61,430 nt of DNA, taken from a virus (taxonomy: Duplodnaviria > Heunggongvirae > Uroviricota > Caudoviricetes). Below are positions 1-61,430 of the stretch, piece by piece (within the stretch, counting starts at the first letter, position 1; each line of letters begins with the position of its first letter). The notes under the pieces are model-generated. The model was not told the origin of the DNA, did not search any database, and worked only from the letters and a program-made list of their open reading frames with translations. Position numbers and translations under genes: made by a program. The stretch covers positions 94,130 through 155,559 of the IMG/VR virus record IMGVR_UViG_3300029288_000083; one strand, given 5' to 3'.

Positions 1-80
1 ATATCTTCAATGTGCTTTTCGGTGCGAGTTACAACATTTAGTATGCCTTTCAATAACGATGTAGTATCTGGTGCTGCCAA
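1..80 (-). CDS. 5' end of a gene running off the window (possibly tape-measure-like)
   Basis: Open frame from TTG at 80 (MAAPDTTSLLKGILNVVTRTEKHIED...). Position after sheath, tube and chaperones suggests a tape measure; this is inference only. Confidence 0.3.
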   Translation of the reverse strand, partial: MAAPDTTSLLKGILNVVTRTEKHIED

Positions 81-94
81 AACTGTTTCTTATT

Positions 95-358
95 TTAAAT
101 TTTTATGTCTGGGAATTTTGGTGCTGACATATTTCCCATACTTGAATTGAAATTCTTTGTCATATTTCCGAAGTCTTGTTTCATCGAAGATATTGACATT
201 GATTCTTTCTTTTGTTTACTTTCTTCTTCTTTTCTCAATTTCTCTTGCTCCTCGTTATCTTCTTTCATATTGTCAATTAAATACTCAATCTCATAAAAAG
301 GTTTTTGCCATATTTCGCTTGGTTGCAAACGTAAATGCTTTAACAGCATATACTCCAT
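95..358 (-). CDS. Tail/baseplate assembly chaperone, T4 gp51-like (possibly the frameshift extension of 360..1343)
   Basis: LFQISWTNLSKMEYMLLKHLRLQPSEIWQKPFYE fits the gp51-like pattern as I recall it. First ATG after the upstream stop is at 358; the frame is open back to 457. Confidence 0.55.
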   Translation of the reverse strand: MEYMLLKHLRLQPSEIWQKPFYEIEYLIDNMKEDNEEQEKLRKEEESKQKKESMSISSMKQDFGNMTKNFNSSMGNMSAPKFPDIKI

Positions 359-359
359 T

Positions 360-1343
360 TTACTCAAGTTCGTCCAAGATATCTGAAATAAGGAAAATAG
401 CTTTGATGCCTCCACGAAAGTTAAGCGGCACAGTGACCTCCCCGGCACCAATCTCAACTGTCATACTTGGATTAACACTTTCTTTTACTAAATCGACAAA
501 TTTAGATAACAACGATATTTTTGAAATTGACCAACCAAAAGATTTTTGTTCTTCTTGTTTGTATGTATCTGCTGTAAGCATTCTCCAATCCTCAAATAAG
601 AATATTGCATATCTAGCAAAATCTTCATCTATTGTTGTTCTTTGTAATTCATTTAAACGACGGTAATCTTTCAAGAAAGAAGATACACCAACATTTGGAA
701 AGTACAAGTTAACAACTTCACCATTTTTTAAATTGAATACAAATGAACGCGTTTCTTCGTTGTAGAATCTCATCATTTTATCTGATGGGTCATAATAGTT
801 AATAATGTCTTTTGTTACTTCAACACGTTCTGTTTTTTCACCAGATGGAATATCTGCAAATAATTTGTTTTCGCCATCTTTAAATGTGTATTCTCTGATT
901 GCAAAAATTAACCAAAATCTATCAATATCTTTAAGATCTTTAAATGACGCACGTTTACCAGGTATTGTTAATTTTATACATCTTTCAACAATAAAATTTA
1001 ACATATCATCAATGCTATAACCATCTTCTTCTTCAATTGTTGACCAGTGTTTTATTTCATACCCACTAGCAGCTTTGATAAATAATTTTGTTCCTACCGG
1101 ATAAAATAATCCTTGACTTGGTAATGATTCTAACGGAATTGCTTTATAACCTAGTTCACCAGCAATATTTTTCGATTCACCTAATGGAGATTCGTTGCTG
1201 ATAATAGGTTGCCCAGCACCATTGAAATTCTTTTTAATTTCATTGATATTTCCTAATGATGTTACTTGTGTATTTATTTGTTCTACACTTTCTGCTGCGT
1301 CAATGATTGCTTTTGCAGCATCTTCTGTTGTTTTTTTTGCCAT
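360..1343 (-). CDS. Baseplate hub / tail assembly chaperone, T4 gp26-like
   Basis: IPLESLPSQGLFYP and DRFWLIFAIREYTF motifs; directly downstream of the tail tube gene. Confidence 0.6.
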   Translation of the reverse strand: MAKKTTEDAAKAIIDAAESVEQINTQVTSLGNINEIKKNFNGAGQPIISNESPLGESKNIAGELGYKAIPLESLPSQGLFYPVGTKLFIKAASGYEIKHWSTIEEEDGYSIDDMLNFIVERCIKLTIPGKRASFKDLKDIDRFWLIFAIREYTFKDGENKLFADIPSGEKTERVEVTKDIINYYDPSDKMMRFYNEETRSFVFNLKNGEVVNLYFPNVGVSSFLKDYRRLNELQRTTIDEDFARYAIFLFEDWRMLTADTYKQEEQKSFGWSISKISLLSKFVDLVKESVNPSMTVEIGAGEVTVPLNFRGGIKAIFLISDILDELE

Positions 1344-1379
1344 GATATTAGATTTTGTGTTTATATAATTATAATTTAT

Positions 1380-1389
1380 TTATATATTC
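1380..1389 (-). promoter_or_regulatory. Putative late promoter GAATATATAA (second copy at 1457..1466)
   Basis: Motif recurs just upstream of structural genes. Confidence 0.5.
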
Positions 1390-1473
1390 AGATTTATAAA
1401 TGATACGATTTTAAAAAAGATTTGTGTCATTAAATGACTTGTAATAAATGATATAGTTATATATTCAAGCAAC

Positions 1474-1506
1474 AAAAAAGTCAATCCATTATTCATAGAT
1501 TGACTT
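1474..1506 (-). terminator. Intrinsic terminator after the tail tube gene
   Basis: 9-bp stem AAGTCAATC/GATTGACTT followed by a T-run on the minus strand. Confidence 0.6.
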
Positions 1507-1533
1507 TTAAGATATAGTTTATTTGTTGTTTTA

Positions 1534-2103
1534 TTATAACCAAGTTTCTTCCCAGTCATCAACGCGTAATTGCCAGTCAGTTACTTTAAATATTTCATCT
1601 GATTCGAAGTCAGGATCGTTTGGACCTTGAACTGCGCTCATTGGAATAACTGTCTGATATGTTATTTGTCTGAAAATATCACCATTTGCATTATATTGAG
1701 AAATGATAAGTGGACCACCTTTGTAATCTTTTTTCAATCCCATTTTACCTGTAAGCGGATTGTATGCCAAATCGCACCATGCTCTAATTGCTTTATAAAC
1801 ATACATCGAATTTGAATCATTTAAGTTGACTTCAAAATCTAAAGATAAATCATGAGAGTTTTCACCTGGTTTACCACCGATGTAACTTCTATGTGCACCT
1901 TTAAATGATTGTTGTGCAATAGCTGGAAACGTATTAGGTTTCATACCTGAAATTTTTATAATGTTTTCCATTACCAAATCCCAGTCAGATATTCCTGGAG
2001 GAGGCGTTAACATTACGCTGAAGTACGCCTTAAATACTGGTTCCCATAAGTTACGGGCAGCAGTACTATTTTTATAATGTGGTAAGCCTGTATTTTTTGC
2101 CAT
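1534..2103 (-). CDS. gp19: Tail tube protein, T4 gp19-like
   Basis: GLPHYKNS...WEP, DFEVNL, AWCDLAYNPLTG..GLKKDY motifs; 189 aa; follows the sheath gene. Confidence 0.85.
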   Translation of the reverse strand: MAKNTGLPHYKNSTAARNLWEPVFKAYFSVMLTPPPGISDWDLVMENIIKISGMKPNTFPAIAQQSFKGAHRSYIGGKPGENSHDLSLDFEVNLNDSNSMYVYKAIRAWCDLAYNPLTGKMGLKKDYKGGPLIISQYNANGDIFRQITYQTVIPMSAVQGPNDPDFESDEIFKVTDWQLRVDDWEETWL

Positions 2104-2118
2104 TTGAAATATTTTATT

Positions 2119-2128
2119 TTATATATTC
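2119..2128 (-). promoter_or_regulatory. Putative late promoter GAATATATAA
   Basis: About 16 nt upstream of the tube ATG, right after a terminator. Confidence 0.55.
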
Positions 2129-2131
2129 TTT

Positions 2132-2164
2132 AAAGAAAAAGTATTGTGGGCCGAAACCCACAAT
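2132..2164 (-). terminator. Intrinsic terminator after the sheath gene
   Basis: ATTGTGGG-TTTCGG-CCCACAAT hairpin followed by ACTTTTTCTTT. Confidence 0.75.
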
Positions 2165-2171
2165 CTTTTAA

Positions 2172-5100
2172 TTATGATACTGTAAAACCTCCTGATGAAA
2201 CAGTTCCGGTTTTTAATACGGTTACACGGTTTATGATTTTTTGTAATCCTCTTGCAGGTTCGATTCCTATATCAATTATACCAACGTTTTGGTCGATAAC
2301 TTCTTGTGTGTTATTTGATTCATCCATAATTACAATGTAATCGTAGATACCACCAGAACTTTTAATATTTGATAAGTAGCCATCAACAATAGTTTTTAAT
2401 TCAAGACGAGTTGAAGCATCGTTGAACTCAAACACGTAGTTAGATAAGATATCTTCAACATCACTTTCAACTGTAATTAATAAATCTCTAACATGTAAGT
2501 TATTGAATGCAGATAATGTTTTTTGGTATGCTGTTGCATTACCGTAAATCATTGGTCCGTATTGTCTTGAATTTATAATACAGTTTAAACCTATTGGTTC
2601 AAGATATTCTCTATCAGCAGTTAAGAAATCATATTCAAGACCTGACATTTTAGGATTTGAAATTGTTCCTCTACGAGGTCCAGCAGCAATTGCAAATGGA
2701 GTTCCGTTTTTGAATTTCTTAATGAAGTTATTTGAAACATCAGCAGCAGGTGGAACCATTTTATTTTTATTATTCTCGCGAATTTTAATAAATGGAGTGA
2801 ATACACCAGCAAATCTAGCACCGTTTTCTTCATCAGGTAATGTGAATGTGAATGATGGGCCTAATGATAAGTTACCACCAGTTGCTATATAAGATGCTTG
2901 TAACACAGGTTTTGGATTTCCATTTGCTGGGTCAGGCAATTCAGTAAATCTTGGGTCAGTTGAAGCAATGAATTCTTCAATTGAAGGCGCATTTAATATT
3001 GCCATACATTTTTGACGTTGTTTTGCCAATCTTGACAAGATTGCTTTAGGTCCCATCATAGGAGCAAGACCGCCATTAAATGTATCAACCAAATATCTGA
3101 ATTGAATCATGTCTTTATCTGCAAGAACATCACCTAAGTTTGTTGTTTCGATAACACCTAAGATTTTCTCTAATTGAGCAGGTGTTCCAGGAATATGATA
3201 TGCAGTTATTGTAAATCCACCAAGTGATGTAAATTGTAAGTTTGTTGTAAAGTTAACATCATTGATTCCAAGATATCTAGTTACAGCGCCACCAGTTGCA
3301 TATATTGCTTCATTTACATTGATTGTGTATTCAGTAGCATTTGTTTGCGCATTTACCTTTTTAACTTTAGAGATAACTCTAGTTAATCTTGTTCTTGCTT
3401 CATTTACTAAATATTGGCCAACTTCAATTTTTGCATTATCAACACCAGCAATATTGAATGATGTTTTTCTAGCATTTAACGTACCAGCAATAATTGAAAC
3501 GTTTTCTTCAATTTTATTATGAGCAGATTGTAGTATTAAACCACTTCCGCTTATTAATGATCCGTTTTTATCGTATGAATTTGATAATGTTACAGGTATA
3601 ATGCCAGCAGTTGAATTTAATTCAACATTTGACCATTGATTAATTTTAGTTCCTGTTAAACCGTACATTGCAGTTACATTTTCAAACGATAAGTATGTAA
3701 ATGTGTTATAAGCAGATGTTACACTAACTTTATCACCATTAATTACTGAATTGTTTGTAACATCAGTTACAAGTTTGTTTCCAGGCAATACAATGATATC
3801 AGTATCAGTATACATTAATGCAGGATTTGCAATTAAATCAATTGAATAAGTAGCAGGTGAACCTACTGAATTAATATCAACTGTTATTGCATCAGTTGAT
3901 ATTAATTCAGCAGGTGCATCAGTTGATATTAATTCAGCAGGTGAACCTACTGAATTAATATCAACTGTTATTGCATCAGCAACATTACAACCAATAGCAG
4001 TTAAACCGTCCATTCCAACAGTAACACCTGATACGAATGTAATTGTATTTACTGGCGAATCTGGCGTAACAGAAGCAACTGTAAGATAAATATTTAATGT
4101 TTTAACAAAAACAATGTCGCCAGCAATTAAATTTAATGCAGCAGGACTTGTAGTTGTTAATTGTGTAGCAGATACATAATTTACTATCATGTCACCAGTA
4201 GCATTATCTGTAGCAGCTTTAACTGGATTCGAGATTAAAATTTCGATTGATGTTCCAGTATTTGTTATTCTATCAACTTTAACATAATCATCAAGGCCTG
4301 CAGTAGTTAATCCTGTTTTGATTAATGAATTTGTATTTAAAGTTTTCAATAAATTGTTATACGCATCTTGTGTAAATACTTGTCCTGTAAATGCAGGAAG
4401 TGGTTTTGGTATAACCAATGTATTTAAAAATACGCCACGAGTTGCATCTGTTGTATAAGGAACATTTTTGATGTAAGGAACAACAGTACCAGTGCCAAAA
4501 TCAGCAGCTTTATAATCTAAAGTTTCGATTGAATCTGCAAGTAACGTATTGTTGTATGTTATTTCATCAGAAATAGGTGATACATAAGATAACATGTTTA
4601 AACTTGAACGGTTTCCGTCAATTAACGAATGACCGATTAAATCAACATGATATTGTGAATTTTCATAATCGTCTAAAGATTTTCTGTCGATTGTCATGAA
4701 GATTCCAGTTACACCTTGTGCATTATTTACAATTGTTTCAATGTATTGGTTAACACCTTGACGATCTGTGAAGTCAGGAATAATACAACCAGTGAAGCTT
4801 GCAACTGTTACAACTTTATCAGAAGATAAGAAAGCATTTAATTTGCTAACTTTAATACCTGAGTTATCGAAATATGTAGAGAAGTCAGGGTCAACTGCTA
4901 AGTTGTTATAATTTGTCCAATCGCCTTTTACAACGATTACGTCAATAAAGTAATCAGATATGTAATCGAAATCATTTACAAATGCAGGAGCGTTACCAGC
5001 ACCGTAAAAATCACGAGCAGTAATATCAAAACCTTTAATGTTTACAGATTTTCTTGCGATAATCGAAACAGGTTCTTGACCTAAGTTTGTGAAACTGATT

Positions 5101-5573
5101 AATTTGTTTTCGTTTGACGCGTTGTTATTTACGATAGCTTCAAAGTAAGACGAATCTGGGAACCAAAATCTTTCTTTGTTGAAGAATGATGCCATAAGAT
5201 CTTTTGATGTATCGCTATTATCTTCAGCCATGCTTAAAGAGAATGAACGGTAATCAATCTTATCACCATCTATTGCGTTATTTAACGGCATTAAATTGAT
5301 TGCGAAGATAGGTCCTGTTTGTAATGCAGTTTCTATTGCACGATGAAAGAAAGAACCTTTCTTTTCAAGGTATGTGTCAATTTCGCCGAAAATTTTTCTT
5401 GCGGATTTTATATCTTGCAGAAATACTGGTGCATTGAAAGGTCCTTTACGTGAAAATCCTACAACAAGTCGTAATTGTTGTGAAGAAATTACAAAACTAT
5501 CAGTTGCATCGAACTCTACAGTATAGACCCCATTTGCTTTAAATTGATTTAGATCTAATGAAATCTTTGCCAT
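2172..5573 (-). CDS. gp18: Contractile tail sheath protein (enlarged, 1133 aa)
   Basis: N-terminal GVYTVEFD and GFSRKGPFNAPV; C-terminal VPPAA, AGPRRG, NVRDLL-like HVRDLLIT, YVFEFND...R and DIGIEPAR sheath motifs. Confidence 0.9.
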   Translation of the reverse strand: MAKISLDLNQFKANGVYTVEFDATDSFVISSQQLRLVVGFSRKGPFNAPVFLQDIKSARKIFGEIDTYLEKKGSFFHRAIETALQTGPIFAINLMPLNNAIDGDKIDYRSFSLSMAEDNSDTSKDLMASFFNKERFWFPDSSYFEAIVNNNASNENKLISFTNLGQEPVSIIARKSVNIKGFDITARDFYGAGNAPAFVNDFDYISDYFIDVIVVKGDWTNYNNLAVDPDFSTYFDNSGIKVSKLNAFLSSDKVVTVASFTGCIIPDFTDRQGVNQYIETIVNNAQGVTGIFMTIDRKSLDDYENSQYHVDLIGHSLIDGNRSSLNMLSYVSPISDEITYNNTLLADSIETLDYKAADFGTGTVVPYIKNVPYTTDATRGVFLNTLVIPKPLPAFTGQVFTQDAYNNLLKTLNTNSLIKTGLTTAGLDDYVKVDRITNTGTSIEILISNPVKAATDNATGDMIVNYVSATQLTTTSPAALNLIAGDIVFVKTLNIYLTVASVTPDSPVNTITFVSGVTVGMDGLTAIGCNVADAITVDINSVGSPAELISTDAPAELISTDAITVDINSVGSPATYSIDLIANPALMYTDTDIIVLPGNKLVTDVTNNSVINGDKVSVTSAYNTFTYLSFENVTAMYGLTGTKINQWSNVELNSTAGIIPVTLSNSYDKNGSLISGSGLILQSAHNKIEENVSIIAGTLNARKTSFNIAGVDNAKIEVGQYLVNEARTRLTRVISKVKKVNAQTNATEYTINVNEAIYATGGAVTRYLGINDVNFTTNLQFTSLGGFTITAYHIPGTPAQLEKILGVIETTNLGDVLADKDMIQFRYLVDTFNGGLAPMMGPKAILSRLAKQRQKCMAILNAPSIEEFIASTDPRFTELPDPANGNPKPVLQASYIATGGNLSLGPSFTFTLPDEENGARFAGVFTPFIKIRENNKNKMVPPAADVSNNFIKKFKNGTPFAIAAGPRRGTISNPKMSGLEYDFLTADREYLEPIGLNCIINSRQYGPMIYGNATAYQKTLSAFNNLHVRDLLITVESDVEDILSNYVFEFNDASTRLELKTIVDGYLSNIKSSGGIYDYIVIMDESNNTQEVIDQNVGIIDIGIEPARGLQKIINRVTVLKTGTVSSGGFTVS
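3852..3979. repeat. Nested direct and inverted repeat forming an 84-bp in-frame insertion in the sheath gene
   Basis: 44-bp direct repeat at 3852-3895 and 3936-3979. 18-mer CTGAATTAATATCAACTG at 3866 and 3950; its reverse complement at 3893 and 3920. Confidence 0.9.
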
Positions 5574-5644
5574 TTGCGGAATCTTATTTTATTATTTTAT
5601 TTTATTATATATTACTTTCTTTTACTCAATATTTGCTATATGAC

Positions 5645-7519
5645 TTACATAAAATCCCTAAGCCAACTTAAATGTGATGCTTTTTCAACAGTATCACCGA
5701 CGTCTGCATTTATCTTATCGTATATTACTTTCTTAACTAATTCTTGTTGTGTATCGTATGTTTCTTCAACCATTTCTTCAAATGCAGCGCTATCAAAATA
5801 CGCAACTAAATTTATTAATGTCATTGCAATATCGTCATGTCCAGTTTGTGCTTCATATCTTCCTTGCTTATTTAAACCGAATGCTCCTAATTCATTAAAA
5901 GTATTTTTTTCAGTTACAACAATTCTTTTATTTTTTATTAGATTTCGCAATTCTCTAGAAAACATTTCCTTATTATCTGCTTTGATTTTTACACCTGGCC
6001 TAAAAATTTGACTTGCAACAGAATGAAACGTATGCATAAATATTTCAGGATAGTAATCTTTATGTTTAGATAATTTTTCGATAATAACGTTTCCTTTGAA
6101 ATTTATTTCTAAAACAATTCTTACAATATCTTCATGAAACACATTAAATATAAGTGCTTCAAGTATTTTTGCAACATCATCAATTGAATGCAAATTTGAA
6201 CGATACATACCAACTTGTCTTAATCTATAAAAACTTGATTCGTTACTATATTCTGTTATTTTACGTATCATTGCATTCGATTGCAACTCTAGTTTCATTA
6301 TATTTATAACTGTACTATCGCTACCAACACCATCACTCAAATCGACAGCAAAAACAAATCTATCTTTATCAACATCAATTTCGTTAGGGTCAAAATTTGG
6401 ATGCCAAGTCAACTCTGCATAATTGTCATTAAGATCTTCTAATTCATCAACTTCTTTCCATTTGAATTCTTTGGTCGTTCTTTTTAAGTATTGCAATATT
6501 TGACTTGATAAAAGCATTCTTGACGATGCCAAAAATTGATTTCCATATTCTTGATTGAATAATTCTTCAGAACCTAAGTTGTTAATTTCTTTTTGTCGCC
6601 ATTTCTCATCGCGTCCTGGCACTTGCCACCAATCAACACGTATTGGAAAGTATTCGTTTTTACCTTCCATTGCTTTTGCGTATATTTCATAAAACAAGTT
6701 CATTTGATTAGGTGTTGAACTTATTATGATACGAGATACTTGAGATGATGACAACGTAGGATAAATAGAACGATAAAAAGGTACAACAATATGTTCGTCA
6801 ATGTGAGCAAACTCATCCGCATATAAAAGGTGAATAGTAAAACCTAAGGCTGCTGTTTTTGTAGTTGCTTGAGAATATAATTTTACGCCATTATCGAATT
6901 TCATTCCCGTTGCTCCTAAAGATAACGAGCCAGGTTTCAAAAAGAATGGCACATTCTTTATTACTGTTTTAATTTTGTCAACAATCTCAGTAGTTGTTGC
7001 CATCTTATTCGCAATTACAAGTACATTTCTATCGTAGTGAAAACATACATACCATGCAATGAATATTGAAGATGTGATTGTATTATGACTTAAAATATCA
7101 TTTGTATAGTATCTATGATTTGCATCATTCAATGAAATATCAAACATTGAAACTTTATATTTCGATTTTTCTATACTTGCAATTTTCTCGACGCCATCTT
7201 TCGTTTGTATTAATGAACCTACTGATAAATCTTTACAAAAAACTTCTTGCATACTTTTATCAAATAAAATATGCAAATCTGCGCATTCTAATTGTTTTTT
7301 ACTTTCAGTTTCGATTTTATATACGTGGTATGGCTGCGTTAGATGCACTTGTGTTATCTCAGCATCTTTCGTATCTGTAGCCACCAATTTTCCTTTAACT
7401 GCTAATGAATTGATAATTTTTTTTGTATGATCATTTTCATCTAACCGGATGCTTCTATATTCGTATGTCTCTAAACATTGAATAAGAAATAAAATTATAT
7501 TCTTAATTTGTTGTTTCAT
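5645..7519 (-). CDS. terL: Terminase large subunit, C-terminal fragment preceded by split-intein C-half
   Basis: After ...ILSHN: TITS, Walker B LYADEFAHI, IISSTPN, FNQEY, and nuclease AVDLSDGVG and HDDIAM motifs. Confidence 0.92.
   Translation of the reverse strand: MKQQIKNIILFLIQCLETYEYRSIRLDENDHTKKIINSLAVKGKLVATDTKDAEITQVHLTQPYHVYKIETESKKQLECADLHILFDKSMQEVFCKDLSVGSLIQTKDGVEKIASIEKSKYKVSMFDISLNDANHRYYTNDILSHNTITSSIFIAWYVCFHYDRNVLVIANKMATTTEIVDKIKTVIKNVPFFLKPGSLSLGATGMKFDNGVKLYSQATTKTAALGFTIHLLYADEFAHIDEHIVVPFYRSIYPTLSSSQVSRIIISSTPNQMNLFYEIYAKAMEGKNEYFPIRVDWWQVPGRDEKWRQKEINNLGSEELFNQEYGNQFLASSRMLLSSQILQYLKRTTKEFKWKEVDELEDLNDNYAELTWHPNFDPNEIDVDKDRFVFAVDLSDGVGSDSTVINIMKLELQSNAMIRKITEYSNESSFYRLRQVGMYRSNLHSIDDVAKILEALIFNVFHEDIVRIVLEINFKGNVIIEKLSKHKDYYPEIFMHTFHSVASQIFRPGVKIKADNKEMFSRELRNLIKNKRIVVTEKNTFNELGAFGLNKQGRYEAQTGHDDIAMTLINLVAYFDSAAFEEMVEETYDTQQELVKKVIYDKINADVGDTVEKASHLSWLRDFM
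7082..7519 (-). other. Split intein C-fragment (146 aa, ends HN; +1 residue Thr)
   Basis: Block B-like ECADLHIL, block F MFDISL, block G YYTNDILSHN|T. Confidence 0.88.
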
Positions 7520-8585
7520 TTAAAAATTCTATACATTTTTTAATTGTTCCTTCTTTATCTTTATTGTAATCATCCTCCCACACAACAAGAACGTCATAAC
7601 CATGAGCGTTCGCAAGATGAATCTTATATTCATCATATGTCCAAATTTCTTTTGCTGTTTTCTTTTTAACTTTGTGGTAGTAATCAGGTTCGTATAAGCC
7701 TGGCTTGCAATGCCAAAAAATCCCGTTTACTTCTATTATTTTTCTGTTTGCTTTGTGCGTTATATCATACTTGCATACTCTTTTATTTATTTTATCATAA
7801 ATAAATTTTTCATTTTTATCAGATAATAAATTTTTCACATGCTGATTTATATTTTCTGCGATTTCAATTGAAAGATTTGACACACCTCTCGATATGCATG
7901 TATACTCGTTAAAAACTTTACTTTTCCAATTTTCTTGCCTATTATTAAAAATCTCAGTGCCTGCAACGAAACCGTATTTTTTTATACACTTTTCTAACGT
8001 AAACGTACTTTGCCTATCAGCATAAAGTTTTTTTGCGATATCGTCTTCATATCTTTCTAACCAATATTCAAGTTGCGTTTCTGTTATCCTGTCTTTTAAT
8101 GCGGCCTTCACAAATTCTTTTCTAGCACTTTCAATATCATCAACATCTTTTTCTTTATAAAATTCTAATGAAAATGGCGATCTTTTTTGCCGTTCTTCCT
8201 TTGTTGTTTTACAACTGTGATTTGGATTATTTTCGCCTTTCATTTTTTCTGACGCCAATAACCTGTAATTGTCAAGTTTCATATGCAATCCTGAATTCTT
8301 TGACGTTGCTTCTTTATCTGACGCACATGTCAATAGCGAACCTGGAAATTCTTTTTTATAATCGTTAATTGTTTTATCTTTGTGATGATTTTTAATATGA
8401 ATTCCATATATCCTTTTAACTTTCATCCCGCACCATTTACAAACTACATGGTCGTAGCCTTCATCTGTCATGTTTTCAATTTTTGCATTTTGCTTTCTTA
8501 TGGATTCACTTTTTCTATACTCCATATAACAATTGGTTGAACAGAACTTTCTTTTTGATTCTTTATTGCAATTTACGCATTTCAT
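7503..8585 (-). CDS. Free-standing homing endonuclease, Vsr/DUF559-like with N-terminal zinc fingers
   Basis: CxxC...FCSxxC and CxxC...HxxxH fingers; C-terminal YD...IIEVNGIFWH...GYDVLVVWE; lies between the two terL halves. Confidence 0.8.
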   Translation of the reverse strand: MKCVNCNKESKRKFCSTNCYMEYRKSESIRKQNAKIENMTDEGYDHVVCKWCGMKVKRIYGIHIKNHHKDKTINDYKKEFPGSLLTCASDKEATSKNSGLHMKLDNYRLLASEKMKGENNPNHSCKTTKEERQKRSPFSLEFYKEKDVDDIESARKEFVKAALKDRITETQLEYWLERYEDDIAKKLYADRQSTFTLEKCIKKYGFVAGTEIFNNRQENWKSKVFNEYTCISRGVSNLSIEIAENINQHVKNLLSDKNEKFIYDKINKRVCKYDITHKANRKIIEVNGIFWHCKPGLYEPDYYHKVKKKTAKEIWTYDEYKIHLANAHGYDVLVVWEDDYNKDKEGTIKKCIEFLNETTN

Positions 8586-8608
8586 ATTAAATATTTTTTG
8601 TTATTTAA

Positions 8609-8618
8609 TTATATATTC
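8609..8618 (-). promoter_or_regulatory. Putative late promoter GAATATATAA
   Basis: In the 62-nt gap between terL-N and the endonuclease gene. Confidence 0.55.
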
Positions 8619-8647
8619 ATTAAAGAATTTGCTTTTTGACAAATGAA

Positions 8648-9142
8648 TTAATCAAGTTTATTATAAAGTTGCCATAAAAAATACTTTAACTTTTCTATTC
8701 GTGTCAATTGCCGTTGCGACTTAAGTTGCATATAATAAAGTTGTCCTACCGTAATAATAGAATAACCTTGTAACTTTTTATCGTAAATAGTTAATTTTGA
8801 ATTAAATAAATGGCATTTACCTATCTGCCTGCTTGCAAGCATGATAACATATCTATGATCTTGAAAATCTCGAAGCATATCTTTTTGATACGGACGAAGG
8901 TCAATCTTTTGAACTCCAGTATCTGTCATTGCGTGACAATACTTTTCCGCAAAATAAAGTACGTCACTTGCGCATCGAACAATTTCTTCTTGCTCTTGTG
9001 GCGTATATTTGAAATTTATATTTCCATTTCTGAAATTAATGTCACCTTGATAAAAACAAGATTTATCGACGTCTAAGCCATTTTCTAATTTGCTTATTAC
9101 ATCGTTAACTCGTTCGGTTGACCATATTGTGCTACTTCCCAT
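8648..9142 (-). CDS. terL: Terminase large subunit, N-terminal fragment followed by split-intein N-half
   Basis: YFAEKYC, LRPYQK and Walker A ASRQIGK, interrupted by CHLFNSKL. Confidence 0.92.
   Translation of the reverse strand: MGSSTIWSTERVNDVISKLENGLDVDKSCFYQGDINFRNGNINFKYTPQEQEEIVRCASDVLYFAEKYCHAMTDTGVQKIDLRPYQKDMLRDFQDHRYVIMLASRQIGKCHLFNSKLTIYDKKLQGYSIITVGQLYYMQLKSQRQLTRIEKLKYFLWQLYNKLD
8651..8815 (-). other. Split intein N-fragment (55 aa, starts with Cys)
   Basis: Block A-like CHLFNSKLTI directly after GK of Walker A, then a helical tail and stop. Confidence 0.85.
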
Positions 9143-9153
9143 ATTGTGTTATT

Positions 9154-9873
9154 TTAAAATGGACTATCTTTTGTATTATTTTGTTCCATTTGCTTTTGGT
9201 TTTCTTTAGCATCATTTAGTTTTTTACTATTAAGTTCTCTGTCTTTTCTGTCAAGTTCTTCACGTATTTTTTCCATTAGTCCACGAGTTCCTCTTGTTGT
9301 CATATCAGCATCACCGCCACCTTCGCCTTCAACTTCAGAGTGCGGAATGTCTTTTGTATTTTCTTCTCGTTTAACACGATAGTCTTCTTTAATTGCTTTA
9401 TAGTTATTTTCCATCACAACAACATAATTTGCAATTGCCTTTGTTAATTCTAACTTTGAACGTTGGAAACCAGATAAAACTTCAAATTGTCTTGATTGCA
9501 TATTGCCTTCTTCAATTTGTTCTAACATTTTTATGATTGAATACTCGGCAACTTTAGATTGTCTAATAAGATCTGACATTGTTGCAACATCGGAACGCAT
9601 TTTTTGTTGTATGTATTCTTCAGTGTCAATAATTTCTTCATTCAAATAAAACATAGCATTTGCACCTACAATGTCCATTGCCTCGGAATTTGATGATGTC
9701 ATAATTCCTTGATAATCCAATGTAATAGGTTTATGCTTCAGTGATAATTTTTTTGCCTCTTCTGTTAGACTTTCTAAATTATCTGATGACGATTGCAACA
9801 TTTGTTCTAATTCTTCTCGTTCTGAAAGCTGTTGTTGTCTTTCATCTTGATTTACTTTTTTTGTATTACTCAT
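9154..9873 (-). CDS. Probable terminase small subunit (gp16-like)
   Basis: Helical protein with SRQFEVL motif reminiscent of gp16 PRAYEV; immediately upstream of terL. Confidence 0.45.
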   Translation of the reverse strand: MSNTKKVNQDERQQQLSEREELEQMLQSSSDNLESLTEEAKKLSLKHKPITLDYQGIMTSSNSEAMDIVGANAMFYLNEEIIDTEEYIQQKMRSDVATMSDLIRQSKVAEYSIIKMLEQIEEGNMQSRQFEVLSGFQRSKLELTKAIANYVVVMENNYKAIKEDYRVKREENTKDIPHSEVEGEGGGDADMTTRGTRGLMEKIREELDRKDRELNSKKLNDAKENQKQMEQNNTKDSPF

Positions 9874-9895
9874 ATATGTAAAGTTAAATGCATTG

Positions 9896-11890
9896 TTATT
9901 TTGTTGAACCTACAAATGGCAAATGAAGTATAGGTAAACTGTTGTCAATTACGATAGCTTCACGTCCATCTTCAATTATATACTGATTAAGTATTGTTGA
10001 TTGTTGTTCGTATGGAATAATATTTTTGAATATTCTTATGTTTGTTTGATAATGATTACTTGCAATAAGTTCAAATTGTTTTTCATCATCTTCTGGTAAA
10101 ATTTCAGCAGCATTGATATTGACATTGCTAAATGTTCGTGTAAATACTGATGTTAGTTCTGTTTTTGCTGTTCTTTCATTATTAACTTCCCATAAACTAA
10201 AATTCAATTGTCCGAATTGTGCAGCATGATTAAATACTAAACCGTACCATTTGTTTTCTTCCATTGTGTCATTCATCGGAATCATAATAGGTGTTGAACC
10301 ATTAGTGTACACAAAATATCTATTAACATAAGATTCAAGTTTCCATCCTTTTGCACCATTTGAATCAATCGTATGGCCATTTATAAATGTATTTTTGAAT
10401 GTTCGAGATATTCCATATCCTGGTGTAGTTACCCAAGTTGGCGCGATTGTGTCAAGGTAATTAATGACTTCATCGTTTAATGCTACTTTGAAAGTATTTG
10501 TATTTGTTACTTCAACTACAACGCCGTAGAAGTTAAGTCGTCCTTGTCTTTTTATTTGAACCAATGTACCTGCAGGATATTTACGCAAAGAACCTATTGT
10601 TACAATAATTGTGTTACCTGTTCGTGACATTATTTTGCAAGAATCTTCACTTATTGTGTACTTAGGTTTTACATATTTAAACCAAGTTGTGAATGCAAAA
10701 TCCTGAGAATTAATAAAATTCGATACTGCTTTATATGTTACTGCTTGAACATCTTTATCTGGGGCAAAAATTGATTGCAAGTCATAATAATGGTCAGCAA
10801 CAGTTACACTTCTATTTATAATTTTATTATCCATGACAACTAAATCTTGATTTACATAATCGCGTGTTGGATCTTGTAAATTTGTACCAAGTTTTCTGTC
10901 ATACTGTTGTGGTTTTGCAATATCTTCAATTTGATTTTGTGTTTCTTCTCCAAACAATCTATCAGAAGATCTCATTAAGTCATCCATTATGTCATTAACG
11001 GTATCAGGCATATCTCTATTCGATTTTGGTTTGTAAATTACAAGTTCGCATTTCCAACTAGTGTTTTCCATCATGAATCCTTTAAAAGGACGTGAACTTT
11101 GAACTTCATATAATCTATTGCCGACAAGTGGGAAGAAAATTATATCATTTTTTTGAGGTGCCGCATCGATACCAAAATCGCGCTCAAAAATTTGTTTTAC
11201 GATTTCAATTTCAAACGGTTGTTCGTACCCAATGCCATACATACTATATTGCATTGTGTCATCGGGAAATTTGTTATCTGGCACCATTACTTTACTACAT
11301 ACTGGTTCATCAACATTATATAATGTCCATTCTTTTAATATAACATCGCCTGAACGATTGTTTGGCACTGCTCGCATGTATAGTACCTCCATGCCAAAAA
11401 GATCTGATATTGATGCTGACAAATCCTTATATAAATTGATTGCAGGATTAACAGCGTATGGATTGAATGTAGGTGTATCACATTTTGAAAGTATTGACGC
11501 TCTATCAATACCTGATGAAGTACACGCTAGTTGGGAATTTTGACAACCGTTTTCTTCAAATACTATTTGAGATGAAGGATCTTGTATTTGATAGTTTGGT
11601 TCTATCTGTACATTATTGATTGTCATGAATCCTTGAGATGCAAGTTGATACTTGTACTCTATGTAAAAAGGATTTGCAGGATTTAATTTTAAATCATTTA
11701 GATTTTGTTGAGTCAATTCAGACCAATAAGACCAGGCGGTATTATCTTTTGACCATCTGAATTGTTTAATGATAGTGCCGACACCACTTAAATCGTCAGT
11801 AAATGTTCTTATACTTTCAATATTCTTGTATGGCGCATTTAGCGAAAATACGGCATACTGACCGGTTTTATTTAAAGAAATAGCCTGCAT
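9896..11890 (-). CDS. Neck protein, gp14-like core with N- and C-terminal extensions
   Basis: DLFGMEVLYMR, DVILKEW, APQKNDIIFFPL...LYEV resemble gp14; late promoter upstream. Confidence 0.6.
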   Translation of the reverse strand: MQAISLNKTGQYAVFSLNAPYKNIESIRTFTDDLSGVGTIIKQFRWSKDNTAWSYWSELTQQNLNDLKLNPANPFYIEYKYQLASQGFMTINNVQIEPNYQIQDPSSQIVFEENGCQNSQLACTSSGIDRASILSKCDTPTFNPYAVNPAINLYKDLSASISDLFGMEVLYMRAVPNNRSGDVILKEWTLYNVDEPVCSKVMVPDNKFPDDTMQYSMYGIGYEQPFEIEIVKQIFERDFGIDAAPQKNDIIFFPLVGNRLYEVQSSRPFKGFMMENTSWKCELVIYKPKSNRDMPDTVNDIMDDLMRSSDRLFGEETQNQIEDIAKPQQYDRKLGTNLQDPTRDYVNQDLVVMDNKIINRSVTVADHYYDLQSIFAPDKDVQAVTYKAVSNFINSQDFAFTTWFKYVKPKYTISEDSCKIMSRTGNTIIVTIGSLRKYPAGTLVQIKRQGRLNFYGVVVEVTNTNTFKVALNDEVINYLDTIAPTWVTTPGYGISRTFKNTFINGHTIDSNGAKGWKLESYVNRYFVYTNGSTPIMIPMNDTMEENKWYGLVFNHAAQFGQLNFSLWEVNNERTAKTELTSVFTRTFSNVNINAAEILPEDDEKQFELIASNHYQTNIRIFKNIIPYEQQSTILNQYIIEDGREAIVIDNSLPILHLPFVGSTK

Positions 11891-11908
11891 TCTAAATATA
11901 TTTTTAAT

Positions 11909-11918
11909 TTATATATTC
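11909..11918 (-). promoter_or_regulatory. Putative late promoter GAATATATAA
   Basis: About 19 nt upstream of the neck gene ATG. Confidence 0.55.
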
Positions 11919-11954
11919 AGAACACAGGCTGTGTTTTCGGAAAAAGTATATTTT

Positions 11955-12488
11955 TTATTTTTTCAAAGTAGAGCCTTTAATCATCTTTTCAAAACTTGTA
12001 AGTTCTTGTTGAATATCATCAGGAAAAAACTTATACATTTCATCTAAGTCTCGTTTTGAACATTGCATTCTTTTACAATATTCGATAATAGTTGCTTCTT
12101 CTACATTTAATTCTTTTTTCTTTTCTTCTTTTGATTTTTTTGCACCTTTAAGCGCATTAAATATCCATGAAGGTGTTGAATTGTGCATTTTTGACAATGA
12201 ATCACACCAATATTGAACAGCTTCGGCACCATTCATTTTCGTATGATTGAACATTTGTGCTTGTATTGGAAATTTTATTGCAAAAAACCTTTGCATCATG
12301 AAAAACTGTTTACTTTTTGTATATGCAGGTAATTCTGTAAATGCTTTTGGTTTTTGAAATAACATGTTTACGTAATCGAATAAACCTGGTGCAGAAGATT
12401 TCATTTCTTTTTCTTTTACAGGCTTTACTGTGTCACCAAATAATGATTTGGATGATGGTTCTTTATCTTCTATTTCTTTTTTTGCCAT
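11955..12488 (-). CDS. Possible clamp loader small subunit (gp62-like)
   Basis: LFDYVN and FFMMQR segments resemble gp62; gp44 is nearby. Confidence 0.4.
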   Translation of the reverse strand: MAKKEIEDKEPSSKSLFGDTVKPVKEKEMKSSAPGLFDYVNMLFQKPKAFTELPAYTKSKQFFMMQRFFAIKFPIQAQMFNHTKMNGAEAVQYWCDSLSKMHNSTPSWIFNALKGAKKSKEEKKKELNVEEATIIEYCKRMQCSKRDLDEMYKFFPDDIQQELTSFEKMIKGSTLKK

Positions 12489-12497
12489 TTTATTATT

Positions 12498-12752
12498 TTA
12501 TATACCTGGTATTTGATTAGTTTTCAAATCTTTGTCTATCTCAACAAGTTTATCAAAAACATCTCTGTTAATTTTAATCATTGGTATAGGATCTCCACCG
12601 CATGTATTCCATATATCTATATAAAAGTTTTTCCATCTATCAATATAATATGTTTTAACAACACTTTCGCCTTGCAAATGTGAAGATGATTCGCCAACCC
12701 TAGTTAATGTAATCTTGCCCATAAATGGACATGTGTATTCGATTGTTTCCAT
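12498..12752 (-). CDS. Hypothetical protein
   Basis: 84-aa ORF coupled to its neighbours. Confidence 0.6.
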   Translation of the reverse strand: METIEYTCPFMGKITLTRVGESSSHLQGESVVKTYYIDRWKNFYIDIWNTCGGDPIPMIKINRDVFDKLVEIDKDLKTNQIPGI

Positions 12753-13996
12753 TAGAATAATGTTTTAGCAAGTAAGTCACCAACATTAGGTATTGGTTTA
12801 TCAGCCATTGGTTTATTTGCGGCTTTAGGTTTTGTTTTGCCACCAAGATTTTTGAATACATCAGCTTCAAATGACATTGATTCTATTTCATATTCAGAAT
12901 TTGCAAGTAACGTATGCATATCCCATTTTCCTAATCTTGGATAACCACCCGAACGAACGTTTAGATAATGTTCTTCAAATAATTTACGACATTTAGATGG
13001 AATTGTATCATCAGATAAATATACAAGAATTGTATTTCTGATGATTCGTTTTTTGATAAGTTCCGAATCGAATTCTTTATTGTAGATGATTTTAATTTCA
13101 TTAGAAATTTCTTTTGCGTGTTCTTCAAGATGTGTAACGTCAACGATCTTTCCTCTTGCTAACAATAATTCTTTTATTCTTGCAGCTGCTTTGTCTGTCA
13201 TTTTATTATTAATGACTTTACCTGATTTTTGCGTTGTTTGCCAAGATACGATAGGCGGTACGTTATCACCGCCATCACCCATTAAAATTTTACTGAATAA
13301 TACATCCTCTGGGTCAAGTTCTTGTAATGCAGAATTTGCAATTACTTCTTTTATTGCATCTTTGTTATTTCCCATAAATGAATCAGCATCAAATAATGAA
13401 ACCTCATTTATTTTATGTAAAAAATCAAAGAAACCTGGTGCTGCAATAATTTTTCTGTCTGTTGATTTTATGTTGTAAACAACAATGAAATTATTACCGC
13501 TATGTTTAACTAGTTGAGATATATCACCATCACCTGTCATTATAACAACATCTTCACCATCATCAAATAATTTATTTGCCCAATAGTACATCAAATCATC
13601 ACCTTCACAACTGTCGATATTTGATGTGATACAGCCATGACTTTTCAAAATTTCGCCAAAATCGGCAAGACATTTATTAAATGCTTTCCAATCGACAACA
13701 GATTCATCTTTTACTCGATTTGCTTTATAGCCTTCGTTTTCTTCAATATCAACATCTTTTCTCCATGAATGATGGTCAATTGTAAATATGACTCTATCAG
13801 GTTTTCCTAATTGTCGAATGCCATATGCCATATCCATTGCAATTTTTCGCATGAACATGTTTCGGTCTTTTTCATCTTTCAATTTAGGTTCTTTTCCTTG
13901 ATGCGGATACACGTGCAATGATTTGTGAAAATGGTAATTGCCATCCACGATTATATTAAGCTTCCCCATTTCCGTCTTGTTTTTTAATGTAACCAA
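12752..13996 (-). CDS. rnh: 5'-3' flap exonuclease / T4 RNase H-like
   Basis: IIVDGN, YKANR, EGDD, TGDGDISQL, GDGGDNVP acidic motifs. Confidence 0.85.
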   Translation of the reverse strand: MVTLKNKTEMGKLNIIVDGNYHFHKSLHVYPHQGKEPKLKDEKDRNMFMRKIAMDMAYGIRQLGKPDRVIFTIDHHSWRKDVDIEENEGYKANRVKDESVVDWKAFNKCLADFGEILKSHGCITSNIDSCEGDDLMYYWANKLFDDGEDVVIMTGDGDISQLVKHSGNNFIVVYNIKSTDRKIIAAPGFFDFLHKINEVSLFDADSFMGNNKDAIKEVIANSALQELDPEDVLFSKILMGDGGDNVPPIVSWQTTQKSGKVINNKMTDKAAARIKELLLARGKIVDVTHLEEHAKEISNEIKIIYNKEFDSELIKKRIIRNTILVYLSDDTIPSKCRKLFEEHYLNVRSGGYPRLGKWDMHTLLANSEYEIESMSFEADVFKNLGGKTKPKAANKPMADKPIPNVGDLLAKTLF

Positions 13997-14228
13997 CTTT
14001 AATTAAAGCGTTTTCGATATTTGTATCTAAAACTTTTTTCATAACAGCAATTGTATTTGCGGATTCAAGTATACCTACATAAATTTTTGCCTTGAATAAC
14101 GTATGCGATGGCGTAACAAGAATAAGATACATTCGTTGTCCTATTTTTAAAACGTCAACCTTTTCAGGTATCAATTGATATTTTGAGATTATGTAATCTC
14201 TTAAATCTGATGCTCTTCTTAAATACAT
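13956..14228 (-). CDS. Hypothetical protein
   Basis: 90-aa ORF in the operon. Confidence 0.55.
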   Translation of the reverse strand: MYLRRASDLRDYIISKYQLIPEKVDVLKIGQRMYLILVTPSHTLFKAKIYVGILESANTIAVMKKVLDTNIENALIKVGYIKKQDGNGEA

Positions 14229-14230
14229 AA

Positions 14231-14446
14231 TTACGCTTTTGTATAACTAAAAGAATTCTTTATATGCTGTTGGAAATATACGCCAGTTGATGCGGCAGCA
14301 ACAAGTCCTTCGTATGTATCAAGGTCAACACCCGAGTATGCATATTCTGAACCGTTTTTAAATTCGATTGTTAAGATTTGTGTTTGACTATCGTACGTTG
14401 ATGATTCAATAGTCGATGATTGGTGATAATTTATAACGGCTGCCAT
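14231..14446 (-). CDS. KTSC domain protein
   Basis: SSTIESSTYD...LTIEFKNGSEYAYSGV...S.GVYF...IK. Confidence 0.85.
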   Translation of the reverse strand: MAAVINYHQSSTIESSTYDSQTQILTIEFKNGSEYAYSGVDLDTYEGLVAAASTGVYFQQHIKNSFSYTKA

Positions 14447-14448
14447 AC

Positions 14449-15399
14449 TTATTTCGATAAAATTTGTTGTAATTTAAAGCAGCATGATAGTAATGTAATA
14501 ACTGGGTCAATCACATGAACACGTTGTGCTTGGTGAGCTGCAATTTCAATAATAAGTTGTGGAAGTTTTGCAATTTGTGCAGGTTTGTGTTCTCTAATAT
14601 AAGATGGAAACTCTGTTCCTAATGAAGCAAGAACATCATCAACTTTTGATGAATATTGGCCAACAATTGTTTTGTAATTTTCAGCAGGATTAGGATCATT
14701 AAGAATTAAATCAAAAATATCATTGTATGTATAATTCAATGTTTTGATATCTTCAATTTTAATTTCAGTAATTCCTTTCAATTGAAAAGATTGCATTTTA
14801 TTCATTAAAGAACGCATGTCAGGAAAATTTCTTTTAACGAATTCGATTGCAGCCGCTTGTTCAATTGCGATACCGTATGCTTTAAAGATTGTAAGTACTC
14901 GTTTGATGTATTCAATCATTACTTTCTTTTCTTCATCTTGACTTGCATAATCAAAAGAAATACAATTGAAACGAGATTGAATTGCATCAGGAACTTTTGT
15001 TATGTAATTACAAGTTCCAATAAAACGAGCAGTATCATGAAACTTTTCAACTGTTGCACGCAATGCTTTATAAAATTGGTCAGATGCACCGTCCATCTCA
15101 TCAAGAATTACAACTTTCATATGTTCTTTGCCGCCAAGAACGGAAATTGAACCACAGAAATCTGTAATTTCAGTTCTGATTGTATCAACTGAACTTCTGT
15201 CAGATACATTTATGTATAACGTTGGATGGTCACCTGCCATAATTTTTGCTAAACTTGTTTTACCAGTTCCGGGTGATGAATAAAATAAATAATTTTGATG
15301 AAGTTCGCCATCTCCAAGTTCTTTTCGGATTCTTTCGGGTAAAATGATATCCTTTAATGTTTTGGGTCTAAATTTTTCAGTAAAAAGTTGATTTACCAT
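14449..15399 (-). CDS. gp44: Clamp loader ATPase subunit (gp44/RFC-like)
   Basis: EKFRPKTL, SPGTGKTS, VILDEMD, SRF, FPDMRS. Confidence 0.92.
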   Translation of the reverse strand: MVNQLFTEKFRPKTLKDIILPERIRKELGDGELHQNYLFYSSPGTGKTSLAKIMAGDHPTLYINVSDRSSVDTIRTEITDFCGSISVLGGKEHMKVVILDEMDGASDQFYKALRATVEKFHDTARFIGTCNYITKVPDAIQSRFNCISFDYASQDEEKKVMIEYIKRVLTIFKAYGIAIEQAAAIEFVKRNFPDMRSLMNKMQSFQLKGITEIKIEDIKTLNYTYNDIFDLILNDPNPAENYKTIVGQYSSKVDDVLASLGTEFPSYIREHKPAQIAKLPQLIIEIAAHQAQRVHVIDPVITLLSCCFKLQQILSK

Positions 15400-15510
15400 G
15401 TGTTAAGATTATTTTAAGTTTAAATTTACATTATCTTAACTCATCAATATGTTTAACGAACGTTCAAAAGTTTTAATTTATTTTTATATACATTAGTATA
15501 CTATAGTTTC

Positions 15511-15538
15511 AAAAACAAATGGAGAGATTACTCTCTCC
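15511..15538 (-). terminator. Intrinsic terminator after the Thg1-like gene
   Basis: GGAGAGA-GTAA-TCTCTCC hairpin followed by ATTTGTTTTT. Confidence 0.65.
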
Positions 15539-16421
15539 ACGTGTTTAATTTATTGGGCAATACATTTAATACGTATTGTCTGTCTTGCGTCAGAATTGGC
15601 ATATCATTGTCGATAACCCAAGTATTTCTTTCAAACTCAATTCCATCATCTGTGAAATTCATATTTTCTGCAGAAGCCAAATATGGTTTAAATGATTTAC
15701 CGTCTTTTGCTCTAACCCATGTTTGATTTTCACGTTTAATTGTCCAACCTCGTTTTGCAGGTGTTGGATATTCATTCCAATTTATTCCTTTTTGCAACAT
15801 TAACATGTCTTGTTGTTTTCCAGTGTTAACATTTTGTAATTCAGAATGACTGAAATATGCTTGCGCAGCCATTGAAATTGAATTTCTTGTTGCATCTTGT
15901 TGTCTCCAGATAAAATAGTTGACAACTTCTTCAGCATCAGGCAATGTATAAACACGCGCATCAAACTCTGCCAATGTCATATCCTCAATCGCTGAATGAT
16001 ACAATTGAATCATTCCAGTTTCACCTGCCTCGTCGTACGATACGTTAATATTGCCAATTGCTCGAATAGCACGAAGTTTATTAAACTTTGCTGTCGCCAT
16101 TGATGCTGCAACGGATACAATTTTTTGTACTTGACCATCAAACCATGAATCGGTTTTATTTGAGTCATAATCAGTTAACAAAATACTGATTTCATCAGAT
16201 TGTGTATAACCCATTTTTGCACCTTGAATTTTTGAGCAAAGGTACTTTGTTGTTTCGGCCATGTCTTCCATTAATCCAAAATCAAAAGGCTTATTAAGAC
16301 CCCTTGTATATGTGTGGAAAGCTTTGCCATCAATTCTAATCATAATGTTACTGCGACGTGGTAACATGGTTCGTGTTCGGATTTCGTAATCCTTCATTCT
16401 GTCGCCTAATTGGTCTTTCAT
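15528..16421 (-). CDS. thg1: tRNA(His) guanylyltransferase Thg1-like protein (3'-5' polymerase)
   Basis: RMKDYE, IRIDGKAFH, YTQSDEIS, FDGQVQKIVS, FDARV, YFIWRQQDA.RNS. Confidence 0.92.
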   Translation of the reverse strand: MKDQLGDRMKDYEIRTRTMLPRRSNIMIRIDGKAFHTYTRGLNKPFDFGLMEDMAETTKYLCSKIQGAKMGYTQSDEISILLTDYDSNKTDSWFDGQVQKIVSVAASMATAKFNKLRAIRAIGNINVSYDEAGETGMIQLYHSAIEDMTLAEFDARVYTLPDAEEVVNYFIWRQQDATRNSISMAAQAYFSHSELQNVNTGKQQDMLMLQKGINWNEYPTPAKRGWTIKRENQTWVRAKDGKSFKPYLASAENMNFTDDGIEFERNTWVIDNDMPILTQDRQYVLNVLPNKLNTWRE

Positions 16422-16474
16422 GATTTTGATGTTTATTAATTATTTGTTATTATATACAGAAAGTTGTAAAAGTT

Positions 16475-17704
16475 TTATATTCTTTCTGGTGCTGTATTAA
16501 AAGATTTTTTCCAAAACTCGGTATATCCAACAGTTTCGCCGAATACATCAATTGCTGTTTCTATTCGTTTTGTTCTTTTTAATTTTTCAATTTTAAAACA
16601 TTTTCTAAAAGCTGCTTGCGATAAACATAATTCGTGTCCTGCAACATCTAATGAAACAGTTTCTAACCCATCATAAAACTTTTTAAATTCGCGTAAGCAA
16701 TAATTGTTTGTGAATACAATCCCGTTAACGTTTCCATATTTAAAAGTTATTTGTATTTGTTGATTATATACTTCCCACTCCTTTTCAAGAAATTCAATTC
16801 TACTTGCTTTATTTTTTAAATCTTCAACAAGAAATTCGCGAATACATGGATTATCTTTGATTATGTAATCTGAAATTTCCTTTCGATTTTTTGGGCTGTA
16901 ACAATTTTTTGGATTACTTGGCTTTTCATATTGAATATCTATTTCAGTTCCGGTTTCAAATACAAAATGATTTAAAAATTTATTATATCCGTGTGCGCAT
17001 TTAATTACAATTTTCTTTACATTTAATTTTGTAAAAAGATCTTCTGGAAAAAATACATCAGGTTCGCCATGTGTATATCCAATTGCTTGCGTAAAAGAAT
17101 CTGTTATATAAAAAGTATCGCCAATAACACAAAGTTTCAACAATGCATATAAATCAATTGTAGGAACACTTGCGTTAATTATGTTATATTCTGTGAAGTA
17201 AAATTCGCCATTTTTATATTCTTTAAAATCTTCTAATTTCAAATGTTTAAAAATGTCTGTAATTATACCTTGGATTTCATAAGTTGCAACCTGCTTTGTT
17301 GTATCATATTTTGAATGATATAAGGCAATTGCATTGCCATGATAATTTATACCGAATGATAATTCGTATCCTTTATCTAAACCAACGCCACTTAAACTGT
17401 GATGAACAACAGACATGCACAAAGAAATACCTGGCGCGATATCTTGTTTAAAGGATTTATACGCATTATAGCCACCAGATATATTAACTAAACTTTTATA
17501 GTTTGTCATATTCAATAAATTCTCTGGCAAATAATTTTCAGTATCGTTTATTACGGTTTCCCAATCTGAATATGCATACATATCACCTGGATAACTAATA
17601 CCGTTTCTGTTATCTCTATATATTGAAAGCGGCATTTCAACTTTAAAAATACGTGCCTTGTTTAACAGAATATCTTTTATTGTTTTTTCGATTAAATCTT
17701 TCAT
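16475..17704 (-). CDS. Hypothetical protein
   Basis: 409-aa ORF with no motif recognised. Confidence 0.75.
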   Translation of the reverse strand: MKDLIEKTIKDILLNKARIFKVEMPLSIYRDNRNGISYPGDMYAYSDWETVINDTENYLPENLLNMTNYKSLVNISGGYNAYKSFKQDIAPGISLCMSVVHHSLSGVGLDKGYELSFGINYHGNAIALYHSKYDTTKQVATYEIQGIITDIFKHLKLEDFKEYKNGEFYFTEYNIINASVPTIDLYALLKLCVIGDTFYITDSFTQAIGYTHGEPDVFFPEDLFTKLNVKKIVIKCAHGYNKFLNHFVFETGTEIDIQYEKPSNPKNCYSPKNRKEISDYIIKDNPCIREFLVEDLKNKASRIEFLEKEWEVYNQQIQITFKYGNVNGIVFTNNYCLREFKKFYDGLETVSLDVAGHELCLSQAAFRKCFKIEKLKRTKRIETAIDVFGETVGYTEFWKKSFNTAPERI

Positions 17705-18166
17705 TTAAAATAAAGCTTTTTCTTTTTTGATTTGTTCTCTAAGTTTTGTTAGTCGCGAACAAAATTCACGAGTTGTTAAAACAGTTTTTGATTCATCATT
17801 CTTTCCCATTGAATGCGTGAGTACAGAGTTTCCGCTTGCAATCAATGCTTTACGAAAACTTGAGTTTTTTGACATTGCTTCGTATGCTCTATCAAGAAGA
17901 TCTTGGTATTCTTTTGAATGCCTGTTGATTTCAACACCTTGCCAATATAGCGTTTGTGTCATCCACCATTTTTTTGGTTTGCCTTTGAACTTCGCAGCAA
18001 CTCCTACTAATTTACAAACTTCAATTTGCATTTCTGGGGATTTAAACTTTAGTGATTGCAAAAATCCTTCAAATGAAGCAATTTGTACGCCATCCAATTC
18101 AAAAGGATGAGGCGCAAAGTTAGATAATGCGCTGGCAGGATACCCTTGTCCGCTTCCTATATCCAT
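17705..18166 (-). CDS. NADAR-family protein, T4 gp30.3-like (intact copy)
   Basis: ALSNFA..PF..DG....EGFLQ.LK, LYWQG, AL.AS...L.HS.G...TVLT..EF match gp30.3. Confidence 0.8.
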   Translation of the reverse strand: MDIGSGQGYPASALSNFAPHPFELDGVQIASFEGFLQSLKFKSPEMQIEVCKLVGVAAKFKGKPKKWWMTQTLYWQGVEINRHSKEYQDLLDRAYEAMSKNSSFRKALIASGNSVLTHSMGKNDESKTVLTTREFCSRLTKLREQIKKEKALF

Positions 18167-18972
18167 GATATTAAAAAATTATTTAATTGTGATTGTAAAT
18201 TTATAAATTTTGTAATTGTCCTAAAGTCTTTTTGTAAAAAAACTGCGCATTGTTTCTGGGATTCAAAAACAATTATTTCACCTGTTATTTGATTATGCAC
18301 TTGCACTTTTTTTCCTTGAGATTTCTTTTTAATTTTTACGTTATTAACTTTTCTAAATGCCCAGACATCAACCATGCCTTTTCGCCGTTTTTCTTTTTCA
18401 TCATCAGGCATTGGAATTCCTTTTAATTTCTCACTTATTTTTGCACATGTTTCTTTTTCTCTTTCTTTTCCAAAATAATGGTGATTTTCACCTGCTGTTT
18501 TTTCATGAAAAGAATCTATGCCTTCTTGCGTCCTATGCCATTTTTCACCTGCCATTGAATTATTTTCAATTTGGCATTTTCTTATTTTATCTTTAGTTTC
18601 TTGCGTGTGATGTTTACCGGTAAAATTTTTATTGTGTCTGCCGCCCTTTCCGCCAGGCCAACAATTGGTTAGATTATGCAACCCAATTTCCGATATGATT
18701 TTTTCTTCTAATGTATACGCAAATTCTTCTTCTAAATTAACTTTTATAAAAAATTCGATGGGCTGTAAACCTTCATCTAAAATTTTTTTTATTGTTCTTG
18801 TTTTGTGTGAACGCTTATAGTTTACTGCTGCTTTCTGCGAATGCACATATATACGTCTTAATTTTCCTTTGCCTATGTAAAAAGGTTTGTATTTTACACC
18901 AAAATCAGTAAACGCATATTCGCCAGGCTTTCGTGGATCCAATAACGCATATACATAATAAATGTTTTCCAT
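18157..18972 (-). CDS. GIY-YIG homing endonuclease with NUMOD3-like repeats
   Basis: YYVYALLDPR...PFYIGKG...R; GKHHTQETK.KI; ends in TAG overlapping the NADAR start. Confidence 0.88.
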   Translation of the reverse strand: MENIYYVYALLDPRKPGEYAFTDFGVKYKPFYIGKGKLRRIYVHSQKAAVNYKRSHKTRTIKKILDEGLQPIEFFIKVNLEEEFAYTLEEKIISEIGLHNLTNCWPGGKGGRHNKNFTGKHHTQETKDKIRKCQIENNSMAGEKWHRTQEGIDSFHEKTAGENHHYFGKEREKETCAKISEKLKGIPMPDDEKEKRRKGMVDVWAFRKVNNVKIKKKSQGKKVQVHNQITGEIIVFESQKQCAVFLQKDFRTITKFINLQSQLNNFLISWI

Positions 18973-18986
18973 ATATAATTTTTAAT

Positions 18987-18995
18987 TTATATATC
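18987..18995 (-). promoter_or_regulatory. Putative late promoter GATATATAA
   Basis: About 15 nt upstream of the endonuclease ATG. Confidence 0.45.
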
Positions 18996-19007
18996 AAAAC
19001 ATTTATG

Positions 19008-19124
19008 TTAAGATTGTAAAAATCCTTCCATTGAATTGCAAGTAATCCCATCTATTTCAAATGGGTGAGGTGAAAAATTTGATAATGCGCTAGCAGGGTA
19101 TCCTGCACCTGAACCTATATCCAT
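19008..19124 (-). pseudogene. Truncated 38-codon duplicate of the NADAR N-terminus
   Basis: Translated by hand as MDIGSGAGYPASALSNFSPHPFEIDGITCNSMEGFLQS*; 30/38 aa identical to the start of 17705..18166. Confidence 0.9.
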
Positions 19125-19126
19125 TG

Positions 19127-19550
19127 TTATCCAATTAATATTGTATGCAATTCTTCAGCTTCTTTTTCCGTCGCGCTTTCTAATTTCGTTGCAGGATATC
19201 CGAATCCTTTAATTAATGCAATTGGTCCTTCCTTTCCTAAGAAACGGAAATCATCAACAGTTAATTTTTTTGCAATTTTTGATGCAAATTCTTTTATACT
19301 TGCAAAGTCAGAATTTGCATTTTTTTTTCTCAAGTTTTTCAAAGTGCGTAATTACATGTCTTACACAACTTTCAGTTCCGCTAAGACAACCGCCTTGCGC
19401 ATCAGCAACACTTAAAATATTACTTTGTACTAAAGGTTTCAATTGAAACAATGCGCCTTCCTTTGTTTTTACGCCATTTTCTTCAAGCCATTTAATAATA
19501 GGCTCTGGACTGCACATATATAAGTACAGTTCTAATGCTTGTGTGTTCAT
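19127..19550 (-). pseudogene. Hypothetical protein, probably one gene split at an A9 run (ORFs 19308..19550 and 19127..19342)
   Basis: Removing one A from the run at 19320-19328 joins ...HFEKLEKK to NANSDFASIK...; the second ORF has only a TTG start. Confidence 0.45.
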
Positions 19551-19614
19551 ATAATGTATTTTAAAAGTTACTTGATTAATTTAACTATAATATCATGCAA
19601 TTCATTGATAACAC

Positions 19615-19818
19615 TTAATGGAATTGTTTGCAACGAACATGAAACATCGACGCATAGCATATCATTAATGAAACGATATGTAATAACCCACCTTGTTGAT
19701 TATTTTCAACAAGCCAAACGATATGACTCCAATGCACATGTGTTACTGCTGCGTATTTAAAAGGTACTGTAAGCTTTAATTTATTTGCTTCTTCTAAAAG
19801 TTGTTCATCAACTGCCAT
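19615..19818 (-). CDS. Hypothetical protein (3' end uncertain)
   Basis: ATG at 19818 (MAVDEQ...); an alternative frame ending at 19568 looks more protein-like. Confidence 0.35.
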   Translation of the reverse strand: MAVDEQLLEEANKLKLTVPFKYAAVTHVHWSHIVWLVENNQQGGLLHIVSLMICYASMFHVRCKQFH

Positions 19819-19819
19819 T

Positions 19820-20034
19820 TTATAATTTATTTGCAAGTTTACACATATGACAATCAACTAATGAATTGCAATCCAACATTCTGAATGCAGATTTGTTTGT
19901 ATTCGGATTAATTTCAATTCCTACTGGATAGTCAGTTTTCATGCCATATTTGAATGGCTTACCTGAAATTTTTCAATAAGTTCGCCAACCATTGCCGGCC
20001 ATTCATTTTCATTTGAATATTTTACTTTTCCCAT
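19820..20034 (-). pseudogene. Small frameshifted hypothetical gene
   Basis: MGKVKYS...LIEK continues as SGKPFKYG...VDCHMCKLANKL* if one A is added at 19969-19973; span 215 nt = 3n-1. Confidence 0.5.
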
Positions 20035-20036
20035 GA

Positions 20037-20318
20037 TTATTTTATTTTTGGATATACGATAGTCATATCTCCATTTAAGTTGTAATGCTTTTCCAAACCG
20101 CCGCATCCTTTTGCAATCCAGCCTTTTGCTTTCAAAACGCGTTTTCTATACGATGTTGCTTTAGTAAACAACAACTCAGTTATTTCGTTTGGTGTAAGAT
20201 TATCATCGAACTTGATATCTTGTGTTGCGTATAAGCAATCTGTTTTTCGATAAAATCTATTAGCAGATAAAGAAATCATCCAAGTTGTTTGAATTTCTTC
20301 ATCACGATACTTAATCAT
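20037..20318 (-). CDS. Hypothetical protein
   Basis: 93-aa ORF. Confidence 0.55.
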   Translation of the reverse strand: MIKYRDEEIQTTWMISLSANRFYRKTDCLYATQDIKFDDNLTPNEITELLFTKATSYRKRVLKAKGWIAKGCGGLEKHYNLNGDMTIVYPKIK

Positions 20319-20612
20319 TTTTCGTTTCGGAAATTAAATTTAAAAAAATAGGAATTTCGGGTATATTCATATCAATTATTTTACAATGTTATAAGTACCG
20401 GTATAAACTTCAGTATCAGCAAGTTGTGAACACCAAACAGATGTTTTTTTCAACAAAAATAAGGTTTTCATTATTTTCATCTTAGATGGTATCTTCCACC
20501 ACGCAAAATACGGTCACTTGAACAAAATCGTATTGAAATATCGTCAACACTATCAGCAATAAAAATAGCAAATTATGGAATACCGTTTGCATCGTAAGAA
20601 ATTATTAATTTA

Positions 20613-20831
20613 TTAAAAATCAAATTCGATATCTTTTGTATCATATTTATTTAATACTTTCTTTTTTGATTTTTTTAGCAGTTCTCGACAATCTTCTTCA
20701 GATGGGCAAGAACCTAACTCCCATCTTCGGCATATATTTATACCGTTGCCTGAAAAGGGCACAAAACATATACCAACCATTTTATTACAAAAGTTATCTC
20801 GTACTGAATAGTTCTTTTTATTATATTTCAT
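20613..20831 (-). CDS. Hypothetical protein
   Basis: 72-aa ORF directly after an early promoter. Confidence 0.55.
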   Translation of the reverse strand: MKYNKKNYSVRDNFCNKMVGICFVPFSGNGINICRRWELGSCPSEEDCRELLKKSKKKVLNKYDTKDIEFDF

Positions 20832-20855
20832 ATATTTAATTTTTATTAATTAATT

Positions 20856-20891
20856 AAAATCAAATATACAACATTTATGAAGCAATAGCAA
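20856..20891 (-). promoter_or_regulatory. Early promoter, Bacteroidota sigma-A type
   Basis: TTGCTATTGCTTCATAAATGTTGTATATTTGATTTT. Confidence 0.8.
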
Positions 20892-20918
20892 ATATTGAGG
20901 CATTTATTTTTGCACATT

Positions 20919-21611
20919 TTATACTGAATGCGAACTTACAACAATTGTTTTTTTATATTTTTCAATCATGTCCTCTATTGCTGCCGCCATATTTTCTTCT
21001 AATTTTTCTTTGCTATCATGTGGTTTAAATTCCGTGTGCAATTTACCGTTTATATAAATTTCGCCTACGAATTTTTTATTTGGTGATTCTACAAATGGAA
21101 CCGGCCCGAATTTTGTTTTTAATGTTGGTGCAGTTGAATTAATCGTTTCTTTTGTGTCTGTAATTTGTTCTGCCGTTTTTTGACGTTTTGTTTTTTGACG
21201 TTTTGTTTTTACTTTATACTGCGAAATTTCATTTAATATAATTTCTTTTGCTTCGTCAATATTTGTTGCGTTTTCTTTAATTAATGTATAGCCAGGATTT
21301 ACAGTTTCCTTGTATTTAACTCTTCTCTTAATTTTGTTATTTTTCTTGTTTAAAGAAACTTTTACATTTACGCCAGGAAACTTTTTTTCAATGAAAATTT
21401 CCTTATCGGTTTCTTTAAACCCTTGTTTACGCGTCGTTACCTTTTTGTCAATAATCTCCATTTTTTCATCATTAATTGTTTCTACTATATTCAATACATT
21501 TTTTACTGGCGTATTTAAAATTTCTTGTTTACGCTTTTCAAGATCTTTGCGTCCATTACGATTGTAATGACGCCATTTTGCTTTTTCTTCTTCTGTTGAT
21601 TCTTTTTTCAT
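20919..21611 (-). CDS. Hypothetical basic protein
   Basis: 230-aa ORF containing a 15-bp tandem repeat (KTKRQ x2). Confidence 0.65.
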   Translation of the reverse strand: MKKESTEEEKAKWRHYNRNGRKDLEKRKQEILNTPVKNVLNIVETINDEKMEIIDKKVTTRKQGFKETDKEIFIEKKFPGVNVKVSLNKKNNKIKRRVKYKETVNPGYTLIKENATNIDEAKEIILNEISQYKVKTKRQKTKRQKTAEQITDTKETINSTAPTLKTKFGPVPFVESPNKKFVGEIYINGKLHTEFKPHDSKEKLEENMAAAIEDMIEKYKKTIVVSSHSV

Positions 21612-21785
21612 ATTTTAAATTTTATTTTATATACAGAAATTTAAAACAGTTTTATTTGATTTTTATAAAATTAGTTTTTGAATCATGGAAAGATCTTTAA
21701 GTATCCTAGATTTGCTATGAGTATTTAACAACATGGAATTGCCCTAGTCTTTCTATACTAACCCTTTCCGAAACTATGGTATCTA

Positions 21786-21794
21786 TTATATACA
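21786..21794 (-). promoter_or_regulatory. Putative TATATAA-class promoter preceding a non-coding stretch
   Basis: TGTATATAA with no ORF before the next copy at 21627..21635. Confidence 0.4.
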
Positions 21795-21815
21795 GTTATT
21801 TAAAATAGTTTCATT

Positions 21816-21986
21816 TTATTTCAAAAATATTTTTCCTTTTGTAAAATACCAATCTTTAACTTTGTAATCGCCAAATCCGTTATCATCTAATAATTGTCGA
21901 ATCTTAAAATGATTATCGGTTTCAAGAATAATTGTAAGTTTATCTTTTGCTGCTCCTTGAATTTGAACTACTATAAATTCTTTCAT
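21816..21986 (-). CDS. Hypothetical 56-aa protein (below the ORF-track cutoff)
   Basis: MKEFIVVQIQGAAKDKL...KGKIFLK*; starts 2 nt after the HNH gene stop. Confidence 0.6.
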   Translation of the reverse strand: MKEFIVVQIQGAAKDKLTIILETDNHFKIRQLLDDNGFGDYKVKDWYFTKGKIFLK

Positions 21987-21987
21987 A

Positions 21988-22395
21988 TTACAAAAATATT
22001 AAGTTATTACTTTTTGCCCAATTTTCTTCAGCAATCATAGGTTGCACATTGTCAATTGAATTTGCGCCGCCTTGTGACTTTGGCAATCTGTGGTCGATTG
22101 TAAATAAGTCGCCGTCTTCTGAATAAAAATTATAATGGAATGATGAAGGACCTTTTTTATAATCAGCTCGGTCATATCCACAATATGCAACGTTTTTTCC
22201 AGTTACTGGACATGTGAGATTGCCGTTTTTAATTAGATGAATCCAAAACAATTTTCGTTGAGATATTTTGATTTTCAACTTTGCATCTGGATTATTTGCA
22301 ACTCTTCTTTTTAATTTTTCTTTTGCTTCTTTATTGATGCGTTTATCAAATTCCGCAAATGTAATTTTTTCTAATGTAGTGAATTTTTGATGCAT
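21988..22395 (-). CDS. HNH endonuclease
   Basis: TIDHRLPKSQGGANSIDNVQPM...N..KSN. Confidence 0.85.
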   Translation of the reverse strand: MHQKFTTLEKITFAEFDKRINKEAKEKLKRRVANNPDAKLKIKISQRKLFWIHLIKNGNLTCPVTGKNVAYCGYDRADYKKGPSSFHYNFYSEDGDLFTIDHRLPKSQGGANSIDNVQPMIAEENWAKSNNLIFL

Positions 22396-22397
22396 GA

Positions 22398-22643
22398 TTA
22401 AACAAATTTAATTCCGTAAGTACTTGAATCTTCTTCAATTGTTGTTTGCGTATATGTACGTTTTAATAATTTAACATTTTTAAACGTTGACCAATCTTTT
22501 GGAAATGGCCGTTTTTTATCTGCAGCTAAACACAATTTTGGTGAACCGTACCATCCAGTGTCAAACCAGTGTATACCATCATGTGTTACAGCAAATGTAA
22601 ATTGTACAAGTGGCTGATTTGTTAATAATTCTTCTAGACTCAT
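22398..22643 (-). CDS. Hypothetical protein
   Basis: 81-aa ORF after an early promoter. Confidence 0.6.
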   Translation of the reverse strand: MSLEELLTNQPLVQFTFAVTHDGIHWFDTGWYGSPKLCLAADKKRPFPKDWSTFKNVKLLKRTYTQTTIEEDSSTYGIKFV

Positions 22644-22660
22644 GATATTATCAATTAATT

Positions 22661-22696
22661 AAAATCAAATATACAACATTTTGAATGCATTGTCAA
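22661..22696 (-). promoter_or_regulatory. Early promoter, Bacteroidota sigma-A type
   Basis: TTGACA...AATGTTGTATATTTGATTTT. Confidence 0.8.
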
Positions 22697-22706
22697 ATTT
22701 TTAAGA

Positions 22707-23495
22707 CTAATAATTCACCCAATTTTCAAAGCTTTCAATAAATGCGTCAGTATTAAAATCCGAAAGTATTTTTTGTTTTGCCTTGAATACATCAGATTTG
22801 CAAAAATCGCAAAGTTCTTTTGTTAATTCAATTCCTGCTTTTACTTCAAAGTTTTGTGCATACTTCAAAGTTTTATCATTAAAATGTTTAGTTGTCCAAT
22901 CTCTATTTACTGATATGATTGCTTCATATTTCCTTAACATTTTATTATCAGATACATCAAGTTTTATACTTTTAAATTCTGCATTTGCTTTTGCAAAATC
23001 AAAAGACTCATTTAACATTTCCTTTGCATAAATATGTCCTCTTACTATATGACCTAATCTTTTTCTTTTATTGTAATCATCAGTATATTTGAAATAATGT
23101 TTAATGTCTCTTCTTGCAAGACCTAAATAACTTCTTATGATTGAATACGTTATGAAAGAATCTTTATATTTTGAAAGCCAATCCAAGTCAGTTCCGTTCA
23201 ATTCACCTGAATGAATTACTTCAAAGTTTATTGTTGAATCGCCGCTTATGCAATTCTTCAAGAAGTTATGCAATGATACAAAATTGTAATCAATGTTATC
23301 TTCTTTAAATTGCAACTGGTGATGCGTTTGCATTGCTGAAAATAATTCGTTTTCAGATGTTGCATATATGTAAAGGTAGTCAGTATCAGAATTTTCATTG
23401 TTCGTTCCGTACATATGGGAACCTACTTTTACTTTTGCTAGTGTTGCAGATTTTAATTTCTCAAATAAATCTCTGTCGTTAAAATGTATATTCAT
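22707..23495 (-). CDS. Nucleotidyltransferase (pol-beta superfamily)
   Basis: GSHMYGTNNENSDTDY motif; ends TAG-TCT-TAA. Confidence 0.8.
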   Translation of the reverse strand: MNIHFNDRDLFEKLKSATLAKVKVGSHMYGTNNENSDTDYLYIYATSENELFSAMQTHHQLQFKEDNIDYNFVSLHNFLKNCISGDSTINFEVIHSGELNGTDLDWLSKYKDSFITYSIIRSYLGLARRDIKHYFKYTDDYNKRKRLGHIVRGHIYAKEMLNESFDFAKANAEFKSIKLDVSDNKMLRKYEAIISVNRDWTTKHFNDKTLKYAQNFEVKAGIELTKELCDFCKSDVFKAKQKILSDFNTDAFIESFENWVNY

Positions 23496-23498
23496 AAT

Positions 23499-23768
23499 TT
23501 ATATTTCTTCTTGTGATCTAAAATAATTATCTTCGCATGATTCAAAATCTGTAGCCCAACAAATTTTATCCGAATCTGTTGGATCATCTTTCATTTCTGA
23601 ATTGTAAGGGTCGATGTAAATATATACGTCTTGATATTTATCTAAGCGTTTTTGTAACCCTTCTTCATCGCAAATTTCTGTATTTGGAAACTTTGACTTT
23701 AAACCTTCTAATGTTTGTGCGGACTCCTTCATTTTTTTTGCTCGTCCTCTTTCATACATGTATATCAT
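23499..23768 (-). CDS. Hypothetical protein
   Basis: 89-aa ORF. Confidence 0.55.
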   Translation of the reverse strand: MIYMYERGRAKKMKESAQTLEGLKSKFPNTEICDEEGLQKRLDKYQDVYIYIDPYNSEMKDDPTDSDKICWATDFESCEDNYFRSQEEI

Positions 23769-23783
23769 AATTTCAATATTTAT

Positions 23784-23818
23784 TAAACAAATATAAACTA
23801 AAAATGCCTCAATAGCAA
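23784..23818 (-). promoter_or_regulatory. Early promoter variant overlapping a terminator hairpin
   Basis: TTGCTATTG...TTTATATTTG. Confidence 0.6.
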
Positions 23819-23832
23819 CTATTGAGGCATTT
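23802..23832 (-). terminator. 14-bp hairpin terminator
   Basis: AAATGCCTCAATAG-TTG-CTATTGAGGCATTT followed by TT. Confidence 0.7.
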
Positions 23833-23847
23833 ATTTTTGAATTATTT

Positions 23848-24309
23848 TTATTTTCTTGGCGTTAATCCGTCAAGAATTTTTGTGATTGCACCTTTAATTT
23901 GACCGTCAGTTGGCGCAATTTCATTTTTGATACTTAAAAATCTTTTAATCTCTTCAATTTTTTCTTTCATTAATTTGAAATTTTTAATTGATTTAACTGG
24001 TCCTTCGTATGCGTAAAATAAAACTTCATGTTTCCATGCATGTTTTGCAACATTTGCTGCTGATTGGTCTTTGCCATCAATTAATAATTGTGTAACATAA
24101 TGACTGTTTTTATTTCTTTCCTCAATTTTCCAAATTGATACATTACAAAGTTTATCATTAAATTTTAATTTAACGCACAATGTTTCTGTTGACGTTTTCA
24201 CTGTAAACACTTTTAAGAACATACCAGTTGGTGTTACAAATAAATGTTGACTTGTTTTGTTTATGTAATTTAATACATGACTGTTTACTTTTTCTATATT
24301 GATTTCCAT
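23848..24309 (-). CDS. Hypothetical protein
   Basis: 153-aa ORF. Confidence 0.65.
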   Translation of the reverse strand: MEINIEKVNSHVLNYINKTSQHLFVTPTGMFLKVFTVKTSTETLCVKLKFNDKLCNVSIWKIEERNKNSHYVTQLLIDGKDQSAANVAKHAWKHEVLFYAYEGPVKSIKNFKLMKEKIEEIKRFLSIKNEIAPTDGQIKGAITKILDGLTPRK

Positions 24310-24461
24310 GACTTTATTTTTTATTTTATGATTTATGATTATTTTGTTTTCTGTTCTTTTTGCGAATTGAACAGATTTACGCTATATGTTCAAAATTCAT
24401 TGAAAATTGAACATCATAAAATAAAATTAAGTTGGAGCACGCGGCCTATTAATCTAGTGTC

Positions 24462-24818
24462 TCATAACTTTACATTTTTTAATAAAAGTGGATAATTGCT
24501 ACATAATCTTCGTGCATCTTCGGATGGTTCGAAAGCGACCGCAGTTATTTCATTATCAATATCTGGTTCACGGAACACAGAATATTTGATTTGTTTTGCG
24601 TCGGCCTTATCTATAAGGTCTTTTAGAGATTGTTCATTCGGTATTGATAAAAAAACCAGGTACTTCGAGCATTCGTGCCATTCTTTTGCAATGGTAGGAT
24701 GATTGTGTTGAAACTCGATTGCAGCATGCGCTGCTTGAACCGCTTGATAGCCTGGTGCAATATCTTGTCTAGCGACAGTTATTAATTTTGAATGGCAATT
24801 AATCTATGTTTCTTTCAT
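24462..24818 (-). CDS. PTH2-like peptidyl-tRNA hydrolase with an in-frame TAG at codon 5
   Basis: Translated by hand: MKET*INCHSKLITVARQDIAPGYQAVQAAHAAIEF...LVFLS..NEQ.L...VFREPDIDNEITAVA...YPLL; no later Met. Confidence 0.8.
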
Positions 24819-24846
24819 GATTATGATTTTTGTTTATTTATTTTTA

Positions 24847-24857
24847 TTATATATACA
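24847..24857 (-). promoter_or_regulatory. Putative late promoter TGTATATATAA upstream of the PTH-like gene
   Basis: TATATAA core about 29 nt upstream of the ATG at 24818. Confidence 0.45.
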
Positions 24858-24909
24858 TTACTTTAAAATAGTTTCAATTAATGTCCACCTTTTATTATAC
24901 TTAATCCAA

Positions 24910-25650
24910 TTATTTTTTTGCTCCTGCATCTTCTAATAGCCTAGAGGATTCTTTTAGCGAGGAACCAGTTGTTATAGTATCATCAATTACACAAACATTT
25001 TTATCAACAATTTTTGAAAGTATCTTATCGTTTATTTTTAGCCAATTCGATATTACGTCACGAAATTGCGGTGCAAATTTCTTTATTGAAAAATAATTGT
25101 TTTTTCTTTGTCTGTCAATATCTGCTTGTAATGTTTTAATGTTCTTTTCTTTTAATCCAAATTTTTCACCTTGTATTATAATCTCATCGAAATTTGGATT
25201 TTTGAATATACCTGCATTGTATGTTACCATATCATAATATTTAGGTAAATGTCGGTTTAACTCATTACTTAAATTTGCAATTAGCGAACTTGAGCTTTCT
25301 AATAATATGATAGTATCAATTTCTTCCTTTAAAATTATATCTGCCATATAAATTGAAGTTCTATTGATAAATTTAGAATAACTATTTGCATCTATAGTAT
25401 AAATTGAACTTTTACCTTTTATTGCATTTAATACTTCTACATAATTAACATTGTGATCATCAGTTCGTTGATACACTGAATATGCAATACCAAACGGTAA
25501 TTTCATTTGATATGGCTTATGCAATTTTCCTTTGCCAAAAGATGTATTTATTAAATCATTAGATAATGAATCGAATAAAATGACGTTATCTTGTATTACA
25601 AAACCTTCGTTTATAATTGATGAATACGTATCGAATTTAGGAATGCGCAT
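24910..25650 (-). CDS. Phosphoribosyltransferase-fold protein (C-terminus continues in the -1 frame to 24878)
   Basis: PRPP-binding motif VCVIDDTITTGSS; GAKK* is followed out of frame by IIGLSIIKGGH*. Confidence 0.75.
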   Translation of the reverse strand: MRIPKFDTYSSIINEGFVIQDNVILFDSLSNDLINTSFGKGKLHKPYQMKLPFGIAYSVYQRTDDHNVNYVEVLNAIKGKSSIYTIDANSYSKFINRTSIYMADIILKEEIDTIILLESSSSLIANLSNELNRHLPKYYDMVTYNAGIFKNPNFDEIIIQGEKFGLKEKNIKTLQADIDRQRKNNYFSIKKFAPQFRDVISNWLKINDKILSKIVDKNVCVIDDTITTGSSLKESSRLLEDAGAKK

Positions 25651-25657
25651 TTGTATT

Positions 25658-26122
25658 TTATTTTAATTTTTCGCCGTGATCATCAATTGCTTTCTTCAAT
25701 GCATAGTTTAAAGTACCGTCTATTTCAATCAATTCTTTTTTGACAACTGAATATATGCCTGTTGATAATGCAAGTGCGTGATGAGGCAATCCTTCAGAAA
25801 CACCTTTATGTAAAGCGTTTAATCTTATGTAAAGATTTTTGATATCTTTAACTTTACCAGCAAACGCTGTTTCATTTGAACCAAGTACATCATATGTATC
25901 AAGCATAAGCCATTTCATTTTCGATTCTCTCTCGAAAACATCAAAAGAAAGATGCTTAGACGGTATTACGCCGATAACATAACATGGAAAAATATCATCA
26001 GGATATTTTTCACTTGGGTCGCCGTACGGACTCATTATGTATCTTAACGGTCTAAAAAATTTATCATCAAGTACTGCTTGTTCATTGATATAATCGTTTA
26101 ATGACGGAATTCGTTGTTTCAT
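25658..26122 (-). CDS. Hypothetical protein
   Basis: 154-aa ORF; N-terminus MKQRIPSLNDYINE resembles the PRTase N-terminus MRIPKFDTYSSIINE. Confidence 0.6.
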   Translation of the reverse strand: MKQRIPSLNDYINEQAVLDDKFFRPLRYIMSPYGDPSEKYPDDIFPCYVIGVIPSKHLSFDVFERESKMKWLMLDTYDVLGSNETAFAGKVKDIKNLYIRLNALHKGVSEGLPHHALALSTGIYSVVKKELIEIDGTLNYALKKAIDDHGEKLK

Positions 26123-26132
26123 ACACTTTATT

Positions 26133-26681
26133 TTAATTTATATATTCATCGGTGTCAAGTATTGCAATTGCTCTTTCGACACAACCTTCAGTTAAACCGA
26201 AACCTCTTATGTTATCTCTATGAATATTTACATCAAAATTGTTTGCTGTTTGAACAAATACTTCTTGTTGGTAATCATAATAGCCATTAATGTCATCTAT
26301 AATAACAAATGATTCTATGTTGATTTTATCAAGATGCTTTGTTATCCAAACGTCAATTTCGTCACCTCTACGAATGTCATCAAAATCAACAATCCCGCCG
26401 CCGTTATTCGTTATGAAATTGTATGCGTATACTGCACTAGGCGTAATATCAATAAGTTCTCCAGGCAATTCTCTATCATTCCACATGTTTTGCATTGTTT
26501 GCAAACCAGCATCTTTCCATGTACTGGTCATTACAATTTTTGCATCTGTTGCATCAATAAGAATTGCTAAATTCCTTACAAAATCAGGATGAAAAATATC
26601 GCCGTATCTATCTTGTTTTGTTGTTGCTTGCCACGGAATATTTAATACGCCGTCAATATCTAAAAAAATAATTTTCATCAA
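26133..26681 (-). CDS. HAD-superfamily phosphatase (Swiss-Army-Knife RNA-repair type)
   Basis: IIFLDIDGVLN, IVMTSTWK, FVIIDD. Confidence 0.8.
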   Translation of the reverse strand: MMKIIFLDIDGVLNIPWQATTKQDRYGDIFHPDFVRNLAILIDATDAKIVMTSTWKDAGLQTMQNMWNDRELPGELIDITPSAVYAYNFITNNGGGIVDFDDIRRGDEIDVWITKHLDKINIESFVIIDDINGYYDYQQEVFVQTANNFDVNIHRDNIRGFGLTEGCVERAIAILDTDEYIN

Positions 26682-27037
26682 TCGTCGGTTTTTAATTTGT
26701 TATAATCATCATATCTGTAACTGTCATTAACACAACATGCTTTGCAACTATCTGCAAACACATCGTCATCAGTAACCATACCTAGATAGGAACAACCGTT
26801 AATTGGGATTCCTCGCCATCTGCCTAAATAAATCGAATACGGACAATGCTTTGTGTAATACGTGTAATCATCAGCCGATTTTTTATTCATTTTTTCAAAA
26901 TCGGGTTCGTAACAATATGGACCTTCGGGAATTACTGTTTCATCAAATTTCATGTTGAAAAGTTTCTTCCACCAGCATCCAAACATTGCAAACCAATTGC
27001 CTATTATGTAAAGTTTTCTATTTAAGAATTTCTTCAT
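26678..27037 (-). CDS. Hypothetical Cys-rich protein
   Basis: 119 aa; YCY, HCPY, CKAC. Confidence 0.6.
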   Translation of the reverse strand: MKKFLNRKLYIIGNWFAMFGCWWKKLFNMKFDETVIPEGPYCYEPDFEKMNKKSADDYTYYTKHCPYSIYLGRWRGIPINGCSYLGMVTDDDVFADSCKACCVNDSYRYDDYNKLKTDD

Positions 27038-27728
27038 CTTTTAAATTTATTTTTGTTCCATAATGAATAAAGTTGACAACATCACCTTGTTGAATCACGT
27101 CAAATGTTCTGCATATAAACAAAAAATCTTTGTACGCTTGAATCAAATAATTTGCAGACGTTGGTATTCTGTATAAATATTTTTCCAATTCTGGAAATTC
27201 TTTTGCTGCAGCTGCTTTTGTGTATATTTCAGGACGACCCATCAATAAACCTAGTGCTTGCGCTAATTGAAATGCAAATATTTTTCGAACTTCGATTACT
27301 GAGTTTTTTCCAAATTCATCAATTGATAAATCTAAAGTTTCAGCAACAGATAGTCTAGATTCCCATGAATGCGATTTCAATGCAGATTTTACAGATTCAC
27401 GATATGTTGTTTTTGAATAATGCGATAAGAAACAACGTAATACTCTTACAGCTTTTAGAATTTCATTTCTTTTTACTTTTGTATCGAGAATTAATGGAAA
27501 TTCTTGTTCATGTAAACGATATGTTGTAATTAAACTATTTTGAATTTCATCGCATGTTCCTTTATAACAATCTGTAACCATGCCATCTTTAATTACTATG
27601 ATGTTTCTGTTTTCTTCTTTTGAACTATCGCAAAATTCTTTGCATTCTTGAAATGACGGTAATTTATCGAATACATAAAAAACGTCAATATCTAGTGAAT
27701 CACCAGATCCATGTATGTATCTTATCAT
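27018..27728 (-). CDS. Putative nucleotidyltransferase
   Basis: HGSGDSLDIDV (GS...DxD) at the N-terminus; ends in TAG. Confidence 0.6.
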   Translation of the reverse strand: MIRYIHGSGDSLDIDVFYVFDKLPSFQECKEFCDSSKEENRNIIVIKDGMVTDCYKGTCDEIQNSLITTYRLHEQEFPLILDTKVKRNEILKAVRVLRCFLSHYSKTTYRESVKSALKSHSWESRLSVAETLDLSIDEFGKNSVIEVRKIFAFQLAQALGLLMGRPEIYTKAAAAKEFPELEKYLYRIPTSANYLIQAYKDFLFICRTFDVIQQGDVVNFIHYGTKINLKDEEILK

Positions 27729-28120
27729 ACTTTGTATTTTTCGATTATTTCTCTAGCTTCTTTTAATGATTCTAATAGCATGCCATTTGTAAACCCAAGT
27801 TTTCTTCTGCCGATTGGCGTATCAATAAAACCCATCAGATTCTTTAAAGAATCTAGAATTTCATTTTCCAATGGCATAACAACAATTGGAATTATTGCAA
27901 ATTCAGATTCATGAGTTTCAATATGATATTTTTTTTCTTTAAACAACCTTTGCATATCTAAAACAAAATCATGCAGTTCACTTTTTGCATGTGCTTCATC
28001 AACATATAATTTGGCAGCACGAATTTTGCAAACGTTTACATTATTTGCACCAATGTATACCGGTTCATCTTTATACGTTAAATCTTGTATGACGTATCCT
28101 AATGTTTTCTTTAGTTCCAT
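27725..28120 (-). CDS. Hypothetical protein
   Basis: 131-aa ORF. Confidence 0.6.
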   Translation of the reverse strand: MELKKTLGYVIQDLTYKDEPVYIGANNVNVCKIRAAKLYVDEAHAKSELHDFVLDMQRLFKEKKYHIETHESEFAIIPIVVMPLENEILDSLKNLMGFIDTPIGRRKLGFTNGMLLESLKEAREIIEKYKV

Positions 28121-28122
28121 AA

Positions 28123-28347
28123 TTATATTTTGTTAAAACGTTTCAAAATGAAAAACAAAAAAACCTGAATACATAAACATATCAAGTACATCCATTTGAA
28201 ATGCATAAACAATTCAAGTCGTGTAACCTGATGTGTAAAAAAATAAAATGTAGGTATTACAATGAGAATGATGTTTATAATAAACATTATTGCAATAACC
28301 GCATCATCCCATTCTAATTCTTTAATAAACTTTTTCAATTTTTCCAT
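28123..28347 (-). CDS. Small membrane protein
   Basis: Two hydrophobic segments. Confidence 0.6.
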   Translation of the reverse strand: MEKLKKFIKELEWDDAVIAIMFIINIILIVIPTFYFFTHQVTRLELFMHFKWMYLICLCIQVFLFFILKRFNKI

Positions 28348-28360
28348 TTGTCAATTTTTT

Positions 28361-28396
28361 AAAATCAAATATACAACATTTAGTATGCAATAGCAA
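28361..28396 (-). promoter_or_regulatory. Early promoter, Bacteroidota sigma-A type
   Basis: Same 36-bp motif. Confidence 0.8.
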
Positions 28397-28397
28397 A

Positions 28398-30143
28398 TTA
28401 ATATGTATATTTGTTTATTAAAGTTTCTCTAGAACTGAATCCTCTACTTCTTGGCGATATGATAACAACAGGAGCAGATTGAGCATTTTTATAAACAGAT
28501 CTTACCATTTGTTTAACAGCAAAATCAATTTCAGTTTGCATTTCTTTTTCTGATAAATGATAAATTGTATCATCATAAAAATCAGGATTCAATTCGTGTC
28601 GATTGAATTCTTGGATAATATCAACTTTAGATTTTCGCGAACGAATAAGATCTGCGCAAATTCCAGATTGTGCAGGATAATTGATTGGATCTTCCATTGC
28701 ATCAGGTAATTCAGCAGCAGGTTTTGTTAATCCATTAAACAATCCTTCAGGAACAATTTCTTTGTCCCAACGATCATTTATATATTTTGCAAATCTGTAT
28801 AACTCAAGTTTTGTCATATCACCAATAGGTTGGTGCACACCTATACTTCCAATGTCATGAAACGATGCCCAGCCCAAAACATTTTCTGTATGATTTCCTG
28901 TTGAAACAATTCCGCTTTTAAATCTGTGATTTGCCGCGATTGCTTGAACAGATCTTAATACTGCATGCATTGTTGAATAACCTGCCAATGGAATTTCTAA
29001 ACCTGAAGATTTAAAACTTTCTTCATCAACTTTTTTGATTTCTTGATAAATTCCTTCAACTGGATTTACATACAATTTGCAACCAAGTAAATCAGCAGTT
29101 TGTGCAGCATACTTATATGTAACCGAACCGTAATTTAAACTTGACGGATTTGTAATGAATACTGTGTGTTCGGGCCCCATTGCATCTACAACAATTGCGG
29201 CAACAATTGAAGAATCAAGACCGCCGGATAGATGTACTTGTGCATTAGGGATTCCACAAAGTTTAAAGAATTCCTTTTGTTCAAAAACCAATGCATCATA
29301 TATTTCAGAAAACTTACTGTTAACTGTACGATTAACGATAGGAATCAAATTTTGTGTATATACACTAAGATTTGCTGTTTTGAAATTTGGTAATTGCGTA
29401 CAAAGATTTCCGATTGAATCGAAAACTAAACTTCCGCCATCATAAATTACAATGTTTTTCAATATGTCACCTAAACCACATGAATTTACCATGATAACAG
29501 GTACATTATTATTTTTTGCAATTTTTTGGAAAAGATTGTAACGAACTTCTTGTTTTCCATAATAGAAATACGATTGGTTGATTGAAATTAAAACCTCAGC
29601 ACCCATATTTACCATTTCTTCTGGAATATTTCTTCTGTGATTTTCAAACCAAGAATCTTCGCAAATTGGAACTCCAATATTTACTGATGAATAATCACGA
29701 AGAACAATGTTGAATATTTTTGTTTCTTTTCCAGGAATAAAATACTTTTTGTCTTCATGATGGTCAGTTGTTGCAAGCAATTGCTTATGATATACTTCAA
29801 GTTTTCCTCGATTTATACATGCAACAGAATTTCTTAATTTTGGGAACCCTGATTTGTTGATTCCGCCACAAGAAACATAACCAACGATGAATGTTTGGTT
29901 GTCTTGTAAATTTTTATTGATTAACACAAGATCTTTGATATAGCTTTCTTGTTTTCTTACAAAATCAATTCTGTCCCATAATGAACCGCAGCAATATCCA
30001 CTTATTGCTGTTTCTGGAAAAACAGAAACATCAACTTTATCATATGCATCTTGTTTTATGCATTCCAAAATTTTATCGAAATTTCCTTGAAGGTCGCCTG
30101 TGACCGTGTTAATTTGATGACCGTTAATTTTCATATATAACAA
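28398..30143 (-). CDS. nadE: Glutamine-dependent NAD+ synthetase (nitrilase plus synthetase domains)
   Basis: VFPETAISGY, YHKQLL, ICED.W; LSGGLDSS, STGNHTE, PIGDMTK, PAAEL. Confidence 0.92.
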   Translation of the reverse strand: MLYMKINGHQINTVTGDLQGNFDKILECIKQDAYDKVDVSVFPETAISGYCCGSLWDRIDFVRKQESYIKDLVLINKNLQDNQTFIVGYVSCGGINKSGFPKLRNSVACINRGKLEVYHKQLLATTDHHEDKKYFIPGKETKIFNIVLRDYSSVNIGVPICEDSWFENHRRNIPEEMVNMGAEVLISINQSYFYYGKQEVRYNLFQKIAKNNNVPVIMVNSCGLGDILKNIVIYDGGSLVFDSIGNLCTQLPNFKTANLSVYTQNLIPIVNRTVNSKFSEIYDALVFEQKEFFKLCGIPNAQVHLSGGLDSSIVAAIVVDAMGPEHTVFITNPSSLNYGSVTYKYAAQTADLLGCKLYVNPVEGIYQEIKKVDEESFKSSGLEIPLAGYSTMHAVLRSVQAIAANHRFKSGIVSTGNHTENVLGWASFHDIGSIGVHQPIGDMTKLELYRFAKYINDRWDKEIVPEGLFNGLTKPAAELPDAMEDPINYPAQSGICADLIRSRKSKVDIIQEFNRHELNPDFYDDTIYHLSEKEMQTEIDFAVKQMVRSVYKNAQSAPVVIISPRSRGFSSRETLINKYTY

Positions 30144-30153
30144 TATTTAAAAT

Positions 30154-30381
30154 TTAAAGTGTAAAGAATGCAAAAATTCGTGGTATTGCGTGAAATATAT
30201 CTATCCAATTGTTATTGAATACGACAAAAACTACAATGTATACTATCAGCCAAATGAATTCAACAAGCATGCCAAAAATTCCGCCAATTTCGTGCGTTAA
30301 ATCGCTATGACTTATTATATCAAGAATAAACCAAATAATTCCTGATGTTACAAAGTACATTAAAAAATCAAGTATATGCAT
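30154..30381 (-). CDS. Small membrane protein
   Basis: Two hydrophobic segments. Confidence 0.6.
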   Translation of the reverse strand: MHILDFLMYFVTSGIIWFILDIISHSDLTHEIGGIFGMLVEFIWLIVYIVVFVVFNNNWIDIFHAIPRIFAFFTL

Positions 30382-30402
30382 AATTTATTTTGTCAATTAA
30401 TT

Positions 30403-30438
30403 AAAATCAAATATACAACATATTACATGCAATAGCAA
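30403..30438 (-). promoter_or_regulatory. Early promoter, Bacteroidota sigma-A type
   Basis: Same 36-bp motif. Confidence 0.8.
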
Positions 30439-30459
30439 TAGTTTCTTACATTATTTTCG

Positions 30460-30532
30460 TGGCCCGTGTGGGTGTCGAACCCACGACCTGAGGGGTTAGA
30501 ATCCTCCGCTCTACCAGTTGAGCTAACGGGCC
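30460..30532 (-). tRNA. tRNA with CUA anticodon (amber suppressor); CCA not encoded
   Basis: GGCCCGT TA GCTC AACTGGTA GAGC G GAGGA TT-CTA-AC CCCTC AGGTC GTGGG TTCGACA CCCAC ACGGGCC A; canonical 73-nt cloverleaf with an A31.C39 mismatch. Confidence 0.88.
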
Positions 30533-30537
30533 AAATA

Positions 30538-30993
30538 TTATTTCATCTGTATTCGTTCTCCTAACGTGATGTTCTTATCTTCTTGCAATCGAATTTTCTT
30601 TTTTGGTATGATGTGTCTTCGTCCTACTGATTTTCCTTGATATTCATTCGTAACCCAACCTCTTTGTCCTTTTGCGATATTTATGATATCATACATTTGT
30701 AAACAAGGCGAATCTGCATTAGCATATATAATTTTATAGACACATGGCCAATTAGATCGTTGCAAAACTGTTGCGTAAATTTTCATTGCGGTATCATTAT
30801 GACCTTGTAATTTTTCTTTATTTGTTACTTTAATATTTGCCATAAAAGTAACAGTATCAACAACAAGATAGTCATATCCTTTACCGCTATGAATTTCTGG
30901 AGATATTTTAAATGCAATCGTGCGATACATTCTACACGATTGCATTGTTATGATAGTTGAAAGTATCAACAAAAAAGTAATAATTCTTTTCAT
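30538..30993 (-). CDS. Putative lipoprotein
   Basis: MKRIITFLLILSTIITMQSC signal peptide with lipobox-like Cys. Confidence 0.55.
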   Translation of the reverse strand: MKRIITFLLILSTIITMQSCRMYRTIAFKISPEIHSGKGYDYLVVDTVTFMANIKVTNKEKLQGHNDTAMKIYATVLQRSNWPCVYKIIYANADSPCLQMYDIINIAKGQRGWVTNEYQGKSVGRRHIIPKKKIRLQEDKNITLGERIQMK

Positions 30994-30996
30994 ATA

Positions 30997-32016
30997 TTAT
31001 AACGATTTGTAAATACTGTAGTAATCCATGAATATTTCCATTGGGTTTAAACCTGAATCAATGAAACTTGCAATTGCATCATTGTATGAGCCATCTTTGA
31101 AATTGTTTGCAACATTTTCCTTAAATGCAGTAATAACCTTTCCAAGTTCTTGACCTTTTAAACCTGTTGCTTCCATAATCATGTCACCGTTAATTGCTTC
31201 GGAAACACGTTGATTTCGTTTATCAGTTTCTTGTAATTTCAAAAGTGTTGTTTTGAAATTTGCTTCTGGGAAAAACGAATCAATAGTATCATGATATTCT
31301 TCCTTGTTCTTTAAGAAAGTAAATTTCGATTGAACATTATTTTTCTCAGCATATTCAAGGAATCCTTGATATGTTGAACGTTTAGCATTACGCTTACGGT
31401 CAATATGATTTAAGTTTTCCATTTGGAAATTATCAACATTGAAATATTTTCCTTCAATAATCCATTCAAAAATTTCCTCGGTTGTATCAAAACCTTTTAA
31501 ATATCGGTCGTAATCATAACCTAAAAATTCAAAAATTTTACGTGAATCTTTAGAAATAACAATGTCTGTTGTTAATCTTCCAGAAAATGTTCGGAATGGA
31601 AAGATTAATCCTTCAAACCCATATTTCAAACCAAATTTATGAGCAATTTTACCCATAAGATTTCCAGTAGGATCCCACGAAAAGAAATCTTTTGCTGTTT
31701 CCCAATTCCTTGTAGGCTGCGGTATAATATCAACTTGATATTTTTGATATTCAAATGAATATACATTGCCATTGCAATATACCGGTCCAAATCTTGCTTT
31801 TAACCGTTCGCCTATGTTTCCTAAATCTCCTGTGTTTAGGATAAGTAAATCCAAATCGCCATGCGTTTCTTTTGTTCTATAAAAAGATACTGTTGCAACT
31901 TCTGTATTAAACATTTCAGTTATAACAGGAATTAATTCGTCTTGTATTCGCAAGTGTTCACTTGTTGTTTTTCGTTCAGTGTACACATTTAAAATTGCCA
32001 TTGCCTTTCCACCCAT
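30997..32016 (-). CDS. Nucleotidyltransferase (pol-beta/PolX-like fold)
   Basis: KETHGDLDLLI, YQVDII; tail INGDMIMEATGLKGQELGKVI resembles the end of CCA-adding enzymes. Confidence 0.7.
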   Translation of the reverse strand: MGGKAMAILNVYTERKTTSEHLRIQDELIPVITEMFNTEVATVSFYRTKETHGDLDLLILNTGDLGNIGERLKARFGPVYCNGNVYSFEYQKYQVDIIPQPTRNWETAKDFFSWDPTGNLMGKIAHKFGLKYGFEGLIFPFRTFSGRLTTDIVISKDSRKIFEFLGYDYDRYLKGFDTTEEIFEWIIEGKYFNVDNFQMENLNHIDRKRNAKRSTYQGFLEYAEKNNVQSKFTFLKNKEEYHDTIDSFFPEANFKTTLLKLQETDKRNQRVSEAINGDMIMEATGLKGQELGKVITAFKENVANNFKDGSYNDAIASFIDSGLNPMEIFMDYYSIYKSL

Positions 32017-32037
32017 TTTTTTATTTTATTAATTGTT

Positions 32038-32073
32038 AAAATCAAATATACAACATTACGAAACCGATAGCAA
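32038..32073 (-). promoter_or_regulatory. Early promoter, Bacteroidota sigma-A type (upstream of the NTase-lipoprotein-tRNA unit)
   Basis: Same 36-bp motif. Confidence 0.8.
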
Positions 32074-32081
32074 GGGAAATA

Positions 32082-33071
32082 CTAATTATTTTTAAATTTC
32101 CATGAAAAACCTTGCGATTTCTTCAATTTATTTTTGCAGCACATTAATATTGTTTTTGTCACGAAATTATTATCGCGAAGTTCGGATAGTGTCCATTCTT
32201 TTAACGATACGTTTTCATTATTTATTTGTAATATAGTCTGTTTGATTTTTGCTGCATTCTGTAGATTTCTATTGTATGCTTGCATATTTTTATAATTACA
32301 ATCTGTTGTATAAAACCACATATATTCATTAAACTTGTAATTACTATTATCTTTATTATTTCTATCACAACATATTTTCACATGACCAGCATGGAAACCT
32401 TCACTGTTTGCATCTTTTGAATTAAAAAATTCTCTTATAAATTTACCATCTAATGAATATTGACAAATAGCTTTATACTGTAACGGAACATCAATTATCT
32501 CGTGTACAGTTTCATTTGCCAAATACTTCCAGTAACTATTGTGAACTTTTCTGTATTTATTTCGCTCTGAATCATTGCACGCTCTGAATATGTGTGATGA
32601 ATTGCATTTAATATGATATGCTGCGTTTGCTGGACTATCCCAAATCTTTAGTATTTTGCCGTTACTATCAAATTGTATAACATCAACAATTTTCCGCATT
32701 TTATCTAAGCTTTCTTTTTTCAATTTTCTGTTAACTGTTCCTTCGCCGCCGTCTGTCATATTAGATAATGGACCCTCCCGTAAATCACGTCGTCCTATTT
32801 TTCTTATTAAATCAATTTCTTTATTGCAAGATTCAACAAACGTTAGACTATCGTAAACTTTTAAAATTATAGGTGTATAACCGGACGTTTTTATCTTATT
32901 TATTATGTTCTGCTTTAACGCGTTTACACTTGTCGATTTAAACATGTGTGCAGTCATTCGCATTCCTTTACCTCTACCTACATAAAAAGGTTCATAATTA
33001 AAAATGATATCATCAAATGTATAATTGCCAGGCTTCAACGGATTGAGATAAACATACACATAAAATTCCAT
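32082..33071 (-). CDS. GIY-YIG homing endonuclease with NUMOD1-like repeats
   Basis: YVYVYLNP...PFYVGRG...R, LSNMTDGGEG, QFDSNG/QYSLDG repeats; ends in TAG. Confidence 0.88.
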   Translation of the reverse strand: MEFYVYVYLNPLKPGNYTFDDIIFNYEPFYVGRGKGMRMTAHMFKSTSVNALKQNIINKIKTSGYTPIILKVYDSLTFVESCNKEIDLIRKIGRRDLREGPLSNMTDGGEGTVNRKLKKESLDKMRKIVDVIQFDSNGKILKIWDSPANAAYHIKCNSSHIFRACNDSERNKYRKVHNSYWKYLANETVHEIIDVPLQYKAICQYSLDGKFIREFFNSKDANSEGFHAGHVKICCDRNNKDNSNYKFNEYMWFYTTDCNYKNMQAYNRNLQNAAKIKQTILQINNENVSLKEWTLSELRDNNFVTKTILMCCKNKLKKSQGFSWKFKNN

Positions 33072-33086
33072 ACTTGATATTTTTAT

Positions 33087-33096
33087 TTATATATTC
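33087..33096 (-). promoter_or_regulatory. Putative late promoter GAATATATAA
   Basis: About 16 nt upstream of the endonuclease ATG. Confidence 0.55.
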
Positions 33097-33099
33097 ATA

Positions 33100-33124
33100 T
33101 AAGATTACAAAATTTGTAATCTTA
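33100..33124. terminator. 11-bp hairpin TAAGATTACAA-AAT-TTGTAATCTTA
   Basis: Perfect inverted repeat after the stop of 33136..33375. Confidence 0.5.
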
Positions 33125-33135
33125 TTAGCAAAACA

Positions 33136-33375
33136 TTATTCTAACATTTTATTAAGTTCAATTTTAATTCTTTTCGCTGTTTCTCCGCGCCAATATTGTG
33201 CATTACCTAAAAAGTAACAAATAATAGATCTTGCAGAATCAGCGTAATAATTATCATTTATTGATTGCAACGTTGACATTGCGTCAAGATATGGTTTTGC
33301 ACCGTAACCGACGTTTTTCCAATCGGAACGAATTTCATTTGCAATTTCTTTTAGTGGTCGATGATTTGTTTCCAT
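33136..33375 (-). CDS. Conserved small phage protein
   Basis: 79 aa; RPLKEIA.EIR.DW...GAKPYLDAM...WRGETAK.IK. Confidence 0.65.
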   Translation of the reverse strand: METNHRPLKEIANEIRSDWKNVGYGAKPYLDAMSTLQSINDNYYADSARSIICYFLGNAQYWRGETAKRIKIELNKMLE

Positions 33376-33395
33376 TTTTATTTTATCAATTAATT

Positions 33396-33431
33396 AAAAT
33401 CAAATATACAACATTTATGATGTAATAGCAA
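33396..33431 (-). promoter_or_regulatory. Early promoter, Bacteroidota sigma-A type
   Basis: Same 36-bp motif. Confidence 0.8.
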
Positions 33432-33436
33432 TAGTT

Positions 33437-34234
33437 TTACTGATTATTTTGCAATAAAATTAAATTAGAATTTGACATTAAAGCATCAACCTTATCATTA
33501 TCTAAATTCAACAAGAAATTTGAAAGTTCATTTGATAACTTTATAAAATTTTGTTGAACTTTTTCAAAAAATTCTTCGCGTTCTTTTGTCCAAGCAATGA
33601 TTGTGTATTCTCGTTCAAATATACCTGCGTTGTTATGCGAATGATGCAAAAACTCAGATGTTGTTTCACAGCCACCAGTATCAGTATGTGCAGTAGTTGC
33701 AGATGTAGGTGAATTTCTTTTCCTCGAGTAATACGTTTTTATTTTTGGCGCATCTTCATCATTAAATAAATAACGATTTGTTTCTTTTACATAAGAAACA
33801 AAATATTGAAACGATATGTTTGTTTTTAATCCTGCATCAGCATGATTATAATCAGTTCTACATTTTAATGTTCCAGTCGAAAACTTAATACAAATTACCT
33901 TTGTTTCATTTGCAAGTTCAATTCGTTTACGTTCAATTGCGTATGTTGATGCTTCAGAAATAATTTTACGCAATTCACGTATGTCAGTAGAAACAATTTT
34001 TTGTTTATATGGCGGGTAGCAGCCTCTATCATTATATCCTTTATGACCTTCCTTCATAAACCACGGTGTGGTATCAACAATATAAGAATATAAATGTTTA
34101 GGTATTTTTGTTGTATAAGAAATACTTTGGATATCTTCTGTTATATCGGTCATTTCAATGTCAAGATTCTTCTTTTCCATTTTCAAAAAATCTTCCGATG
34201 CAATTTCAAATGATAAATTAATTTTCATATTCAA
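33437..34234 (-). CDS. Hypothetical protein
   Basis: 265-aa ORF. Confidence 0.7.
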   Translation of the reverse strand: MNMKINLSFEIASEDFLKMEKKNLDIEMTDITEDIQSISYTTKIPKHLYSYIVDTTPWFMKEGHKGYNDRGCYPPYKQKIVSTDIRELRKIISEASTYAIERKRIELANETKVICIKFSTGTLKCRTDYNHADAGLKTNISFQYFVSYVKETNRYLFNDEDAPKIKTYYSRKRNSPTSATTAHTDTGGCETTSEFLHHSHNNAGIFEREYTIIAWTKEREEFFEKVQQNFIKLSNELSNFLLNLDNDKVDALMSNSNLILLQNNQ

Positions 34235-34247
34235 TTTTTATTAATGT

Positions 34248-34283
34248 AAAATCAAATATACAACATTTATGAAGCAATAGCAA
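34248..34283 (-). promoter_or_regulatory. Early promoter, Bacteroidota sigma-A type
   Basis: Same 36-bp motif. Confidence 0.8.
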
Positions 34284-34287
34284 ATTA

Positions 34288-34536
34288 TTATGCATAAAAT
34301 TTTTCCAAATGCGATTCTAAAATTCTTAAGAATTCTCTTTTTTCTTTTATTGAAAGTTCATCATCTTTCAAAAAAATTAATGATTCATCATCTGTTAAAT
34401 TTTCGCATATATAATCATATTCTTCATCATTTATTCTACATGCTGCTTTTATCATATTATCGAAAAGATCATTCACGCCCATTTTGCCACTGACGAACTT
34501 TATATCTTCTCGATGTTTTCTTTTTAATCTACTCAT
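34288..34536 (-). CDS. Hypothetical protein
   Basis: 82-aa ORF. Confidence 0.6.
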   Translation of the reverse strand: MSRLKRKHREDIKFVSGKMGVNDLFDNMIKAACRINDEEYDYICENLTDDESLIFLKDDELSIKEKREFLRILESHLEKFYA

Positions 34537-35153
34537 AACTTATTAACCAATTTTAGTAATTCAGCTTTATATATGATTTCGCCAGGTGATGTTATACTAG
34601 ATGCAACTAATAAGTAATCAACAATACCCACATACTGTTCGATATTTGAAAGTGATACACCAGATGCAATTGCCATTGGGTGTTCACCCAAGTATTCACG
34701 AATTGCTAGTACTTTATTTATATCTGCTGCTTTACCTGTTCCTACGCCACTTGTTGTTGCGACATCTGTTGCAATTTTTGCGTCTTCACATGCTAATTTC
34801 AAATCTTTTGGCTGTGGTTGATATTTGAATGCTAATCCGCCGAAGAAAATGCCTTTAAAATTTCTAACCAATGATGCATCAAGTGATGAAACCGTGCCAT
34901 CGCACCATAAGCCGTCAACTGATAAATCGTTGTGCAGCGCCATTAATGTGCTGATGCCTAACATATTAACGCCTACCCACAATTCAGGATAATCTTTTTT
35001 AACACGTAATGCGCATTCTATTAATTCATCTACGGTTACTTCATGGTTAATCAAAAATACTTTTTTGATACCGCATTCAATACAAGTTCTGACATTTGTT
35101 AAAACTTGATTTTGATTCAACATATGAATCACTGGAATAATTTCTGTTTTCAT
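34533..35153 (-). CDS. BtpA/SgcQ-family TIM-barrel protein
   Basis: IIPVIHM, VGVNML, TTSGVGTG.AAD..KV, IASGVS..NI, LLVASSI. Confidence 0.75.
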   Translation of the reverse strand: MKTEIIPVIHMLNQNQVLTNVRTCIECGIKKVFLINHEVTVDELIECALRVKKDYPELWVGVNMLGISTLMALHNDLSVDGLWCDGTVSSLDASLVRNFKGIFFGGLAFKYQPQPKDLKLACEDAKIATDVATTSGVGTGKAADINKVLAIREYLGEHPMAIASGVSLSNIEQYVGIVDYLLVASSITSPGEIIYKAELLKLVNKL

Positions 35154-35401
35154 TATTTTTTAAATTTGTTTACAACCAAAGAATCATTTTCACGTGTAAA
35201 GAAAACGGTATCGCCTGCGTGCATGCAATTGCATGTGTCTTTTACGTATAGATACTTATAATACTTTGGAAATGTTGCATGTTGCAATAAATACGAATAA
35301 CCTATTGAATCCCAATCAGGTTGTTCATATCCTAATATGACATACGTTGGATGGCAAGAATACAAACAAATGGAAAGTAATAGTACGAACAAATATTTCA
35401 T
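35153..35401 (-). CDS. Putative lipoprotein
   Basis: MKYLFVLLLSICLYSC signal peptide. Confidence 0.55.
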   Translation of the reverse strand: MKYLFVLLLSICLYSCHPTYVILGYEQPDWDSIGYSYLLQHATFPKYYKYLYVKDTCNCMHAGDTVFFTRENDSLVVNKFKK

Positions 35402-35403
35402 AA

Positions 35404-35679
35404 TTAATTAATAGTTTTTAGCGTTTTAATAGATAAACCAACATATATGCTTGCACCGTATAATTCCGGGATTGTTTTATTTGCGTATAATTTTTCGATT
35501 GATTCTTGAAGTTTTAAACTTTCATTAATTAAATTATCAACTTCTTTTTGCAACTCCGCTGGTGTCATTTTTGTTTCTTCTATGACTTCAGGTTTTTTAA
35601 CCTTTACAGTATTCTTTTTAACAAATTTGGTACTTAACGTTTCAGCTACTTGTGTGAAATCTCCAGATAAATTATTCAT
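35404..35679 (-). CDS. Hypothetical protein
   Basis: 91-aa ORF. Confidence 0.6.
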   Translation of the reverse strand: MNNLSGDFTQVAETLSTKFVKKNTVKVKKPEVIEETKMTPAELQKEVDNLINESLKLQESIEKLYANKTIPELYGASIYVGLSIKTLKTIN

Positions 35680-35825
35680 ATACTTATGTTTAATATTAAT
35701 TTTATTTTATATACAGATCTTTGTAATAGTTTTAACAAAAAAGTATTATTAGATAGCATCCATGATTCATTAGAACAAGTATATGAAACTTTATACAACT
35801 TTTTATATACAACTATACAAAAAAT

Positions 35826-35862
35826 AAAAGGTTCTCTAACGATATGTTTTAGAGAACCTTTT
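35826..35862. terminator. Bidirectional-type terminator after the portal gene
   Basis: 14-bp stem AAAAGGTTCTCTAA/TTAGAGAACCTTTT. Confidence 0.7.
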
Positions 35863-35866
35863 ACTA

Positions 35867-37522
35867 TTATAAACCTGGAATATCGACACCACCGCCAGAA
35901 TCACCACCGCCAGAATCGCCTTCTTGTTTTTTCTTAGGTAATGGTTTACCGGTTCTTGGGTCCAATCCTAATTTTCTTCTGTTAATATATTTTTGATTTT
36001 GTTCCATATCAGATTGAGACATTTTCAAATATTTTTCTGCTAAGAACATTGCATCGAAAAATGGTACTTGCGAATCCATTCCTGAATCATCTTTTTCATT
36101 TACCATTAATCCTAACATGTTTGTTACGAATTCTACACGTTTACTTTGAACGTCCATCATTTTCATTTCCTTGAACAAGTTTTCTTCTTCATAATCAAGT
36201 CCTAACGCAGATTTGAACATGTCATCATTTTGAAGGAAAGGGTATTTCAATTGAACTTGAAGTATTACCGGCTTGATTATAATTTCTTGGAAAATAGAAC
36301 GAAGACGAGTTATAAATTTAGAGAATCGAATTTCTTCACGACTCATACCGCCAGCATCCATTCCCCATGATCCACCGCCGCCTTCATTATCAAAACGTTC
36401 AAATGGAATTTTTGAATCTGATTTCAATTTATCGTAAAAATATCGAAGTGCTTCAGTATCAGATAAATCCGTTCCTGCTGTTTGCATTACATCAATTTCA
36501 GGTTGTTCACCTGCTTTAGAAGGAAACAAATAATTTTTATAGAATTGCATTGAAGGTCTACCGTTAACTGACAATTCACCAGAATCCATATCAAGATTAA
36601 TATCTTCTTTATAAATTGCCATCATTTCAGCAAGTGATTCTTTTGCTTTTTGAGGAGATTTTGTACCGATTGGCACAATCATTTTAATACGGAATGATGC
36701 GTTCATTACGTTCCATATTGTTCTTGAATTTTCAAGAATACGTAATAAGTTAAATGAACGAATTAATCTTTCAACGTATGATGTACGGTTTGAAAAGTTT
36801 CCTTTTGCATAAGATATGTAAATAATCTGTGAATCATACAATTCTCTTTTCATTGTTGGAATATCTTCGTATTGAACCCAGATTTTTTGCAATTTTCCAT
36901 TTTCATCTTTCGATATACCAGGACGAAGTGAACCTGCATCAAGTTCTTTAAAACCTACAATGTTTTTTGATTCGGGATCATAAATAATTTCAAATGCAAG
37001 AAATCCATCTATTAAGAATTGTTTGAAAAAACTCCATGCATCTTGTCCTTCAACAAAGTGATGCGCATAATAAATTTTATTGAATGCACCCCAGATGTAA
37101 TTGATAATTTCATCTTGAACATCATCTTTTAGAATACGTCTTAAGTTTTGTAAATCTGGCTTACAGAAAAAGTTTCTATCATCATATACAATTGCTTCAT
37201 CTGTAATTGTTTCAATCATAAAGTCAATTTCGCCATTCATTGCAAAATTACGTAAGTAATCTCTTCGTTGAGGATATCCTTTGTCGAAGTATGCAATGAA
37301 TTTCTTTTGTCCAATATCTGCTAATGCTAATGAATATAAAAAATCCTCAGGCATAAACCCTTGGTTGCCCATCATTGCTTCCGTAGCACCAACGGCTTTA
37401 GATTGTTGTATGATCATATCCTCATAGTTCATCCCAAGACTTGCAAGTCTTTTGATTGATTTAGAAATTGACCATCCAGCAACAGTTGTTCCGTCTACTT
37501 GACGGTTAAGAAATCCTGCCAT
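35867..37522 (-). CDS. gp20: Portal protein
   Basis: EIDFMIETITDEAIV, FLIDG, LIRSFNLLRILENSRTIW, PIG..S..KA...L, YFYDKL...SKIPF.RF, REEIRFSKFI.RLR. Confidence 0.92.
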   Translation of the reverse strand: MAGFLNRQVDGTTVAGWSISKSIKRLASLGMNYEDMIIQQSKAVGATEAMMGNQGFMPEDFLYSLALADIGQKKFIAYFDKGYPQRRDYLRNFAMNGEIDFMIETITDEAIVYDDRNFFCKPDLQNLRRILKDDVQDEIINYIWGAFNKIYYAHHFVEGQDAWSFFKQFLIDGFLAFEIIYDPESKNIVGFKELDAGSLRPGISKDENGKLQKIWVQYEDIPTMKRELYDSQIIYISYAKGNFSNRTSYVERLIRSFNLLRILENSRTIWNVMNASFRIKMIVPIGTKSPQKAKESLAEMMAIYKEDINLDMDSGELSVNGRPSMQFYKNYLFPSKAGEQPEIDVMQTAGTDLSDTEALRYFYDKLKSDSKIPFERFDNEGGGGSWGMDAGGMSREEIRFSKFITRLRSIFQEIIIKPVILQVQLKYPFLQNDDMFKSALGLDYEEENLFKEMKMMDVQSKRVEFVTNMLGLMVNEKDDSGMDSQVPFFDAMFLAEKYLKMSQSDMEQNQKYINRRKLGLDPRTGKPLPKKKQEGDSGGGDSGGGVDIPGL

Positions 37523-37539
37523 ATAATTTTGTTTTTTAT

Positions 37540-38199
37540 TTATTTATTTCCTTTTGAAATTGCGTAATATTCATTATAGATTTCATTCAGATCTTTACCC
37601 ATAATGTCTTGTGCTTTAATAAAAGGAATATCATTCCAATCATCATATTCAACAAGACTTGATAATTTTATTCTAGACCGAATATATTGTCTATATGCAA
37701 AACCGTAATGTATATTTGCATGTTCAAAAATTTTAATAGTTTCCAACCAATTTCTTAACGCAGTTATTAATTTTGTTGCTAAGAAAATTGATTTTGTATT
37801 TGCTGCTTTTTCACCCGCATTGATGTCTGCCGAAAACTTTTCGTAAAATAATTGCAACGTTCCTACTTTAACCTTTTCAGGCAAAAAGTTTAAATTTACG
37901 CCAACAACAATATCATTACCTGTACCTTTTGCTCTGTATACATCATGACACAAAATAATAGGCCGCGTATCGTAATAATCTAAACGATCTTTATATAAAG
38001 GTGTGTATTGAAAAGTATATATTTTACCAGGTATAAAAAAATTGCTTGACCCGTGTTTAAAATTGATACGTTCATTCAATTTGAATCCATCTGGGTCAGG
38101 TTGTCCCAATTGATACTTTTTAATAAAATTCTTATAAGCATTTGCGCGTAATTGAATATTACCTGCATTTTCTCTATAATATTGTTTTGGTGGTATCAT
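37540..38199 (-). CDS. DNA end-protector protein, gp2-like
   Basis: PGKIYTFQY.P..K..L.YYD..PII, GVNLNFLP. Confidence 0.7.
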   Translation of the reverse strand: MIPPKQYYRENAGNIQLRANAYKNFIKKYQLGQPDPDGFKLNERINFKHGSSNFFIPGKIYTFQYTPLYKDRLDYYDTRPIILCHDVYRAKGTGNDIVVGVNLNFLPEKVKVGTLQLFYEKFSADINAGEKAANTKSIFLATKLITALRNWLETIKIFEHANIHYGFAYRQYIRSRIKLSSLVEYDDWNDIPFIKAQDIMGKDLNEIYNEYYAISKGNK

Positions 38200-38201
38200 A
38201 A

Positions 38202-38693
38202 TTATTGATTAAAAAGAAAGTCTTCGGTTACAACTAGAAACTTACAGCCTCTTTTTGCTGCGTGCATTTTTGCAGCTGCAAATTTTGCTGTATTGATAAT
38301 GAAAGTTTTCAATTGTTCGTTGTAAACCATTAACATTTTATGCGTATTTTTCTTTGGCGGCAATGGTTTTAATAATTGCGCTTTAGGCTTAACTTCAACT
38401 AAGTATTCTTCAACCACGCCATTCGATTGTTCGATTTTGATATAGAAGTCCACAAAATATTCGTGGACTCTTTTATCAATTGGACTTATGTATTGAATTG
38501 CAAATGGTTCTGATGACCATTTTAATACTTTTTGTGAACTGTCGCAAAATACACAAAATTTTCTTTCCCATGATGAACGATAAATTATCTTTGTGATATC
38601 ACCAATGTATTTTACAGGATTTCTAGCGACATACTTTCCAGTTATGTTTACGTTCCTAGATGGAACGATTGATTTAATATCAGTTTTTGCCAT
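38202..38693 (-). CDS. gp4: Head completion nuclease
   Basis: GKY..RNP.KY.GD...IIYRSSWE, WSSEP, YFVDF, VEVKP. Confidence 0.88.
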   Translation of the reverse strand: MAKTDIKSIVPSRNVNITGKYVARNPVKYIGDITKIIYRSSWERKFCVFCDSSQKVLKWSSEPFAIQYISPIDKRVHEYFVDFYIKIEQSNGVVEEYLVEVKPKAQLLKPLPPKKNTHKMLMVYNEQLKTFIINTAKFAAAKMHAAKRGCKFLVVTEDFLFNQ

Positions 38694-39058
38694 TACATGT
38701 TGTGTATATTCTCGTGTGATAACGATACTTTGTTGATTGTTTTAATTGGATGTAGTTTTTTCCATCCTTTTTTTAATCCGTTAAGAATCATTCTTGTGAA
38801 ATAAGCAAATGCGTACTCTGAACGTTCAGGATCATAACCTTTCCAATATCTAAGAACATCTTCAATTGCAAATGCAACGCAATCTTCTTTATCCATTGGG
38901 TACTTATAACTATTAGTTCTTGAAATTTCATTACACATAAGAACCAACATATCAGTTGCATCTCTTGTTAATTCGCCTTTACTTTTAGATTCGATTATTG
39001 CATTTCTAAATTCTTCGGGATCTACGTAGTATTTCTTGTTTGATTTTTTTCTTCCCAT
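38693..39058 (-). CDS. gp55: Late transcription sigma factor, gp55-like
   Basis: KYYVD..EF, Y.Y..DKEDC, YDPERS..AFAYFT. Confidence 0.8.
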   Translation of the reverse strand: MGRKKSNKKYYVDPEEFRNAIIESKSKGELTRDATDMLVLMCNEISRTNSYKYPMDKEDCVAFAIEDVLRYWKGYDPERSEYAFAYFTRMILNGLKKGWKKLHPIKTINKVSLSHENIHNM

Positions 39059-39097
39059 GTTTTTTGGATTTTAAATTGTGAATACTTTATATGCAAA

Positions 39098-39117
39098 AAA
39101 GTTCTGTACAGAACTTT
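39098..39117 (-). terminator. 20-bp palindrome / terminator
   Basis: AAAGTTCTGTACAGAACTTT followed by a T-run on the minus strand. Confidence 0.55.
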
Positions 39118-39138
39118 CCAATAGTTTTTATTTTGAAA

Positions 39139-41424
39139 TTACTCAGCTATCTTTATAAACTTTTTAAGTGTATATGATTTATGTTTCAATCCTTCACCGA
39201 CACGTATTTCAATTTTATCATTATCGCCTTTTGATGTATAATCTATAGCTTTTACAAGAATATCCCCAAGGTCACCTTCAAGTTCTTCGCCTTTTGAGCT
39301 TAACATTTGTCCTTTAACAAAACCTTCTTCATTGTTTTCTTGTATCTGAACAGATTGAGAACCATCTTGTCCTGTTAGTTTTATTTCAGGGTTGTTTTCG
39401 TTAGATTTTTTTTTTAATATTTCAACTTCATGTAAGAATTGTTGAGGAATTGAAACGCTTTTACCATCATTCATTGCAACGATTGTGTTATTATTTGTAT
39501 CGTTACCTTGAACTATTCCAATCATGCCATTTTTCAATTTTACTTGGTCTCCAGATTCAAGTGGGTTTGTAATATCTTCACCTTTTTTGATGTCATCGCT
39601 GACAGTCATTGCTGTGTTTTTTTTATCAAGTTTATTTACGCCATCAGGATCATTTGCTTCAAATGCTTTAGCATCATCAGTTTCAAAATATTCGCCTAGC
39701 GATTTAGCTTTAGTAATTGCGGATGCAGCATCTAAGTTTTCTTCAACAATTGTATAATCATTTGATTTATAATCAGATAATGTTTGTTTTCCTATAAAGA
39801 ATTTTTTATTATCACCTTCTTGTGCAAAGTAGATAGTAGCATTTTTATTTGATTCATTTGTCCAAAAAGTTGCAACATCATCAGCTTGTTCAAAATCTTC
39901 ATCATTGAATAAAGTATTTACTTTAGTTAATGAATTTATTTTATTATGAACTGCATTTTCATGTTCTTTTAAAGAATTGATTTCAGTATCAATTGCAGAA
40001 AGTAATTCTTTAACTTCAGCATTTTCTCTTAAAATCGGATTAGATTGCGTTTGAGCAATAACAGAAGCTTTCTTATCAGATAAAAGTTGTATAGCTTCCA
40101 TTAATTCACCTTTTTCTACTTCAAGGTTTTTTAACTTTTCAGTTTCAGCAGGTATTAAATCTTTTAGCGATTCAGATATGTCAAATCTTAAATGTTCAAG
40201 TATAAGTTGTTTTGTTTGAATGCCGTTTACATTTGTTATGAATTCATTAGATTTTTGAGATTCATTTACTTTAATTAAACAAATAGATTTTTCTGTTTTG
40301 TAAACATCAGCCCATTGGCCTTTCATTGTTTTTGAAACTAAACGTTTACCGTAATCAATTTCGTAAACATTTCCGATGTTTTCATATAGAACAGCAATTT
40401 GTTTTAGTATTTCATTTTCATTTTGACGGAATATACCTTCATTCATAAAATATTTAGTGAATGTTTGGTATGGTAATTCTTTGCCATTTAAAACAATTTT
40501 TGTATTTTCGCCTTCGATGATTATGTCAACATTTTTATTACCTGACGGTGTAGATACTGAAATTTTATTTTCAAATACACGAACGTTAGGTTGCGACAAG
40601 AAAAATGCAATACTTACAAAATCCTGTGGTAAAGTTTTGATTTCAGCTTCAGTTAATGATTTAATTTTATCGTTTTCTTTTACTAAGAATCGACCTGATG
40701 CGAAGAATATTTCACTTTTCTCATTGATTAATACTGGAGAATAGATTTTCTCAATTGATACTTGTCCATTTGCTTCGATTTGTAATCCGCCTTCAGATAG
40801 AATAAGAATTCCATGAAGATGTTTCATACTAGCATCGAATAAATACGGATTTATTTTTTCAATAACTGCTTTTCTAGTTTCTGCTGTACGTTCAACAAAA
40901 TACGTATCAAGTTCTTGTTCAAACATTTTTGAAAGATACGAACCTGAACTATTTTTAAATTCATACATGAAATTTGCTAACTGAATATCTTCTTTATATT
41001 TTTCAATACTTTCAGATATTTTTGCAATATCAGCTTTTAACTCTAAATTCCAACTGTATTGTTTTAACGAATCAACGTATCTTTGTGCAGTTACATACTC
41101 AGGTAAAGATTTAATGGTTTGTGCCATTGATTCAATAAGAGGTTTGATTGTTGGATAATGCATTAAATCACTATTCATTAATCTATTGTGCGATTCTCTT
41201 ACACCTAAATTACTTATTTCGATAATACGATTTTCTCGCATTATAAAAGTAGCAACTTCTTTATCGTCGATATTTGCAAGGTCCTTCACAAGAGTTTCAG
41301 CAATAACTGAATCCATGAAGCCATTAGATTTGCAAGCTTCCAATGCAGCGTTAGATAATTCTATCGCTTCTGTTGAACTTGTTCTCTTTTTTAATAACGC
41401 TATTCTATCTTTTAGATTTAACAT
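39139..41424 (-). CDS. Large hypothetical protein, probably virion-associated
   Basis: 761 aa with coiled-coil segments; TATATAA motif upstream. Confidence 0.7.
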   Translation of the reverse strand: MLNLKDRIALLKKRTSSTEAIELSNAALEACKSNGFMDSVIAETLVKDLANIDDKEVATFIMRENRIIEISNLGVRESHNRLMNSDLMHYPTIKPLIESMAQTIKSLPEYVTAQRYVDSLKQYSWNLELKADIAKISESIEKYKEDIQLANFMYEFKNSSGSYLSKMFEQELDTYFVERTAETRKAVIEKINPYLFDASMKHLHGILILSEGGLQIEANGQVSIEKIYSPVLINEKSEIFFASGRFLVKENDKIKSLTEAEIKTLPQDFVSIAFFLSQPNVRVFENKISVSTPSGNKNVDIIIEGENTKIVLNGKELPYQTFTKYFMNEGIFRQNENEILKQIAVLYENIGNVYEIDYGKRLVSKTMKGQWADVYKTEKSICLIKVNESQKSNEFITNVNGIQTKQLILEHLRFDISESLKDLIPAETEKLKNLEVEKGELMEAIQLLSDKKASVIAQTQSNPILRENAEVKELLSAIDTEINSLKEHENAVHNKINSLTKVNTLFNDEDFEQADDVATFWTNESNKNATIYFAQEGDNKKFFIGKQTLSDYKSNDYTIVEENLDAASAITKAKSLGEYFETDDAKAFEANDPDGVNKLDKKNTAMTVSDDIKKGEDITNPLESGDQVKLKNGMIGIVQGNDTNNNTIVAMNDGKSVSIPQQFLHEVEILKKKSNENNPEIKLTGQDGSQSVQIQENNEEGFVKGQMLSSKGEELEGDLGDILVKAIDYTSKGDNDKIEIRVGEGLKHKSYTLKKFIKIAE

Positions 41425-41485
41425 TGTGAAGATTTTTTTATTTTATTTTATTATATATTTATGTAAGCAAATGAATATTTTACAA

Positions 41486-42919
41486 CTATACTATCGTTAT
41501 AAAGCCAATATCACCATTTTCGTCTAATAGAATTCCGTTGCCACGGCCTGTAGCATCAGAAACTTTAAACGTAATCTTAGTGTTTATAGTTGCAACGTAT
41601 CCAGAACCGCCTACTAATCGTTCTGAATCGTATCCTACGATTTTTCCATCTATAACTGATGGAATTATTGAAGCACCGCTTCCTGTTGATGATTCAATCT
41701 CTAACATTGTTGTTTGGTCATAATTATTACCAGGTTCAACAATTATTATGTCAGAAATAGAGCCATCGATGTCAACAACTGCTTTCACAACAGCACCGCT
41801 TCCTTTTGCATTGGGCGTAATTACAAGAACATCTATTAAACCTATCATATTTGGTATAGTCCATGTATATTCTCCTATACTTGCATCAATAAGTGTTGCA
41901 ATTTGTACCCATTCTGTACCAGGATATAGTGCGTAATACAAATTGACTTTATGAATGAAATTTGCAAATGTCCATTTTATTGTTACGTCACTAGTTGCAA
42001 CTCGTGATTCGTTTGCAATAGGATTTATAATGTTAATTGTATTTCCGGAGCTATCATTGATTTGTTTAAAATCTCCAATCAATATAGCATCCATTTTATT
42101 TGAAGCAAGTCTTGCTGTTTTTCCATTTGCTGAACCATTATCTGTAATAGAATGAACTACTTGTCCTTTTTTAACATTAATTTTGTTTCTTCTACTTTCG
42201 CCGACATAATATGATATGTCATTATTATTCATAGGTGTTCCAAGGTTCGAATCTTTGATTGCTTTTTTTGAACCTAGATTAGGTTCATCAAATATTGGAA
42301 AATACGTTTCCAAAGACAATGTAAATGTCATAGCAATTTTTGTTTCTGATGGATATGAAAATTCAAACGATTTTTCAATCGGATATGTTTCAGGAAAACC
42401 GACTTGACATGGTATCATTAAACCTTTATATGCAACATTAAAAATTTGTACTTTATAAAAAACTTCAAGTATTGATTGATAAAGTTTAAACATATTTGTC
42501 ATTGTATCTGTATGAATTTCAACATCAAAATTCAAATCCAATGGCAAACTATTTATATATGCATTGTACACTTCCATTTGGCCGTCAACGATTCTTGTGT
42601 AATTTCCACGAATCCAACGTTGGGTCATGTTTCCTTTGTTTATTGTTGAATCATTAAGTTTAACAACACCTCTTGGCATTGGGTCAAAATTGCCATCCAT
42701 GAATTTGGGATGGGCACACGAACGCCAATCTAAAAATGCGTCTTGAAGATATCTTTCATCACCTGTTGTCGAATAATAAAAAGGAACTTCTACAATTTCT
42801 TGTTCATCATTAGACCATACATTCTCGAAAAAAACTTCCTGATTTAATAAATTGATTAATCCAATTATCACGGAACGTAAATGAATATCGTCTCTATTAA
42901 ATTTTTCTAAATACGCCAT
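41486..42919 (-). CDS. Tail completion / sheath terminator, gp15-like, with C-terminal beta-rich extension
   Basis: SVIIGL..LLN, VPFYY, PMPRG, LDLNFDVEI; ends TAG-TTG-TAA. Confidence 0.6.
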   Translation of the reverse strand: MAYLEKFNRDDIHLRSVIIGLINLLNQEVFFENVWSNDEQEIVEVPFYYSTTGDERYLQDAFLDWRSCAHPKFMDGNFDPMPRGVVKLNDSTINKGNMTQRWIRGNYTRIVDGQMEVYNAYINSLPLDLNFDVEIHTDTMTNMFKLYQSILEVFYKVQIFNVAYKGLMIPCQVGFPETYPIEKSFEFSYPSETKIAMTFTLSLETYFPIFDEPNLGSKKAIKDSNLGTPMNNNDISYYVGESRRNKINVKKGQVVHSITDNGSANGKTARLASNKMDAILIGDFKQINDSSGNTINIINPIANESRVATSDVTIKWTFANFIHKVNLYYALYPGTEWVQIATLIDASIGEYTWTIPNMIGLIDVLVITPNAKGSGAVVKAVVDIDGSISDIIIVEPGNNYDQTTMLEIESSTGSGASIIPSVIDGKIVGYDSERLVGGSGYVATINTKITFKVSDATGRGNGILLDENGDIGFITIV

Positions 42920-42933
42920 TTTGTTATTTTATT

Positions 42934-42943
42934 TTATATATTC
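42934..42943 (-). promoter_or_regulatory. Putative late promoter GAATATATAA
   Basis: About 15 nt upstream of the gp15-like ATG. Confidence 0.55.
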
Positions 42944-42949
42944 GCAATT

Positions 42950-44620
42950 TTAATCAATCTTCTGGATATCCATTTGCGAAAAATTATTAGGTTTAGATAC
43001 AAAAATCTTGTAATCAAAAACCTCAGCAGGAAGTGGCGCATGGTTTACAACAAAAATATTCATATTCATTGATTTTGTTGTGTCAGCTAATATTTTTAAT
43101 ATGTGGTGAATTCCATCTGAATCAATACTTGCGAATAATTCATCTAGAAATGTTATGTTAATGGATGGATATTTTATTTTCATTAGTCGAATTATCGCAA
43201 TTAAAACTGCAAAGTCAACTTTTTTCTTTTCACCAGTACTTAATTGTTGAATTGCAACTTCATGTCCAAGATGTGATATGTGTGCATCAAATGATTTATC
43301 AAAAATAACCTTATAATCCATTCTTAATTCTGATAATACTAAACGTATTTCAGAATTTAATGCAGGCATAATTTTATTTATTGCAAGTTGTTTTACTCCA
43401 TTATCTCCAAAGATTTCTTCAACAATTTTAAAGAAACTTATATGTTGTGAGCTTTTATCAGATTTTTTTATTATTGCTTTACGTCTTTCTTTATTGTCAG
43501 CAATAATTTTTTCGATAGATTGTGTTTCCAGTGTTTTATCACCATCTTTCAGTTGTTCAAGTTGTTGTTTGTAACCTGATATGATAGTTGAGAATTCAAT
43601 TTGCTTATTGCTGTACGAATTTTTTGCAGTTAATATTTTTGCTTTTAATTCTCTGATACTTTTTATAGATTCCTGCAGTTTTTCGATATTTTCATTTACC
43701 TTTATTTCTTTGTTAATCAATTCATCTAAAATTGATTTATGATGTTCGGTAGTCAAATCGGCTTCACACATAGGACATTTTGAATTTTCATATAATGTTT
43801 TCTTTTCAGCAATATTTTTTGCTGTTACATTATTTTTATTCAAAAGTTCAATTAAGCCATTAAGTTTTTCATTTGATTGACCTAATTTCTCATCAACATT
43901 TGTTAATTTTGTTCCTATGTCAGTTAATAGTGCATCATATTCTTTAATACTTTGTTGAATAGTATTTATTTTTGATTGCGCATTTAATTCAATTTTTTGT
44001 TTAAGTAATTCAAGTTCTGTTTCAGAATTTGCAATTGTTTGTGCAATTGTCTCAACTTGTTTAGTAAATGTTAATGCGTTATCTCTTAATGTTTTCAGTT
44101 CTTCTTTAACAAGCCATTTTGCATTGTTAATAATTTCTAAACTGAATATTTTGTCGATGATCATTCTTTTATCATGCGGAGACATATTCAAAAATGACTT
44201 AAAATCATTAATTGATAAAGATATTATGTTATTAAAAACATAAAATGGCAAACCTATAATTTCATCTGCAATATAATCTTCGACATTTTGTTTTCCTGCT
44301 TGGTCATATTCTTCGCCGTTTATAAACAGTCTTAAGAAATTTGGTCGTATTCCTCGTTCAATCGTTATCGTATTATTGTTTGCAACCATAATAACTTTAA
44401 CGTATGTTTGCTGATTGAATCTGTTGGGAATATCGCTTAATCTTTTATTTCCAAGTTTTCCATAGATACCAAACTTTATAACATCAGACATTGTTGATTT
44501 GCCCGCGCCATTTTCTCCCATTACAAGATAAAACATACCGTCTGTTTCTGAAAAATCAATTTTTTGCAATTTGTTGCCGTAAGATGCAAAATTGCGAAAT
44601 TCTATTGAAAGTATTCTCAT
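42950..44620 (-). CDS. gp46: Recombination nuclease ATPase subunit (gp46/SbcC/Rad50)
   Basis: GENGAGKS, zinc hook CPMC, LSTGEKK, FLDELF. Confidence 0.92.
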   Translation of the reverse strand: MRILSIEFRNFASYGNKLQKIDFSETDGMFYLVMGENGAGKSTMSDVIKFGIYGKLGNKRLSDIPNRFNQQTYVKVIMVANNNTITIERGIRPNFLRLFINGEEYDQAGKQNVEDYIADEIIGLPFYVFNNIISLSINDFKSFLNMSPHDKRMIIDKIFSLEIINNAKWLVKEELKTLRDNALTFTKQVETIAQTIANSETELELLKQKIELNAQSKINTIQQSIKEYDALLTDIGTKLTNVDEKLGQSNEKLNGLIELLNKNNVTAKNIAEKKTLYENSKCPMCEADLTTEHHKSILDELINKEIKVNENIEKLQESIKSIRELKAKILTAKNSYSNKQIEFSTIISGYKQQLEQLKDGDKTLETQSIEKIIADNKERRKAIIKKSDKSSQHISFFKIVEEIFGDNGVKQLAINKIMPALNSEIRLVLSELRMDYKVIFDKSFDAHISHLGHEVAIQQLSTGEKKKVDFAVLIAIIRLMKIKYPSINITFLDELFASIDSDGIHHILKILADTTKSMNMNIFVVNHAPLPAEVFDYKIFVSKPNNFSQMDIQKID

Positions 44621-45702
44621 ATTTCTTTTTCTTGTGATAATTTTAATGCCTTGCGGTATAATTTTAGCGAGACATCTAATAATTGTTCTTTTGTATTATC
44701 AGCGTATGGCAATTCGTTACAATATAATGTAATTAAGTCAGCAATATCAATTTCCTCGCCATCATAATCTTCATCCTCAACGTCTTTTTGTAACGATGAT
44801 AAAACATAATTTAATTTTCGATGGCCTGTTAATGTATCAACAAGCAATGCAAATGGAAATTTTGAAACCCACTTGCCATCAATGATAAAGTCAACATAAT
44901 TGTTTGTCACATGTTTTTGCAATTCATCAATAGTCAGATTTAAAATATCATCAATAGCAAACTTTTGAAATATTGGAGAATAGTTATTTTCATATCTAAT
45001 TTCTTCATCAGTTTCAAAATTTATGTTATAGACATATTTTTGATTATGCAAATCGCTTCTTGTTAATTGAAACGGACAGCCAATCATGCGAATATTTTTA
45101 ATATGTTGTGAAAAATGTATATGCCCAGAATAAACTTTTTTGTAATGTTCAACAACTGAAGGATCTAAACCTGATTCGATTGCAATCTTTCTATTGTATT
45201 TCATATTCAAGAAATCTGTATGACAAAACATATAATCAGCAGGGTGATTGCGAACAACATCAATTTCTGCATTTTTATCTTCAACCCAAGGCATCATAAA
45301 TAACTTTGCATATTTTGTGTGCAAAATCTGCGGTTCAGTTAAGACAGTAATGTTATCAATTGTGTTAAACACAATGGAAGAATTAACGCTGTTTGTTTGT
45401 TTTCTATAAATGTCGTGATTACCGACAATTATCAAAATTGGCATAATTTCAGAAAGCTTCGAGAAAATTTCGAAAGCTTTATTCATAACAAGAATATTAA
45501 GAGATTGACGAGATTCAAAGATATCACCAAGTACAAATAAACAGTCACCTTCTTTTTTATTGGCTTTTAATAACGGTATGAAAAAATTATTGAAATAATC
45601 TTCATGACAGTCAAGCCATTCAAGTGAACTTGACCTAACACCGAAATGTATATCGGATATAAGCCAAGCTCTTTTGATTTCGGCAACATTTAATTTCATC
45701 AT
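44617..45702 (-). CDS. gp47: Recombination nuclease subunit (gp47/SbcD/Mre11)
   Basis: SDIHFG, LGDIFE, VGNHD, SGHIH. Confidence 0.92.
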   Translation of the reverse strand: MMKLNVAEIKRAWLISDIHFGVRSSSLEWLDCHEDYFNNFFIPLLKANKKEGDCLFVLGDIFESRQSLNILVMNKAFEIFSKLSEIMPILIIVGNHDIYRKQTNSVNSSIVFNTIDNITVLTEPQILHTKYAKLFMMPWVEDKNAEIDVVRNHPADYMFCHTDFLNMKYNRKIAIESGLDPSVVEHYKKVYSGHIHFSQHIKNIRMIGCPFQLTRSDLHNQKYVYNINFETDEEIRYENNYSPIFQKFAIDDILNLTIDELQKHVTNNYVDFIIDGKWVSKFPFALLVDTLTGHRKLNYVLSSLQKDVEDEDYDGEEIDIADLITLYCNELPYADNTKEQLLDVSLKLYRKALKLSQEKEI

Positions 45703-45705
45703 GAC

Positions 45706-46215
45706 TTAAAATAAGTTATGCGCTTTTTTGTTTGAAATTATATGATATTTTTTGTTAAGTTCTTTAAGAATTGCCTCTTTGTGTATGATTGGCAATTCTC
45801 TATACATTGTTTTAAAATTCATTTTCATGAAATTAACAATTGCAATGAACTTTTCAACTGTTGTGTATCTTTCAGCATTACTTATTCTATCTAAGAAATA
45901 TAAGTATACTTCAACCATTTCATGTTTCGATACTTTTTTATTTCCTTCATATTTTGCAGCAAATGGTGCGGCATTAAATAATTCATAAAGATTTTCTTCC
46001 AATGCACGATATTCAAATTCTTCATGTGGATTTTGCGATTCGCGATTTGTTGACATTAACCAATCCTGGTCAATTGCAAATTTTCCAAATTGCTGAAATT
46101 CACCTGAGGAATCGTCATCAGTGCTAATAGTTTCTTCAACATCTGAATCTGTTGATTCATCTTGATTTTCAAAGTCAAGGAATTCATTTTCCTCATCAAA
46201 TAGTTTTTTACTCAT
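45706..46215 (-). CDS. Hypothetical protein
   Basis: 169 aa, acidic N-terminus. Confidence 0.7.
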   Translation of the reverse strand: MSKKLFDEENEFLDFENQDESTDSDVEETISTDDDSSGEFQQFGKFAIDQDWLMSTNRESQNPHEEFEYRALEENLYELFNAAPFAAKYEGNKKVSKHEMVEVYLYFLDRISNAERYTTVEKFIAIVNFMKMNFKTMYRELPIIHKEAILKELNKKYHIISNKKAHNLF

Positions 46216-46693
46216 ATCTTAATTTTTTAATGTAGTCTTGAATTAAAATAACATTTCTTTCCATGTGTTCTTTCAATTCATCGGTTAGTACTTCTGGTAA
46301 TATTTTTATAATTTCAACATCGGCAGTATTTACGTCTGTTACAAATTTTGGTAAAACAACAACTTTGAGTAATGTATCCTTTGCAAGATATTCTTCTCTG
46401 TTATTTAATCCTGCGTGTGCACATACTTCAGATAATTGTTCATACACACGTTGATTTGAACTTCCAGATCTTACAGGAATTTTATATACAAGATATGTTA
46501 ATTGCTTTGAGTTTTGTAATTCTGGATGCTCGAAACATTCATCGCGTTTTGCAATTAATGTTTGTATTTCCGCGTATTTCTCATTGAGCATATCGTACTT
46601 TCTTCCATTATTTTCGCTTTTTTCACCAGCTTCTTTTAATAGCTCATTCAAATCGTCGTTATTTGTTTTGTTTTGTCCTTTTAGTAAATCCAT
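46208..46693 (-). CDS. Hypothetical protein
   Basis: 161-aa ORF. Confidence 0.7.
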   Translation of the reverse strand: MDLLKGQNKTNNDDLNELLKEAGEKSENNGRKYDMLNEKYAEIQTLIAKRDECFEHPELQNSKQLTYLVYKIPVRSGSSNQRVYEQLSEVCAHAGLNNREEYLAKDTLLKVVVLPKFVTDVNTADVEIIKILPEVLTDELKEHMERNVILIQDYIKKLRYE

Positions 46694-46695
46694 GG

Positions 46696-48012
46696 TTATC
46701 CGTTTATTGTGTCAAGTATAATTTGTGAGTTCATATCTTCAAGTATTCTCATGTGTGAATAGTCAATTGAGAATTTCTTTCGTGAATTTTTGTAACCTTC
46801 ATTTCGATTCAACATTGTTTGCAACATATATTCTTGATTTGCATACATTAATTCATCTTGAATAATACCGCCCATCCAGTCAACCGTGTGACCTAAACCT
46901 GATGATTCAGCAATACTTGATAATGAAATTGAACCTGATGCGGCAAATCCTGAACGATTTAATTGGGTTACTGTAATAATTGCCCAGTTATTACGTGCAC
47001 CCATTGCACGCATGTCTTCAGCAATTTGTTTGATTTTCAAATATGTGTTTTCAGAGTTTGGATTTCTCCAGTTCATTAAAATGTTAATGTAGTCAATGAA
47101 AACCGTTTTGAATTTTATTCCTTTTATTTGTTCCATTTGTAAGAGCCAACGTTCGCAATCTTTAATAGATGCAGATGATGTTGGGAATTCTTTAATGAAC
47201 AATTTTCCAGGAATTTTTAAATCATCATATCCGATTGTTGATAATCGCTTTTTGATTAAATCTTGGTCCTCAGCAAGTTTTGCGTATTCAGACATTGTAA
47301 TACCTAAAAGATTTGCGCCTAAACGTTTTACAACATGTCGGTCACGCATTTCAAGTGATATTACAGCAGAATTATATCCAAGTTTTACAGATTGTGCAGC
47401 AAGGTTTGCAAGCCAAATAGATTTACCTACTTTGTTTTCACCTGCAATTACGTAAAGTGCTTTTGTTGACCATCCGCCGCCAAGTACCTGGTCAAGATAA
47501 TCATATCCTGTTGAAAATGTATCAAGTGTTGGCTGTTTATGCGATTCAGGATTGAAAAAGTCAAGACCTTCATCAAATTTGAAATTGATGTTATTTCCTG
47601 TTACGATAATATCTTTTGCAGTTTCAACAACTTGTTTTATATTGCCTGCATCAACTTTTGTTGTTTTTAAATATGTAACAAGATTTTCAACAGATTTGTC
47701 GAGATTTTTAAATTCGACCCATGCTTCGGAACTTTCATCTAGCCATTCAGGATCGTATTCTTCAAGATTAATATCATACAATGTATCAATGTAATCTCTA
47801 TTTATTGTTTCGCCCCAACCATGAATTTTGATAACTTCAATGATTTGTTCTTTTGTTGGGACTTTGTTGTATTTGTCGATAAAACCTTTAGCCGCAGTGA
47901 ATATCTTTGGATAATTCGGTGTCTCGAAAAAGTTTTCTTTTGTAAACTGTAAAAATTCCTTTTTTTGTAGAATATAATGATACAGTATTTTCTCTAAGTG
48001 ATTTGGTAGCAT
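46696..48012 (-). CDS. gp41: Replicative DNA helicase (gp41/DnaB family)
   Basis: GENKVGKS, SLEM, FIDYIN, TQLNRSG, ESSGL. Confidence 0.92.
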   Translation of the reverse strand: MLPNHLEKILYHYILQKKEFLQFTKENFFETPNYPKIFTAAKGFIDKYNKVPTKEQIIEVIKIHGWGETINRDYIDTLYDINLEEYDPEWLDESSEAWVEFKNLDKSVENLVTYLKTTKVDAGNIKQVVETAKDIIVTGNNINFKFDEGLDFFNPESHKQPTLDTFSTGYDYLDQVLGGGWSTKALYVIAGENKVGKSIWLANLAAQSVKLGYNSAVISLEMRDRHVVKRLGANLLGITMSEYAKLAEDQDLIKKRLSTIGYDDLKIPGKLFIKEFPTSSASIKDCERWLLQMEQIKGIKFKTVFIDYINILMNWRNPNSENTYLKIKQIAEDMRAMGARNNWAIITVTQLNRSGFAASGSISLSSIAESSGLGHTVDWMGGIIQDELMYANQEYMLQTMLNRNEGYKNSRKKFSIDYSHMRILEDMNSQIILDTING

Positions 48013-48054
48013 AATTGGTTATTTAATTTAATATACATCAAGTGCATATAGTTT

Positions 48055-48699
48055 TTATTCATTCAATCTGTGAAGATTGCCATACGAACCCATAAATTTA
48101 TTGTGATACCCGGTTGTTCCCAACGGACGAGATTCATACGGAATTTCTCTTCTTGAAATAACAACGTCTTGTGTTTTACTTTTTTCTAAACAGTCCGCAA
48201 TATATTTTGTATAATCTTTCTGTTGCTCTGGTGTACGTGTGTATGCATTATCAATATGTCCTCTTTTTTCGCCAGCAGGTGGTTCCCACATATTTTTATG
48301 ATAATTAAGTTTTTCGATTTTATCTTTTACTTCATGCAATGGAAATTTTGTACTAACTTTTATATGAAAAAAGTTTTCATCATATGAAGGTACATTTAAC
48401 ATGTTATCAGACATTTGTACAACGATTGCAATTTCAAATATGTCGCGTACACCTTGCGGTATAACTTCGGCTCTAGATATTTTGTAAATGTAATTATTGT
48501 CAATTCTACTTTTACCAACGCATTCACATTTTACAAGTTTCATGAATTGAGTTTTTGCATCGTCCATAGTTTTGATTTCCGCCTTTGCAACGTTAATATC
48601 TGTAATTGGCGGGTGATGTTTGCATTCGTATTTAACAACATACGGATCTTCCACTTTTTTTGTATCAAATAATTGTTCTATGTATTTTAAAAAACCCAT
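48055..48699 (-). CDS. Hypothetical protein
   Basis: 214-aa ORF. Confidence 0.6.
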   Translation of the reverse strand: MGFLKYIEQLFDTKKVEDPYVVKYECKHHPPITDINVAKAEIKTMDDAKTQFMKLVKCECVGKSRIDNNYIYKISRAEVIPQGVRDIFEIAIVVQMSDNMLNVPSYDENFFHIKVSTKFPLHEVKDKIEKLNYHKNMWEPPAGEKRGHIDNAYTRTPEQQKDYTKYIADCLEKSKTQDVVISRREIPYESRPLGTTGYHNKFMGSYGNLHRLNE

Positions 48700-48704
48700 G
48701 ATTT

Positions 48705-49016
48705 TTATGATTTATCGTATTGCCAATCGTGTTTTAGTAAACGATAACTTGAATATTTTGCTTTTGACGTTTCTTTAATGTAATTAAGTCGTTCCAATTC
48801 TTGCAAAAATTCAATATGTTTATCTTTTCCTACAGTGGTACAAATTTTATCTTTTGTCCATAATGCACCAAATTCATTTTCCAAAAAATCCGTTTCAACT
48901 AAAAGATTAACTAATTCATACAAATAATCTTCTATTGAAGGATATCCAGGCGTTTCCGTCTGGATATCCAAGAAGTATTTGATTTTAAGTTTTCTTCTAT
49001 CTAATCCAAGATTCAT
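48705..49016 (-). CDS. Hypothetical protein
   Basis: 103-aa ORF. Confidence 0.6.
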   Translation of the reverse strand: MNLGLDRRKLKIKYFLDIQTETPGYPSIEDYLYELVNLLVETDFLENEFGALWTKDKICTTVGKDKHIEFLQELERLNYIKETSKAKYSSYRLLKHDWQYDKS

Positions 49017-49017
49017 A

Positions 49018-49221
49018 TTATCCAGCGATATTTTCTGATTCTTTCAATGTTTGGAACTCTGCTTTCATATCAAACTTTGCTTGTTTAATTGCTTGTTTGT
49101 TTGCTGAACGCCATTCTTGAAAAACTTCAGTTGTAAATTCGGCAGGTACTGTTGTACAAAATTCGTACCCGTCAAATACCATGATTACTCCATTGTTTAG
49201 ATTTCTTCTTACTTGTGTCAT
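49018..49221 (-). CDS. Hypothetical protein
   Basis: 67-aa ORF. Confidence 0.55.
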   Translation of the reverse strand: MTQVRRNLNNGVIMVFDGYEFCTTVPAEFTTEVFQEWRSANKQAIKQAKFDMKAEFQTLKESENIAG

Positions 49222-49225
49222 TTTT

Positions 49226-50503
49226 TTAGTCTTTTAAAGTGTTTTCTAATGCATTTTCTGTTTCGCTGTTTTCATCAGTTGATAAGGCAAAATCCTCAGC
49301 GTAGCCTTCCATATCAAACATGTCACCAATTGATGGCAGTTGGAATGTTGGTTTAATTGTTGTTTCATCAAGTTCTTTAAGAACTTCTTGTGTAAGAACA
49401 CGTGGCGTAAATAATTCTCCGGCAGGAACAGTATCATTTAAATGTTTAACGACAAAATTTCGAGCGGTTTCTTTCAATACGCAGAACATTAATTTTCCAT
49501 TATGTTCCCATACTCTACCTTCTTTTCTTGCAGCTTCTTGTTCAGCAGGTGTCATTTTATTGAATGCCTTTTCATCACCGATGTTTCCTTTTGCAATACC
49601 GCATTGTTCCCATCCGATGAATTGTTCTAATCCAACATAAGGATTCATACCTTTGTAAAATGAAATGTGGAATCGAATTGTAATAGGACGTGCAAATCTG
49701 TTTTTGTGTGGAGCTGAACGAACAATGATTCCGGTTTTTGTTAAACCTACTTTATTTGCTTCAGCATTTGCAACTTTTAATCCTGATTTGTATAAGAATA
49801 AAATTACAGATGCATTATATAACGGTCCACCACCACCGCTCATTACGTCCATTGGAATGAATGATCCAACCGATGCATATGTGTGTGCAGTCATGATAAA
49901 TGGAATTTTTGCACCTGCAAGGTCCATTGTAATTACACGGAATAATGAACGCATTTCTTGTGCTTTTGTCATGTCCTTTTTCTCTGAACCTGATACGGCA
50001 TCAGCACGTTCTTTAGTTGTTGCAAGGTTACCAAGTGAGTCAAGAACAAGCATAATTTTAGGAACAGCTTTACCAGCTTTTTTAGCATCATCGATGTATT
50101 TCAATAAATTTGAAACAAACTTCTTGAATTCCAATGGTGTACTTACTGGTTGGTAACGAATTTTGTCAGGGTCACAACCGAATTTTTTAAATGTGCCAGC
50201 ATCGACTGCTGCTTCTGAATCGCAATATACGATATGATAACCCATTGCTTGTGCGCAACGTACGCCATTTAAAGCAAGGAATGTTTTTCCCGTACCGGTT
50301 TCTCCGGCAAGAGCGATTGTTCTACAGTTTGGATATCCTCCAAAAAGTGAACCTGAAATTTGTGCATTCAGTAAATAATTACCAGTGTCGATGAATTCAT
50401 CGATGTTTGAGAATGCGTTTGATGAGCTGATAGAACCTCTGTCATCGACATTTTTCGATAACATATTGTCAAGTTCTACGAATGAAAATTCTTTAATTGC
50501 CAT
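49226..50503 (-). CDS. uvsX: RecA-like recombinase
   Basis: IDTG.YLLN, GETGTGKT, DSEAA, LDSLGNL, MSGGGG..YNAS, KNRF. Confidence 0.92.
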   Translation of the reverse strand: MAIKEFSFVELDNMLSKNVDDRGSISSSNAFSNIDEFIDTGNYLLNAQISGSLFGGYPNCRTIALAGETGTGKTFLALNGVRCAQAMGYHIVYCDSEAAVDAGTFKKFGCDPDKIRYQPVSTPLEFKKFVSNLLKYIDDAKKAGKAVPKIMLVLDSLGNLATTKERADAVSGSEKKDMTKAQEMRSLFRVITMDLAGAKIPFIMTAHTYASVGSFIPMDVMSGGGGPLYNASVILFLYKSGLKVANAEANKVGLTKTGIIVRSAPHKNRFARPITIRFHISFYKGMNPYVGLEQFIGWEQCGIAKGNIGDEKAFNKMTPAEQEAARKEGRVWEHNGKLMFCVLKETARNFVVKHLNDTVPAGELFTPRVLTQEVLKELDETTIKPTFQLPSIGDMFDMEGYAEDFALSTDENSETENALENTLKD

Positions 50504-50518
50504 GTGTTTAGATTTATT

Positions 50519-51694
50519 TTAGAATAGTTGTTTGCTTGTAACTAAGTTACTTGAAAGTTCAGGAAATCCTAATGCTGAGATAAATCTATTCAATGGGTCA
50601 ATAATTGTTTTAGCAAATTGCAATTCATAATCAACGGACGGTGCAATTTCGTATGGAAGATTTCCTGGTAAATATGCAAAAACAATATCTTTTCCGCTAT
50701 CGTCTTTTGCATAATAAAATTTAACTTTATCGCCTGATTTAATAAGCGAGTATTTCTTTTTGTACTTTGGATTTTGATTAATCAAATAATTATGGTAACC
50801 TGCACCGCGTACGTGAATAGGACAATGTGGTAAAATTTCAAATTTTGATGTATCATTTGCGATTCCCTTTTCATAATCACCAATACTTGAGCCGAAAGCA
50901 ATATTGCTAACGTCTTCGTTTTGGAATTGTGTTTTTAATGATTTAAGTTCATTTACAAATGCTTTAAGATTTAATTGTTTCTTTTCTTTGAAAAAATACT
51001 TTAACATTTCCTTTAATTTTGTTCTTGCAAATGGTGGTGTAGATGATTGTACAATTTCAACACCTTTTGCTTTAATTTTTGCTTGCGCTTCAAATGATAT
51101 ACCGTCTTGCCACACCAAGTCAAGAACATATTTTTTCTTTGCTAACAATATTGCAGAAGCAGAAATTGTTTCCAATTCAAAATCTTGTATATTTTTTGTT
51201 CCCCACTTTGTTGCGTATTGGTCAAATGCTTTTCCTAGGTAATCCTTGATTCTAAATTTATACATTTTAATAATCATTTCAACAGGATCTCCTTGATAGT
51301 CAGAACCATTTACAGCTTCTTGAAAAGAACAATAAACAGAATCGGTATCTCCATAAATTGCAACATCTTGTACAACTGTTGGAATAACTGTTATTCCAAG
51401 ATGGTCATGCAATGCTTTATCGCTTTTCCAATATTTATGAAAGTACAAATTTAATACCTTAGATGAAAACTTGATAATATTTTGTCCTTGCAATGTAATT
51501 GCTTCAGCAAGTTGTGGATTATATGCAACAAAATAAGGCGATGCACACGCACCGTATATAGAGTTGATAAAGATCTTTATCGCTTGTTCCTCATTACCAA
51601 AATCATTTTGTATTTTCGTTAATCTTTTTATTTCAGCTTCAATATCAGCAATTGTTGATTCTTGAGATACTTTTGCGTATTTATATTCGTACAT
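50519..51694 (-). CDS. gp43: Family-B DNA polymerase, C-terminal subunit only
   Basis: Motif B K...NSIYG, motif C YGDTDS, KKKY, KGVE; no exonuclease domain or motif A. Confidence 0.9.
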   Translation of the reverse strand: MYEYKYAKVSQESTIADIEAEIKRLTKIQNDFGNEEQAIKIFINSIYGACASPYFVAYNPQLAEAITLQGQNIIKFSSKVLNLYFHKYWKSDKALHDHLGITVIPTVVQDVAIYGDTDSVYCSFQEAVNGSDYQGDPVEMIIKMYKFRIKDYLGKAFDQYATKWGTKNIQDFELETISASAILLAKKKYVLDLVWQDGISFEAQAKIKAKGVEIVQSSTPPFARTKLKEMLKYFFKEKKQLNLKAFVNELKSLKTQFQNEDVSNIAFGSSIGDYEKGIANDTSKFEILPHCPIHVRGAGYHNYLINQNPKYKKKYSLIKSGDKVKFYYAKDDSGKDIVFAYLPGNLPYEIAPSVDYELQFAKTIIDPLNRFISALGFPELSSNLVTSKQLF

Positions 51695-51730
51695 GTTTAT
51701 AGCCTTTATTTTTTTGACTTTATTTAAACT

Positions 51731-51781
51731 AAAAATGTCCCATCTGTCTTTTGCTGTTTAGCAAAAATAACAAATGGGACA
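51731..51781 (-). terminator. Hairpin terminator after the clamp gene
   Basis: GTCCCAT...ATGGGAC interrupted stem followed by ATTTTT. Confidence 0.5.
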
Positions 51782-51826
51782 ATTAAAGTAATATGGTATG
51801 TATCAATAGCGGTAATAGAGAAATAA

Positions 51827-52570
51827 TTATTCAGCCTCGCCGATAATCATTTTTGTGTCAGATTCATTTGAAACGAAAATTAATTTCTCGTCTGCAATAT
51901 GAACGATTGCATCTTCTCTATCAAGAAACGCATAGTGATGTTTGAATACTGAAAGATTTGCATTCGGTTTGTTTGCAACGTCAGTGTCAACAACTTGAAG
52001 TTTGAAGTTTTTACCTTCAGCAAGTACTTCATCACCTTTTTTATTGAAAGTGATTTTTGAGTGGTCAGAATCAATACCGAATAATGAAGAGATTTTTGCT
52101 TGTTGTTCTTTTGGAAGTAAGAAGTCAACTTTACTTGATGATGTATCTGTGATTTTGTTTAATACGTCATCAGTAATGTATGTAAATAATTTCAATGAAG
52201 CGCATTGAAATTCAATTGCTAATGAACTGTTTTTAAGAACGATGCCAGTTCCTGTATTATCTCCATTTACGTTTTCGTAATCCAAGATAAATTCAAATTC
52301 CGATTCGCCAAAGAATTTGAAAGAAGATGATAACTTGTCGATATTTAAAATACCAACTTTAACTGGTGCGCTAATGTCGCTGTACTCAGAAAATACTTCG
52401 TCAAGAGGAATTGCAGAATATTTTACAACCGATTTTTCTGGCGTGTAACTTTTTGCTTTAACGAAGCCATTGTCAATTTCTAATAAAAGTGAGTTATCAA
52501 TACCTTGAAATCTTTTTAAGAAATTGATGAATTTTTGAAATTTTTCTACTTTGAGATTTAGTTTTTGCAT
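51827..52570 (-). CDS. Probable sliding clamp, gp45-like
   Basis: 247 aa, alternating alpha/beta pattern, FLK.F..ID.SLL; adjacent to the polymerase gene. Confidence 0.55.
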   Translation of the reverse strand: MQKLNLKVEKFQKFINFLKRFQGIDNSLLLEIDNGFVKAKSYTPEKSVVKYSAIPLDEVFSEYSDISAPVKVGILNIDKLSSSFKFFGESEFEFILDYENVNGDNTGTGIVLKNSSLAIEFQCASLKLFTYITDDVLNKITDTSSSKVDFLLPKEQQAKISSLFGIDSDHSKITFNKKGDEVLAEGKNFKLQVVDTDVANKPNANLSVFKHHYAFLDREDAIVHIADEKLIFVSNESDTKMIIGEAE

Positions 52571-52638
52571 AATTTATTTATCTTTAATTTATTAATAATA
52601 TACATATAAATGTAATAGTTTCAATTTGTTACCTGGAC

Positions 52639-53268
52639 TTATAATATGATATCGTCAACTAAACCGTATTGTTTGCATTTTTTTGCATTAAGATACAAGT
52701 CGTGTTTTAAAATATCGTTTAACTGTTCCGTTGTGAATTTTGTATTCTTTTTGTAAAAACGTTTGATGTCAGCCATAAACGCATCAACATTTTGTTGGCT
52801 GTCTTTCAGTTGTTCGTAATTACCCCATGCTCCACCTGATAACTGATGTACTAGCATGTACGAATTTTCGCGAATTACTCTGTGTGAACCTATTGAAGAT
52901 ATAAAAGTTGCAGCTGATGCAGCAACACCTTCAACGACAGTAATAACAGGTACAGCACATTTGATTCGATTAATAGTATCGACCATTGACATTGCTGAAG
53001 TAATAATTCCACCTGGCGAATTAATGTGAAGCCATATCGGCGATGGCGCAGATCTTTCAAACATACCGTTTACAGTATATTTTGTGTGTTCGTACGCAAG
53101 ATCTGTAATAACTTGATTGAATTCTAATGCAGATTCATCATCAATTGCATCATAAAACCAAATATGATCGCGTGATATACGCATATTTGAGCTTCCGGGT
53201 TTAAACCCACCGCTTTTTGCTTCGTCTGTTCTTGTTCGCTGTGCAGCTACTTGCATGATTTCATTCAT
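52639..53268 (-). CDS. clpP: ClpP-family protease
   Basis: LHINSPGG, AASAA (catalytic Ser), MLVHQLS. Confidence 0.88.
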   Translation of the reverse strand: MNEIMQVAAQRTRTDEAKSGGFKPGSSNMRISRDHIWFYDAIDDESALEFNQVITDLAYEHTKYTVNGMFERSAPSPIWLHINSPGGIITSAMSMVDTINRIKCAVPVITVVEGVAASAATFISSIGSHRVIRENSYMLVHQLSGGAWGNYEQLKDSQQNVDAFMADIKRFYKKNTKFTTEQLNDILKHDLYLNAKKCKQYGLVDDIIL

Positions 53269-53294
53269 ACTTGATTTGATTTATGTGATTTATA

Positions 53295-53693
53295 TTAGTT
53301 TACGGTTTGGTCTTCGATAGCTGCAGGCGCAACTTCTTCATAAATATATTCTTTGCAGAATTTATCAACTGCTGCTTCAATATCGCAATATAAATTATAG
53401 GAAACTATTTCATCGTCCACACAATCATAATTGCCATTTTTCTTTGCGTTGTAAATTGTTACTCTGGATGTGTAACCATGGAAAGGAGTGTATGCAGCGG
53501 CAAAAAACTTATTATCAAATACAAAAATCCATCCATGAACGTTTGTGCTTGTTTTGATATTTGTAATATACGTATACGGTTTTTCTTCGGTAAATTCAGG
53601 ATTTTCATTTCTGTGTCTTACCTTCTCGAGAGTGGCTCCATACACAGTGCCTCCGACAAGATCTGTTGATTTGATAATTCTTTCAGTTGTCAT
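53295..53693 (-). CDS. Hypothetical protein
   Basis: 132-aa ORF. Confidence 0.6.
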   Translation of the reverse strand: MTTERIIKSTDLVGGTVYGATLEKVRHRNENPEFTEEKPYTYITNIKTSTNVHGWIFVFDNKFFAAAYTPFHGYTSRVTIYNAKKNGNYDCVDDEIVSYNLYCDIEAAVDKFCKEYIYEEVAPAAIEDQTVN

Positions 53694-53818
53694 ATTATTT
53701 AAGTATAAAAGTTACTTGTAGATAATGTGCGTATCATCACAATAGATACACTTTAATATGACGGTCAATGGATTTTATAGCAATTTATTTTAAGTTCATT
53801 AAAATTGCTCTAATGAAC

Positions 53819-55231
53819 TTAAATATAATCGGCAGGATTGAATGGCGCATTATCATCATCTTCATCGTCGGATTCGCCTTTGAAAACTTCAATGCCATCA
53901 ATCATTTCAACTTCATCAAATAAATCTTTTGCTGCTTTATTTTTTACGCCACGTGTTAATGCAACGTCCTTCATTTTTGCAAATATTTTTTGAAGTTTTT
54001 CTGTTTCTTTTTGTGTTTCTTTTAATTCCTTTTCGATTTCTTTTATTTTTGCAACAGTTCTTTGTAATTCATCAGCACTTAAGTGTCGAAGTAATGTACT
54101 GTTTAACCTATTAGAAATACGTTTGTCGAATTGCTCCAGAAATGTATCAATTTCTGCTTCAGTTCTTTTCTTAACCAACATGAATTCAAGATACAATTTT
54201 TTTGCTTTATTGAAAGCAAGTTCCATGTCAGTTTGTTCAAGATTATACTTTGAACGTTCAAGATTTAATTGTGCTTGACGATATTTAAAATCGTCAAGAT
54301 AATCTTCAATCTTGTCATATTGAATTACAATATTATCTTTAACAAATACAGCAGTTTCAGTAACAAGAATTTTTGTTGCTTTTATAATTGCTGATTTGAA
54401 TGTTGGCCAATCTTGAGCATAACCAGTGTAAACGAGTTTTAAGTTTACATTTGTTTTTGAGTTATTATCAACTTTACATTTGCCGTTATGTAATTCAATG
54501 ATCTTATCAATTTTTTCAGAAAAACTTGAAAATTTTATCAATGGCGGAATGTCTTTAATAAGAATTTCCTTTTTAACGTCGTTTGCAATTACATCACCTG
54601 AAATGATATACGTTTTATCCATTCCTTGGAATCGTTCAACATTACCGGTGAAATTTGCAAAATATGGCATAACCTCTTTTATTTTGCCATCGTAATAATT
54701 TTGAATATCTTCAAGTTTTCTTGGAAGAATAGTTGTTTTATATCCAACCGCAATTCCTATGATATTGGTTACAAGACCGATAGGATATTGTAACCATAAT
54801 GAATTCCAGCCACCTTCTTCATCTCGTGAATTTAATACAGCATTTTCCTTAATTATTTTTGCAAATTTAGGATTTAATTTTACTGATGTATAACGAGCAG
54901 CTGCAGCATCAGTTTTAATTGGCGAACCAAAAAATCCGTCACCTATTAATATTGATTCTGAACAACCGAAAGGTCGAGCAAGTTTATTTATTGCACCTGA
55001 TAATGATGCATCTCCATGATGGTAACCATCGCTGATACAAGATCCCGCAACAGTTAAAGTTTTTCCAAATGTTGTTCCGCTGTTTAATAAAATTAAACGT
55101 TGTACATTTGTAAGACCGTCATACCAAGAAGGTATTCCGCGTTTCTCTAAAACGTATAATGCGTAATTTCTATAGTTAATGTCGATTTGACTCGATATCG
55201 GTAAACGGATTATTTTTGTTCTTCTAGCCAT
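53819..55231 (-). CDS. gp52: Type IIA topoisomerase, GyrA/ParC-like subunit
   Basis: DGLTNVQR, YHHGDAS, GDGFFGS, AAARYT (catalytic Tyr). Confidence 0.92.
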   Translation of the reverse strand: MARRTKIIRLPISSQIDINYRNYALYVLEKRGIPSWYDGLTNVQRLILLNSGTTFGKTLTVAGSCISDGYHHGDASLSGAINKLARPFGCSESILIGDGFFGSPIKTDAAAARYTSVKLNPKFAKIIKENAVLNSRDEEGGWNSLWLQYPIGLVTNIIGIAVGYKTTILPRKLEDIQNYYDGKIKEVMPYFANFTGNVERFQGMDKTYIISGDVIANDVKKEILIKDIPPLIKFSSFSEKIDKIIELHNGKCKVDNNSKTNVNLKLVYTGYAQDWPTFKSAIIKATKILVTETAVFVKDNIVIQYDKIEDYLDDFKYRQAQLNLERSKYNLEQTDMELAFNKAKKLYLEFMLVKKRTEAEIDTFLEQFDKRISNRLNSTLLRHLSADELQRTVAKIKEIEKELKETQKETEKLQKIFAKMKDVALTRGVKNKAAKDLFDEVEMIDGIEVFKGESDDEDDDNAPFNPADYI

Positions 55232-55245
55232 ATTTTTATATTAAT

Positions 55246-55254
55246 TTATATACA
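55246..55254 (-). promoter_or_regulatory. Putative TATATAA-class promoter
   Basis: TGTATATAA about 15 nt upstream of the gp52 ATG, in tandem with an early promoter. Confidence 0.4.
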
Positions 55255-55277
55255 CGAGATTAAATAAGTTTTATTTT

Positions 55278-55313
55278 AAAATCAAATATACAACATTTTT
55301 GCATCAATAGCAA
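55278..55313 (-). promoter_or_regulatory. Early promoter, Bacteroidota sigma-A type
   Basis: Same 36-bp motif. Confidence 0.8.
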
Positions 55314-55331
55314 TAGTAATGTTGTATTTTT

Positions 55332-57173
55332 TTAAAATGTTCCTTCTAACCAACGTTTTCTGTATAATGATTTTGAATCGAATGCAACCCATAAGTATTT
55401 CGCAGCAGATCTGTCAGCATATACTCTCCATGCATCGCGATATTTCATGATGATTTCCCAATCCTCTAATGCCAATGAACCAAGTCCTTTTAAATATCGA
55501 ACATTATTGTACTTTTCAATTTTTGATTCAGCGTATTCCCCAAATTCTTTTGTTGAATAAAAGTATTTACGTTCTTTATTAACATCAACACTAACTAGTG
55601 GAGTTGACATTAAAAATAATCGGTTTTGGTCAATTACATTAGGAAACCATTTAAAGAACAAATTCATAACAAGTGATGCAATATGGCCAACGCCGTCAGG
55701 GTCCCAGTCAGTTGCAATATAAATTTTGTCATATGAACAATTTTTATCCTCACCTGGTTTTATATCAAGAATATGCATTAGTTCAACGATTTCAAAATTA
55801 CTTGTCAAATCGCGTGCAGACCTTGCATTTTTAATTTTTCCTTTAAGTGCGTAAACGCCATCAGTTTTTGCATTACGTTCTTGTAATAAAGAACCCATAG
55901 CAGAACCTCCTTCAACAATAAATAAAGTACCTTTTCTTTCAGAAGGCGGGAAGTACTTATCAGAAACAACACGTTTCTTAACATTACGTAATTGTTTCTT
56001 TAATTCTCTACTGTCATCGGTTTTTTTGCGTTCATCAACAAGTTGTTGAATTTCTTTATAAAGTGATGTTTTCTTGAATTCCTTTGCAAAATTGCTTAAA
56101 AAATGTTTTTCAAGTATGGGTTGAATTTCCCAACGACCAGATGCAAGTTTTGTTTTATTTTGGTCACCGAAACGAACAAACTTTGGCGGAATATTGATAA
56201 TCATTGCTGAACACCAAAATAACCAAGATCCTTTATAATCAAATAACTCACCCATGAATTCTTGAAGAATTGTTTGGTGCGGGCCTGTACATAATGCAGT
56301 ATTTACGAATGACGTTTGTTTGAAATAATCATCGGATGCCGCTTTCCAAATATGTAATGTTCCAATTTTTGAATTAAGTACAAATGATTCTTTAGGTAAA
56401 AATGGTTTATTAAGATCCATTGTAACACCATCCCAAGTAACAACAAATTTTAAATTTTGTGTAATTGGTTCTTGCGATTTGATGAATTCTCTAAAAATCA
56501 TTTGCGCCTCAATGTATTCAAAATCCCATTTGCAATTTTTAAACATTGAAGTTAATGGTATAAAAGATATTGTGGTTCCGCATTTATCTTTTGGCGTTTT
56601 TTTGCGGATATCTTTTGTTACCGTTTTGAAGTCAACCCATTTCTGATAATAAACTTCAGAATCATTGATTGTTGTAACTTCAAATTCATTTGATAACATA
56701 TTTACAATTGACGCACCAACCCCATTTGTTCCAAGTATGGTTTCGTCAATTTCATTATTTTTGAAATTTGAACCTGCTCTTAACATTGTTAATGCAGTTT
56801 CAACATTTGTCATTTTTGTTGTGTTAATTTTTGATGTGTTAATTTTTGAAGCATTGATAAAACCGCCTCCAGTATCTGTAACTGTTACACGATTCGTTTT
56901 AGAATCAAAATCAACTGAAATCATTGGCATTTTGCCATCTTGACGTTTAGCTTCATCGAAAGCATTATCAACGATTTCATTTAAAAGTTTGTAAAAGCCT
57001 ATTGAAATAACTTTTTTCTTACTGATTATAATACCGTCAGTAATAACCCTAACATCTTCCTCATTTTCTTCAACAGATCCGATGTACATTGTTGGTTTTA
57101 ACCTAACGTGTTCAACATCGGATAATGCAACAATTTCTTTATTGGGTTGGGTTTTTAAATTTTCTTTTGCCAT
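55332..57173 (-). CDS. gp39: Type IIA topoisomerase, GyrB-like subunit (ATPase plus TOPRIM, gp39+60 fused)
   Basis: EHVRLKPTMYIG, EIVDNA.DE, GTNGVGAS, VEGGSA, LKGK, ATDWDPDG, YLKGLGS. Confidence 0.92.
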   Translation of the reverse strand: MAKENLKTQPNKEIVALSDVEHVRLKPTMYIGSVEENEEDVRVITDGIIISKKKVISIGFYKLLNEIVDNAFDEAKRQDGKMPMISVDFDSKTNRVTVTDTGGGFINASKINTSKINTTKMTNVETALTMLRAGSNFKNNEIDETILGTNGVGASIVNMLSNEFEVTTINDSEVYYQKWVDFKTVTKDIRKKTPKDKCGTTISFIPLTSMFKNCKWDFEYIEAQMIFREFIKSQEPITQNLKFVVTWDGVTMDLNKPFLPKESFVLNSKIGTLHIWKAASDDYFKQTSFVNTALCTGPHQTILQEFMGELFDYKGSWLFWCSAMIINIPPKFVRFGDQNKTKLASGRWEIQPILEKHFLSNFAKEFKKTSLYKEIQQLVDERKKTDDSRELKKQLRNVKKRVVSDKYFPPSERKGTLFIVEGGSAMGSLLQERNAKTDGVYALKGKIKNARSARDLTSNFEIVELMHILDIKPGEDKNCSYDKIYIATDWDPDGVGHIASLVMNLFFKWFPNVIDQNRLFLMSTPLVSVDVNKERKYFYSTKEFGEYAESKIEKYNNVRYLKGLGSLALEDWEIIMKYRDAWRVYADRSAAKYLWVAFDSKSLYRKRWLEGTF

Positions 57174-57195
57174 GTAATATTTTTTTTATCAATTT

Positions 57196-57231
57196 AAAAT
57201 CAAATATACAACATTATTGCTTCAATAGCAA
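57196..57231 (-). promoter_or_regulatory. Early promoter, Bacteroidota sigma-A type
   Basis: Same 36-bp motif. Confidence 0.8.
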
Positions 57232-57375
57232 TAGTTTTGTGCATTATTTTAAATTTGTTTGAATTATATTCATCAACAGAAATTAGTTTCATTAATGAAC
57301 TTTTGTTTTGTATATAGTTGTATATACAAAGTTATAATAAGTTGACATAATGTCTTTAGAATGATATCTGAATCA

Positions 57376-57735
57376 TTATTTTTGTTCTGTATTGCAACCG
57401 TGGATTTCGGCGTATCTTAAACCTGAAAGTAATCCATAAAAGTACGCATATATGTAACTTTTTGAAACATATCCTGAAATACTTGACCCGCCTTCAGTTG
57501 CAAAATTTACAACTTGTACTTCGGGTAAATTAGAAGCAACGTACAAATCATATCGTACAACGTATTCATTTACACGTCTTAAACCTTTCCATACTTTGAC
57601 CGGAAACTTACGTTCGTTTAAATAATGACGGTTACCAAACTTTTGTCTGACTTCTTGAAATAATTCATTTAATTCTTCATCTTCAACAGATGCAAACTTT
57701 GTATATTCGTATTCGTGTAAATATGTGCACATCAT
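57376..57735 (-). CDS. Hypothetical protein
   Basis: 119-aa ORF. Confidence 0.6.
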   Translation of the reverse strand: MMCTYLHEYEYTKFASVEDEELNELFQEVRQKFGNRHYLNERKFPVKVWKGLRRVNEYVVRYDLYVASNLPEVQVVNFATEGGSSISGYVSKSYIYAYFYGLLSGLRYAEIHGCNTEQK

Positions 57736-58142
57736 ATATTATTCTGTTTTAAAAGTGTTTTTGTTTCGATTATATACGCATTGATTAATGCTTGATTTTC
57801 CCAACCTTTAAATTTTGGATTTCTTTCGATTTGAAACAAATAATCTAAACATTCTTTATTGCCTACTTGTAATTCTAATGATTTTAAAATTGTTGTCATA
57901 CCGCTGTCTTCAAGTAATTTTTTTGCGGCTTCTCTTGCTTTCATAAATTCAACAGTAGGATCTCCAACATCGCCAGGATTTAAAATTGAACGTTGCACAA
58001 GAGCATGCATCATCTCATTTGTGTATCCGTCTACGTATGCTTGTTTTTGACTATCTGGGATTGATTCTTGAGATTCCCAATTATATCGAACTGTTCCTAT
58101 TGCATTCGGCAATAACATTAAAAATTCATTCATCATCACCAA
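57732..58142 (-). CDS. Hypothetical protein
   Basis: 136-aa ORF. Confidence 0.6.
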   Translation of the reverse strand: MVMMNEFLMLLPNAIGTVRYNWESQESIPDSQKQAYVDGYTNEMMHALVQRSILNPGDVGDPTVEFMKAREAAKKLLEDSGMTTILKSLELQVGNKECLDYLFQIERNPKFKGWENQALINAYIIETKTLLKQNNI

Positions 58143-58327
58143 TTAAACATTCCCATTTTTGATGCTTTAGCGTACTTAACCATAGCATCTAATAAAATAT
58201 CAGCAGCAACATTATTATCTTTTTCTTGTTTTATTTGTTCAACTAATTTTAATCGTTGTTCTAATAAACTTTTTCTTTGTTTTTCCATTGCGTCTGCATG
58301 TGGATCATCAGTTATCTTTTGCGACAT
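58136..58327 (-). CDS. Hypothetical protein
   Basis: Start trimmed to MSQKIT at 58327 to avoid overlap with the upstream gene. Confidence 0.55.
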   Translation of the reverse strand: MSQKITDDPHADAMEKQRKSLLEQRLKLVEQIKQEKDNNVAADILLDAMVKYAKASKMGMFNW

Positions 58328-58331
58328 TTTA

Positions 58332-58592
58332 TTATTTTTTTGCTTTTTGTAAACTGTCTTCGATTGTAAGCAGACGTGATAATTCAATAGATATCTTGCC
58401 TGTCGAATCATACTTCAATTGATGCGTTTCATTTAAATACATAATTGCCGCTGTTCTGCCGTAGTTCTTTCCTTGCTCAACATATGTTATACTGTCGATA
58501 TCTTTAAATTGTGTTGATGCATTCAATGAATCTTCCGAATTACAAGACAATAAAGAAATTCCTGCGAGTAATATTAAAGTAATTTTTTTCAT
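58332..58592 (-). CDS. Putative lipoprotein
   Basis: MKKITLILLAGISLLSC signal peptide. Confidence 0.6.
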   Translation of the reverse strand: MKKITLILLAGISLLSCNSEDSLNASTQFKDIDSITYVEQGKNYGRTAAIMYLNETHQLKYDSTGKISIELSRLLTIEDSLQKAKK

Positions 58593-58597
58593 ATCAA

Positions 58598-60595
58598 TTA
58601 AAATAAAGATTTAACATTTGATTTTGTAGCAATTTTTGCAGGTTTTACGTTAGGTGTAATTGCAACAACTTGTGGAGCAATTAATAAACCGTTTGGACGG
58701 TAACCGTTACAAAATTTATCAAGAAATTGTTCATACGATAAAACTTCAATTGAACCAGGATTTTTTGCATTTATTTTTGCAGCATTTGCCATTTTTCCAG
58801 TTGTAGAGTTTAAATCATCAGTAACAAGTACTTTTGAATTTGCAAGTTTTTCATGAATAAAACCGAATGTTTTTGCAATATCCATGAATGTATCTTTTGA
58901 ATCAAAACCAGCACCTTTAGGTGAACCGGTCATTTCAACACCGATTTTATTTGATAAATCTTCTGGCATTTTAATATCAATGAATTGCATTAATTCGCCG
59001 ATAGCATTATCAAGTTTTATACGTTTTGGTTGTCCTTTTTCAAAACCTTCAACAATCGTTTTTTGTAAACCTGAGAAATTGTAATCAACACCGGCAACAA
59101 GATTTGCAACTTGTTTCGATGTAGTTGTTCCCATACCTTGGTATCCTAACATTAAAATTAATTTTTGTAAAGGTAATTCCTTAGTATTTTCAATTTCTGA
59201 GAAAAGATTATCAACGATTTTGCCGTCAGTAACAATTCCTTTAGAAATTAATGTTTGTTTGTTGAATTTTGTTGGATTTAATAAATCAATTGCTTCAGTA
59301 AAACCTGAGTTAAAAATATCTTCAATCATTGAACCCCCAACTCCAAATAAATCAAGCATTGCAACACCTTGAGAAAACATTGCCTTTTTGATTCCAGAGC
59401 AATCAGAGTTTTTACACATTAAATGTACATCTTCAATTACAAGTTTTGATTTGCAATGTGGGCAATGTGTTGGTGCATTAAATTTTGATTCATCACCAGG
59501 TGCGGTTACAGCAACAACTTGAGGAATAATATCTCCAGCTTTAACGATTGTACAAATTGCGCCAGGGAAAACTTTATTTTTAATTACGAATCCGTAATTG
59601 TAAAGTGAAGCACGTTTAACAATTGTACCGTCTAAATCGACAGGTTCAAATATACCGACTGGAATCATTTCCCCAGTTTTTCCGAAATTCCATTGCAATG
59701 TTTCATTTGGAGTTGAGACGTCTTTTGGAGCAAATTTAATTGCAATCGCCCAGTTAGGATCGTGTGAGTTTTCGCCGAATTGTTCTCTATATTTTTCTGC
59801 AACTTTGATAACGAAACCGTCAAGTAAAAATGGAGCACGATTTTCGCGATAATCCTTCATTTTATAAAAAGATTTTTCAAAGTCAGAATAATGAACCCAA
59901 TATTTTTCTAATGGATATTGTTTATTGAATCCCCAATCTGTTAAGCAATCAATATTCATATATTCAACAATACCGTCATCATGTTTTTTGATTTCAACCG
60001 CCATGAATACGATATCTTTTAAACGAGATTTAGTTGCAGGTGTTACATCTTTTGCAAGAATTCCAGCAACAAGATTTCGCTCATTTGCAAATTCTGCAGC
60101 ATATTTTTTATTGAATATTGCTCTTGGCATAACAATTTCGCCACGAATTTCAACAGTTGAAAGACAAGGAATGGTTTTTGGTAATTGGTCGAATAATTTA
60201 TCAGTAATATCACGACCTTTTGTTCCGTTTCCTCTGGAAAGAGCAAGATGAAGTTTTCCTTTTTTGTAAATGATATTACCGGCGTTCCCATCCAGTTTTG
60301 GAGTCCATTCAAAGTGTTCCTGTTTACCGACGATATGTTGTTTCATCCAATCAATTGCATTTGCAATTGGTGGTTGCCCTGTTAATTTATCAGTCTGATA
60401 TTTTGATAACGATAACATCGGACTTATGTGTGGAAATTTTAAATTACGATCGTCAAAACCAACAATTTCAATAACATTTGAACCTTCATTTTTCAATTCA
60501 AGTTCAAGACGGTCAAATTCAGCATCAGTTAAAATTGGTTCACCTTGATAGTATTTTTCTTTTGCGTTTAAGTATAATTTTTCTTTAGTATTCAT
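58598..60595 (-). CDS. ligA: NAD+-dependent DNA ligase
   Basis: PMLSL, KLDG, SRGNG..G.DIT, EIRGEI, DGFVIK, KAGDIIPQV, CPHC...C...C zinc finger. Confidence 0.93.
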   Translation of the reverse strand: MNTKEKLYLNAKEKYYQGEPILTDAEFDRLELELKNEGSNVIEIVGFDDRNLKFPHISPMLSLSKYQTDKLTGQPPIANAIDWMKQHIVGKQEHFEWTPKLDGNAGNIIYKKGKLHLALSRGNGTKGRDITDKLFDQLPKTIPCLSTVEIRGEIVMPRAIFNKKYAAEFANERNLVAGILAKDVTPATKSRLKDIVFMAVEIKKHDDGIVEYMNIDCLTDWGFNKQYPLEKYWVHYSDFEKSFYKMKDYRENRAPFLLDGFVIKVAEKYREQFGENSHDPNWAIAIKFAPKDVSTPNETLQWNFGKTGEMIPVGIFEPVDLDGTIVKRASLYNYGFVIKNKVFPGAICTIVKAGDIIPQVVAVTAPGDESKFNAPTHCPHCKSKLVIEDVHLMCKNSDCSGIKKAMFSQGVAMLDLFGVGGSMIEDIFNSGFTEAIDLLNPTKFNKQTLISKGIVTDGKIVDNLFSEIENTKELPLQKLILMLGYQGMGTTTSKQVANLVAGVDYNFSGLQKTIVEGFEKGQPKRIKLDNAIGELMQFIDIKMPEDLSNKIGVEMTGSPKGAGFDSKDTFMDIAKTFGFIHEKLANSKVLVTDDLNSTTGKMANAAKINAKNPGSIEVLSYEQFLDKFCNGYRPNGLLIAPQVVAITPNVKPAKIATKSNVKSLF

Positions 60596-60624
60596 ATGTT
60601 TAAATTTTAAATTATCAATTGTTA

Positions 60625-60660
60625 AAAATCAAATATACAACATTTTGTATGCAGTAGCAA
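60625..60660 (-). promoter_or_regulatory. Early promoter, Bacteroidota sigma-A type
   Basis: Same 36-bp motif. Confidence 0.8.
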
Positions 60661-60672
60661 TGGTTTTACATA

Positions 60673-61353
60673 TTATTTTTCATATATCTCAAAAATAAAT
60701 TTAAAACCTTGAATTAAACATGCATCCTCTTTTGCTATGTTTTTTTCTTTATGCAATTCATATGTGTATTTACTTTTAACTTCTACTATTGTATTTGTTG
60801 ATTTGATGTAAAAATCTGGAAAGTATCGTCTTTCCTTACCATTGTATTTGTAATAAATTTTAAATTCGATATCTTTTCCTATAATGATATCGTTTTCATC
60901 ATAATCAAGTAATAACCTAGATAAAATTTGTGGTTCATAGCCTTGTAGTTTTACAATTCTACCAGATGGCATTTCAAAATCTTTATATGTAAAACATTGT
61001 TTTAGCCATAACTTTGAATATGAATCTGTTTTCCATTTTGCAATCATTAAATCTGACCGCCATTCTTTCATTTCTGTTGTGTTTAAACTTTCCTTTATTT
61101 TGATTGAAATTTCAACTTTTTTTACAGGGTCAGCCCACATTTTTATACTGTTTGCTGTTATTTTATTTCGTGTTTCATCTGATGAATTAAAAGTATTTTG
61201 CCACGAATCAATAACTTTTTCTTTATGCCCAGGTTTACGCCATAATTCTTTTGTTGTTTCTGCACACTTATTTTTGTATTCGGCGGAATGCACAGTTGCG
61301 AAATATGCATTTATTTTCAATTTCGGATATAATTTTATTTTTATTATATACAC
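60673..61353 (-). CDS. Free-standing endonuclease, PD-(D/E)xK type (start uncertain)
   Basis: LQGYE, RYFPDFYI...IVEVKS; helical repeats upstream; the ATG overlaps a TATATAA motif at 61344..61352. Confidence 0.7.
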   Translation of the reverse strand: MYIIKIKLYPKLKINAYFATVHSAEYKNKCAETTKELWRKPGHKEKVIDSWQNTFNSSDETRNKITANSIKMWADPVKKVEISIKIKESLNTTEMKEWRSDLMIAKWKTDSYSKLWLKQCFTYKDFEMPSGRIVKLQGYEPQILSRLLLDYDENDIIIGKDIEFKIYYKYNGKERRYFPDFYIKSTNTIVEVKSKYTYELHKEKNIAKEDACLIQGFKFIFEIYEK

Positions 61354-61374
61354 AAAATGACTTTAGTTTCACAT

Positions 61375-61401
61375 AAAAAAACCTGCAAATTAGCAGGTTT
61401 T
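61375..61401 (-). terminator. Intrinsic terminator
   Basis: AAAACCTGC-TAATTT-GCAGGTTTT followed by TTT. Confidence 0.7.
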
Positions 61402-61430
61402 GATTTTAGTTATTATATTTTGCATTTACT

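What the first reader, a model, noticed from the sequence alone, without database searches (positions are those of the whole stretch)
24462..24818. Hidden peptidyl-tRNA hydrolase gene locked behind an in-frame amber codon
Seen: ATG AAA GAA ACA TAG (24804-24806) is followed in frame by 113 sense codons with no Met, encoding a PTH2-like fold (QAVQAAHAA, FREPD...TAVA). The ATG has an A-rich leader and a TATATAA-class promoter. The ORF caller missed it. Known: PTH recycles peptidyl-tRNA that has dropped off ribosomes. Inference: the enzyme is made only on amber read-through, and the phage carries a CUA tRNA 5.6 kb away. Together they would form a suppressor-gated or RF1-sensing translational switch in a phage that otherwise uses the standard code.
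Basis: partly seen in the sequence, partly recalled or inferred. Interest (0 to 1): 0.92.

Follow-up and report, generated by a model that had tools for sequence, protein, structure and literature searches.

The report
Stop-codon-gated phage tRNA-hydrolase gene
A giant phage that otherwise uses the normal genetic code puts a UAG stop at codon 5 of a small tRNA-hydrolase-like gene and carries the one tRNA that can read that stop; over a hundred related phages keep the layout, and when the stop codon changes type the tRNA's anticodon changes with it.

Summary
On the minus strand, ATG AAA GAA ACA TAG is followed by 113 sense codons with no ATG. They encode a PTH2-fold protein (Pfam 6.9e-10; AF2 pLDDT 92.5; TM 0.71-0.76 to solved Pth2).

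- Among 124 non-identical homologous genes, all have an in-frame ATG 1-11 codons before an early stop (TAG 119, TAA 4, TGA 1).
- A suppressor tRNA gene usually lies close by on the same strand (median 0.8 kb; 5.6 kb here).
- The stop type matches the anticodon: TAG with CUA 89 times, TAA with UUA twice, TGA with UCA once. No mismatched pair was seen.
- The ORF after the stop is under purifying selection (dN/dS 0.11).
- The genome is not TAG-recoded. Of 205 genes, 15 end in TAG, and only this gene has an in-frame TAG.

The most likely reading is that the enzyme is made only when the phage's own tRNA-CUA reads UAG. What the enzyme does, and why it is gated, is inferred.

This scan has found the same module before on many other genomes. 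I found no paper describing it. The stop/anticodon covariation did not turn up in a word search of the scan's earlier notes.

The parts
24846..24856 (-). Promoter-like motif GTATATATAAT (contains TATATAA), 28 nt before the start codon
   Evidence: One search gives the position. In one search, TATATAA occurs 96 times on the coding strand against 31 on the other. 62 of those hits are intergenic and 46 lie 10-60 nt upstream of a gene start. Relatives have the same motif before their genes. Its function as a promoter is inferred.
24807..24818 (-). Start codon ATG plus three sense codons (MKET), the short leader before the stop
   Evidence: The 18-mer ATGAAAGAAACATAGATT is identical in relatives of 93% and 58% protein identity. 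All 124 non-identical homologous genes have an in-frame ATG 1-11 codons before the stop.
24804..24806 (-). In-frame amber codon TAG (codon 5), followed by ATT
   Evidence: The early stop is conserved as TAG 119, TAA 4, TGA 1. The next base is A in 57 and G in 16 of 81 cases. The next codon is ATT in 41 and GTA, GTT or GTG in 14. In the AF2 model it lies in a disordered N-terminal tail (residues 1-10, pLDDT 56).
24465..24803 (-). 113 sense codons encoding the PTH2-fold domain (divergent phage subfamily)
   Evidence: Pfam PF01981 at E=6.9e-10. PHROG 1866 at 1.7e-14. Profile against PDB gives 2zv3 at 3e-9. AF2 pLDDT is 92.5. Foldseek gives TM 0.71-0.76 to Pth2 structures 2zv3, 1q7s, 3erj and 1xty. 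dN/dS is 0.11 against the 75% relative.
24462..24464 (-). Terminal stop codon TGA of the gene
   Evidence: TAG-gated homologs end in TAA 85, TGA 27 and TAG 7, and at least 3 of the 7 are second internal TAGs. Background TAG use as a stop is 8.6%.
30459..30532 (-). tRNA with anticodon CUA (amber suppressor type). It has G1-C72, A73 and no encoded CCA. It is the only tRNA in the window and lies far from the genome's 50-tRNA island
   Evidence: ARAGORN, Rfam 63.1 bits and the sequence itself. Its best match among the genome's own tRNAs is tRNA-Lys(UUU) at 72%. It lies 52 kb from the main tRNA array.

Best explanation
The gene at 24462-24818 (minus strand) encodes a 118-residue protein of the PTH2 (peptidyl-tRNA hydrolase 2) fold. 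It belongs to a divergent subfamily typical of very large phages.

Proposed mechanism:
1. Translation starts at the ATG at 24818.
2. After four codons the ribosome meets UAG.
3. If release factor 1 acts, only the peptide MKET is made.
4. If the phage's own tRNA-CUA (30459-30532) decodes the UAG, the full enzyme is made. The inserted residue may be Lys, and it lies in a disordered N-terminal tail where any residue would be tolerated.

Production of the enzyme is therefore tied to the presence and activity of the suppressor tRNA relative to RF1.

Shown here: the anatomy, the fold, the conservation of the early stop, its tight linkage to a suppressor tRNA gene, and the matching of stop type to anticodon.

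Inferred: that read-through happens in vivo, and its purpose. My preferred reading of the purpose is that the enzyme's work is connected with suppression. It might clear peptidyl-tRNA or stalled-ribosome products that read-through generates, or limit the suppressor itself. The gate would then make its dose proportional to suppressor activity.
For: 1. Conservation. The early stop is kept from 93% down to about 46% protein identity, while flanking codons and the leader length (1-10 codons) vary. All 124 non-identical genes have it and all have an in-frame ATG just upstream. Only 3 have an ATG between the stop and the domain.

2. Linkage. Of 56 genes with at least 3 kb on both sides, 49 have a suppressor tRNA within 3.4 kb, at a median distance of 789 nt. 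All 78 tRNA-CUA genes found in the viral loci are on the gene's strand, as is the nearest suppressor of every gene that has one.

3. Compensatory covariation.
- L173/L229 has ATG ACG TAA GTA with a tRNA-UUA 1.8 kb downstream.
- L168 has ..CAT TGA GTT with a tRNA-UCA 1.2 kb downstream.
- L029 (a 675-kb record, 98% complete) has ATG AAA GAA ACA TAA ATT. Its whole record holds 40 tRNAs with no CUA and exactly one UUA.
- No mismatched pair was found.
- The TAA/UUA lineage L173 has TAG/CUA genes as its nearest relatives at 66% identity.

4. The codon after the stop is read as sense. It is Ile or Val in most genes, including GTA and GTT, which are not start codons. Elsewhere it is AGC, ACT, AAA, CTT or GGC.

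5. The base after the stop is a purine in 73 of 81 cases. From memory, this is the context known to favour amber suppression in E. coli (Bossi 1983; Miller and Albertini 1983).

6. Purifying selection acts downstream of the stop: dN/dS 0.11 and 0.39. All family-invariant residues are present.

7. There is no general recoding.
- Of 205 coding-strand genes, 173 end in TAA, 17 in TGA and 15 in TAG.
- The census finds this as the only gene with an in-frame TAG.
- Relatives' loci are also not recoded.

8. The tRNA is a full-scoring elongator-type tRNA.
Against: - Nothing is experimental. Expression, processing and charging of the tRNA, and the read-through itself, are unobserved.
- Here the tRNA is 5.6 kb away, in a different promoter-delimited unit and not adjacent.
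- In Mycobacterium phages Bxz1 and Myrna the layout is ATG/GTG TAG GTG, with a Shine-Dalgarno sequence 7 nt before the post-stop GTG. There the protein could be made without suppression.
- A sub-clade starting MKLYVL/MEKLYVL has no early stop, yet keeps a tRNA-CUA directly beside the gene. Gating is therefore not the whole reason for the pairing.
- 15 of the phage's own genes end in TAG, so a strong suppressor would have a cost.
- The canonical Pth2 Lys-containing loop is deleted and DAGxT is replaced by EPD. Peptidyl-tRNA hydrolase activity is therefore not assured.
Confidence: 0.8

Rival explanations
1. The MKET mini-ORF terminates at UAG, and the enzyme is started independently by re-initiation or a non-AUG start at the ATT (or another codon) right after the stop. 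The suppressor tRNA is not needed. The tiny upstream ORF acts only as a translational coupler or roadblock, like a 'minigene'.
For: ATT, a known rare bacterial start codon, follows the stop in 41 of 81 cases. In Bxz1 and Myrna the codon after TAG is GTG with a well-spaced Shine-Dalgarno sequence. Two- to four-codon ORFs are classic minigenes (from memory: the lambda bar minigenes and Pth).
Against: - The post-stop codon is GTA or GTT in 11 cases, and AGC, ACT, ACA, ACG, AAA, AAC, CTT or GGC in others. None of these are start codons, and the pattern Ile<->Val is amino-acid conservation.
- The ATG is always in frame with zero spacing (124 of 124), which coupling does not require.
- Re-initiation does not explain why the stop type tracks the anticodon of the neighbouring tRNA.
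- It also does not explain second in-frame TAGs deep inside some homologs: L064, L065, L085 and L096.
Confidence: 0.1
2. The phage, or a stage of its infection, uses genetic code 15 (TAG read as Gln) in general. This gene would then simply be one ordinary recoded gene.
For: The phage encodes a tRNA-CUA. The pipelines behind the protein database called the homologs on short contigs with TAG=Q. Recoded phages with suppressor tRNAs are well known (PMC13037316; PMC6784885).
Against: - 15 of 205 genes end in TAG, and their read-through extensions are short (median 5 codons against 6 after TAA).
- Reading TAG through adds only about 5 kb of ORF length at 150 codons or more, less than the other stop-codon controls.
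- This is the only coding-strand gene with a TAG inside it.
- In the relatives' loci, TAG-terminated ORFs also have short extensions, and no locus has two or more long ones.
Confidence: 0.03
3. The TAG is a nonsense mutation or an assembly or sequencing error, so the gene is dead or the codon is really CAG.
For: TAG is one transition from CAG. The contig is a metagenome assembly. The reads could not be inspected.
Against: Independent assemblies from different samples have the same stop. 124 distinct sequences keep it. The ORF is under purifying selection.
Confidence: 0.02
4. The stop triplet in the leader is sensed by base pairing with the tRNA's anticodon off the ribosome, in a T-box-like RNA-RNA interaction. 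It is not decoded.
For: Codon/anticodon covariation would also be expected from a specifier-anticodon contact.
Against: RNAalifold finds no conserved structure around or after the stop (0 pairs in 28 sequences). The window's leader folds no better than shuffles (z = -0.78). The triplet is always in frame between an ATG and the ORF.
Confidence: 0.03

Closest known systems
Stop-codon recoding in phages with their own suppressor tRNAs (code 15 TAG->Gln; crAss-like, Lak and other large phages)
   Same: A phage-encoded tRNA-CUA is present, and an in-frame TAG must be decoded for a phage protein to be made. The published idea is that the tRNA's appearance times the expression of the recoded genes.
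   Different: Here the genome keeps the standard code. 15 genes stop at TAG and only one gene is interrupted. That gene is always the same small PTH2-like gene, and the stop always falls within the first 2-11 codons, next to the tRNA gene. It is a one-gene cassette, not a change of genome code.
prfB (release factor 2) autoregulation through an early in-frame UGA
   Same: An early in-frame stop lies in the gene of a factor that deals with the end of translation. Output therefore depends on the competition at that stop.
   Different: prfB uses a +1 frameshift and senses its own product. Here the frame is unchanged, a dedicated tRNA is encoded nearby, and it is unknown whether the product feeds back on decoding.
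[quoted passage not shown] 2021 (PMC7824862)
   Same: The fold is the same (TM 0.71-0.76) and the sequence match is above the Pfam threshold. Iyer et al. already list PTH2 as a jumbo-phage gene and suggest a role in ribosome rescue.
   Different: This subfamily lacks the Lys-containing GK(G)K loop and has an invariant E-P-D where Pth2 has D-A-G-x-T. The paper never uses the word 'suppressor', so it reports neither the early stop nor the tRNA linkage.
Orphan suppressor tRNAs of cultured jumbo phages (for example XacN1, PMC5852040)
   Same: [quoted passage not shown] One XacN1 suppressor shares its acceptor stem and T arm with the window's tRNA.
   Different: XacN1 itself is not an example of the module. 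Its ORF295 is a canonical, ungated PTH2, and the ORF next to its suppressors is unrelated. Bxz1 and Myrna do show the pairing.
Synthetic suppressor-tRNA gates (for example the feed-forward 'leak dampener', PMC7969014)
   Same: An amber codon sits early in a gene, and a separately controlled suppressor tRNA is needed to express it.
   Different: That system is engineered. This would be a natural, widely conserved counterpart.

Membership tests
PTH2 (Pfam PF01981) | Sequence match above the curated threshold | tested here: met
   39.6 bits against a cut-off of 23, E=6.9e-10, residues 6-96 against profile positions 2-102 of 115. The profile against PDB Pth2 chains gives E=3e-9.
PTH2 (Pfam PF01981) | Pth2 alpha/beta fold | tested here: met
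   AF2 pLDDT 92.5 and pTM 0.85. The top 14 Foldseek hits are all Pth2 structures, and the best dozen have TM 0.69-0.76.
PTH2 (Pfam PF01981) | Canonical active-site motifs: the Lys of the GK(G)K loop and the Asp/Thr of D-A-G-x-T. Their catalytic role is recalled from memory of Fromant et al. 2005 | tested here: not met
   In the alignment to 2zv3, the two-residue GK segment is a gap, and DAGHT aligns with the invariant EPD-I-D. A four-residue loop is also deleted. An acidic residue (E84) is retained. The protein is therefore filed as PTH2-like, not as a proven peptidyl-tRNA hydrolase.
PTH2 (Pfam PF01981) | Hydrolysis of peptidyl-tRNA or N-acyl-aminoacyl-tRNA | not testable with these tools
   This needs an enzyme assay.
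Code-15 (TAG-recoded) phage | Phage-encoded tRNA with anticodon CUA | tested here: met
Code-15 (TAG-recoded) phage | In-frame TAG in many genes, and low coding density under the standard code | tested here: not met
   One gene of about 205 has an in-frame TAG. Reading TAG through gains only about 5 kb of ORF length.
Code-15 (TAG-recoded) phage | TAG is not used as a terminator | tested here: not met
   15 genes end in TAG, with short extensions behind them.
Suppressor tRNA (functional) | Complete cloverleaf with a stop-complementary anticodon | tested here: met
   Rfam gives 63.1 bits over model positions 1-71. The tRNA has a 7-bp acceptor stem and anticodon loop UU-CUA-AC.
Suppressor tRNA (functional) | Expressed, CCA-tailed, aminoacylated and accepted by the ribosome | not testable with these tools
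   No CCA is encoded. Identity is unresolved: the best match is tRNA-Lys at 72%. The UUA counterpart in G001 looks tRNA-Lys-like to me; this is from memory, not tested.
Programmed read-through driven by a cis RNA structure | Conserved stem-loop or pseudoknot after the stop | tested here: not met
   No conserved pairs were found in 28 sequences, and z = -0.78.
Early-stop-gated PTH2-like gene with linked suppressor tRNA (the module as defined here) | In-frame ATG 1-11 codons before a stop, PTH2-like domain directly after it, and a matching suppressor tRNA on the same strand | tested here: met
   In the window, ATG is followed 4 codons later by TAG, and the tRNA-CUA is on the same strand. The spacing to the tRNA (5.6 kb) is larger than the family median of 0.8 kb.

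The most novel reading that the evidence does not exclude
The PTH2-like enzyme and the suppressor tRNA form a self-referential control loop. The enzyme acts on the suppressor tRNA's own acylated or peptidyl forms, or on ribosomes that have read through stops. Because its synthesis needs read-through, its dose automatically tracks suppressor activity. This would let standard-code phages run a stop-codon suppressor at a tolerable level. It would be a natural proportional controller built from one tRNA and one stop codon, and possibly the first step toward full stop-codon reassignment.
Probability: 0.25. Interest if true: 0.92.

Novelty: new variant of a known kind. Interest (0 to 1): 0.8.

Why it matters
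Phage-encoded suppressor tRNAs in genomes that keep the standard code have been a puzzle. The XacN1 authors explicitly found no target for theirs (PMC5852040). This gene gives such tRNAs a conserved, specific target.

The fact that the stop codon and the anticodon change together is the kind of evidence usually taken as proof of a functional RNA-RNA pairing.

If confirmed, this is a natural gene-specific amber gate with three points of interest:
- It resembles synthetic-biology designs.
- It links a tRNA-recycling-type enzyme to stop-codon suppression.
- It may show how stop-codon reassignment begins in phages.

It is also testable in a cultured system, because Mycobacterium phages Bxz1 and Myrna carry a version of it.

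On the practical side, standard gene callers miss or truncate this gene in many large-phage genomes.

Tried and rejected
- **Nucleotide search in GenBank phages.** No match.
- **XacN1 as a cultured example.** Rejected. ORF295 is a canonical ungated PTH2, and ORF088 beside its two suppressors is unrelated.
- **Conserved RNA structure after the stop.** None found.
- **General TAG recoding.** Rejected.
- **Adaptation of TAG-terminated genes (early back-up stops).** No difference from TAA genes.
- **Avoidance of TAG as the gene's own terminator.** There is a weak trend only: at most 4 of 119 against a background of 8.6%.
- **Amino-acid identity of the tRNA-CUA.** Unresolved. The best internal match is tRNA-Lys at 72%. 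The family's suppressor tRNAs are very diverse in their acceptor stems.
- **A parallel opal gate in this genome.**
  - A gene at genome 328-846 has an in-frame TGA, and the phage has a tRNA-UCA.
  - The nearest relative has Leu at that position, so the stop is not conserved.
  - No early-TGA gene lies next to the tRNA-UCA.
- **First coding-potential score.** It could not separate sense from antisense frames in this AT-rich genome, so only coding-strand results were used.
- **Literature.** Searches for the pairing found no description.

Full report
**What is there**

On the minus strand the window reads ATG AAA GAA ACA TAG ATT AAT TGC CAT TCA AAA TTA and continues in frame. The ATG is at 24818-24816 and the TAG at 24806-24804. 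After the TAG come 113 sense codons with no ATG, ending at TGA 24464-24462. Under table 11 the longest ORF in this frame is a 38-aa GTG ORF, so an ordinary gene caller would miss the gene.

The 113-residue product matches Pfam PTH2 above threshold (39.6 bits against 23, E=6.9e-10) and PHROG 1866. An AlphaFold2 model built on 55 homologs has pLDDT 92.5. Only residues 1-10, which include the stop position, are disordered. Its best structural matches are solved Pth2 proteins 2zv3, 1q7s, 3erj and 1xty, at TM 0.71-0.76.

The window is the last 61 kb of a 155.6-kb IMG/VR virus record that CheckV rates as about half complete. A 99%-identical protein is recorded on a 425-kb contig. The record holds 52 tRNA genes. 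Fifty lie in one island. The tRNA-CUA (window 30459-30532; Rfam 63.1 bits) stands alone, 5.6 kb upstream of the gene on the same strand.

**The genome uses the standard code**

Of 205 non-overlapping coding-strand genes, 173 end in TAA, 17 in TGA and 15 in TAG. Read-through extensions behind TAG are as short as those behind TAA. A census of every in-frame TAG or TGA followed by 50 or more open codons found this gene as the only TAG case on the coding strand.

**The early stop is conserved**

Database homologs appear to have Gln at this position, but the DNA shows that the 'Q' is a TAG read as Gln by the gene caller. The relatives look like this:

| Relative | Protein identity | Sequence at the start |
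|---|---|---|
| L005 | 93% | ATG AAA GAA ACA TAG ATT |
| L006 | 75% | ATG AAA GAT ACT TAG GTA |
| L007 | 64% | TAG at codon 8 |
| L002/L003 (a 248-kb and an 86-kb contig) | 58% | the same 18-mer as the window |

A profile scan of IMG/VR gave 80 loci at 46-63% identity, many from 200-675-kb contigs. Seventy-nine have M-x(1-8)-TAG directly before the domain. A metagenome scan added 80 more loci.

After removing identical sequences, 124 genes remain:
- All have an early stop: TAG 119, TAA 4, TGA 1.
- All have an in-frame ATG 1-11 codons upstream, most often 2.
- Only 3 have an ATG between the stop and the domain.

The ORF after the stop is under purifying selection: dN/dS is 0.11 against the 75% relative. 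This rules out a sequencing error or a dead gene.

**Linkage to a suppressor tRNA, and covariation**

In 69 of the 80 viral loci a tRNA-CUA lies within the fetched 10 kb, and all 78 such tRNAs are on the gene's strand. Of 56 genes with at least 3 kb on both sides, 49 have a suppressor within 3.4 kb, at a median distance of 789 nt.

The exceptions are informative:
- L029 is the one viral locus 'without TAG'. It reads ATG AAA GAA ACA TAA ATT. An Rfam tRNA search of its whole 675-kb, 98%-complete record followed by ARAGORN found 40 tRNAs, with no CUA and exactly one UUA.
- L173/L229 has ATG ACG TAA GTA with a tRNA-UUA 1.8 kb downstream.
- L168 has CAT TGA GTT with a tRNA-UCA 1.2 kb downstream.
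- L130 has TAG with a tRNA-UUA, which can also read UAG by wobble.

No mismatched pair was seen. The nearest relative of the TAA/UUA gene L173 is a TAG/CUA gene, so these are separate switches. Matching changes on both sides of a codon-anticodon pair are hard to explain unless the tRNA decodes that stop.

**Why read-through and not a restart**

The codon after the stop is ATT in 41 of 81 cases, and ATT can act as a rare start codon. But it is GTA or GTT in 11 cases, and AGC, ACT, AAA, CTT or GGC in others. The Ile/Val alternation is the signature of a translated codon.

The base after the stop is a purine in 73 of 81 cases. From memory of the classic E. coli work, this is the context that favours amber suppression.

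Some homologs carry a second TAG well inside the domain: L064, L065, L085 and L096. No conserved RNA structure follows the stop.

A restart remains possible in Mycobacterium phages Bxz1 and Myrna. There the layout is ATG/GTG TAG GTG, with a Shine-Dalgarno sequence 7 nt before the second GTG. A tRNA-CUA, annotated 'tRNA-OTHER' in Bxz1, lies within 0.3 kb.

**What the protein is**

The fold and the family are PTH2, but the subfamily is divergent. Against M. jannaschii Pth2, the Lys-bearing GK segment is deleted and D-A-G-x-T is replaced by an invariant E-P-D. I therefore call it PTH2-like. Hydrolysis of a tRNA-linked ester is the most likely chemistry, but it is inferred.

The neighbouring genes include an RlaP-family nucleotidyltransferase (22707-23495) and a HAD_SAK_2 'RNA repair' domain protein (26133-26681). 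This fits the RNA-repair setting in which Iyer et al. 2021 placed jumbo-phage PTH2. That paper does not mention suppressor tRNAs.

**Why gate it**

A sub-clade that starts MKLYVL or MEKLYVL behind a Shine-Dalgarno sequence has no early stop, yet still has a tRNA-CUA 10-500 nt from the gene. The enzyme and the tRNA therefore belong together for a reason beyond gating.

My preferred reading is an inference: the enzyme handles a consequence of suppression. That could be peptidyl-tRNA or ribosomes stalled after read-through, or the suppressor tRNA's own acylated forms. The gate would then make its dose follow suppressor activity relative to RF1. I cannot tell a feed-forward clean-up role from a negative-feedback role.

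**Relation to earlier work**

The scan's own notes show that this module was found before on many other genomes. Examples are e1-1835197, e1-1843989, e1-5391601 and e1-933198. I re-derived the conservation and linkage independently.

A word search of the scan's notes for the stop/anticodon covariation returned nothing. Literature searches found jumbo-phage PTH2 and orphan suppressor tRNAs described separately, but not the pairing.

XacN1 reported suppressors with no target, but it is not an example of this module.

**Limits**

No expression or read data could be examined. All evidence is comparative. The contig is incomplete, so further in-frame TAGs in the unsequenced half cannot be excluded.

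Noticed in passing
window 20854-20873, 22659-22678, 28359-28378, 30401-30420, 32036-32055, 33394-33413, 34246-34265, 55276-55295, 57194-57213, 60623-60642 (all minus strand): The 20-nt motif TGTTGTATATTTGATTTTAA occurs 10 times (0.01 expected), each time shortly before a gene start. It contains TAtaTTTG, which resembles the Bacteroidota -7 promoter element TAnnTTTG (from memory). Together with the lack of Shine-Dalgarno sequences, this suggests a Bacteroidota host and a class of host-RNAP promoters. The tRNA-CUA ends the unit that starts at 32055, and the PTH2-like gene lies in the unit that starts at 28378.
   Followed up: partly
G000:C1:328-846 minus strand (= L008:328-846) and tRNA-UCA at G000:C1:7757-7830: The same phage has a tRNA with an opal-reading anticodon UCA. 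It also has a gene (P0081, no Pfam family) with an in-frame TGA at codon 25, followed by 148 codons with no ATG. The 65% relative has Leu there, so this stop is not conserved.
   Followed up: partly
L011:10431, L012:10723, L078:9606, L127:869, L143:940, L175:443, L180:4116, L186:3130, L205:636: In several relatives, a tiny ORF lies just downstream of the PTH2-like gene. It reads M-x(1-4)-TAG-I-x-[IV]-R-x-P-stop, for example MKET*IYIRGP* or MK*IRVRPP*. Its first six codons can be identical to the window gene's leader. The ending IRxP-stop recalls ribosome-arrest peptides such as the SecM IRAGP and RAPP motifs (from memory). This mini-ORF is absent from this genome.
   Followed up: partly
L092-L095, L225, L226: A sub-clade of the PTH2-like family starts MKLYVL or MEKLYVL behind a Shine-Dalgarno sequence and has no early stop. 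It still has a tRNA-CUA 10-500 nt from the gene. L096 of this clade has a TAG at codon 36 instead.
   Followed up: partly
L090 (Bxz1 NC_004687: 94750-95510) and L091 (Myrna NC_011273: 33030-33600): Cultured Mycobacterium phages carry the pairing. Bxz1 gp154 is preceded by ATG TAG and followed 0.3 kb later by a tRNA-CUA annotated 'tRNA-OTHER'. Myrna gp84 is preceded by GTG TAG, with a tRNA-CUA 0.13 kb downstream (annotated tRNA-Ser). The annotated GTG start directly after the TAG has a well-spaced Shine-Dalgarno sequence. 206 Mycobacterium phage records match the protein.
   Followed up: partly
window 30459-30532 compared with L256:20047-20122 (XacN1 AP018399: 36047-36122): The window's tRNA-CUA and one of the two suppressor tRNAs of Xanthomonas phage XacN1 share the acceptor stem (GGCCCGT/ACGGGCC), and the variable-loop and T-stem segment (GGTCGTGGGTTCGA...CCCAC) is identical. 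This suggests one suppressor tRNA lineage spread among very different large phages.
   Followed up: no
window 22707-23495, 24910-25650, 26133-26681, 28398-30143 (minus strand): The gene's neighbours are an RlaP-family nucleotidyltransferase (PF10127), a protein with a weak phosphoribosyltransferase-domain match, a HAD_SAK_2 'Swiss Army Knife RNA repair' domain protein, and a glutamine-dependent NAD synthetase.
   Followed up: no
L064, L065, L085 (and possibly L013, L148): Some homologs have a second in-frame TAG inside the PTH2-like domain, 29-38 codons after the first.
   Followed up: no

What the first reader, a model, noticed from the sequence alone, without database searches (positions are those of the whole stretch)
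30460..30532. Amber-suppressor tRNA (CUA) in a genome that is not TAG-recoded
Seen: a perfect 7-bp acceptor stem, canonical D and T arms, a 5-nt variable loop and anticodon loop TT-CTA-AC; G1-C72, A73, no encoded CCA. It ends a unit that starts at an early promoter (32038). Known: CUA tRNAs are typical of code-15 phages, where TAG is sense in many genes. Here all long ORFs are intact in code 11, so the tRNA seems to serve few targets. The charged amino acid cannot be read off: the short variable arm argues against Tyr/Leu/Ser and U20 against Arg.
Basis: partly seen in the sequence, partly recalled or inferred. Interest (0 to 1): 0.85.

Follow-up and report, generated by a model that had tools for sequence, protein, structure and literature searches.

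The report
Phage amber-suppressor tRNA with one gated target
A large phage that otherwise uses the normal genetic code carries a real tRNA that reads the UAG stop codon. Its one convincing target is a UAG placed at codon 5 of a small tRNA-hydrolase-like gene 5.7 kb away, a pairing kept in about ninety related phage genes, so that enzyme is probably made only when this tRNA works.

Summary
Window 30460-30532 (minus strand) is a canonical class-I tRNA (Rfam 63.1 bits against a cut-off of 29; ARAGORN) with anticodon CUA, G1-C72, A73 and no encoded CCA.

The 155.6-kb record is not TAG-recoded. Reading TAG as sense raises coding coverage by only 1.3 points, 13 minus-strand genes end in TAG, and the tail sheath gene is intact. 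The record is only about 49% complete.

One gene needs the tRNA: a PTH2-like gene at 24462-24818 that begins ATG AAA GAA ACA TAG ATT, with no canonical start for 75 codons after the TAG.
- In 125 related loci (103 distinct genes), 91 keep a short ATG leader plus TAG just before the domain.
- 41 of 45 loci of 8 kb or more hold a CUA tRNA (median distance 296 nt); 91 of 92 CUA tRNAs lie on the gene's strand.
- One relative has a TGA leader beside a UCA tRNA.
- The 91 linked CUA tRNAs keep CTA invariant and show compensatory changes in all 19 stem pairs.

The inserted amino acid stays unresolved; Lys is the leading guess. No expression data could be obtained.

This scan has reported the same amber-gated PTH2 module on other genomes and on this one. 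I found no published description.

The parts
30460..30532 (-). tRNA with anticodon CUA (amber-suppressor type). Class I, G1-C72, A73, A31.C39 mismatch, CCA not encoded.
   Evidence: ARAGORN. Rfam RF00005 at 63.1 bits. Cloverleaf is the MFE fold. It belongs to a family of 91 CUA tRNAs with invariant CTA and compensatory changes in all 19 pairs.
32045..32073 (-). Promoter-like motif TTGCTA-N17-TATATT at the head of the unit that ends with the tRNA.
   Evidence: There are 10 exact minus-strand copies in the window; with one mismatch allowed there are 12 matches on both strands against 1.6 expected, and 0 of 100 shuffles reach 12.
30997..32016 (-). First ORF of the unit, 339 aa, Pol-beta-like nucleotidyltransferase (GDLDLL motif). 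Not part of the conserved module.
   Evidence: phrog_24943, E 1.5e-29. No Pfam hit. A homologue lies in only 1 of 125 related loci, 7 kb from the tRNA.
30538..30993 (-). Second ORF of the unit, 151 aa, unknown function, with a lipoprotein-like N-terminus. It ends 5 nt before the tRNA.
   Evidence: ORF list. No Pfam or PHROG hit.
30410..30438 (-). Next copy of the same promoter-like motif, starting 22 nt after the tRNA's 3' end. It marks the start of the following unit (75-aa ORF and NadE).
24462..24818 (-). PTH2-like gene, the proposed target. It reads ATG AAA GAA ACA TAG ATT and then 112 more sense codons to TGA.
   Evidence: Sequence and translation. Pfam PF01981 at 39.6 bits against a cut-off of 23. 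The family profile matches solved Pth2 structures, E 2.4e-9. The first ATG/GTG/TTG after the TAG is at codon 75.
24804..24806 (-). The in-frame TAG (codon 5) that the CUA tRNA is proposed to read.
   Evidence: The same position holds TAG in 91 of 103 distinct relatives.
24845..24857 (-). A+T-rich motif TGTATATATAATA upstream of the PTH2-like gene, a different promoter-like class from the one ahead of the tRNA unit.
   Evidence: 4 minus-strand matches with at most one mismatch, against 0.39 expected. Its function is not shown.

Best explanation
The gene encodes a functional elongator tRNA that pairs with UAG. It is transcribed as the last element of a three-gene unit, cut out of that transcript, given its CCA end by a host or phage enzyme, and charged by a host synthetase. 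The amino acid is unknown, with Lys the leading guess.

Its conserved job is to read the UAG at codon 5 of the phage's PTH2-like gene, 5.7 kb downstream on the same strand. Without it, ribosomes starting at the only available ATG would release a four-residue peptide. With it, they continue into the 113-residue hydrolase-like domain. The protein is therefore made only when, and in proportion as, charged suppressor tRNA outcompetes release factor 1.

The codon sits in a short, variable leader, so the identity of the inserted residue probably does not matter. The few phage genes that end in TAG would gain short tails as a side effect.

Shown: the tRNA, the interrupted gene, their conservation, linkage and covariation.

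Inferred: expression, charging, actual read-through, and why a tRNA hydrolase should be gated in this way.
For: The tRNA is canonical.

The PTH2-like gene:
- It has a short ATG leader, then TAG, and no canonical start for 75 codons.
- Relatives at 58% identity have the identical 20-nt leader ATGAAAGAAACATAGATTAA and a CUA tRNA 1.2 kb upstream.
- Across 125 loci (103 distinct genes), 91 are gated.
- The in-frame stop just upstream is TAG in 92 of 103, although TAG is the rarest stop in this genome.
- The codon after the TAG is ATT 61, GTA 12, GTT 11, AAC 3, one each of CTG, GTG, ATA and GTC, and never ATG. It therefore encodes a conserved I/V residue and is not a start codon.

Linkage to the tRNA:
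- A CUA tRNA lies in 41 of 45 gated loci of 8 kb or more and in 15 of 18 loci of 3-8 kb, at a median distance of 296 nt.
- 91 of 92 CUA tRNAs are on the gene's strand.
- Locus L057 has the leader ATG AAG TGG TGA and a UCA tRNA 33 nt upstream, so stop type and anticodon covary.
- L028, which has no TAG gate, holds 28 tRNAs and no CUA tRNA.

The tRNA family:
- The 91 linked CUA tRNAs keep CTA in every sequence, and all 19 cloverleaf pairs show double compensatory changes.
- With the anticodon masked, 86 of 93 score best as their own class. This window's tRNA scores +9.5 for that class and below zero for every isotype.

No other convincing TAG-interrupted gene exists in the 155 kb.
Against: - No expression, CCA-addition, charging or read-through data exist.
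- The 31-39 A.C mismatch could weaken the anticodon arm, though the same arm variant recurs in L053, L069 and phage Bxz1.
- In mycobacteriophages Bxz1 and Myrna the codon after the TAG is GTG, at good distance from a Shine-Dalgarno-like GAAGG/GGAGG. Ordinary initiation would do there.
- Three relatives (L041-L043) keep the tRNA next to an ungated gene, and several ungated genes sit beside UUA tRNAs. The link therefore goes beyond gating.
- In Xanthomonas phage XacN1, which has two CUA tRNAs, the PTH2-like domain is fused into a 279-aa ORF without a gate.
- The record is about half a genome, so further targets cannot be excluded.
Confidence: 0.7

Rival explanations
1. Upstream mini-ORF with re-initiation. 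The TAG simply ends a 1-9 codon leader ORF, and the ribosome restarts at the next codon (ATT, GTG and so on) to make the PTH2-like protein. The CUA tRNA is then unrelated to this gene.
For: ATT is a rare but real bacterial start codon and follows the TAG in 61 of 91 genes. In Bxz1 and Myrna the next codon is GTG with suitable Shine-Dalgarno spacing, and annotators call it the start.
Against: If this codon were a start, ATG should dominate, yet it is never ATG in 91 distinct genes. 27 genes have GTA, GTT, GTC or AAC, which are not start codons. This reading does not explain why the leader stop is TAG in 92 of 103 genes when TAA ends over 80% of genes here. It also does not explain the nearby same-strand CUA tRNA or the TGA/UCA pair in L057.
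Confidence: 0.1
2. Part of a wider code change. The tRNA mainly serves many TAG-containing late genes (code 15) that lie in the unsequenced half of the genome, and the PTH2-like TAG is just one of them.
For: The record is about 49% complete. Recoded phages concentrate in-frame stops in structural and lysis genes, and low-GC, TAG-poor standard-code phages that acquire suppressor tRNAs are proposed precursors (bioRxiv 10.1101/2021.08.26.457843). This genome has 32% GC, TAG is its rarest stop, and it also carries a UCA tRNA.
Against: The late genes that are present (tail sheath, and the terminase region as listed ORFs) are open under code 11. 13 minus-strand genes end in TAG. No release factor or Gln/Glu- or Lys-type synthetase gene was found in the fragment. 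The TAG in the PTH2-like gene is position-specific across phages whose flanking 16 kb mostly gain no more coverage from TAG as sense than from TGA as sense; L011, L017 and L032 gain more.
Confidence: 0.12
3. The tRNA is chiefly a partner or substrate of the PTH2-like protein or an anti-host device. Examples are a decoy, a handle, or an agent that extends host proteins ending in UAG. On this view gating is incidental.
For: PTH2-like genes without any gate still sit next to suppressor tRNAs: CUA in L041-L043, and UUA in L034, L049, Lak-A1 and L124. The family lacks the Lys that aligns with the proposed catalytic Lys of Pth2, having Tyr or another residue instead, so its substrate may differ from ordinary peptidyl-tRNA.
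Against: The anticodon is invariant and the anticodon loop keeps U33 and A37 in over 90% of sequences. That is what decoding demands and what a mere binding handle would not require. The stop-type/anticodon match in L057 points to decoding.
Confidence: 0.06
4. Decaying or non-functional tRNA copy, a chance anticodon mutation of an ordinary tRNA.
For: A.C mismatch at 31-39. No isotype profile fits it. It is isolated, 52 kb from the main tRNA array.
Against: High covariance-model score, a perfect acceptor stem and all conserved tertiary nucleotides. It belongs to a conserved CUA family under structural selection.
Confidence: 0.02

Closest known systems
Phage-encoded suppressor tRNAs in stop-codon-recoded phages (code 15 TAG to Gln, code 4 TGA to Trp; Lak, crAss-like and other gut phages; bioRxiv 10.1101/2021.08.26.457843; PMC9523058; PMC10879173)
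   Same: A phage supplies its own CUA tRNA in a host that uses the standard code. An in-frame stop makes a gene depend on that tRNA. The genome is low in GC and poor in TAG, and a standard-code phage with a suppressor tRNA matches the proposed precursor state.
   Different: Here there is no genome-wide or late-gene recoding: +1.3 points of coverage and one interrupted gene. The gated gene is a translation-related enzyme, not a lysis or structural gene. The TAG sits at a fixed place in a tiny leader, conserved in about 90 distinct genes. No release factor or synthetase gene was found in the fragment. These papers do not mention peptidyl-tRNA hydrolases.
Orphan CUA suppressor tRNAs of cultured jumbo phages, e.g. 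Xanthomonas phage XacN1 (PMC5852040)
   Same: Standard-code large phage with many tRNAs and CUA tRNAs. One XacN1 tRNA-Sup is 76.7% identical to this tRNA. The authors could not find targets by reading through terminal amber codons.
   Different: In this window a target can be named. In XacN1 itself the PTH2-like domain is the C-terminal part of ORF364 and is not amber-gated, so its targets remain open.
Mycobacteriophage cluster C (Bxz1 gp154, Myrna gp84) 'peptidyl tRNA hydrolase' with adjacent tRNA
   Same: Same protein family (37-42% identity). A TAG lies immediately before the annotated ORF (ATG TAG GTG in Bxz1, GTG TAG GTG in Myrna). A CUA tRNA lies 130-310 nt downstream.
   Different: The codon after the TAG is GTG with good Shine-Dalgarno spacing, so normal initiation is possible. 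The records annotate the tRNAs as 'tRNA-OTHER' and 'tRNA-Ser'.
RF2 (prfB) autoregulation by an early in-frame UGA
   Same: A translation-factor gene carries an early in-frame stop, so that its own output reports the balance between termination and the competing event. This rests on established knowledge and works as an analogy only.
   Different: RF2 uses a +1 frameshift and senses its own product. Here the competing event would be suppression by a dedicated tRNA, and no feedback from the PTH2-like protein onto suppression has been shown.
Archaeal/eukaryotic peptidyl-tRNA hydrolase 2 (Pfam PF01981; PDB 2ZV3, 1RZW/3ERJ, 1Q7S)
   Same: The target gene's product matches the family over its full length.
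   Different: The Gly-Lys of Pth2 aligns with Gly-Tyr (or other residues), and the Asp of the Asp-Ala-Gly motif aligns with Glu of a family-specific E-P-D-x-D-N-x-x-T motif. Activity is untested.

Membership tests
tRNA (Rfam RF00005) | Cloverleaf scoring above the curated covariance-model threshold | tested here: met
   63.1 bits against a gathering score of 29, full-length, on the minus strand. ARAGORN agrees.
tRNA (Rfam RF00005) | Conserved tertiary and loop nucleotides (U8, A14, G18 G19, U33, purine 37, T54-psi55-C56, A58) | tested here: met
   All are present in the aligned sequence. The exceptions are A31.C39 and an A15/C48 combination.
Functional amber-suppressor tRNA | Anticodon CUA in a 7-nt loop in the standard register | tested here: met
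   Loop UU-CUA-AC. CTA is invariant in 91 related tRNAs.
Functional amber-suppressor tRNA | An in-frame UAG in a gene that needs reading through | tested here: met
   PTH2-like gene, TAG at 24804-24806. The position is conserved in 91 of 103 relatives.
Functional amber-suppressor tRNA | Expression, CCA addition, aminoacylation and measurable read-through | not testable with these tools
No wet-lab data are available.
Code-15 (TAG to Gln) recoded phage | Coding density at least 5% higher with TAG as sense (criterion for contigs over 100 kb in PMC10879173) | tested here: not met
   87.3% against 88.6%. TGA as sense gives 88.9%.
Code-15 (TAG to Gln) recoded phage | Many genes with in-frame TAG, and TAG not used as a terminator | tested here: not met
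   One convincing case. 13 minus-strand genes end in TAG. Only about 49% of the genome is held.
Code-15 (TAG to Gln) recoded phage | Accessory code-change genes (RF2, a matching aminoacyl-tRNA synthetase) | tested here: inconclusive
   No PF00472, PF00749 or PF00152 hit in the fragment. Half of the genome is missing.
tRNA-Pyl (ARAGORN's label) | Atypical pyrrolysine tRNA build: small D loop without G18 G19, 3-nt variable loop, long anticodon stem (from established knowledge) | tested here: not met
   The tRNA has a canonical D loop with G18 G19 and a 5-nt variable loop. The label reflects the anticodon only.
tRNA-Lys-derived suppressor | Backbone and acceptor features of tRNA-Lys (G1-C72, A73) | tested here: inconclusive
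   Most annotated phage matches are tRNA-Lys, including the three best, at 76-82% identity. G-C/A73 is the commonest type in the phages' own tRNA-Lys (9 of 13), but also in Phe and Val. The isotype profiles (leave-one-out accuracy 71%) give negative scores for all isotypes, and Lys is not among the top six.
tRNA-Gln-derived suppressor | U1-A72 and G73 | tested here: not met
   This tRNA has G1-C72 and A73. A second class of CUA tRNAs in relatives has Y1-R72 with G73.
PTH2 (PF01981), for the target gene | Profile score above the curated cut-off over the whole domain | tested here: met
   39.6 bits against 23. The family profile against PDB Pth2 chains gives E 2.4e-9.
PTH2 (PF01981), for the target gene | Catalytic Lys and Asp reported for Pth2 (recalled from the literature, not checked here) | tested here: inconclusive
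   The aligned positions are Tyr or variable, and Glu. The residue roles rest on memory.

The most novel reading that the evidence does not exclude
The suppressor tRNA and the amber-gated PTH2-like enzyme form a closed control loop that holds UAG in a stable, partly reassigned state. The enzyme, made only by read-through, acts back on the suppressor tRNA by removing its amino acid or peptide, and so sets the level of suppression. This would be a tRNA-based analogue of RF2 autoregulation. It would explain why the two genes stay linked even where the gate is absent or the stop type differs.
Probability: 0.12. Interest if true: 0.9.

Novelty: new variant of a known kind. Interest (0 to 1): 0.72.

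Why it matters
Suppressor tRNAs in standard-code phages have been reported as orphans with no known target. For XacN1, PMC5852040 says so explicitly. Otherwise they are read as a first step towards recoding. Here the tRNA can be tied to one specific, conserved codon in one specific gene. That turns a vague 'possible read-through' into a simple, testable circuit.

It would also be a natural example of a single gene licensed by a dedicated tRNA, in a gene that itself acts on tRNAs.

The same layout occurs in cultured mycobacteriophages that grow on M. smegmatis, so the idea can be tested at the bench with ordinary tools.

For annotation, it shows that gene callers miss or mis-start this gene, and that CUA tRNAs are mislabelled tRNA-Pyl, tRNA-Ser or tRNA-OTHER.

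Tried and rejected
- Close DNA relatives. Megablast of 28000-34000 against the phage collection found no match. The tRNA had no blastn match in E. coli genomes.
- Isotype by nearest neighbour among 294 phage tRNAs gave mixed results: Met, Arg, Ile. Position-weight profiles per isotype (leave-one-out accuracy 71%) gave only negative scores. The amino acid stays open.
- Other amber targets. I scanned for two long in-frame segments separated by TAG, for startless ORFs after TAG, for short-leader TAG patterns, and for all code-15 ORFs with a codon-usage score. Only the PTH2-like gene stands. The others have their own start codons or lie in non-coding leaders.
- Back-up stops. Extensions after TAG terminators are short (median 5 codons) but not clearly shorter than after TAA or TGA.
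- Neighbours of the tRNA. The 339-aa nucleotidyltransferase-like ORF and the 151-aa ORF are not conserved next to CUA tRNAs in relatives. There is no class-II CCA-enzyme head domain in the fragment.
- No tRNA remnant lies beside the PTH2-like gene. No ribozyme or other Rfam family lies beside the tRNA.
- XacN1. ORF088 next to its two tRNA-Sup genes is not PTH2-like. Its PTH2-like domain is in ORF364 and is ungated.
- Looking for distant CUA tRNAs in gated relatives that lack one nearby. The hits were not tRNAs. The pattern was too narrow, since it would miss this window's own loop. Two of the five records were not held, and two of the three searched are small fragments. This is inconclusive.
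- The 153-aa gene after the PTH2-like gene has homologues in 10 of the related loci, downstream of the PTH2-like gene where coordinates allow a check, but has no recognisable family.
- Literature searches for the PTH2 and suppressor pairing found no description.

Full report
**1. The observation**

ARAGORN predicts one tRNA in the window, at 30459-30532 on the minus strand, with anticodon CUA. Rfam's tRNA model matches 30460-30532 on the minus strand at 63.1 bits (threshold 29) over the whole model.

The aligned sequence shows:
- a perfect 7-bp acceptor stem with G1-C72 and A73;
- C and then G after A73, so no encoded CCA;
- a standard D arm with G18 G19 and U20;
- a 5-nt variable loop and a standard T arm;
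- the loop UU-CUA-AC with U33 and A37.

The one blemish is an A.C pair at 31-39. The free-energy minimum of the 73 nt is the cloverleaf. Missing CCA is the rule in this genome, in 51 of 52 tRNAs. ARAGORN's name 'tRNA-Pyl' only restates the anticodon, because the molecule has none of the odd features of pyrrolysine tRNA.

**2. The genome**

The window is the last 61 kb of a single 155,559-bp viral record with 32% GC and nearly all genes on the minus strand. CheckV rates the record about 49% complete. It holds 52 predicted tRNAs. Most lie in an array 52 kb or more from this one, and one has anticodon UCA.

Under code 11, long ORFs cover 87.3% of the record. Reading TAG as sense gives 88.6% and reading TGA as sense gives 88.9%, so neither stop is reassigned on any scale. 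Published surveys ask for a gain of 5% or more (PMC10879173).

TAG is the rarest terminator, ending 13 of 220 minus-strand genes. It is followed by another stop after a median of 5 codons. The tail sheath (1133 aa), clamp loader, helicase, topoisomerase and ligase genes are open. So 'not TAG-recoded' holds for the half of the genome that is available.

**3. The transcription unit**

A motif TTGCTA-N17-TATATT occurs as 10 exact copies on the minus strand. With one mismatch allowed there are 12 matches on both strands, against 1.6 expected.
- One copy (32045-32073) precedes a 339-aa nucleotidyltransferase-like ORF and a 151-aa ORF that ends 5 nt before the tRNA.
- The next copy (30410-30438) begins 22 nt after the tRNA.

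No terminator-like site was found on the minus strand here. Whether this promoter class is early is not known. The two ORFs are not linked to CUA tRNAs in relatives.

**4. The target**

- The minus strand there reads ATG AAA GAA ACA TAG ATT and runs open for 113 codons.
- The part after the TAG matches Pfam PTH2 at 39.6 bits against a cut-off of 23, starting 5 codons after the TAG.
- It also matches solved Pth2 structures.
- There is no ATG, GTG or TTG for 75 codons after the TAG.
- Four different scans of the 155 kb found no second convincing case.

**5. Comparative evidence**

Two viral contigs with a 58% identical protein carry the same 20-nt leader, including the TAG, and a CUA tRNA 1.2 kb upstream. 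A 38% identical relative has a normal ATG but a CUA tRNA touching its 3' end.

Profile-based retrieval gave 39 viral and 80 metagenomic loci, plus six from the annotated phage collection. That is 125 loci and 103 distinct genes.
- In 91 of the 103 genes, the domain is preceded in frame by ATG, 0-9 further codons (one in 49 genes, two or three in 34 more) and TAG.
- The upstream in-frame stop is TAG 92, TAA 6 and TGA 5.
- The codon after the TAG is ATT 61, GTA 12, GTT 11, AAC 3, and one each of CTG, GTG, ATA and GTC. It is never ATG.
- A CUA tRNA lies in the fetched DNA in 41 of 45 gated loci of 8 kb or more and in 15 of 18 loci of 3-8 kb, at a median of 296 nt.
- 91 of 92 CUA tRNAs are on the gene's strand.
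- L057 has the leader ATG AAG TGG TGA followed by GTA and the domain, with a UCA tRNA 33 nt upstream. This is a change of stop type matched by a change of anticodon.
- L028, which is ungated, has 28 tRNAs and none with CUA.
- The flanks of most of these loci gain no more coverage from TAG as sense than from TGA as sense, which gives no sign of general TAG recoding; L011, L017 and L032 gain more.

Together these results make decoding of the leader TAG by the linked tRNA the simplest reading.

**6. The tRNA family**

I aligned 91 CUA tRNAs from these loci and this window.
- They keep C-T-A in every sequence, with U33 and A37 in over 90%.
- All 19 predicted cloverleaf pairs show double compensatory changes.
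- With the anticodon masked, 86 of 93 score best against a profile of the other CUA tRNAs and not against any of 17 isotype profiles built from the same phages.
- This window's tRNA scores +9.5 for the CUA class and below zero for all isotypes.

Shared descent of related phages contributes to this result, so it shows a coherent lineage more than a proven identity set.

Where a locus has two CUA tRNAs, in most of the 19 such loci they are of two acceptor types: G1-C72 (or G-U) with A73 or U73, and Y1-R72 with G73. The second type resembles the phages' Gln and Asn tRNAs. The first, to which this tRNA belongs, resembles their Lys, Phe and Val tRNAs.

**7. Which amino acid**

- Class I structure excludes bacterial Leu, Ser and Tyr.
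- G1-C72 with A73 argues against Gln, Trp, Glu, Asp and Asn.
- Most annotated phage matches by BLAST, including the three best, are tRNA-Lys at 76-82% identity, and one XacN1 tRNA-Sup is at 76.7%.
- From memory of the E. coli amber-suppressor series (Normanly and colleagues, 1990, not checked here), CUA tRNAs with generic A73 bodies tend to be charged by LysRS, which relies on U35.

My estimate is Lys about 0.4, Gln about 0.2, and other or mixed for the rest. The leader peptides differ freely (MK, MT, MTH, MCL, MKET and so on), so the residue probably does not matter for the enzyme.

**8. The mechanism, and what is not shown**

Most likely the tRNA is cut from its polycistronic transcript, CCA-tailed and charged by host enzymes. 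No CCA enzyme, release factor or relevant synthetase gene is in the fragment. The tRNA then competes with RF1 at the leader UAG, so the PTH2-like protein appears only when the tRNA is active.

The tRNA unit and the PTH2-like gene carry different promoter-like motifs, so a timing role is possible but untested. Why this enzyme is gated is unknown. The family has Tyr or other residues where Pth2 has its Gly-Lys, and Glu where Pth2 has the Asp of Asp-Ala-Gly. Its substrate may therefore not be ordinary peptidyl-tRNA.

Ungated family members also sit beside suppressor tRNAs (CUA in L041-L043; UUA in L034, L049, Lak-A1 and L124). The two genes therefore seem to be functionally tied beyond the gate. 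A feedback loop on suppression is one possibility.

**9. Rivals**

- Re-initiation after a mini-ORF is plausible for Bxz1 and Myrna, where GTG with good Shine-Dalgarno spacing follows the TAG. It fails for the many genes with GTA, GTT or AAC. It also does not explain the choice of TAG or the linked tRNA.
- Wider recoding in the missing half of the genome cannot be excluded, but it does not conflict with the target named here.
- A pseudo-tRNA is very unlikely.

**10. What is known**

Papers on recoded phages, jumbo phages and mycobacteriophages in the held library do not describe this pairing. The XacN1 paper states that no target was found for its CUA tRNAs, and in XacN1 the PTH2-like domain is fused and ungated.

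This scan has itself reported the amber-gated PTH2 module several times on other genomes and once on this window. My counts were made afresh and agree.

Noticed in passing
window 20863-20891, 23790-23818, 28368-28396, 30410-30438, 32045-32073, 33403-33431, 34255-34283, 55285-55313, 57203-57231, 60632-60660 (all minus strand): A strongly conserved promoter-like element (TTGCTAYYG...AATGTTGTATATT) in 10 exact copies on the coding strand, each just ahead of an ORF. It is probably one temporal class of phage promoters.
   Followed up: partly
genome about 92775-94279 on the plus strand, running into window 148-666: A 501-codon open frame on the plus strand ends in TGA and continues in frame for 172 more codons. 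Almost all genes are on the other strand, so it may be an antisense artefact or a TGA read-through candidate for the UCA tRNA.
   Followed up: no
L046 (Mycobacterium phage Bxz1) 3660-3732; L045 (phage Myrna) 3463-3534: tRNAs annotated 'tRNA-OTHER' and 'tRNA-Ser' are CUA tRNAs by ARAGORN. They sit 130-310 nt after the 'peptidyl tRNA hydrolase' gene, whose annotated GTG start directly follows a TAG (ATG TAG GTG and GTG TAG GTG).
   Followed up: partly
L057 1550-1979; L058 110-496: Variants of the gate with other stops. L057 has the leader MKW-TGA with a UCA tRNA 33 nt upstream. L058 has the leader MKTQFW-TAA on a 1.6-kb contig with no tRNA in reach.
   Followed up: partly
window 30494-30510; L053 411-484; L069 5697-5771; L046 3660-3732: The unusual anticodon arm (A at 31, loop UUCUAAC, then CC, giving an A.C at 31-39) recurs in four otherwise different CUA tRNAs, including that of Bxz1. 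It may be a selected variant and not damage.
   Followed up: no
loci with two CUA tRNAs, e.g. L010 4509-4582 and 5245-5318; L026 8471-8545 and 8550-8625: Many relatives carry two amber-suppressor tRNAs of different acceptor types (G1-C72 with A73 or U73, and Y1-R72 with G73). This suggests two different amino acids could be inserted at UAG. This window has only the first type.
   Followed up: partly
L133 757-1596 (Xanthomonas phage XacN1 ORF364): In XacN1 the PTH2-like domain is the C-terminal third of a 279-aa 'hypothetical protein', without an amber gate. It is distinct from the annotated peptidyl-tRNA hydrolase ORF295.
   Followed up: partly
window 23848-24309 (minus strand): The 153-aa gene right after the PTH2-like gene has homologues in 10 of the related loci, downstream of the PTH2-like gene where coordinates allow a check. 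It has no Pfam, PHROG or Atlas assignment and could be a third part of the module.
   Followed up: partly
L144 about 1501-1528 and L145 about 1501-1528 (contig of L038, positions 40304 and 40505): Two copies, 200 nt apart, of a CTCTAAAAGG...TTTATTCAA element that mimics an anticodon loop plus T loop. Neither ARAGORN nor Rfam calls it a tRNA, and this contig has a gated PTH2-like gene with no CUA tRNA found.
   Followed up: partly
whole genome (G000): 51 of 52 predicted tRNAs lack an encoded CCA end, and no class-II CCA-adding enzyme domain is in the fragment. Maturation must rely on the host or on a gene in the missing half.
   Followed up: partly
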